20,000 nucleotides of DNA from an uncultured virus (IMG/VR IMGVR_UViG_3300025362_000006). Its lineage: Duplodnaviria > Heunggongvirae > Uroviricota > Caudoviricetes. The position numbers and the translations under genes are program-made. Each line of letters opens with the position of its first letter. Positions within the stretch are counted from its first letter, which is position 1. The notes under the pieces are model-generated. The model had not been told where the DNA came from and searched no databases. It saw only the letters and a list, made by a program, of their open reading frames with translations. The stretch lies in the IMG/VR virus record IMGVR_UViG_3300025362_000006; one strand, given 5' to 3'. This document shows, in pieces, positions 1-20,000 of the stretch.

Positions 1-153
1 AATTAAAACGACAAACTATATTAAAACAATTAAAAACACAACAGATTATTCGTTGGCTGTTAAAGAAATTTACACAACAACAAATTTAATCAAACAATAG
101 TGTCAATGTCGACACACTAACGATAGAATATTATAATTCAAAAGGAGAATTAT

Positions 154-1053
154 ATGGTTGCTGGATTTTCACCATTCTTAGATGCAATGGCTAAACTAAG
201 TTCAATAAAAATGACTGAATGTGTATTTCCGATTGCTAGATTGACAGCAAATTTTACCCCGATGGTAACTGGAGATGATGTATCACTTAGGACTTCATTA
301 GTGAGTCCAATTAGTTATGATAGAGAATTATGTAAACTAATAATTAAACATCTTACAATCGTTGATAAAGAACAAGACAAAAAATTAAACTATAATGAAT
401 TAGTTGCATCAATTAGTAATATTGACAAATTGTCAGCAATATGGGCTTTGTATAAAGCAACATATGATAATTTGGCAGATCAAAGAGAAATGACTTGTGT
501 AAATAAAGATTGTAAACAAAAATTTAAAATAGACATTCCAATGGATGAGTTGATCCATGAAGATACATATACATTTTGGGATGTTGCTGATGCTGAAGGG
601 AATATGATTCCTTTTGACACTTACAGAACAGTAATTAGTATTGAACATAAAGACAATGTATATAACTTCAAAGCGAAATTGCCTTCTATTAAAGACAATA
701 ATACGCTTCTTGGAATAGTATCTATTGACGCACTGCAATATAACCTAGAGAATACAGGGAGCATTTTTAGTAAACCACAGAGGATGGGCCTATTAGTTGA
801 TGGTTTGCAGATCACATCAAAAACGAATGCATTTGAACCTATCGAAACTATTAATTTTGATGAGTTGCTATTGTCATTTAATAATTACTTACCCTTTCAA
901 GTTTCAGATAACTTCTTTAAAGAATATAATACAATGTTTGAAAAATATTCTCCTAATTATTATCTTGAAACTGCTTGCCCATTTTGTGGTAATGTTGATA
1001 AACTTACTATTGATTTGGAAACAGAGTTCTTTCGCAAGTGCCTTTCTGTCTGA
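154..1053 (+). CDS. Baseplate hub assembly / tail assembly chaperone, T4 gp26-like, with two Zn-binding motifs
   Basis: SD AAGGAG upstream; CVNKDC and CPFCG motifs; KLPSIKD and terminal EFF resemble T4 gp26-like hub proteins; leads a baseplate/tail cluster. Family call by eye. Confidence 0.6.
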   Translation: MVAGFSPFLDAMAKLSSIKMTECVFPIARLTANFTPMVTGDDVSLRTSLVSPISYDRELCKLIIKHLTIVDKEQDKKLNYNELVASISNIDKLSAIWALYKATYDNLADQREMTCVNKDCKQKFKIDIPMDELIHEDTYTFWDVADAEGNMIPFDTYRTVISIEHKDNVYNFKAKLPSIKDNNTLLGIVSIDALQYNLENTGSIFSKPQRMGLLVDGLQITSKTNAFEPIETINFDELLLSFNNYLPFQVSDNFFKEYNTMFEKYSPNYYLETACPFCGNVDKLTIDLETEFFRKCLSV

Positions 1054-1261
1054 AAATCGAGCTAGTAATTATTATAATGACTTTGTTGAAACATTTTGTG
1101 TTTATAATGATTTGTTTGAAGGTTGTGTTTCAGTACAAGAAGTATTCGATACCCCGTACCCAGTATATCGAGACATAATATTAACTCAAATAAAACGTAA
1201 GAAAAAACAAAATGACTTGTTGAAAAAACAACAAGCGAATTCACAAAGGCCACAAAAATAA
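1034..1261 (+). CDS. gp51-like / chaperone C-terminal extension, probably made by +1 frameshift from the 154-1053 gene
   Basis: +1 frame (ORF track 797-1261) encodes NYYNDF...SVQEVFDTPYPVY...IKRKKKQN, resembling T4-like gp51 / GT chaperone tails; no ATG with SD after 1053; candidate shift site TTC TTT CGC at 1027-1035. Confidence 0.55.
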   Translation, partial: ASAFLSENRASNYYNDFVETFCVYNDLFEGCVSVQEVFDTPYPVYRDIILTQIKRKKKQNDLLKKQQANSQRPQK

Positions 1262-1328
1262 ATAATAGCATCGAGTAGAGTATTTTAGGAAAGGCCAAAT
1301 TTCAAATTAATAGCAAATATATAGTTTT

Positions 1329-1438
1329 GGCTAATGTTTTTTCTCCTTTTTACATTAGTTAACTCGGAGGCCTCCATGTCTCTCCTGCCTTAAGGTTAGA
1401 CGGGGGTCTCCAACCCCAAACTTTTTTATAAAAGGTTT
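1329..1438 (+). ncRNA. Candidate structured RNA with an anti-Shine-Dalgarno loop
   Basis: Stem 1329-1337/1352-1360 with loop UUUUUCUCCUUUUU; stem GGAGGCCUCC 1366-1375 / GGGGGUCUCC 1402-1411 with inner GUCU/AGAC; stem 1418-1426/1430-1438. G-U pairs favour the + strand. Confidence 0.4.
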
Positions 1439-1476
1439 ACTAATTTTGTACTCCCGATATTAGAATTACAAATTTC

Positions 1477-1493
1477 ATATATAAATATTAATA
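1477..1493 (+). promoter_or_regulatory. Putative phage promoter ATATATAAATATTAATA (copy 1)
   Basis: Identical 17-mer at 1911-1927; about 60 nt upstream of the ATG at 1553. Confidence 0.65.
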
Positions 1494-1552
1494 ATAATGT
1501 TTGGTGATATGTATGTTAACTTGTTATTTTACTTTTACTTAGGAGGTACAAA

Positions 1553-1801
1553 ATGCCAGAAATAATCATTTCAGAAAAAGACCAATTTGATAAACTTGCT
1601 GAGTGGGAAAAGTATGAGTTAATTGAATCCCTTGAGAAATTGAATCGACATGGATCTGTTCAGGTTAAAGTTCGATGTTGTCAGAATCATCAAGGTATTT
1701 CATTTGACCGAGTGGATTCCATTCATTGTCGTTCTGACGAACAAATTGATGGGTCGTATTGTAGCCCGCTTAAACTGTTAAATGTTTTTGATGGATTTTA
1801 A
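1553..1801 (+). CDS. Hypothetical protein, 82 aa, Cys/His-containing
   Basis: Strong SD AGGAGG at 1541-1546; own promoter motif. Confidence 0.75.
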   Translation: MPEIIISEKDQFDKLAEWEKYELIESLEKLNRHGSVQVKVRCCQNHQGISFDRVDSIHCRSDEQIDGSYCSPLKLLNVFDGF

Positions 1802-1910
1802 ATTATTCTGCAATTTTATTGCAGTCTAATCCATGAGTTGGATTTTAAGAAAAATTCTAATTTTACTACTTGGGTTTTCTGTCTCAATTTTGATGATATT
1901 CTCCTTTTTT

Positions 1911-1927
1911 ATATATAAATATTAATA
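1911..1927 (+). promoter_or_regulatory. Putative phage promoter ATATATAAATATTAATA (copy 2)
   Basis: Identical to 1477-1493; 63 nt upstream of the ATG at 1990. Confidence 0.65.
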
Positions 1928-1989
1928 GTGCAGACCATCCTAGTTGGGTGGTTGTGCGATGATATACATTTATTAAAAGGAGAAGTATC

Positions 1990-2265
1990 ATGACTATTGA
2001 GACTATGAATTTAAATAAAGAAACGTTTAGTGACGAGAAACTGACCCGAATTCTGTCCGATATTCATACAGAAGTCAACTGCCAGATGCAGTTGACAACT
2101 CTGACGGGTAAAGCCCGTAGAGCTGAGTGGACTGAACTGAACAATAACCTTATGGAAAAACACATCGTCCATAAGGTTAGAAAACAATACAACGTGTTCG
2201 TTGTATTGTTCTATGAAACAAGAATCCAGTTAGACAAATTGTTTACCTGGATTTGTGGGGGTTGA
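1990..2265 (+). CDS. Hypothetical protein, 91 aa
   Basis: SD AAGGAG; own promoter motif and downstream terminator. Confidence 0.8.
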   Translation: MTIETMNLNKETFSDEKLTRILSDIHTEVNCQMQLTTLTGKARRAEWTELNNNLMEKHIVHKVRKQYNVFVVLFYETRIQLDKLFTWICGG

Positions 2266-2309
2266 TCCCCCAAATAGAAACCCCTGATTTTAGGGGTTTT
2301 CTACTTTTA
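2251..2309 (+). terminator. Tandem hairpins / intrinsic terminator
   Basis: GGGGG 2257-2261 / CCCCC 2267-2271, then TAGAAACCCCT 2275-2285 / AGGGGTTTTCTA 2292-2303 followed by a T-rich tract. Confidence 0.7.
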
Positions 2310-2436
2310 TTTAATCATTGAATTTAGTTAATATTAACCCTGTTTGGGGAATGTATTTTTTTATTTTTCTAAAGAATTTCCAAAATCCGCCGAGGCCAAA
2401 AAAGATAAAACCAAAAATAATATAAGGACACTTAAA

Positions 2437-3000
2437 ATGGCTACCTACACAGAACCAATAGACACAACAGAGGTAACTTTAAGTAGCCTACCACTAACTA
2501 TTCAAAGTCAAATTCCTTATTCAATAAGATCAAGAAAAGATACATACAAATTAGCAAAACTACCAATAAACATTCAATACTTAGTAAAAGAATATATATT
2601 AAGTAAAAAATCAGTTTCATATGATGTAGTTTTCGATACGATGCCTAATATAGTATCTACAGGAGATTTCGAAGTAATAGATAATTACTTCGATTTAGCA
2701 GTAGAATATTTAAAAAACTATTTAATGTTAGCAAAAGGTCAATACCCATTCGATCCATCGTTCTATAGCAAACTAAAATACTACATTCAAACAAGAGATA
2801 CATCAACAAGATACACTTTAGTAAATACTGAAGTAACACGAATAGCAAATGTATTAGCATCAGACTTACACATTCCAATACAAGTAGTAAACGTAGTAAT
2901 AGATAAATCTAGTCCGTCAGGTGTGTCAGTAACATATCATGTTGCAATAAATCTTAAAATCAATAATCAATCGAAACAATTAGGTATTGATGTGGTATAA
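2437..3000 (+). CDS. Baseplate wedge / sheath initiator, T4 gp25 (GPW/gp25)-like
   Basis: YLKNYLMLAKGQYPFDPSFYSKL matches the gp25 pattern (N.L.T..GE.PF.P.FG..L); start reassigned to ATG 2437 behind AAGGA. Confidence 0.7.
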   Translation: MATYTEPIDTTEVTLSSLPLTIQSQIPYSIRSRKDTYKLAKLPINIQYLVKEYILSKKSVSYDVVFDTMPNIVSTGDFEVIDNYFDLAVEYLKNYLMLAKGQYPFDPSFYSKLKYYIQTRDTSTRYTLVNTEVTRIANVLASDLHIPIQVVNVVIDKSSPSGVSVTYHVAINLKINNQSKQLGIDVV

Positions 3001-3027
3001 TTTTATAATTAATGTGGAGATTTTTTA

Positions 3028-3969
3028 ATGTCAAATGATAATATTCATTTTGAACCAAACTTAATAAGTCAATATCAAAAAGAGTATTTAACATTAATTA
3101 ATTATTATACTCAATTGACTAGAAATAGTGTATTTGTAAAATATTTTAACATCAATCTATCAAGCACTTATGACGATAAACTATTTTCAACTTATGATCG
3201 ATATAATGCTTCAGATATTAAATTTAATATCTATGAATATACCCCAATTTATCATATTCAAGCAATTAGTAATCGATCAACATATAGTGAAGACAAAGCA
3301 GGGGATGTACTTGAAGGTGTAAGCAGTATAACAGTAAATACTATTTCTCGTCCAAGAATCAACGATCTTATTTATTTTTATTCTCCAATTCATTCTCAAG
3401 AGATATTTAGAGTTATTAATTTTTCAACAGTTTCAAACATGCTTCACTCTGATCCACCTGTCAACTGGTATGAATTAGATATTGAATATGCCCCAATTGA
3501 AGATATTAATAACTTGACTATTTTCAATCATTATATTTACGATTTATCTATTGAAGAATATTTAACTCTTGAAGATTATAGAACTAAATTAGATAACTTC
3601 AACTTAATTTCAAATATTCTCTTTAGTGCGAAGACATTTTATAATAAAAATTTAGATATTTATTTAACTGACGATAGGTATATACCAATTGATTTGAATG
3701 TTATGATATTTAATTTAAAAACGTCTTCTGATCTTAAAAGTAAATATAAAAAGACTCTTGAACAATATCCAACCCCGTATGGATATACAAAATACATAGA
3801 TTCTGTTATTGCCCCTTATTCAACAACATTATTAGAATTCAATAATAAATTTTTAGTTTACGATTTAGAAGAAAAATTAATTATTGAATATGAATTTGAA
3901 GATATGAAAACACCAATTAATGACTTAGAAAATTTAATTCTGTATGGATATCAATTAATGTCTTTCTAA
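3028..3969 (+). CDS. Putative virion structural protein (neck/baseplate-associated)
   Basis: 313-aa ORF with GGAG SD inside the structural cluster; PRINDLIYF...IFRV pattern recalls head-tail connector beta-barrels. Function uncertain. Confidence 0.45.
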   Translation: MSNDNIHFEPNLISQYQKEYLTLINYYTQLTRNSVFVKYFNINLSSTYDDKLFSTYDRYNASDIKFNIYEYTPIYHIQAISNRSTYSEDKAGDVLEGVSSITVNTISRPRINDLIYFYSPIHSQEIFRVINFSTVSNMLHSDPPVNWYELDIEYAPIEDINNLTIFNHYIYDLSIEEYLTLEDYRTKLDNFNLISNILFSAKTFYNKNLDIYLTDDRYIPIDLNVMIFNLKTSSDLKSKYKKTLEQYPTPYGYTKYIDSVIAPYSTTLLEFNNKFLVYDLEEKLIIEYEFEDMKTPINDLENLILYGYQLMSF

Positions 3970-4003
3970 ACCCCCTAGTTCAATAAGGAGAATTAAAAAT
4001 GTT

Positions 4004-7000
4004 ATGGACCATTCTCAAGTAATTAAATATTTTGATGAATATATAAAAAAATATTCTCCTTACCAAGATAATGAGACTTATTTAGCATTAATGGAGTATA
4101 TAAGTCAAACATTCACAAAAGAATTATATGAAAATATTCCAACTCAATTTAAACAATTGTATGAAGATAACTATATAGATATTGATATGTATGATATTTT
4201 ATTACGGAACATCGGTGTCCCGGATAAGATATTATCTAAATTAAAAATCAATGAAAAAATAATTCTATTTAAAAACTTTACTGATTTTTATCGGTATCGT
4301 GGGGACGTTTATTTTTTTGATAAAGTATCTAAGTTATTTGAGGGGGCAGATACATTATTTGATATTTATGAATTGTATATTGATTATGATGAAGCAATGC
4401 AAGATTGGGTATTTAAACCGTATAAATTAGTTAAAAACACAAATCTTGAGTTATTGACAGATAATATCAGGTACGATCAGATATATGATAACATACCAAG
4501 TTTCTTAATTACCAGACAACAGTTAACTACACATAAAAATAATAAAGAAATAGTTCTTCCAGTTAAATCGAATATTCTTTTATTGGATTACTCATTTACT
4601 TATAATTTAAGTGAGATGATGCACTTAGTGAATGCTACATTCTTAAAACAATATAAGAAGAAAGAAATAACTTGTTATTTTATAGCTGATGAATTCATAT
4701 TTACATTAAGAGAATTTTTTATAATTTGGTATTATATTTTATTACGGTGTTATGATTCATCAATTGGTGACGTCCCCTTACAATGGATAATAGAATACAT
4801 TGATTCAAGTAATCCATATACACTTTCTAATATTGATGAAATATTAGAAGAATATAAATTGGTGACAACTGCTCTTCAAAGTCGAAATTTTTATGAAAAA
4901 TATATAAGTCGTCCATTTAAAAACTTTACATATAGTGCCCCACATGAATCTACAGATTTTGAATATTTGCTTACATCAGATTTTATTGAATACATCGATA
5001 GTAGGATAGTTGAATCTATAATGGACGATAAACAAGTATATAATATTATACTTGATGAATTATTAAATTCATTAGTCTTAGACATTAGTACAACATATGA
5101 TGAATATTATGTAAAATATTCAGAATATTTTATAAACTCGTTAACTCGTATAACTCTTGATCCTAAATTAACTAGTTCATATTTACTAATGCATAACTAT
5201 AAACCTTATCATACTGAATTATTATCAGCATATAATGAACTTATCTTCTCAAATAGTAATTTTGATTTAGCTGCTCCCGATGCTTACAAAGTACAATTTT
5301 TATATGATATGCAGGTTTTAGATAATCTTAATAAAGTGGATTATTATATTACTAATTTTATTTATAATTCTTTTAACGCTTTGACTTTTAATGAAAATAC
5401 TCTTTCGAAATTTGTATTAGAAATTCAAAAAGATTTAGAAATACTTGAAAAGAGTAACTTCAAATATTCTAAGTTTAATATAAGTAATCTTGAACAAGTA
5501 GATGTTAATAAAATTGATGTGGATTTAACACAAATATTTCAACTGTTACCAATTGAATATTCAAAAATAAATACATTACAAAATGCATTCAATAAACTGA
5601 CTGTTGATGGTGAGTTTATTATTAATTATTTGACACAACTCAATTCTACATTTACCTTTTTTGATTATACTATAAAGAAAATTCATAATTTGTTTTCTTC
5701 ATTTAATAATTTAACTGATGTTTCAAAGAGCAATTATAATAACATTTTACAAGATATATTAGAAAAGATTGAGTATACTGTTTTTGAAGTTTTAGGTAAA
5801 ACCTCAGACACATTGTTAACTACAGAATTTTTAGAAACAATTTATAATATATTGTTTAATGTGGTTAACAATATTAGTGAAGATTTAAAAATTGATTATA
5901 ATCAAATTGAACAAAGTGGAAAATCTACAATTAATCACGATTTCAATTTTATAAATTCAAAAGATAAAATATATACATTTAATCTTAGTGAATATATTGG
6001 TATAGGTAAACTAAATATTGGTGACAAAGTAAAATACATACACGATGATGATGTTCATTACGGAGTCATAAAAAGATTTGAAAGTGATCATATTAAATTA
6101 GCATCTGAGTATACAGGATCAACTATTTCTGGTCAACTAATGAAACAGTCTTCACCAGTACTAGATATTGTAGGACGAATATCTTTGAGTGCAGTTAAAC
6201 TTATTGACTCACTATTAACTACAGAGTTCTTAACGCTCATTCAAAATATATTCCTTACAACTGTTCACACTACTGAAGACATTTCTAATATTAATTCTAC
6301 TAAAATATTTGAACTTTCATTAGAAAAAAGTGAATCAATATTATTTGAACAATTGACAAATTTAATTGACAGTTTAAGTATTTCCGACTTTGAACACTCT
6401 AAACTCAAACTTCAAGTAGTTAAATTGTTGTCCCTTTATGATCAGGCAATTTGTAAGTATATGGTATATGGTTCTGAAGTTACCGATTTATTAGATGAAC
6501 AAGGAACTACAGATTTTAAGAAACAAATATTAGATAAATTATTATCAACAGAGTTCTTAAATTCAATTATAAATATATTTTATACGACATTTAATAATAT
6601 TGATGATAGTTCAAGTAGTAATTTTTTTCAAATTGAACAAAGTGGAAAATCTACAATTAATCACGATTTCAATTTTATAAATTCAAAAGATAAAATATAT
6701 ACATTTAATCTTAGTGAATATATTGGTATAGGTAAACTAAATATTGGTGACAAAGTAAAATACATACACGATGATGATGTTCATTACGGAGTCATAAAAA
6801 GATTTGAAAGTGATCATATTAAATTAGCATCTGAGTATACAGGATCAACTATTTCTGGTCAACTAATGAAACAGTCTTCACCAGTACTAGATATTGTAGG
6901 ACGAATATCTTTGAGTGCAGTTAAACTTATTGACTCACTATTAACTACAGAGTTCTTAACGCTCATTCAAAATATATTCCTTACAACTGTTCACACTACT

Positions 7001-7414
7001 GAAGACATTTCTAATATTAATTCTACTAAAATATTTGAACTTTCATTAGAAAAAAGTGAATCAATATTATTTGAACAATTGACAAATTTAATTGACAGTT
7101 TAAGTATTTCCGACTTTGAACACTCTAAACTCAAACTTCAAGTAGTTAAATTGTTGTCCCTTTATGATCAGGCAATTTGTAAGTATATGGTATATGGTTC
7201 TGAAGTTACCGATTTATTAGATGAACAAGGAACTACAGATTTAAAAATTGCTCCGTTTACTGATTTGTTGTCATCAACAGAATTTTTAAGTTTAGTTTAT
7301 AATTTAATTTTTTCTTCACTTAATATTATTGTTGATAAGTCAAATACTATTTATCAACAGGCTGCAACTGATAGCCAAACAATATTAGAGGAGATTTTAA
7401 TTTTTCAACTTTAA
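4004..7414 (+). CDS. Large baseplate wedge protein (P2 gpI / T4 gp7-like N-terminus) with a repetitive fibre-like C-terminus
   Basis: LFKNFTDFYRYRGD..FFDKV..LF and YKPYHT motifs typical of gpI/gp7-like wedge proteins; C-terminal half has 18-aa periodic repeats and a duplicated ~205-aa block; SD AAGGAG. Confidence 0.6.
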   Translation: MDHSQVIKYFDEYIKKYSPYQDNETYLALMEYISQTFTKELYENIPTQFKQLYEDNYIDIDMYDILLRNIGVPDKILSKLKINEKIILFKNFTDFYRYRGDVYFFDKVSKLFEGADTLFDIYELYIDYDEAMQDWVFKPYKLVKNTNLELLTDNIRYDQIYDNIPSFLITRQQLTTHKNNKEIVLPVKSNILLLDYSFTYNLSEMMHLVNATFLKQYKKKEITCYFIADEFIFTLREFFIIWYYILLRCYDSSIGDVPLQWIIEYIDSSNPYTLSNIDEILEEYKLVTTALQSRNFYEKYISRPFKNFTYSAPHESTDFEYLLTSDFIEYIDSRIVESIMDDKQVYNIILDELLNSLVLDISTTYDEYYVKYSEYFINSLTRITLDPKLTSSYLLMHNYKPYHTELLSAYNELIFSNSNFDLAAPDAYKVQFLYDMQVLDNLNKVDYYITNFIYNSFNALTFNENTLSKFVLEIQKDLEILEKSNFKYSKFNISNLEQVDVNKIDVDLTQIFQLLPIEYSKINTLQNAFNKLTVDGEFIINYLTQLNSTFTFFDYTIKKIHNLFSSFNNLTDVSKSNYNNILQDILEKIEYTVFEVLGKTSDTLLTTEFLETIYNILFNVVNNISEDLKIDYNQIEQSGKSTINHDFNFINSKDKIYTFNLSEYIGIGKLNIGDKVKYIHDDDVHYGVIKRFESDHIKLASEYTGSTISGQLMKQSSPVLDIVGRISLSAVKLIDSLLTTEFLTLIQNIFLTTVHTTEDISNINSTKIFELSLEKSESILFEQLTNLIDSLSISDFEHSKLKLQVVKLLSLYDQAICKYMVYGSEVTDLLDEQGTTDFKKQILDKLLSTEFLNSIINIFYTTFNNIDDSSSSNFFQIEQSGKSTINHDFNFINSKDKIYTFNLSEYIGIGKLNIGDKVKYIHDDDVHYGVIKRFESDHIKLASEYTGSTISGQLMKQSSPVLDIVGRISLSAVKLIDSLLTTEFLTLIQNIFLTTVHTTEDISNINSTKIFELSLEKSESILFEQLTNLIDSLSISDFEHSKLKLQVVKLLSLYDQAICKYMVYGSEVTDLLDEQGTTDLKIAPFTDLLSSTEFLSLVYNLIFSSLNIIVDKSNTIYQQAATDSQTILEEILIFQL
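5902..6516 (+). repeat. Direct repeat, copy 1 (615 bp)
   Basis: No mismatch found by eye versus 6628-7242; offset 726 bp = 242 codons, in frame. Confidence 0.95.
6628..7242 (+). repeat. Direct repeat, copy 2 (615 bp)
   Basis: Identical to 5902-6516; separated from it by a unique 111-bp spacer. Confidence 0.95.
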
Positions 7415-7510
7415 CAGATAGAGTTAAATGTCTGAATTTTATAATGTAATGTAATTTATTAACAACATTGTTTAAATATCAATCAATCAATATAGGAGAA
7501 ATTGTTATCC

Positions 7511-8161
7511 ATGGACCATATCATAACTAATACAGATGATTATAAAATTTTTGATAAATTGGGGTCAAATAAAAAACCTGGACCAAAAGGTTGGGTGAGA
7601 GCGTTTCTTCATAAAAACCCTAATTTTCTTGGAACCCCTTTTTTTGAAGGTGAAAATTTAATTGTTGGTAACGGTAGAGAACTTGTTGGTCAACGAATCT
7701 TTAATGTTGCTTCACCAGGGCATACTTGGACAAGTTATACAATTTCAGATTTTGGAGTAGGAAGTGGTGGTGCAACAGTTAGTGACGGTACACCAATAAT
7801 TGCTGACCCTACACTCGATGATGTAGGATTAAATAATCCAATTACATTAAGTTCAGCATACGATGCTGAAAGTAGCAGTAGTACAACAGGGGTAATTAAA
7901 CCAATTACAACAGATGGTTCAATTACATTAATGGATGGTGAATATGGAACTAGTACTTACTATTCAAAATCTAAATGTGTCTGTGTAGTTGATGCAAGTG
8001 AACCTACAAGTTTAGGGGCAGGAGAGTCACAACAAATTTCTGAAGCCGGCTTGTATTTTACAAGTGGATCGACAAATGTAATGTTTTCACATATCTGTTT
8101 TGCTCCTAAATGGAAAGAATCTGATAGTATATTAACTATTGAATGGTATATTATTTGTTAA
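7511..8161 (+). CDS. Tail-fibre collar / baseplate-fibre attachment protein (P2 gpH N-terminal domain-like)
   Basis: NLIVGNGRE, FGVGSG, ISEAGLY, MFSH..F.P..K....LTIEW motifs characteristic of this family; start may instead be TTG 7502. Confidence 0.65.
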   Translation: MDHIITNTDDYKIFDKLGSNKKPGPKGWVRAFLHKNPNFLGTPFFEGENLIVGNGRELVGQRIFNVASPGHTWTSYTISDFGVGSGGATVSDGTPIIADPTLDDVGLNNPITLSSAYDAESSSSTTGVIKPITTDGSITLMDGEYGTSTYYSKSKCVCVVDASEPTSLGAGESQQISEAGLYFTSGSTNVMFSHICFAPKWKESDSILTIEWYIIC

Positions 8162-8214
8162 ATTGTTTTCTTAAAATATAGACAATAATAATCGTTATTA
8201 AGGAGTTTTTTATT

Positions 8215-9660
8215 ATGATTACTGATCGTCGAGAGCCGGGAGTATATGTATCAATCGAAGACTTGAGTTATGTTGCAGCTAACCCTAATGTGGGAAGGTC
8301 TGTATATTGTGTAGGGGTCTGTAAAAAGGGCCCTCACAATCGAATAGTTCAAGTAACTTCACAATCTGAGTTTCATACAACTTTTGGGAAACCAAATTTT
8401 TATGAAACTAGTAAATCTCATTATCATATGGACAAAGCAATGCAATATTCCGGTAGAGGATATTATGTTCGCCTTTCTCCAGATGATGCAATTCAAGCTT
8501 GTGCATTGGTTAAACAATCTAGTTCTGTAGAAAGTGAATTAGTAAGTGAAATTGCACATACATTTACTTGGGCAGCCTCTGCAACTTTAGTTTGTGCTAC
8601 TGATTGTTCTGCTGCTGTAAATGTTGGAGACTGGATATTTAGTGCAACTGAAGCTGCTGCTGACTATCAGTATGCAAAACAAGTACTTACTATATTTGTT
8701 GAATCTGATGGTTCTACAACACTCACATTAGATTCTGCTTATGCTGGAACAATTGGTGATGCTCAAGCGTTTAAATTTGTTCCTTATGAAACTGTTACCA
8801 ATACAGGTTGGGATACAGGTCTTGAATTACCTGACACTACTGCTGACCTGGACACCGATGTTGTGTATGGTTTCTATGCAACTGGTGCTGGTGCTTTTTA
8901 TAATGATTATAAAATTAAAGGTGCCCGTAATGTTGAATTAGAAAGAATGTATGTTGATGATGAAGGTCTTGCAAAATACAAATATTTGTTCATGAATGTT
9001 GCTATTTATAGAGTTAATGATGATTTGACTGAATCTATGATTGAAGGTCCTTGGGTAGTATCATTAACTGATGAAACTCCAGACGGTATTCGAATTCGTG
9101 ATTTGTCAAGTGGACAGCCGCTTTATATTGAAGATATTATTAATGATAATAGTAAATTGATTCATTGTTGTGTAGGTTCAGCAATGCAAGATCTACGATC
9201 TTCTGTTAGTGCAACTAAAACGACTGAACTTCGTAAACAAATTATGATGATACTTAGTGCTGGTCAGCCTGCTGCTACGTCTTTTATCGTTAGCGACACT
9301 ACTGGGGTCCAACTCGGTAGTGGTTTTGATGGCACTACGGATGGTCAGGGAGACAGTGCAAGTCTTCCGCTTTATAATGACACAACTGGGTTTGTTAATG
9401 TTGATACTAATATTGATGCACTTGCAGCTCAAGCATATAATTGTAGTTTAACTAGTGTTGATGGGTCTATCGGGCAGATGAGAGAAGTAACTTATCCTGT
9501 TTACCAACCTGATTATATTCTTACTGGTGAATGGTCAGCAGCTACTCAAAATTCTGGTCGTTATCTTGCAGATCTTCGTCAAGATTGCATTCATCTTGGT
9601 GATAGTACATATAACACTTCATATACTGCTGATCTGGATTCCCGACTGAATGATGTGCCT
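8215..9660 (+). CDS. Tail sheath protein, exon 1 (joins 9947-10552; spliced product 683 aa)
   Basis: N-terminal PGVYVSIEDLS, KGPHN, EFHTTFGKP sheath motifs; frame ends at ...LNDVP exactly at the intron 5' splice site. Confidence 0.92.
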
Positions 9661-9946
9661 TAATATCTAGGGCCATATATCGGTGACGATATATGATAAT
9701 TTCTTTAATTGCTGGAAACTCCTAAGATTTAATATGATATATTAAATTGGACAATCAGCAGCAAAGATCTACATAAATTGTAGATAATGTTCAACGACTA
9801 TCCCAGACATGGGAGTAGAACACAAGTGTGTTCGAAATAGGAAACATCTATTATTAGATGAAGATATAGTCTATTCTTATAGGAAACTATAAGCAATCTT
9901 TATTTAAAGATTGAAATAAAATTAACGATTTTATTTTAATACAAAG
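9661..9946 (+). ncRNA. Self-splicing group I intron, subgroup IA-like, no homing endonuclease ORF
   Basis: P1 with U9660-G9670 wobble; P AATTGCTGGAAA 9707-9718, Q AATCAGCAGC 9753-9762, R GTTCAACGACTA 9789-9800, S AAGATATAGTCT 9861-9872; P2, P7.1, P7.2, P8, P9 hairpins; terminal G9946; removal restores the reading frame. Confidence 0.95.
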
Positions 9947-10552
9947 TGGAATAACTGGACATCAGCTCTATATTGTCAATTCCGAAAACGGAGAGATGAA
10001 TACACTGGACAGAAGATGATTGTGAGTCCATGCTATCATGCTATTGAGAATCATTTAGTTATTGATGGTAATTACTTCCTTGGTGAGCCTGTTGCAGGTA
10101 TTGAGAAAGGTGCAATTGCAGAACCAATTGAACTTGTTTATACAGCTAACCATACAGAGCGTGGAGATTTGGGCGATGCTGAATTGAATCTTACAATTGT
10201 TGAACCTGAAGGTAAATATTTTCTTACTCAATTTACTACCTGGAAACGTTTGAGTATTTTGAAGAGACTTCATGCTGCTAAGTTTGTTACATTTGTTAGA
10301 AAATCACTTCCTCCTCTATTGAAAGATTTACTTCAGAGGAAAGGTACAAATTTCTGGATTAAACAGGCGAATGCTAGAGTTACTTACTTTCTTTCAAAAT
10401 ATATTGGATCTGAAGTCGAAGCACTCAATATGTTAACATCTTTTTCTGTCAATGTTGAGTTTGACGAGATTGCTTCCGAGTTAAATGTTTATGTTGGTTT
10501 GGCACCTGTGCGGGTGATTGAGAGAATCAATGTATATATTGCAGTGAGCTAA
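9947..10552 (+). CDS. Tail sheath protein, exon 2
   Basis: WNNWTSALYCQFRKRRDEYTGQK continues in frame into ORF 10016-10552; ends ELNVYVGLAPVRVIERINVYI, a typical sheath C-terminus. Confidence 0.92.
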   Translation, partial: WNNWTSALYCQFRKRRDEYTGQKMIVSPCYHAIENHLVIDGNYFLGEPVAGIEKGAIAEPIELVYTANHTERGDLGDAELNLTIVEPEGKYFLTQFTTWKRLSILKRLHAAKFVTFVRKSLPPLLKDLLQRKGTNFWIKQANARVTYFLSKYIGSEVEALNMLTSFSVNVEFDEIASELNVYVGLAPVRVIERINVYIAVS

Positions 10553-10611
10553 GAACATTTTCAACAATTAGAAATTTATTAAAATCCATTTATTGAGGAG
10601 ATAAATATATT

Positions 10612-11490
10612 ATGGGTGATTCAGCAACTAATATTGTAAGTCGATTAGCTACACGCTTTGACAATGCAATTCTTGATCGGGATAAACCTGATTATATAAC
10701 TAGAGATATTGGTGGACATTTTAGAAAAAATAATCCGTATATTGGAGGTTATTTTCAAGTTGTATTTGGTCTTCCTGAAGAGTTACTTGGTAGTGGTGAA
10801 GATGCAAAAGTAGCATCTCAATGGCTTCATAGTACTTGTGAAGGATTTACTCCCCATACTCAGACAAACAACTTTGTTGAACTTATGGGGCAAGGTCAGA
10901 TTGGCTCTTCATTTGTTAGTGGAGTAACAACTAATCGTGAATTTACAATGACGTTTAGAGAATATCAAAATCTTCCTATATTGAATATTATAAAGAGATG
11001 GTGTAGCGTGTTCGATAATTTTACCGGCACGTCGCCTTTGGACGGAAATCGATTCTTACCGATCAATTATAAAGGTTGGTGCGCGGTTGCACAAACTAAA
11101 CCTGTACGATCAAAAGATGAAGATTTAACTATTGACGATATTGAAGAATGTTATATTTATTCTGGAGTTATGCCTGTTGCAATTCCTCTTGATGGATTAA
11201 ATTCAGATATAACTTCAAATGAATCTGTACAACATTCTGTATCATTTAAATTTGATAATTCTCCTTTGACTTCTGCTGAACCTGGAGTTACAGCAAAAGT
11301 TGTTGAGTTACTTGCTGGTATGAGGACAATGGGTACTGGTGCAAGTAATGATTCTAATTCTACTTATAACCGTTATTGGTCTCGTGGTACTGGTGGAGAA
11401 ACTTCTCAGTGGGGTACTCATGATGGTGAAGTAACAAGTATCGTGACCCCTGATGCTGAATCTGGTAAACCTAGTCGAGTAGTAGTATAA
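10612..11490 (+). CDS. Tail tube protein (T4 gp19-like fold)
   Basis: Directly follows the sheath; FTMTFREY..LPI..II.RW, YIYSGVMP and SVSFKFD patterns typical of tube proteins; SD GAGGAG. Confidence 0.8.
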   Translation: MGDSATNIVSRLATRFDNAILDRDKPDYITRDIGGHFRKNNPYIGGYFQVVFGLPEELLGSGEDAKVASQWLHSTCEGFTPHTQTNNFVELMGQGQIGSSFVSGVTTNREFTMTFREYQNLPILNIIKRWCSVFDNFTGTSPLDGNRFLPINYKGWCAVAQTKPVRSKDEDLTIDDIEECYIYSGVMPVAIPLDGLNSDITSNESVQHSVSFKFDNSPLTSAEPGVTAKVVELLAGMRTMGTGASNDSNSTYNRYWSRGTGGETSQWGTHDGEVTSIVTPDAESGKPSRVVV

Positions 11491-11501
11491 ATAAAATAAT
11501 T

Positions 11502-11542
11502 TAGGATCACTAACTCAATTAAGAGATAGTGGTCCTATTTTT
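11502..11542. terminator. Terminator between convergent genes
   Basis: TAGGATCACTA 11502-11512 / TAGTGGTCCTA 11527-11537 followed by a T tract; A-rich on the other side. Confidence 0.8.
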
Positions 11543-11549
11543 AATAGTA

Positions 11550-12746
11550 TTAGTTCAATGTACCAGTACACTGAGAAAATATTTCTCGAACATCCTGCTG
11601 AGTGAGTGTTGCATATTTCTTTGTTGGAGGATCGACAACAGGAGCCAATTGTGGTGGGGCTACAAATGATGGAGCAGTTGGTTTATTGATGGTGTAATAA
11701 TATTTATTTGGAATAAATGAAAGAGGCAAACCCTCTGGTAAAGAGGCAAAATTTGGAGCACCAGGTTCAGGTAGAGTGATTGATGGTCTTTTCGGCAAAA
11801 TTGGACCCCCAAGCCCTTGAACTTGACCTCCTTGAATATACTCTGGAGGAGTGCCTTTAAGTTTTGCAGGAACGATAGTTTCATGACCACAATCAGGACA
11901 CTCAGTCGAAGTTTCATAATAATCTGCATATTTCGCGTCAAATCGTCCTGTACTTGTATTGAGTTCATCTAGACAACCTCGACATATAACGTGGTACATA
12001 TTAAGATTTTCACAAAACTTCATTTTAACTGTTCCACAATATCTGCACATTGGTGGTTCACAACAATCAAATAATACATTTTTAATTCGTTCATTTTTTG
12101 ATGCACTTTTAGGCAAATAATTAGTTGCCCAAATCAATGATTTCTTAAAAGTTATTGATTTATTATTTACAATTATAAGTTCTTTATTTTTAAATATTGA
12201 AGATTTATTTACTAATGACAAATCCTTATTTTTGAAATTGACTGTTGTGTTAAACGTTCGAAGGCCTTTAACATCTAAATTGGTCTTATCTTCCATATAT
12301 TTAATTAATTCTATTCTATGATCAATCATAGAAATTGTTTTCTTTATTTCTGAATTGAATTTAATATATCCCCAGTCTTCTGCATAATACTTACAAATTA
12401 ATAAAGATTTTAAATTCCCTCTAAATACATTAATTAATTCTTCTTTTAGATCCATAGGAATATCATGATTATCATAGTTTTTCATATCTACCTGAAAAAC
12501 TGGATGGGTATCTAAATGGAAACCAAGATAATATTCTTGAAACCCAAGTTTAGTCATAAATACCAATTTAGAATTCATATCACTACCAGTCAGTTGGCTA
12601 CATACAATATCGTCAAATACCAATTCATCTGAGTCAAAATGTTTCACTAAATGATATCCAATCTCAATCATTTCAGATACCTGGTTACGATCTTTCAATG
12701 CCAATTCAAGTACATGTTCGTTAGTAATACTGTCAATTAATTCCAT
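11550..12746 (-). CDS. Hypothetical protein with Zn-finger motifs and a Pro-rich C-terminus
   Basis: CRYCG...CRGC and CPDCG motifs; SD GAGGA; own promoter motif. Confidence 0.75.
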   Translation of the reverse strand: MELIDSITNEHVLELALKDRNQVSEMIEIGYHLVKHFDSDELVFDDIVCSQLTGSDMNSKLVFMTKLGFQEYYLGFHLDTHPVFQVDMKNYDNHDIPMDLKEELINVFRGNLKSLLICKYYAEDWGYIKFNSEIKKTISMIDHRIELIKYMEDKTNLDVKGLRTFNTTVNFKNKDLSLVNKSSIFKNKELIIVNNKSITFKKSLIWATNYLPKSASKNERIKNVLFDCCEPPMCRYCGTVKMKFCENLNMYHVICRGCLDELNTSTGRFDAKYADYYETSTECPDCGHETIVPAKLKGTPPEYIQGGQVQGLGGPILPKRPSITLPEPGAPNFASLPEGLPLSFIPNKYYYTINKPTAPSFVAPPQLAPVVDPPTKKYATLTQQDVREIFSQCTGTLN

Positions 12747-12799
12747 TCTTAAAATTCCTCTTTTTTAGGTTCAATACAATTTAAAAATAACATGCTATA

Positions 12800-12817
12800 T
12801 ATTAATAATTTATATAT
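12800..12817 (-). promoter_or_regulatory. Putative phage promoter ATATATAAATTATTAATA (copy 3)
   Basis: One-base insertion variant of the 17-mer, 54 nt upstream of ATG 12746. Confidence 0.6.
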
Positions 12818-12857
12818 AAAATGTGATAAAGTTTTTAATTCACGTTTTGATTAAATA

Positions 12858-12895
12858 AAAAATTAACTCCATCTTAATTGATGGAGTTAATTTTT
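12858..12895. terminator. Intrinsic terminator, perfect 16-bp inverted repeat
   Basis: AAAAATTAACTCCATC 12858-12873 / GATGGAGTTAATTTTT 12880-12895. Confidence 0.8.
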
Positions 12896-12904
12896 AATTG
12901 TTAT

Positions 12905-12982
12905 TTATTTCGAATTTCTTCGATTATAAAATTTACAACACTCATAGGAGGACAATTGATTGTCATTCATGAAATTATTCAT
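12905..12982 (-). CDS. Possible 25-aa peptide (MNNFMNDNQLSSYECCKFYNRRNSK)
   Basis: TAATG overlap with the upstream stop; SD AGGAGAG; ends just before the terminator. Confidence 0.35.
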   Translation of the reverse strand: MNNFMNDNQLSSYECCKFYNRRNSK

Positions 12983-13203
12983 TACTCTCTCCTATTCAAA
13001 TTAATGATTTCGCCATCTTTACAATGACAATTAATTTCCAGTTGTCCAAATTCGGACATGTCGATTGTTACATCGCCATACCCTTTATGCTCTTCACAAA
13101 TACTATTCATATGATTCATAAACCCTTCATCATTAGTTATAATTACCGGTGTTTCTCCAGCCATTATAACAACAAACAAAACCAAACTAATTAAGTTCTT
13201 CAC
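12982..13203 (-). CDS. Small exported or membrane-anchored protein, 73 aa
   Basis: GTG start with SD AAGGAG; signal-peptide-like N-terminus MKNLISLVLFVVIMA; three Cys. Confidence 0.7.
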   Translation of the reverse strand: MKNLISLVLFVVIMAGETPVIITNDEGFMNHMNSICEEHKGYGDVTIDMSEFGQLEINCHCKDGEIINLNRRE

Positions 13204-13255
13204 AATATTCTCCTTTTTAAAATAAATAACATCAATATAAATTTCAACTAACTAC

Positions 13256-13272
13256 TTATAGTATTTATATAT
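13256..13272 (-). promoter_or_regulatory. Putative phage promoter ATATATAAATACTATAA (copy 4)
   Basis: Shares the ATATATAAATA core; 53 nt upstream of start 13203. Confidence 0.55.
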
Positions 13273-13313
13273 AAAATCAACAAATACAATAAAACTATTA
13301 CAATTAAAAAATG

Positions 13314-13345
13314 GGGTTATCCAATATAAAAATATTGGATAACCC
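13314..13345 (-). terminator. Intrinsic terminator, 14-bp stem
   Basis: GGGTTATCCAATAT / ATATTGGATAACCC, T tract on the - strand. Confidence 0.8.
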
Positions 13346-13399
13346 ATTATTTACCAGTTACTCAAAAGAACTGATATGACTTTTTTTAATGATTAATTG

Positions 13400-13744
13400 T
13401 TATTCTGAGAACCAGGCACTTGGTTCAGGTAGAGGTAGAATATTAGCATCTTCTTTCTCATTAAATTCTTCTTCGGTTACTTCAGTCCAGTGAACATCAT
13501 ATTCAATATTATTACCTACTGAAATCAATTCATGATACATGCTTCCTGATTTTTCAGCAATAAAAGTATTTCCCCGCATCTTTGTTTCAGCTTCACAAAG
13601 TATTTTTACTGTGATACCAGTATGGTGTTTGTAATATTTACCTATTTCAAATAACTTACTATCTGACTTTATATTTTGAACTGGTCTCTTTTGGTAATTA
13701 ATAATAACATCATCAATTTTTTCAAAAAAATCTTTACTCTCCAT
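13400..13744 (-). CDS. Hypothetical protein, 114 aa
   Basis: Start reassigned to ATG 13744 (MESKDFF) behind SD AAGGAG; the GTG at 13813 lies inside a terminator stem. Confidence 0.75.
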   Translation of the reverse strand: MESKDFFEKIDDVIINYQKRPVQNIKSDSKLFEIGKYYKHHTGITVKILCEAETKMRGNTFIAEKSGSMYHELISVGNNIEYDVHWTEVTEEEFNEKEDANILPLPEPSAWFSE

Positions 13745-13806
13745 TTTTAACTCTCCTTTTAAATTATTATCAACAACACCCACACAAAAATGAATAGAAA
13801 AATAAT

Positions 13807-13841
13807 GGGCCACCCAATATAATAAATATATTGGGTGGCCC
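13807..13841 (-). terminator. Intrinsic terminator downstream of queD, 15-bp stem
   Basis: GGGCCACCCAATATA 13807-13821 / TATATTGGGTGGCCC 13827-13841. Confidence 0.85.
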
Positions 13842-13853
13842 GATTTTTAGCAG

Positions 13854-14288
13854 TTACTCAAATATATGAGTATAACTAGCACAATTATTTTCAGTCTCGT
13901 AAATTTGTATTGTTATCTCTTTTAAGTCTTTTATTTTGTTCTTAAACATTGCTTTTGCAACTGCACAAAATATAATTGCCATCCGTTCAGCGGTTGTTGG
14001 ATGTGGCCAGACTAAATATTTAAATCCGTTCTTTTTAACAAATTCAATAAATTTAATATCACTCTTTTCAATAATACAAGCATGATCATATTTACTATCG
14101 AAGAAATCTTGAAATTCTTTTAAATGGGTAAAATCAATTATCATGTGCTGTTCATTTAAGCTCGATGCTTTAATTTTCAGAAACACTTTATATGAATGTC
14201 CGTGAATGTTCTTACATGGACTATCATAATCAAGACAATTAAGTCGATGACTTGCTTCGAATTTGAATTTTTTTTCTATGCTATACAT
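13854..14288 (-). CDS. queD: 6-carboxy-5,6,7,8-tetrahydropterin synthase (PTPS family)
   Basis: FEASHRL, CKNIHGHSYKV, IDF..LK, YDHA, PTTAERMA, ETENN are canonical QueD motifs. Confidence 0.95.
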   Translation of the reverse strand: MYSIEKKFKFEASHRLNCLDYDSPCKNIHGHSYKVFLKIKASSLNEQHMIIDFTHLKEFQDFFDSKYDHACIIEKSDIKFIEFVKKNGFKYLVWPHPTTAERMAIIFCAVAKAMFKNKIKDLKEITIQIYETENNCASYTHIFE

Positions 14289-14301
14289 ATATCATTTCTC
14301 C

Positions 14302-14669
14302 TTATTTAATATTGTTTATTTTTATTCTTGGAGCGAATTGTTTTGCACCAAATTGAATTATAATATTCAATTGATGTTGAGCTTGTTCAAGGTTATCTAC
14401 AACCCAAATATCAGCAAAATCTCCATCTCCAGATATAATAGTATTATGTTCGTACATATCGACAACTACATGATATAATTTACGATTATTTTTAATGTAT
14501 TGTTTATCTTTAAATCTTAATTTATCGTGTGTAATATTGCTCGGTTTATTCGATTTAAAAATATGAATTTAGTATCTTTTTTCTTTGATACTACCGTTGC
14601 GTCACAATACCTAAACAAGTCATCGATATTATTATATGTTTGTTCAAACAACATGTGTGTACTCTTCAT
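14302..14669 (-). pseudogene. Frameshifted hypothetical gene (about 122 aa if read through a -1 shift)
   Basis: ATG 14669 one base after the upstream stop gives 50 codons (stop 14517-14519); the -1 frame is open from about 14568 to TAA 14302-14304, which overlaps the queD SD. Confidence 0.55.
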
Positions 14670-14670
14670 A

Positions 14671-15087
14671 TTACCACCGACTCTTACTAAATGATTTCAT
14701 TAATTTCTCTTCGTCAGTCACAGTATTCAGCATTTCATATTTTTCAAATATAGTTATTTTTGGTCGGTCTTTCTCTTTACGATCAAAATTCTTAATAACT
14801 GTTTTAATTCGTGCAAGCATAAACTTAATTACGTATGGGTTATGATCGTCACCAATAAACATCTTTCTAATACTATTTAAGTTTCCGTATTTAAGAATAT
14901 AAGCAACAGTCTTAATGTGTCGGATTGAAATTCTTTCTTCAAGAGATATGAATATTTCTGGATATGTTTGTTTATCAACACACAGTAATTTAATTATCTT
15001 CTTGACGTCTGCAATTGTGTATTTATATTTATGTCGGGTTTCAATGATTATTCGCCATTCACGATTACTATGTTGAATTTTAGCCAT
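14671..15087 (-). CDS. Hypothetical basic protein, 138 aa
   Basis: SD GAGGA; fills the space downstream of queC. Confidence 0.75.
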   Translation of the reverse strand: MAKIQHSNREWRIIIETRHKYKYTIADVKKIIKLLCVDKQTYPEIFISLEERISIRHIKTVAYILKYGNLNSIRKMFIGDDHNPYVIKFMLARIKTVIKNFDRKEKDRPKITIFEKYEMLNTVTDEEKLMKSFSKSRW

Positions 15088-15125
15088 GTTTTTGATTCCT
15101 CAAATTTCTACTAAATTGTTATTAT

Positions 15126-15797
15126 TTATTTTTGATATTTAATTGGGTCTACTTTACCAAGACTAGCGAATGCTTCGAGTCTTTCATTGCATGATCCACA
15201 TCTTCCGCAGGAGAGCTCTTGATCTTTGTAGCACGTGCGTGTCAATTGATAAGGGACAACAAATTCTTCTGGAAGTTCACAACCAATTTTCAATATTTGA
15301 GTCTTATCAATATTTAAAAATGGTGCAAGAACACCAACTTTACCGTCACTAGATTTGTTAATAGTAGTTTTAAGACTCTCTATAAACTCAGGACGACAAT
15401 CAGAGTAAATGTGATGATCCCCAGCATGAACACCAAGTGCAATATGAGTTGCATCAATTGATTCAGCATAACCAGCAAGGATAGACGCAAAGATTAAATT
15501 CCGTCCTGGAACGACGGTAGTTTTCATATTTTCATCTTCGTAATGACCTTCTGGAATATCTCCACCAGATTTTAATAGATCCGATTCAAACATATATTCA
15601 ATAAAGTTTAAATCAATTGTTGGAAAGACATCAATTCCATAATAATCACAAAAGTGGATTGCACATGTTCTTTCATATTTGTTATGTTTTGATCCATATG
15701 AAAAGTTAACTGGACATACTTCATGACCTTTCGCAAGATAATATCCAAGCATCGTACCTGAATCCATTCCACCACTTAAAGAAAGTACAATTTTCAT
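15126..15797 (-). CDS. queC: 7-cyano-7-deazaguanine (preQ0) synthase
   Basis: PP-loop SGGMDS, YGSKH, TVVPGRNLIF, YSDCRPEF, TRTCY...CGRCGSC.ER Zn motif; start reassigned to ATG 15797 behind GAGGAG. Confidence 0.96.
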   Translation of the reverse strand: MKIVLSLSGGMDSGTMLGYYLAKGHEVCPVNFSYGSKHNKYERTCAIHFCDYYGIDVFPTIDLNFIEYMFESDLLKSGGDIPEGHYEDENMKTTVVPGRNLIFASILAGYAESIDATHIALGVHAGDHHIYSDCRPEFIESLKTTINKSSDGKVGVLAPFLNIDKTQILKIGCELPEEFVVPYQLTRTCYKDQELSCGRCGSCNERLEAFASLGKVDPIKYQK

Positions 15798-15967
15798 TTT
15801 TTCTCCTCTTCTTTTTGGTAATACTCGCCATTTGTATGTTGTAACCAATCACCAACTTTTGCATTTGCTCTTATTCTACAATGAAAACAAACATTCTCTG
15901 GTATTGAATAATGTTCTTGAGGGGACTGACCTTGTACGATTACTCCACCACATTTAATGCAATTCAT
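15794..15967 (-). CDS. Small Zn-ribbon protein, 57 aa (not in ORF track)
   Basis: MNCIKCGG...VCFHCR... (two CxxC); SD GGAG; ATGA overlap with the queC start. Confidence 0.75.
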   Translation of the reverse strand: MNCIKCGGVIVQGQSPQEHYSIPENVCFHCRIRANAKVGDWLQHTNGEYYQKEEEKK

Positions 15968-15985
15968 AAAAATTCTCCATATATT

Positions 15986-16026
15986 ATTAATTCCTCTTAT
16001 ATGTTAAACATATAAGAGGAGTTAAT
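15986..16026. other. Long intergenic hairpin (terminator or RNA processing/stability element)
   Basis: ATTAATTCCTCTTATATGT 15986-16004 / ACATATAAGAGGAGTTAAT 16008-16026; no clear U tract. Confidence 0.65.
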
Positions 16027-16034
16027 CTTAACAG

Positions 16035-16430
16035 TTACCCAATTTGACCTTTTGGAGCTTTCGAAGTTGCAACTTTCACGGTTTCTTCAACACTCAAGTG
16101 TTTAGGTGGTTTTGTGTAATCTTTAGTATTTTTCTTTGCTTTACTCTTACGTATTGAAAGCGTTGTTCCACTAGTCACTTCAACAACATCTTCAAAATCT
16201 TCATCTGAAATAATTTCAGCCAACATATCATAATTAACTTTTTTACGACTTGTTGTTGTATATGATACTAACCAACTCTCTTCATCATCAGTAATTATAA
16301 CTTCTTTAGTTGATTTTTTCTTATGCATAATCTTACCAATTTCATTACGAATTTCTGATTGTGCATCTTTCATTTTCTTTTCTTGAACCTTGAGATCTCC
16401 CCACATTGTCAATAATTCTGTCATCTTCAT
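16035..16430 (-). CDS. Hypothetical protein, 131 aa, N-terminal coiled coil
   Basis: Start reassigned to ATG 16430 behind AAGGAG; coiled coil then VSY...RKKVNY..L recalls small Gam-like phage proteins (weak). Confidence 0.75.
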   Translation of the reverse strand: MKMTELLTMWGDLKVQEKKMKDAQSEIRNEIGKIMHKKKSTKEVIITDDEESWLVSYTTTSRKKVNYDMLAEIISDEDFEDVVEVTSGTTLSIRKSKAKKNTKDYTKPPKHLSVEETVKVATSKAPKGQIG

Positions 16431-16458
16431 AAAAATTCTCCTTTTTTGATTGTGTGTT

Positions 16459-16638
16459 TTACTTCCAAATATCATTATATTCATCAATTGGTTTAGTTAA
16501 TTTATAATACTCATCTGCTGTTTTTGCATTTTTTGCTTGATCATAAATACTATCATGAGTGTATCCACTTGATATATGACTAGGTTTATGATTAGTTATT
16601 ATAAATAAACCTACAACAATAAGAATAAAAAACACCAT
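16459..16638 (-). CDS. Small membrane-anchored protein, 59 aa (not in ORF track)
   Basis: MVFFILIVVGLFIITN...DIWK; SD AGGAG; hydrophobic N-terminal helix. Confidence 0.7.
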   Translation of the reverse strand: MVFFILIVVGLFIITNHKPSHISSGYTHDSIYDQAKNAKTADEYYKLTKPIDEYNDIWK

Positions 16639-16755
16639 CTTAAACTCTCCTATAATTTTCTAATTTAAAATTATAGTGTTGTCGATAGAGTATGTTAGTA
16701 ATATCAATTATGTTATTTAGTGATTCGATTAGTTACAGTTAGTATATTTTTTTGT

Positions 16756-17382
16756 TTAGCTTAATTTCCAGAGGATTTCAGTTTCATTAGTTTCAAACAT
16801 AGGTAAACAAAAATTATTAACAAAATTATCGATATTACCAAAATTAATTAGTTTAATATAGAATGAATATTTGTCAAGTAACTCTTTAAAACTCCTATCT
16901 TTAATAATGTTTTTATCAATTGTGTCTAGTTTTTTAATATTGTCATATATCTTCTTAACACATTTAATAATATCAAGTTTAATGTGTCGATAATTTTCTT
17001 TTGAATTTTTTTCAACATATTTATAAAACCCTTCAAATGAATTTACATCTATATCATCCAATAAACTTGGGAAAATAGTAAGATAAAAATCACAACTGAA
17101 AAACTGATATGCTTTATGACCAACAATATATTTAACATTGGGTGTAATCGTTGCTTGATCATAATTAATCATTGGTGTATAATTTTCATGAGCATACTCG
17201 AAGAAATCATCAAGTAATAATAGTTGATATTTTAATTCAATTTTATCAATCATATTAATTCCAAGATTATTGAAATAAATATACTGACCTTCCACGATTG
17301 ACTTTATTCGATTTAAATAATCTCCATCAATGTTATTTTCGTTTTTAACATCATAAATAGAATCTGCTTCTACAATATCCAT
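16756..17382 (-). CDS. Hypothetical protein, 208 aa
   Basis: SD GGGAG; operon packing. Confidence 0.8.
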   Translation of the reverse strand: MDIVEADSIYDVKNENNIDGDYLNRIKSIVEGQYIYFNNLGINMIDKIELKYQLLLLDDFFEYAHENYTPMINYDQATITPNVKYIVGHKAYQFFSCDFYLTIFPSLLDDIDVNSFEGFYKYVEKNSKENYRHIKLDIIKCVKKIYDNIKKLDTIDKNIIKDRSFKELLDKYSFYIKLINFGNIDNFVNNFCLPMFETNETEILWKLS

Positions 17383-17406
17383 AACTTTAATTTACTCCCA
17401 TATTTT

Positions 17407-18645
17407 TTAGAATAGTAGATTGCCACCCGTTGCAACATCACAAACTTCAGTAGTTCTAATTGAAATTTTTCCACTTTTACAATCGGATACTGAAGCATAC
17501 TTTCCACTGTTCATCTTAACAATCCAAACAGTATATGTGTCTGCATCTACCGGTAAAAAATTACTACTTCGTAAAGCAACATCTGTATTAGTTTCATCGA
17601 GAGCTTGAACTTTTGGATCGTTTTTATATTCTGGAAATGTGTATATTGCAGTGTCCGGAATATGAATAGCCTTGACTTTCCCATCTTGAAAAAGGTAATC
17701 GATATAGTCTTGGTCTTTAGCCAAGGTTTTAACTATTTTTCTAATGTCTTTGTCAATTTCAAATTGGCATACATTTTCACATCCAGTCATATCAAATGAC
17801 TGAGCATCCTGTTGGAGATTTGTTTCATCCTGTTTAGGTAGAAATAATTTAACTTCACCATTAGTCACTACGTATCTGGAATTTTCATTATCTTCAATAA
17901 TAAAAATATTATCCTGACTTTTAAATTGTTCCAGGAGCTTAATATATTTTTTCGGATTAATAATATCCAGATCTACAAAATCTCCGTTTTGACTCTTTAA
18001 TACTTTTTGAATATTTGCTTCAATTATACAATCCGTTTGACCCTGTTTGATCTTAGATTGTTTAATTGTAATTGATTCATCGTTGTTCTCCTTATTCAAT
18101 ATCTGGAGAATTTTAACCATGTTATCATAGTCTGCTGGTGTAATTGCAGCTATAATCTGCTTATCTTCAACATTTGGACTAAAGGATTCAGTTATTGAAT
18201 CTAATGGTCCTCGTTCAGGAGTTGGTTGATTGACAGGTTGTGTTTGGACTGGCTGTTGTATAACGGGTTCAGGTATTGCTTGATTAATAGGTTGTTGCAT
18301 AATAGGTTCAGGTTGAGCATAATTAGGAGTTTGTTGAATAATAGGCTGACCAACAGGATCGTCTCCTCCCATTATTTGATTCAATATTCCTTCATCAATA
18401 TTAATTGGTTCTGCTTCAATTGCCGGTTGCTGTGTAAGCATAGGTTCTTGGATATTTTGTTGAATAGGTTCCTGATATTGAACTGGAGGTTGTTGAGTCA
18501 CCTGTTGCTGCTGTGGGTCTTCAACTCTTTGTGGAGCAACAGGTTGTTGAAATCCTTGTGGAGCAGCAGGAGGAACTGGTGGAGCAACTTGTTGTGAAAT
18601 TGATTCTGCTATGTGAGTAAAATTATTTACTATTTGTTCAGTCAT
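17407..18645 (-). CDS. Putative sliding clamp (T4 gp45-like) with a Q/P-rich disordered N-terminus
   Basis: C-terminal ~250 aa aligns by eye with gp45 segments (EANI; DLDIINPKKYIKLL; LFLPKQD; DYIDYLFQDGKV); first ~150 aa is Gln/Pro low complexity. Confidence 0.55.
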   Translation of the reverse strand: MTEQIVNNFTHIAESISQQVAPPVPPAAPQGFQQPVAPQRVEDPQQQQVTQQPPVQYQEPIQQNIQEPMLTQQPAIEAEPINIDEGILNQIMGGDDPVGQPIIQQTPNYAQPEPIMQQPINQAIPEPVIQQPVQTQPVNQPTPERGPLDSITESFSPNVEDKQIIAAITPADYDNMVKILQILNKENNDESITIKQSKIKQGQTDCIIEANIQKVLKSQNGDFVDLDIINPKKYIKLLEQFKSQDNIFIIEDNENSRYVVTNGEVKLFLPKQDETNLQQDAQSFDMTGCENVCQFEIDKDIRKIVKTLAKDQDYIDYLFQDGKVKAIHIPDTAIYTFPEYKNDPKVQALDETNTDVALRSSNFLPVDADTYTVWIVKMNSGKYASVSDCKSGKISIRTTEVCDVATGGNLLF

Positions 18646-18676
18646 AGAAAAATACCTTTTTTAAAATTGAATGTGT

Positions 18677-18703
18677 TCCCCATAAATATTTAGTTTATGG
18701 GGA
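18677..18703. other. Intergenic hairpin
   Basis: TCCCCATAAA 18677-18686 / TTTATGGGGA 18694-18703. Confidence 0.6.
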
Positions 18704-18712
18704 GGAAATTAA

Positions 18713-19081
18713 TTAATATTTGACAGTAAATGAAATACCGTCCGCAGTAGTTTCTAGGATCAGCCCTCTATAATATTTCTTGGGATTATCTTCTTTAACA
18801 ACTCTGATGTATTCATTTAAACTCTGAATGATAGATGCATGAAATTTTTCTTCATTTTTCTTCACATCATCTTTACTTTTAAACACAATTGTGAATGTTC
18901 GATCAGGATTGTTCTGATTTATATATTCAACATTTTCGAGTTTCTTTTCGATATGATATTTTATGATCTCTGCTCGCCATTCAACTGGGAGAGGTATTTC
19001 ACCAGGTTTATCTTTATATTCTTTTTCAGGATCAAGATTAAACTTTTTTACTGTCTCTTCATATGCATCCGTTCCAGCCAT
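18713..19081 (-). CDS. Hypothetical protein, 122 aa
   Basis: SD AAGGA; start one base after the upstream stop. Confidence 0.8.
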   Translation of the reverse strand: MAGTDAYEETVKKFNLDPEKEYKDKPGEIPLPVEWRAEIIKYHIEKKLENVEYINQNNPDRTFTIVFKSKDDVKKNEEKFHASIIQSLNEYIRVVKEDNPKKYYRGLILETTADGISFTVKY

Positions 19082-19082
19082 T

Positions 19083-19382
19083 TTATTTATTTCCTTTTTT
19101 AAAATTAGGGTTTAATTGCAGGACATTACCAGTATTCTCTGTCTTTGGATGTTTAATTTTCAATTTTTTATATCCAAACACATCTTCTCGATTAATGAAC
19201 GAAAAATCTTCTTCTTCGTCTACTTCACTGTAAAAACTATACCCATCCTCTGTGTGTATTTTTCTTTGGACATCGGATAATTTCAATACATCTTTGCCTG
19301 CGTATTGAATTGTACATAATATATCTCCTCCGACTGTTATCAAAATAATTTCTTCTTTCAATGGAAATCTCAAATTCCCCAT
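19083..19382 (-). CDS. Hypothetical protein, 99 aa, possible Sm/LSm-like fold
   Basis: SD AAGGAG; strand pattern IILIT-GDILCTI-DVLKLSDV...FINREDVFGY. Confidence 0.6.
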   Translation of the reverse strand: MGNLRFPLKEEIILITVGGDILCTIQYAGKDVLKLSDVQRKIHTEDGYSFYSEVDEEEDFSFINREDVFGYKKLKIKHPKTENTGNVLQLNPNFKKGNK

Positions 19383-19455
19383 ATAACTCCTTATTCTTTT
19401 GTTTTAAAAATTCTAACGAAATATAAAATATAAAAAGTAATAACTATCAAATTTT

Positions 19456-19496
19456 AACCCTAATCAATTCAAATAATAATTGAATTGATTAGGGTT
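19456..19496. terminator. Perfect 17-bp inverted repeat
   Basis: AACCCTAATCAATTCAA 19456-19472 / TTGAATTGATTAGGGTT 19480-19496; T tract on the + side. Confidence 0.7.
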
Positions 19497-19505
19497 TTTT
19501 AATGA

Positions 19506-19859
19506 TCACTCATTGATCTTGATTACTTTTGCGTTCTGCCCAACCGAGGTCGGAGATGTCCGCTGAATAAATTCTTTTCTATTCAACTCATTCTCCTTCC
19601 TCGCCTGTTGCTGGTCTTCTTGAGTCCAGATTCCATAACATGGGATCTTAATATTTTCTTGACCCAGTAATTCCCCAGAGGGTTTTCCAGAGAATTTTAT
19701 TCGGAGATCTATATCTCCAATTATTTTTCTAACCATAGCATCAATGACGCCAATAAAATGTCTCTTAATCTGGCTTGACAACCAGACTTCTATGATGTTT
19801 TTCTCGTCATTGTAGTATGCCTTGATCCCAACTTCGATCATTGAGTTATTAATTGTCAT
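19506..19859 (-). CDS. Hypothetical protein, 117 aa
   Basis: Start reassigned to ATG 19859 (MTINNS) behind AAGGGAG. Confidence 0.75.
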   Translation of the reverse strand: MTINNSMIEVGIKAYYNDEKNIIEVWLSSQIKRHFIGVIDAMVRKIIGDIDLRIKFSGKPSGELLGQENIKIPCYGIWTQEDQQQARKENELNRKEFIQRTSPTSVGQNAKVIKINE

Positions 19860-19942
19860 TACGATAGTCTCCCTTTTAAAATAATTAAAAAACAATAAAA
19901 TAATAAAACTCAATCCATTGATTGTGTTTTTTATTTAACTAA

Positions 19943-19959
19943 TATTATTATTTATATAT
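19943..19959 (-). promoter_or_regulatory. Putative phage promoter ATATATAAATAATAATA (copy 5)
   Basis: 16/17 match to the 17-mer; 84 nt upstream of ATG 19859. Confidence 0.6.
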
Positions 19960-20000
19960 GTATTCGATGAATACACTATTTAATAACGTGATTTATGGAT

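Follow-up and report, generated by a model that had tools for sequence, protein, structure and literature searches.

Gene 1990, a small gene inserted among the structural genes of an uncultured phage, is preceded by a long inverted repeat in which the 5' arm is complementary to the gene's own ribosome-binding site (RBS), with a 17-nt promoter-like motif in the loop between the two arms. The hairpin formed by these arms probably hides the RBS of gene 1990 on RNA that reads through from upstream. We consider it likely, with some room for doubt, that gene 1990 is an accessory gene that is locked on read-through RNA and translated only from a transcript of its own. The window analysed here, a stretch of 20,000 nt, is AT-rich phage DNA (30% G+C) and part of a 93,658-bp metagenomic contig.

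Genes 1553 and 1990 lie in a segment of 1,175 nt (1262-2436, plus strand) that carries these two small genes, each of them with its own copy of the promoter-like motif. In all five of the closest IMG/VR relatives (L008-L012), a homologue of gene 154 (31-45% identity) with a +1-frame extension ORF is followed by a homologue of gene 2437 (39-43% identity). The gap between the two is about 5-60 nt in four of the five, and L011 has a different small ORF at this position; in 10 of 13 more distant loci the homologues are adjacent as well. Since the flanking structural genes are joined directly in relatives, we conclude that 1262-2436 is an insertion. The initial annotation had described genes 1553 and 1990 as inserted accessory genes, which is borne out by the junction without them in 5/5 relatives. 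The G+C content of the small genes (0.35 for gene 1553 and 0.39 for gene 1990) is higher than that of their neighbours (0.25-0.31). The same annotation had placed both genes inside a virion operon. This description is plausible, as a tail sheath (8215-9663, plus strand; PHROG E 1.9e-15) and virion proteins (plus-strand genes starting at 7502 and 10612; profile matches) are encoded downstream, but the annotation of the region is thin: 2437-3000 (plus strand) has a weak baseplate match (E 0.0068), 154-1053 has no annotation, and a PDB sequence search with the neighbouring genes gave nothing below E 0.1.

The product of gene 1990 (1990-2265, plus strand) is a 91-aa protein with four homologues at 79-84% identity, two of which are encoded on the contigs L002 and L003. 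Identity of the gene by codon position is 85/92 at second, 78/92 at first and 65/92 at third positions. The protein is modelled as three helices (pLDDT 70.7); it has no match in Pfam, PHROGs or PADLOC, a fold search gave no match at E <= 0.001, and its Atlas features score of 0.80 is at chance level. Gene 1553 (1553-1801, plus strand) encodes an 82-aa cysteine-rich protein without a family match. An intrinsic-terminator-like hairpin with a T run follows gene 1990 (2277-2300, plus strand) and is conserved in L002 and L003, and another terminator-like hairpin with a T run lies upstream of the first motif (1403-1417, plus strand). No terminator-like site was called between the two genes (1801-1881), and RNA starting at the first motif should therefore carry the 5' arm of gene 1990. 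Read-through is likely for the same reason, and also because the stop codon of the upstream gene in L003 is located 7 nt before the stem.

The 5' arm (1881-1908, plus strand) was identified by folding, by alignment to 1975-2003 and by its conservation in L002 and L003. Its core, 1894-1908, is the complement of the Shine-Dalgarno (SD) sequence, the spacer and the A of the AUG, and its outer part, 1881-1893, is the complement of codons 2-5. The 3' arm (1975-2003, plus strand) comprises the SD sequence GGAG (1979-1982), the AUG (1990-1992) and codons 2-5. When 1881-1908 is reverse-complemented and locally aligned with 1975-2003, there are 25 matches, 3 mismatches and one gap, corresponding to a bulged G1985, which confirms the earlier count of 25 complementary positions out of 28 plus a bulged G over SD, start and first codons. 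In a repeat search the inverted repeat extends further, to 1881-1922 and 1962-2003. The 17-nt motif (1911-1927, plus strand; TATAAATA core at 1914-1921) begins 2 nt past the 5' arm, in agreement with its description as starting right after it. Directly 3' of the motif is an inner G+C-rich hairpin, which had been proposed at about 1933-1953 and occupies 1928-1957 (plus strand), a span that includes the proposed one.

The RNA 1870-2015 is predicted to fold into one long composite hairpin of about 56 pairs in four helices, with the inner hairpin as helix 4. The computed energy is -52.6 kcal/mol (z -7.1), and none of 200 dinucleotide shuffles folded as well. The arm/RBS duplex of gene 1990 has an energy of -29.3 kcal/mol (z -6.6; 0/200 shuffles as good). 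The same duplex test was applied to 21 gene starts of the window, the 22nd lying too close to the window end; for the other 20 starts the z values range from -2.4 to +1.9, and none comes near gene 1990.

As the cost of opening the RBS we calculated the free energy needed to make the region from -14 to +5, relative to the start codon, single-stranded. When the RNA starts at 1800 or 1875 and includes the arm, this cost is 22.7 kcal/mol for gene 1990. For RNAs with 5' ends at 1927-1934, positions that assume a box near -10 with the spacing found in T4, it is 4.4-4.9 kcal/mol. The initial annotation had proposed a comparison of long and short transcripts, and the predicted drop for a 5' end past the motif (22.7 down to about 4.5 kcal/mol) agrees with its expectation. 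The homologues in L002 and L003 behave similarly, with opening costs of 26.5-27.6 and 15.2-16.6 kcal/mol, respectively, for long RNAs versus 5.5-7.0 and 2.4-2.6 kcal/mol for short ones. As a benchmark, the identical computation on T4 gene e (NC_000866) gives 15.7 kcal/mol for the long RNA versus 4.0 and 1.2 kcal/mol for short RNAs. When the cost for a leader starting 60 nt upstream is subtracted from that for a leader starting 150 nt upstream at 21 gene starts of the window, the difference is 18.3 kcal/mol for gene 1990, 4.6 kcal/mol for gene 1553, and between -2.5 and +1.6 kcal/mol for the other 19 genes. The mean unpaired probability of the stretch from SD through AUG is 0.125 in the long RNAs versus 0.43-0.49 in RNAs starting at 1925-1940; in the short RNA this stretch is thus no more than about half unpaired, which counts against our reading.

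The hairpin is kept in both close relatives, L002 and L003. Pair 1895-1989 is G-C in the window and in L002, and A-U in L003, a compensatory change. Two substitutions in L002 favour pairing: C1885U, by which a G.U pair forms, and G1892C, which allows a pair where there was a G-G mismatch opposite the AUG. L003 lacks the outer arm but retains a 13-pair core over SD and AUG. In the three-sequence alignment 92% of the cells are paired, versus 42-51% with the partners slid, and two pairs are changed on both sides; of the 12 pairs of the inner hairpin, one has two-sided and two have one-sided changes. The covariation suggested as a check in the initial annotation is seen in part: pairing is kept and one pair is compensated, but with only three sequences the covariation score is equalled by 95 of 500 shuffles. 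Sequence identity of the arm core is 15/15 in L002 and 14/15 in L003, where the one change is compensated, and that of the 17-nt motif is 17/17 and 16/17. Taken together, arm core and motif are identical at 32/32 positions in L002 and 30/32 in L003, compared with 65/92 and 68/92 of the third codon positions of the gene. The higher conservation than at synonymous sites points to selection on the non-coding block.

This conservation bears on the idea that the inverted repeat is a non-functional leftover, either of an inverted duplication of the gene start or of a divergent gene that once had its RBS here. Read on the minus strand, the arm indeed gives an SD sequence plus ATC in the window and an SD sequence plus ATG in L002. 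In addition, a degenerate 23-nt arm-plus-motif pattern, found in viral contigs at unrelated loci only (L006, L036-L040), is the RBS of a real divergent ORF in four of the six matches. However, the minus-strand frame is not conserved: the window has 22 codons of it and no start, L002 has 46 codons that begin with ATG and run antisense to the upstream gene, and L003 has none. Homology also ends at the arm; beyond it the alignment scores 16, whereas shuffled sequences average 18.5 and reach 28. The arm as the remnant of an inverted paralog start (ATG to ATC), which the initial annotation had named among the findings that would refute its reading, was rejected on these grounds. The second cassette of L002 and L003 described below appears, from reading by eye rather than from computed translation, to be without a plausible minus-strand gene, and neither the conservation above synonymous sites nor the compensatory pair is expected of a leftover. 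We regard this origin as improbable, and a hairpin that acts on the RBS remains our preferred reading.

A second exact copy of the 17-nt motif is located upstream of gene 1553 (1477-1493, plus strand), and a motif search found a copy with one mismatch at 19943-19959 on the minus strand. All four exact sites of the 11-mer ATATATAAATA, and one site with a single mismatch, lie between genes in the sense orientation. The starts that follow these five sites, 1553, 1990, 13203, 12746 and 19859, are 59-91 nt away, and the four sites with upstream sequence inside the window are all situated downstream of hairpins. The motif sites share no -35 block. Allowing for at most one mismatch, the motif has 11 matches versus 5.4 expected, a modest enrichment that is reached by 7 of 200 shuffles; six of the 11, all with one mismatch, are not upstream of a gene.

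The recurrence of the motif helps to weigh a second explanation, in which no transcript starts inside the hairpin and the motif is not a promoter, the structure serving instead as a constitutive attenuator or a site of RNA processing. The helix would then keep a possibly harmful small protein at a low level. Either a trans-acting factor would open it or a double-strand-specific RNase such as RNase III would cut it, in which case the gene-1553 RNA would also gain a stabilising 3' hairpin. With 25 pairs in the outer helix and about 56 in the composite stem, the structure is long enough for RNase III, and the motif is a putative promoter of which the TATAAATA region is partly base-paired in the predicted fold. 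Against this explanation, the motif is found exactly at 1477 and nearly exactly at three more intergenic sense sites, two of which have no lock, and it is more conserved than synonymous sites. Moreover, two unrelated leaders both have a hairpin that directly follows the motif, which is what transcript starts at this place would predict. We consider an attenuator or processing site unlikely, and the motif between the arms a putative promoter.

As to the class of promoter that the motif would represent, we lean slightly towards an early or middle promoter rather than the class that serves structural genes. The motif is absent before the seven downstream structural-module starts (2437 to 10612), which may share a promoter outside the window, and a gp55-type sigma factor was not found among the scanned proteins of the window and of L001; both observations make us lean in this direction. 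The gp55 family phrog_234 was likewise found in none of the five relatives' contigs, in a search that had no working positive control. Occurrences of TATAAATA in the spacer between the homologues of genes 154 and 2437 in L008, L011 and L012 were considered as a structural-gene promoter and rejected, as they are inside a conserved coding frame. The early or middle class is also favoured by the motif copy upstream of the window's first minus-strand gene (start 19859), whose cluster also includes the Que genes further downstream, by the AT-rich early promoters of jumbo phages, and by polymerase genes in a distant relative. This relative, G004 (285 kb, 95% complete; L042 and L043), the most complete of the distant ones, has two RNA polymerase beta-like ORFs with Rpb2_6 matches (E 5e-40 and 1.5e-22), which suggests that the wider group may include jumbo phages with their own multisubunit RNA polymerases.

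We hypothesize that the lock works as follows. RNA entering from upstream, either from the gene-1553 motif or by read-through of the operon, would carry the 5' arm 1881-1908. As soon as the SD sequence is transcribed it would pair with the arm, and the composite hairpin would bury the SD, the AUG and codons 2-5, so that ribosomes would be unable to start on arm-bearing RNA. The 17-nt motif between the arms may act as a promoter that does not need a -35 box. RNA started at about 1927-1934 would be without the arm, and would have a protective 5' hairpin and an accessible RBS; the inner hairpin 1928-1957, then located at the 5' end, may stabilise this short transcript. If the motif is of the early or middle class, the lock would silence gene 1990 on late read-through RNA. 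Because both adjacent promoters share one motif, the lock cannot separate genes 1553 and 1990 in time, and it would matter only for RNA from further upstream or for bicistronic RNA.

The initial annotation had seen the same layout, with a different arm, at gene 1553. We find an arm, the motif and an RBS there, but the arm is situated about 20 nt upstream of the motif and the pairing is within reach of chance. The weak candidate arm (1443-1455, plus strand) pairs with 1542-1554 through nine Watson-Crick pairs, one G.U pair, a 1x1 mismatch and two G-C pairs; its duplex energy of -15.0 kcal/mol (z -1.3) is matched by 19 of 200 shuffles. With the arm, opening costs about 10-11 kcal/mol, and without it 3.9-6.1 kcal/mol; the homologue of gene 1553 in L003 has neither motif nor arm. 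Locks at the motif-bearing minus-strand genes 12746 and 13203 were rejected, with differences of 0.0 and 0.3 kcal/mol; the upstream region of the fifth motif gene, 19859, runs off the window. The lock on read-through RNA that had been proposed as a repeated architecture is thus supported at gene 1990, where the hairpin is beyond chance and conserved and accessibility drops, but it is weak at gene 1553 and missing at 12746 and 13203.

Recurrence of another kind is found in the close relatives. In both L002 and L003, a second copy of arm core plus motif follows the terminator of the gene-1990 homologue, in an extra cassette that spans 779-1245 in L002 and 912-1354 in L003. The order of elements is arm core, motif, a different G+C-rich hairpin, a second hairpin and a complementary RBS; L002 and L003 differ at one pair of the second hairpin by a compensatory change from G-C to A-U. 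The cassette precedes a membrane-protein gene, the protein being different in L002 and L003, and its RBS has an opening cost of 7.8-9.3 kcal/mol in long RNAs versus 1.8-4.0 kcal/mol in short ones. The 35-nt block of arm core plus motif is invariant in all five cassette copies of the three genomes. In the window a remnant of a third cassette was identified at 2327-2345 (plus strand) by comparison with L002 and L003: between TTAATA microrepeats it lacks the 33 nt that correspond to arm core and motif, the gene behind them is gone as well, and the sequence runs straight from the remnant to gene 2437. Viral contigs yielded no match for the exact 38-mer, for gene 1990 or for gene 154 as a single protein. 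The lock thus seems to belong to a portable regulatory cassette that resembles the PeSLs of T4-type phages.

These data could also mean that the conserved block acts mainly at the DNA level, as a PeSL-like recombination cassette in which RBS pairing is incidental, since any CUCC-containing block pairs with any SD sequence. The presence of the 35-nt block at two loci in L002 and L003, with different genes behind the second copy, fits this explanation, as does the loss in the window of exactly this block between microrepeats, along with the downstream gene. It leaves unexplained, however, why the outer arm 1881-1893 is gene-specific and matches codons 2-5, and why the change at 1895-1989 is compensatory. 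As the main role of the block we judge it to be the least probable of the alternatives, marginally behind a non-functional leftover, and a DNA-level function would not exclude the lock.

Returning to the lock, we tentatively extend it to a broader proposal that we hold possible but doubtful: arm core, motif, 5' hairpin and RBS may together form a portable insulating cassette of a jumbo-related lineage, with the motif as an early promoter for a phage polymerase. If so, the polarity of the lock would be opposite to that of T4 gene e. Early accessory genes would sit in a late structural operon and remain untranslated on the late polycistronic RNA, and the cassette would travel with accessory genes, its RBS part being the consensus RBS.

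The closest known systems are the T4 genes e (lysozyme), soc, 49, I-TevI/II/III and segB and the Aeh1 gene mobE, for which leader hairpins that sequester the RBS and are bypassed by an internal promoter have been described (PMC3014915, PMC2988022); for T4 gene e a repression of roughly 100-fold is reported (PMC3014915). As in T4, the hairpin at gene 1990 is predicted to bury SD and AUG when the RNA begins upstream of it, a TATAAATA-type box is located inside the structure, and the gene's own RNA would be without the 5' strand, if the box is the promoter that we take it for. The opening costs are of similar size (15.7 versus 4.0 and 1.2 kcal/mol for T4 gene e, 22.7 versus 4.4 kcal/mol here), and, as with the T4 homing-endonuclease genes, the regulated gene is inserted and looks dispensable. 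There are also pronounced differences. The T4 e leader region has about 16 pairs and -19 kcal/mol, whereas the stem here has 25 pairs plus further helices around a 66-nt structured loop, with -52.6 kcal/mol. The whole promoter-like motif and a 5' hairpin lie in this loop, whereas the T4 promoter overlaps the 5' strand, and gene 1990 is part of a structural module and not of an early region. T4 late (gp55-dependent) promoters have a TATAAATA box at about -10 and precede structural genes; in the window the motif, with its box at 1914-1921, precedes genes 1553, 1990, 12746, 13203 and 19859 and none of the seven downstream structural-module starts. T4 kinship was not detectable, as 50,697 phage records yielded a match neither by DNA nor by tail-sheath protein.

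PeSLs are described as promoter-terminator motifs of T4-type phages that act as mobile regulatory cassettes (PMC2839356, PMC4122927). Similarly, in the three genomes compared here a short promoter-containing block with stem-loops flanks variable accessory genes and marks differences in gene content. The block carries an anti-RBS strand, which PeSLs are not known to have. Jumbo phages with multisubunit RNA polymerases have highly conserved AT-rich early-promoter motifs of about 10 nt centred near -10; these are located upstream of presumed early operons and can be found bioinformatically, and the late promoters cannot (PMC7598289). The distant relative G004 has the two polymerase beta-like ORFs given above, but no enrichment of the 11-nt motif was seen across the five relatives.

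A further parallel is offered by morons, which are autonomous promoter-gene-terminator units inserted between phage structural genes; the classical examples come from temperate phages, where the prophage expresses them. Gene 1990 resembles them in having its own promoter-like motif, a terminator and a higher G+C content, and in being absent from the junction in relatives. It differs from classical morons by the proposed additional translational lock, which would insulate the gene from the surrounding operon.

The regulatory design has thus been published for T4 e, soc, 49 and I-TevI, and there is nothing fundamentally new in the mechanism. What sets the present case apart is the very long stem, the occurrence in a phage without detectable T4 kinship, and the cassette-like recurrence. 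The T4 promoter-in-hairpin device would accordingly not be confined to T4-like phages, and phages may more generally use it to shield newly acquired genes from the operon around them. Because the hairpin is unusually strong (18 kcal/mol by computation between long and short RNA) and the cassette recurs in front of unrelated genes, the system lends itself to a clean test, and it is a possible design for synthetic gene insulation within operons.

Several other features of the window were observed. A hairpin at 1331-1358 (plus strand) has an 11-pair stem (-8.8 kcal/mol) and a 14-nt loop, UUUUUCUCCUUUUU, which is the perfect complement of the phage's usual RBS, AAAAGGAGAA. About 40 nt around this hairpin are identical in L003 though non-coding, and it may be a second anti-SD element. 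The sequence TTCTCCTTT occurs seven times in the window, compared with 0.23 expected. Upstream of the insertion, a 69-codon frame (1054-1261, plus strand) follows the stop of ORF 154-1053 in the +1 frame without an ATG, GTG or TTG start. It is conserved as a protein in the five distant relatives L008-L012, and could be read by +1 frameshifting at the stop or from an unusual start.

A group I intron (9651-9893, plus strand; Rfam RF00028, 98.7 bits, E 2.5e-26, full-length model match) is located at the end of the tail-sheath ORF 8215-9663, and ORF 10016-10552 looks like the remaining part of the sheath gene. The 1136-aa ORF 4004-7414 (plus strand) contains a long internal tandem duplication with repeats near 6282 and 7008; the copies are about 726 nt apart and encode near-identical segments of about 240 aa. 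The minus-strand half of the window contains, besides many unknown ORFs, a QueD-like gene (13854-14288, minus strand; E 2.6e-26) and a QueC-like gene (15126-15848, minus strand; E 4.3e-61), which suggest that the phage may carry a 7-deazaguanine modification of its DNA.

Finally, sequences related to the window were found in two large CRISPR arrays (L004 and L005) with a 37-nt repeat, which have 109 and 49 repeats and 107 unique spacers; L005 and the window's contig share their source metagenome. The DNA beside the CRISPR array has about 41% G+C and an adjoining radical-SAM-like ORF, with no cas gene in the flank examined, and a host search for the 37-nt repeat in genome contigs gave no match. 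Three distinct spacers match the plus strand of the window, with no common PAM evident. Two of the matches overlap in the 5' part of gene 1990 (2017-2049, 30/33 identical; 2026-2046, 20/21 identical), and the third is located in the QueC-like gene (15441-15475, 34/35 identical).

Follow-up and report, generated by a model that had tools for sequence, protein, structure and literature searches.

Evidence for an ORF-less group I intron in the tail sheath gene of an uncultured phage, with related introns at three sites in the gene family

The group I introns of phage T4, found in the td, nrdB and nrdD (sunY) genes, belong to subgroup IA2. The psbA intron of cyanophage S-PM2 is ORF-less, and it is mobilised by a free-standing endonuclease, F-CphI, in what is called 'collaborative homing'. 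In published accounts, phage introns are also placed in terminase, lysin, scaffold and polymerase genes, and those of the Staphylococcus Twort-like phages in lysin and terminase genes. As for an intron inside a tail sheath gene, we found no description in the openly readable article text searched.

Here we analyze a 20,000-nucleotide stretch of DNA from an uncultured virus (IMG/VR record IMGVR_UViG_3300025362_000006), to which we refer as the window. A preliminary description, made from the letters of the window alone, had proposed that positions 9661-9946 are an ORF-less group I intron interrupting a tail sheath gene, and it had listed the helices of the intron, the protein that the joined exons encode, and the way in which such an intron could move. 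We evaluate that proposal using covariance models, thermodynamic folding, homologous proteins, a structure prediction, and the DNA of related loci.

The interrupted gene and its intron

The gene and the intron lie on the plus strand, arranged as follows.

8215-9660, plus strand: sheath gene exon 1, 482 codons, ending in AAT GAT GTG CCT (N D V P)
9661-9663, plus strand: TAA in the exon-1 frame, which opens the intron; unspliced RNA would yield a 482-aa truncated product
9661-9946, plus strand: ORF-less group I intron, 286 nt, 32% G+C, supported by Rfam, fold z-score and covariation
9947-10552, plus strand: sheath gene exon 2, 201 codons plus stop (10550-10552), starting with TGG AAT AAC TGG (W N N W)

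In translation, the exon-1 frame runs from the ATG at 8215 for 482 codons and is closed by the TAA at the very first codon of the intron, as had been described. The exon-2 frame is open from 9926, and WNNWTSALY... is read from 9947. The exon-1/intron boundary (9649-9674) reads AAT GAT GTG CCT / TAA TAT CTA GGG CC, and the intron/exon-2 boundary (9939-9958) reads ...ATACAAAG / TGG AAT AAC TGG. The junction could be shifted one base rightward without any change in the mRNA, but only the boundaries given here provide a U.G pair at the 5' splice site together with a G at the 3' end.

That the interrupted gene is a tail sheath gene is supported across both exons, by family profiles and by a predicted structure. 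Both exons match the PHROG family phrog_19666 'tail sheath', exon 1 near the beginning of the profile (28-140 of 985, E 1.9e-15) and exon 2 at its end (792-983 of 985, E 1.7e-6). A PDB profile search matches tail sheath chains weakly (E 1.9e-5), and the sole Pfam family is Gp18_domIII_N, present in 5 of 33 sheath homologues. The AlphaFold model of P0003, the closest full-length homologue, was built with 33 aligned homologues and has a mean pLDDT of 82.6. When this model is compared to the PDB using Foldseek, the top matches are the sheaths of Klebsiella phage KP1, T4 (gp18), P1, phiKp24 and phiKZ, with E-values from 1e-24 to 1e-19 (the best being 1.1e-24), and all the matches listed are sheaths of phages or of related contractile injection systems. 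The insertion maps in the model to the junction of a helix with a strand, in a stretch of high confidence and strong conservation in which W487 and N488 (P0003 numbering) are invariant in 33 sequences. A tblastn search of both exon products against 50,697 GenBank phage records reports zero matches, which points to a phage without any sequenced cultured relative.

How does the exon junction compare with homologues that have no interruption? A large protein collection provided 76 homologues besides the query, 62 of which cover both exon parts. All 62 are continuous across ...VP/WN.W..., so that the P/W junction is collinear with intron-less sheaths, as the preliminary description expected. For 52 of them, the second BLAST alignment begins at the residue right after the end of the first, and in the other 10 the local alignment is trimmed by 1-11 residues. 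P0003 itself (687 aa) is uninterrupted; its residues 1-486 align with exon 1 at 80% identity, and its residues 487-687 with exon 2 at 89% identity. Removal of the intron restores one continuous frame of 482 + 201 codons, the 683 aa that had been announced, collinear with these uninterrupted homologues.

The 14 homologues (of 76) that do not cover both parts are informative as well, since 11 of them end at or just past a known intron site (sites A, B and C are introduced below). Four (P0004, P0009, P0011 and P0014) end exactly at ...NDVP, which is site A, three read into a site-B intron, and four end just after EPD, which is site C. At least 11 truncated database proteins of the sheath family would thus fit the same cause. 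In the window, gene callers give two fragments of 482 aa and 178 aa; we propose to correct this gene model, as one sheath protein of 683 aa is very probably made. Two other truncated homologues, P0028 (ending ...NVPWLLF) and P0054 (450 aa, diverging near residue 446), match none of the three sites exactly. Their ends may represent further insertion points or variants.

Elsewhere in the window, a 1136-codon ORF (4004-7414, plus strand) just upstream of the sheath module has only sub-threshold matches to Pfam and PHROG. On the minus strand there are a QueD-like gene (13854-14288; PF01242, E 3.9e-27) and a QueC-like gene (15126-15848; PF06508, E 7e-56). Genes of the QueD/QueC-type 7-deazaguanine pathway are used by phages for DNA modification. 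The ORFs adjoining these two genes have no family match.

The elements of the intron, all on the plus strand, are the following.

9657-9662 with 9668-9673, plus strand: P1, exon GCCU and intron UA against UAGGGC, with the wobble U9660.G9670 at the 5' splice site
9668-9673, plus strand: internal guide sequence, of which GGGC (9670-9673) pairs with exon GCCU (9657-9660)
9674-9682 with 9687-9695, plus strand: P2 hairpin, 9 bp, GUGA loop
9700-9705 (UUUCUU) with 9839-9844 (AGGAAA), plus strand: P3, from the pairwise check
9710-9715 with 9755-9760, plus strand: P4, part of the P4-P5-P5a domain (9710-9760)
9720-9722 with 9749-9751, plus strand: P5, from the pairwise check
9727-9735 with 9739-9747, plus strand: P5a, from the pairwise check and the minimum free energy (MFE) fold
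9761-9762 with 9789-9790, plus strand: P6, from the pairwise check
9767-9773 with 9779-9785, plus strand: P6a, from the pairwise check and the MFE fold
9796-9800 (GACUA) with 9867-9871 (UAGUC), plus strand: P7, its 3' strand preceded by J8/7 (AAGAUA)
9801-9814, plus strand: P7.1, extra hairpin between P7 and P3'
9818-9833, plus strand: P7.2, extra hairpin between P7 and P3'
9845-9860, plus strand: P8 hairpin, 6 bp, UUAU loop
9876-9893, plus strand: P9, GAAA loop, in the MFE fold
9894-9913, plus strand: P9.1, in the MFE fold
9914-9936, plus strand: P9.2, in the MFE fold
9946, plus strand: terminal G (omega G), last base of the intron
9947-9950 (UGGA) with 9666-9669 (UCUA), plus strand: possible P10, a candidate pairing

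A scan of the whole 20 kb against 4,227 Rfam families reports a single match, to the group I catalytic intron family RF00028, at 9651-9893 on the plus strand. The match scores 98.7 bits, well above the gathering score of 50, with E 8.2e-25, and it spans model positions 1-253 of 253. The region 9651-9956 has an MFE of -83.9 kcal/mol versus -50.1 +/- 4.7 for shuffled sequences (z-score -7.2), and 0 of 100 shuffles are as good. The MFE fold alone recovers P1, P2, P4, P5/P5a, P6a, P7, P7.1, P7.2, P8, P9, P9.1 and P9.2. P3 is absent from it, as expected, because P3 crosses P7. In a pair-by-pair check, all pairs of the window helices are standard. Relative to the Rfam consensus, P7.1 and P7.2 appear as an insertion; their position between P7 and P3' is what we take to be the layout of subgroup IA in the scheme of Michel and Westhof, an assignment made by layout. 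The longest stop-to-stop frame inside the intron has 34 codons, which makes the intron ORF-less.

Thus the intron of the preliminary description is borne out, both by the covariance model and fold above and by the covariation described below, and so are its parts: every helix listed is there, including P1 with its U.G pair and the two extra hairpins, and the intron does end in G9946. We consider it highly likely, from sequence evidence, that 9661-9946 is a true group I intron, ORF-less and bearing P7.1 and P7.2, that would be spliced out of the sheath gene between a proline (CCT) and a tryptophan (TGG) codon.

Related introns at three sites and their covariation

The DNA of relatives was collected as 80 loci: 14 + 6 from IMG/VR, 53 metagenome contigs (one of them, L017, being the window's own contig) and 7 species genomes. 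Removing 3 duplicates and 10 loci that fall short of the region leaves 67, and removing 2 that are cut by a contig end leaves 65 that can be scored. An IMG/VR scan using exon 1 alone reports zero matches; an IMG/VR profile scan reports the 14 loci, which are distant, all intron-less, and without Rfam matches.

We observe that 52 of the 65 loci are continuous across the region, and that the remaining 13, the window among them, have exactly one intervening sequence each. The 13 introns occupy three sites within 55 codons: site A (n = 5), site B (n = 6, 54 codons upstream of A) and site C (n = 2, 49 codons upstream of A).

Site A, between P0003 residues 486 and 487: GTGCCT/TAA...AAG/TGGAAT; the window (286 nt), L016 (358 nt), L020 (538 nt), L019 (1021 nt), and L022, where the contig ends inside the intron
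Site B, between P0003 residues 432 and 433: TACCCT/TGG...AAAG/TGGTAY, protein YP/WYQPD
Site B introns without interruption by contig end: L029, 4273-4636 (364 nt); L071, 1734-2094 (361 nt); L047, 4270-4786 (517 nt); L045, 4273-4837 (565 nt); L044, 4267-5246 (980 nt)
Site B, partial: L049 (first 61 nt only)
Site C, between P0003 residues 437 and 438, five codons past site B: GAT/...ACG/TATAT, protein EPD/Y
Site C introns: L068, 3184-3444 (261 nt, ORF-less, 73.8 bits); L069, 4719-5078 (360 nt, ORF-less, 102 bits)

The two site-C introns are in different sheath-gene contigs that are binned into one metagenome-assembled genome. The Rfam gathering score is passed by 10 of the 12 relatives' introns (51.9-102 bits), including L016, L020 and L022 at site A (87.6, 57.5 and 62.1 bits); the L049 stub fails it, and so does the L019 intron, whose P8 contains a gene. 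The hexamer is often present where the intron is not, in 20 of 47 empty loci for site A (CCT/TGG) and in 23 of 35 for site B.

The same-site sisters (L016, L019, L020 and L022) have the insertion point, the guide and the core in common with the window intron, and the site-A introns are mutually 60-87% identical over 219 core columns. The sisters differ from the window intron in being longer (358-1021 nt) and in having a larger P5 extension, which in the window is a plain A-U hairpin.

Nine introns from sites A and B were aligned using MAFFT, and the window structure was projected onto the alignment. Standard pairs fill 84.3% of 775 cells, versus 36.9-48.9% when the 3' partners are slid by 1-3 columns. 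Changes on both sides are observed at 35 of 94 pairs, versus 10-12 when slid, and the covariation score is reached by 0 of 500 shuffles. Another measure, the count of further pair types, is reached by 421 of 500 shuffles and carries no signal. The fold is supported by covariation in this comparison of sequences.

Helix by helix, P3, P4, P7, P7.1 and P7.2 are 100% paired across the nine introns. P3 has both sides changed in 3 of 6 pairs, P7.2 in 5 of 6, and P7 is invariant in 9 of 9. P1, in the 7 introns in which it is aligned, has 100% of cells paired, and its outermost pair changes from G-C to C-G along with the exon base. P2 has 93.7% of cells paired, and its loop-closing pair can be A-U, G-C or U-A. 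For P9 to P9.2, just 44-72% of cells are paired in the automatic alignment, which we attribute to slips of the alignment register; by eye each relative has hairpins of its own there, a weaker form of support.

Most telling is that the guide tracks the exon it faces: exon GCCU meets guide GGGC at site A, CCCU meets GGGG at site B, and GGAU meets GUCC at site C (L068). At each site a candidate P10 can be drawn between the bases just 5' of the guide and the beginning of the 3' exon. The two bases that precede the terminal G have possible partners in the last two of J7/9, and both sides change together (AA/UU at sites A and B, AC/GU at site C), a pairing that is presumably P9.0. A terminal G is present in all 11 introns with a known 3' end. 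In addition, the 15-mer TTCAACGACTATCCC, which covers J6/7, P7 and the start of P7.1, has exactly one copy in every intron that is complete or nearly so (n = 12), and the 80 loci contain no further copy.

Endonuclease genes, intron history and spread

The P8 loop of the relatives is the seat of endonuclease genes or of their remnants, and in the window intron P8 is a bare hairpin. At site A, the P8 of L019 contains an ORF of 222 aa with matches to PHROGs for HNH endonucleases (phrog_1872, E 2.5e-22; phrog_3593, E 4.8e-21), and L020 retains only the last 55 codons of an HNH ORF of the L019 type. At site B, the P8 of L044 has a 213-codon frame that is endonuclease VII/HNH-like (phrog_1035, E 5.7e-23), L045 has a 72-codon remnant, and L029 and L071 have no ORF. 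BLASTP detects no similarity between the L019 and L044 endonucleases (best E 0.59). Neither of these two intron ORFs scores above the Pfam cut-offs, while PHROGs matches both.

Inside the window intron, an intron-encoded homing endonuclease gene is absent, and the 26 ORFs scanned in the 20-kb window, which is part of a contig of 93,658 nt, report zero matches to endonuclease families. On its own, without such a gene in it, the intron would be restricted to vertical inheritance. Spread would be possible only if the enzyme of a relative cut the empty site during co-infection, and the HNH enzyme of L019 would be an enzyme of that kind. The earlier suggestion that any mobility needs an endonuclease in trans therefore agrees with what the relatives carry, namely an HNH gene in one and its remnant in another.

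What can be said about the history of these introns depends on the site. The site-B introns are 93-100% identical over the 219 core columns, and their host exons 70-86%. This looks like recent horizontal spread, as the introns are far more alike than the exons in which they sit. At site A, the whole-intron identity to the window is 84% for L016, 67% for L022 and 60% for L020, and the exon-1 identity is 74%, 64% and 66%, in the same order. These values suggest that the site-A lineage diverged roughly in step with the host gene, which would fit a long residence with endonuclease loss. The endonuclease gene may have been lost from the window lineage or may never have been in it.

Between sites, core identity is 59-74%, which is no higher than that with GenBank introns in unrelated genes. 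As examples, an unannotated stretch of Serratia phage 2050HW matches a site-B intron at 76.5% identity over positions 49-232, P5 extension included, and the 30 GenBank matches listed for the window intron are at 66-75%. The idea that site-A and site-B introns are each other's closest kin is weakened by the between-site values, which a GenBank intron match equals. A widespread family of phage introns may instead have reached the three sites in separate events. A different history, which we regard as unlikely, is that the conserved C-terminal half of the sheath is a multi-site hotspot, in which one lineage would have been re-targeted (by reverse splicing or off-target homing) before two unrelated P8 endonucleases were captured independently. 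Sites A (GTGCCT/TGGAAT) and B (TACCCT/TGGTAT) do share CCT/TGG, and their guides differ by a single exon-matching base; this shared junction is suggestive only. If a lineage had been re-targeted in this way, the case would show ectopic transposition of a group I intron among phages in nature.

Independently of which history is correct, one gene family displays stages of turnover (empty sites, intact endonuclease, remnants, and ORF-less introns) that are useful for the study of homing dynamics in uncultured phages. Of the results beyond the window intron itself, the most useful is this three-site family, in which endonuclease genes are gained and decay; it introduces no new principle.

Among the 22 sequencing runs listed as containing this DNA, none is recorded as RNA. 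In contigs assembled from four DNA runs, the intron-containing form is present, and no form lacking exactly 9661-9946 is found. Two contig joints, 9727/9857 and 9766/9853 (side 22-25, 85% likeness), were considered as variants of the window intron and set aside, as they look like other introns that share the core. As a separate observation, two conserved core segments, 9692-9773 and 9856-9896, have much deeper coverage in other runs, labelled salt lake or marine metagenome, by contigs that then diverge from the window. These communities seem to harbor many related introns.

Splicing, rival readings and known systems

In the standard group I pathway, splicing of the window intron would proceed as follows. 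The guide GGGC (9670-9673) would pair with the exon end GCCU, and free guanosine would attack after U9660. The start of the 3' exon, UGGA, would then dock on UCUA to form P10, and the bond after G9946 would be exchanged, joining ...GTGCCT to TGGAAT.... The ligated junction would read GATGTGCCT/TGGAATAAC, and the joined message would encode the 683-aa sheath, ...LNDVP/WNNWTSALY.... On unspliced RNA, translation would end at the TAA that opens the intron. The self-splicing chemistry, the use of P10 and the mobility in trans are what we infer from the pairings and from the relatives.

Can the sheath be made without splicing? The intron could be a decayed relic that is dead for splicing, with the sheath made as two polypeptides (genes in pieces) or the gene being a pseudogene. 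It is after all a reduced form, with no endonuclease gene left and with a P5 extension cut down to a plain hairpin. There is also a precedent: according to a published account, some phage intervening sequences that bear HNH genes do not splice, and the protein is made in two parts, as for NrdA of Aeromonas phage Aeh1. Against this reading, among the 10 introns of relatives above the Rfam gathering score, all but one score lower than the window core, P1, P3, P4, P7, P7.1 and P7.2 are fully paired, and the guide still matches the exon. Both exons keep open frames at 80-89% identity to the uninterrupted homologue, and a separate exon-2 polypeptide would have no start codon before 10016, at the cost of 23 residues that include the invariant W-N and Y-Q-R positions. 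We give this reading very little weight.

A splicing-competent intron could still be more than a passenger. The synthesis of the sheath might be timed or throttled by splicing efficiency, for instance through the GTP level or ribosome traffic, so that the intron would gate late expression. A stop codon placed directly at the intron start, in a gene for a high-copy protein, would suit such a role, and so would the long residence suggested by a site-A intron divergence that roughly tracks that of the exons. But 52 of the 65 scorable loci lack any intron in the region, and so does the closest homologue, P0003, at 80% identity, which implies that the intron is dispensable; and a neutral passenger, whose precise deletion is difficult, would be expected to stay just as long. 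A regulatory role is thus highly improbable, and we favor a genuine self-splicing intron, a selfish RNA element of an ordinary kind, that is carried by the sheath gene.

In comparison with known systems, the window intron resembles those of T4 td, nrdB and nrdD in several features: the group I core, the early stop, the U.G pair at the 5' splice site, the G at the 3' end, and the extra hairpins P7.1 and P7.2 that lie between P7 and P3'. Like the T4 introns, it splits an essential phage gene within a conserved part. The T4 introns differ in that they reside in nucleotide-metabolism genes, and those of td and nrdD come with endonuclease genes. With the S-PM2 psbA intron, the window intron shares being ORF-less and a spread that would need an endonuclease encoded elsewhere. 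Unlike in S-PM2, there is no endonuclease gene in the 20-kb window, and the candidate enzyme is found inside the introns of relatives and not beside them.

Introns of cultured phages are related in sequence. A blastn search using the window intron reports matches in 250 GenBank phage records, with 66-75% identity over 38-73% of the query among the 30 matches listed. Pseudomonas phage KIL1 has a joined CDS for the large terminase and another for the RefSeq 'portal', and the portal CDS overlies a match to the window intron. The best GenBank match is in Bacillus phage vB_BceH_LBC2 (L081, record positions 15258-17573), where it falls in a stretch left without annotation right after the sheath gene, flanked by a 75-codon 'virion structural protein' and by a homing endonuclease gene; this is probably an unannotated intron splitting the next tail gene. 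The KIL1, LBC2 and Twort-like introns belong to the same broad phage intron family as the window intron and have late-gene targets as well, but none of them is placed inside the sheath gene, and many carry endonuclease genes. Phages were already known to carry group I introns in late and structural genes, and to these the window adds a well-supported case of one inside a high-copy virion gene.
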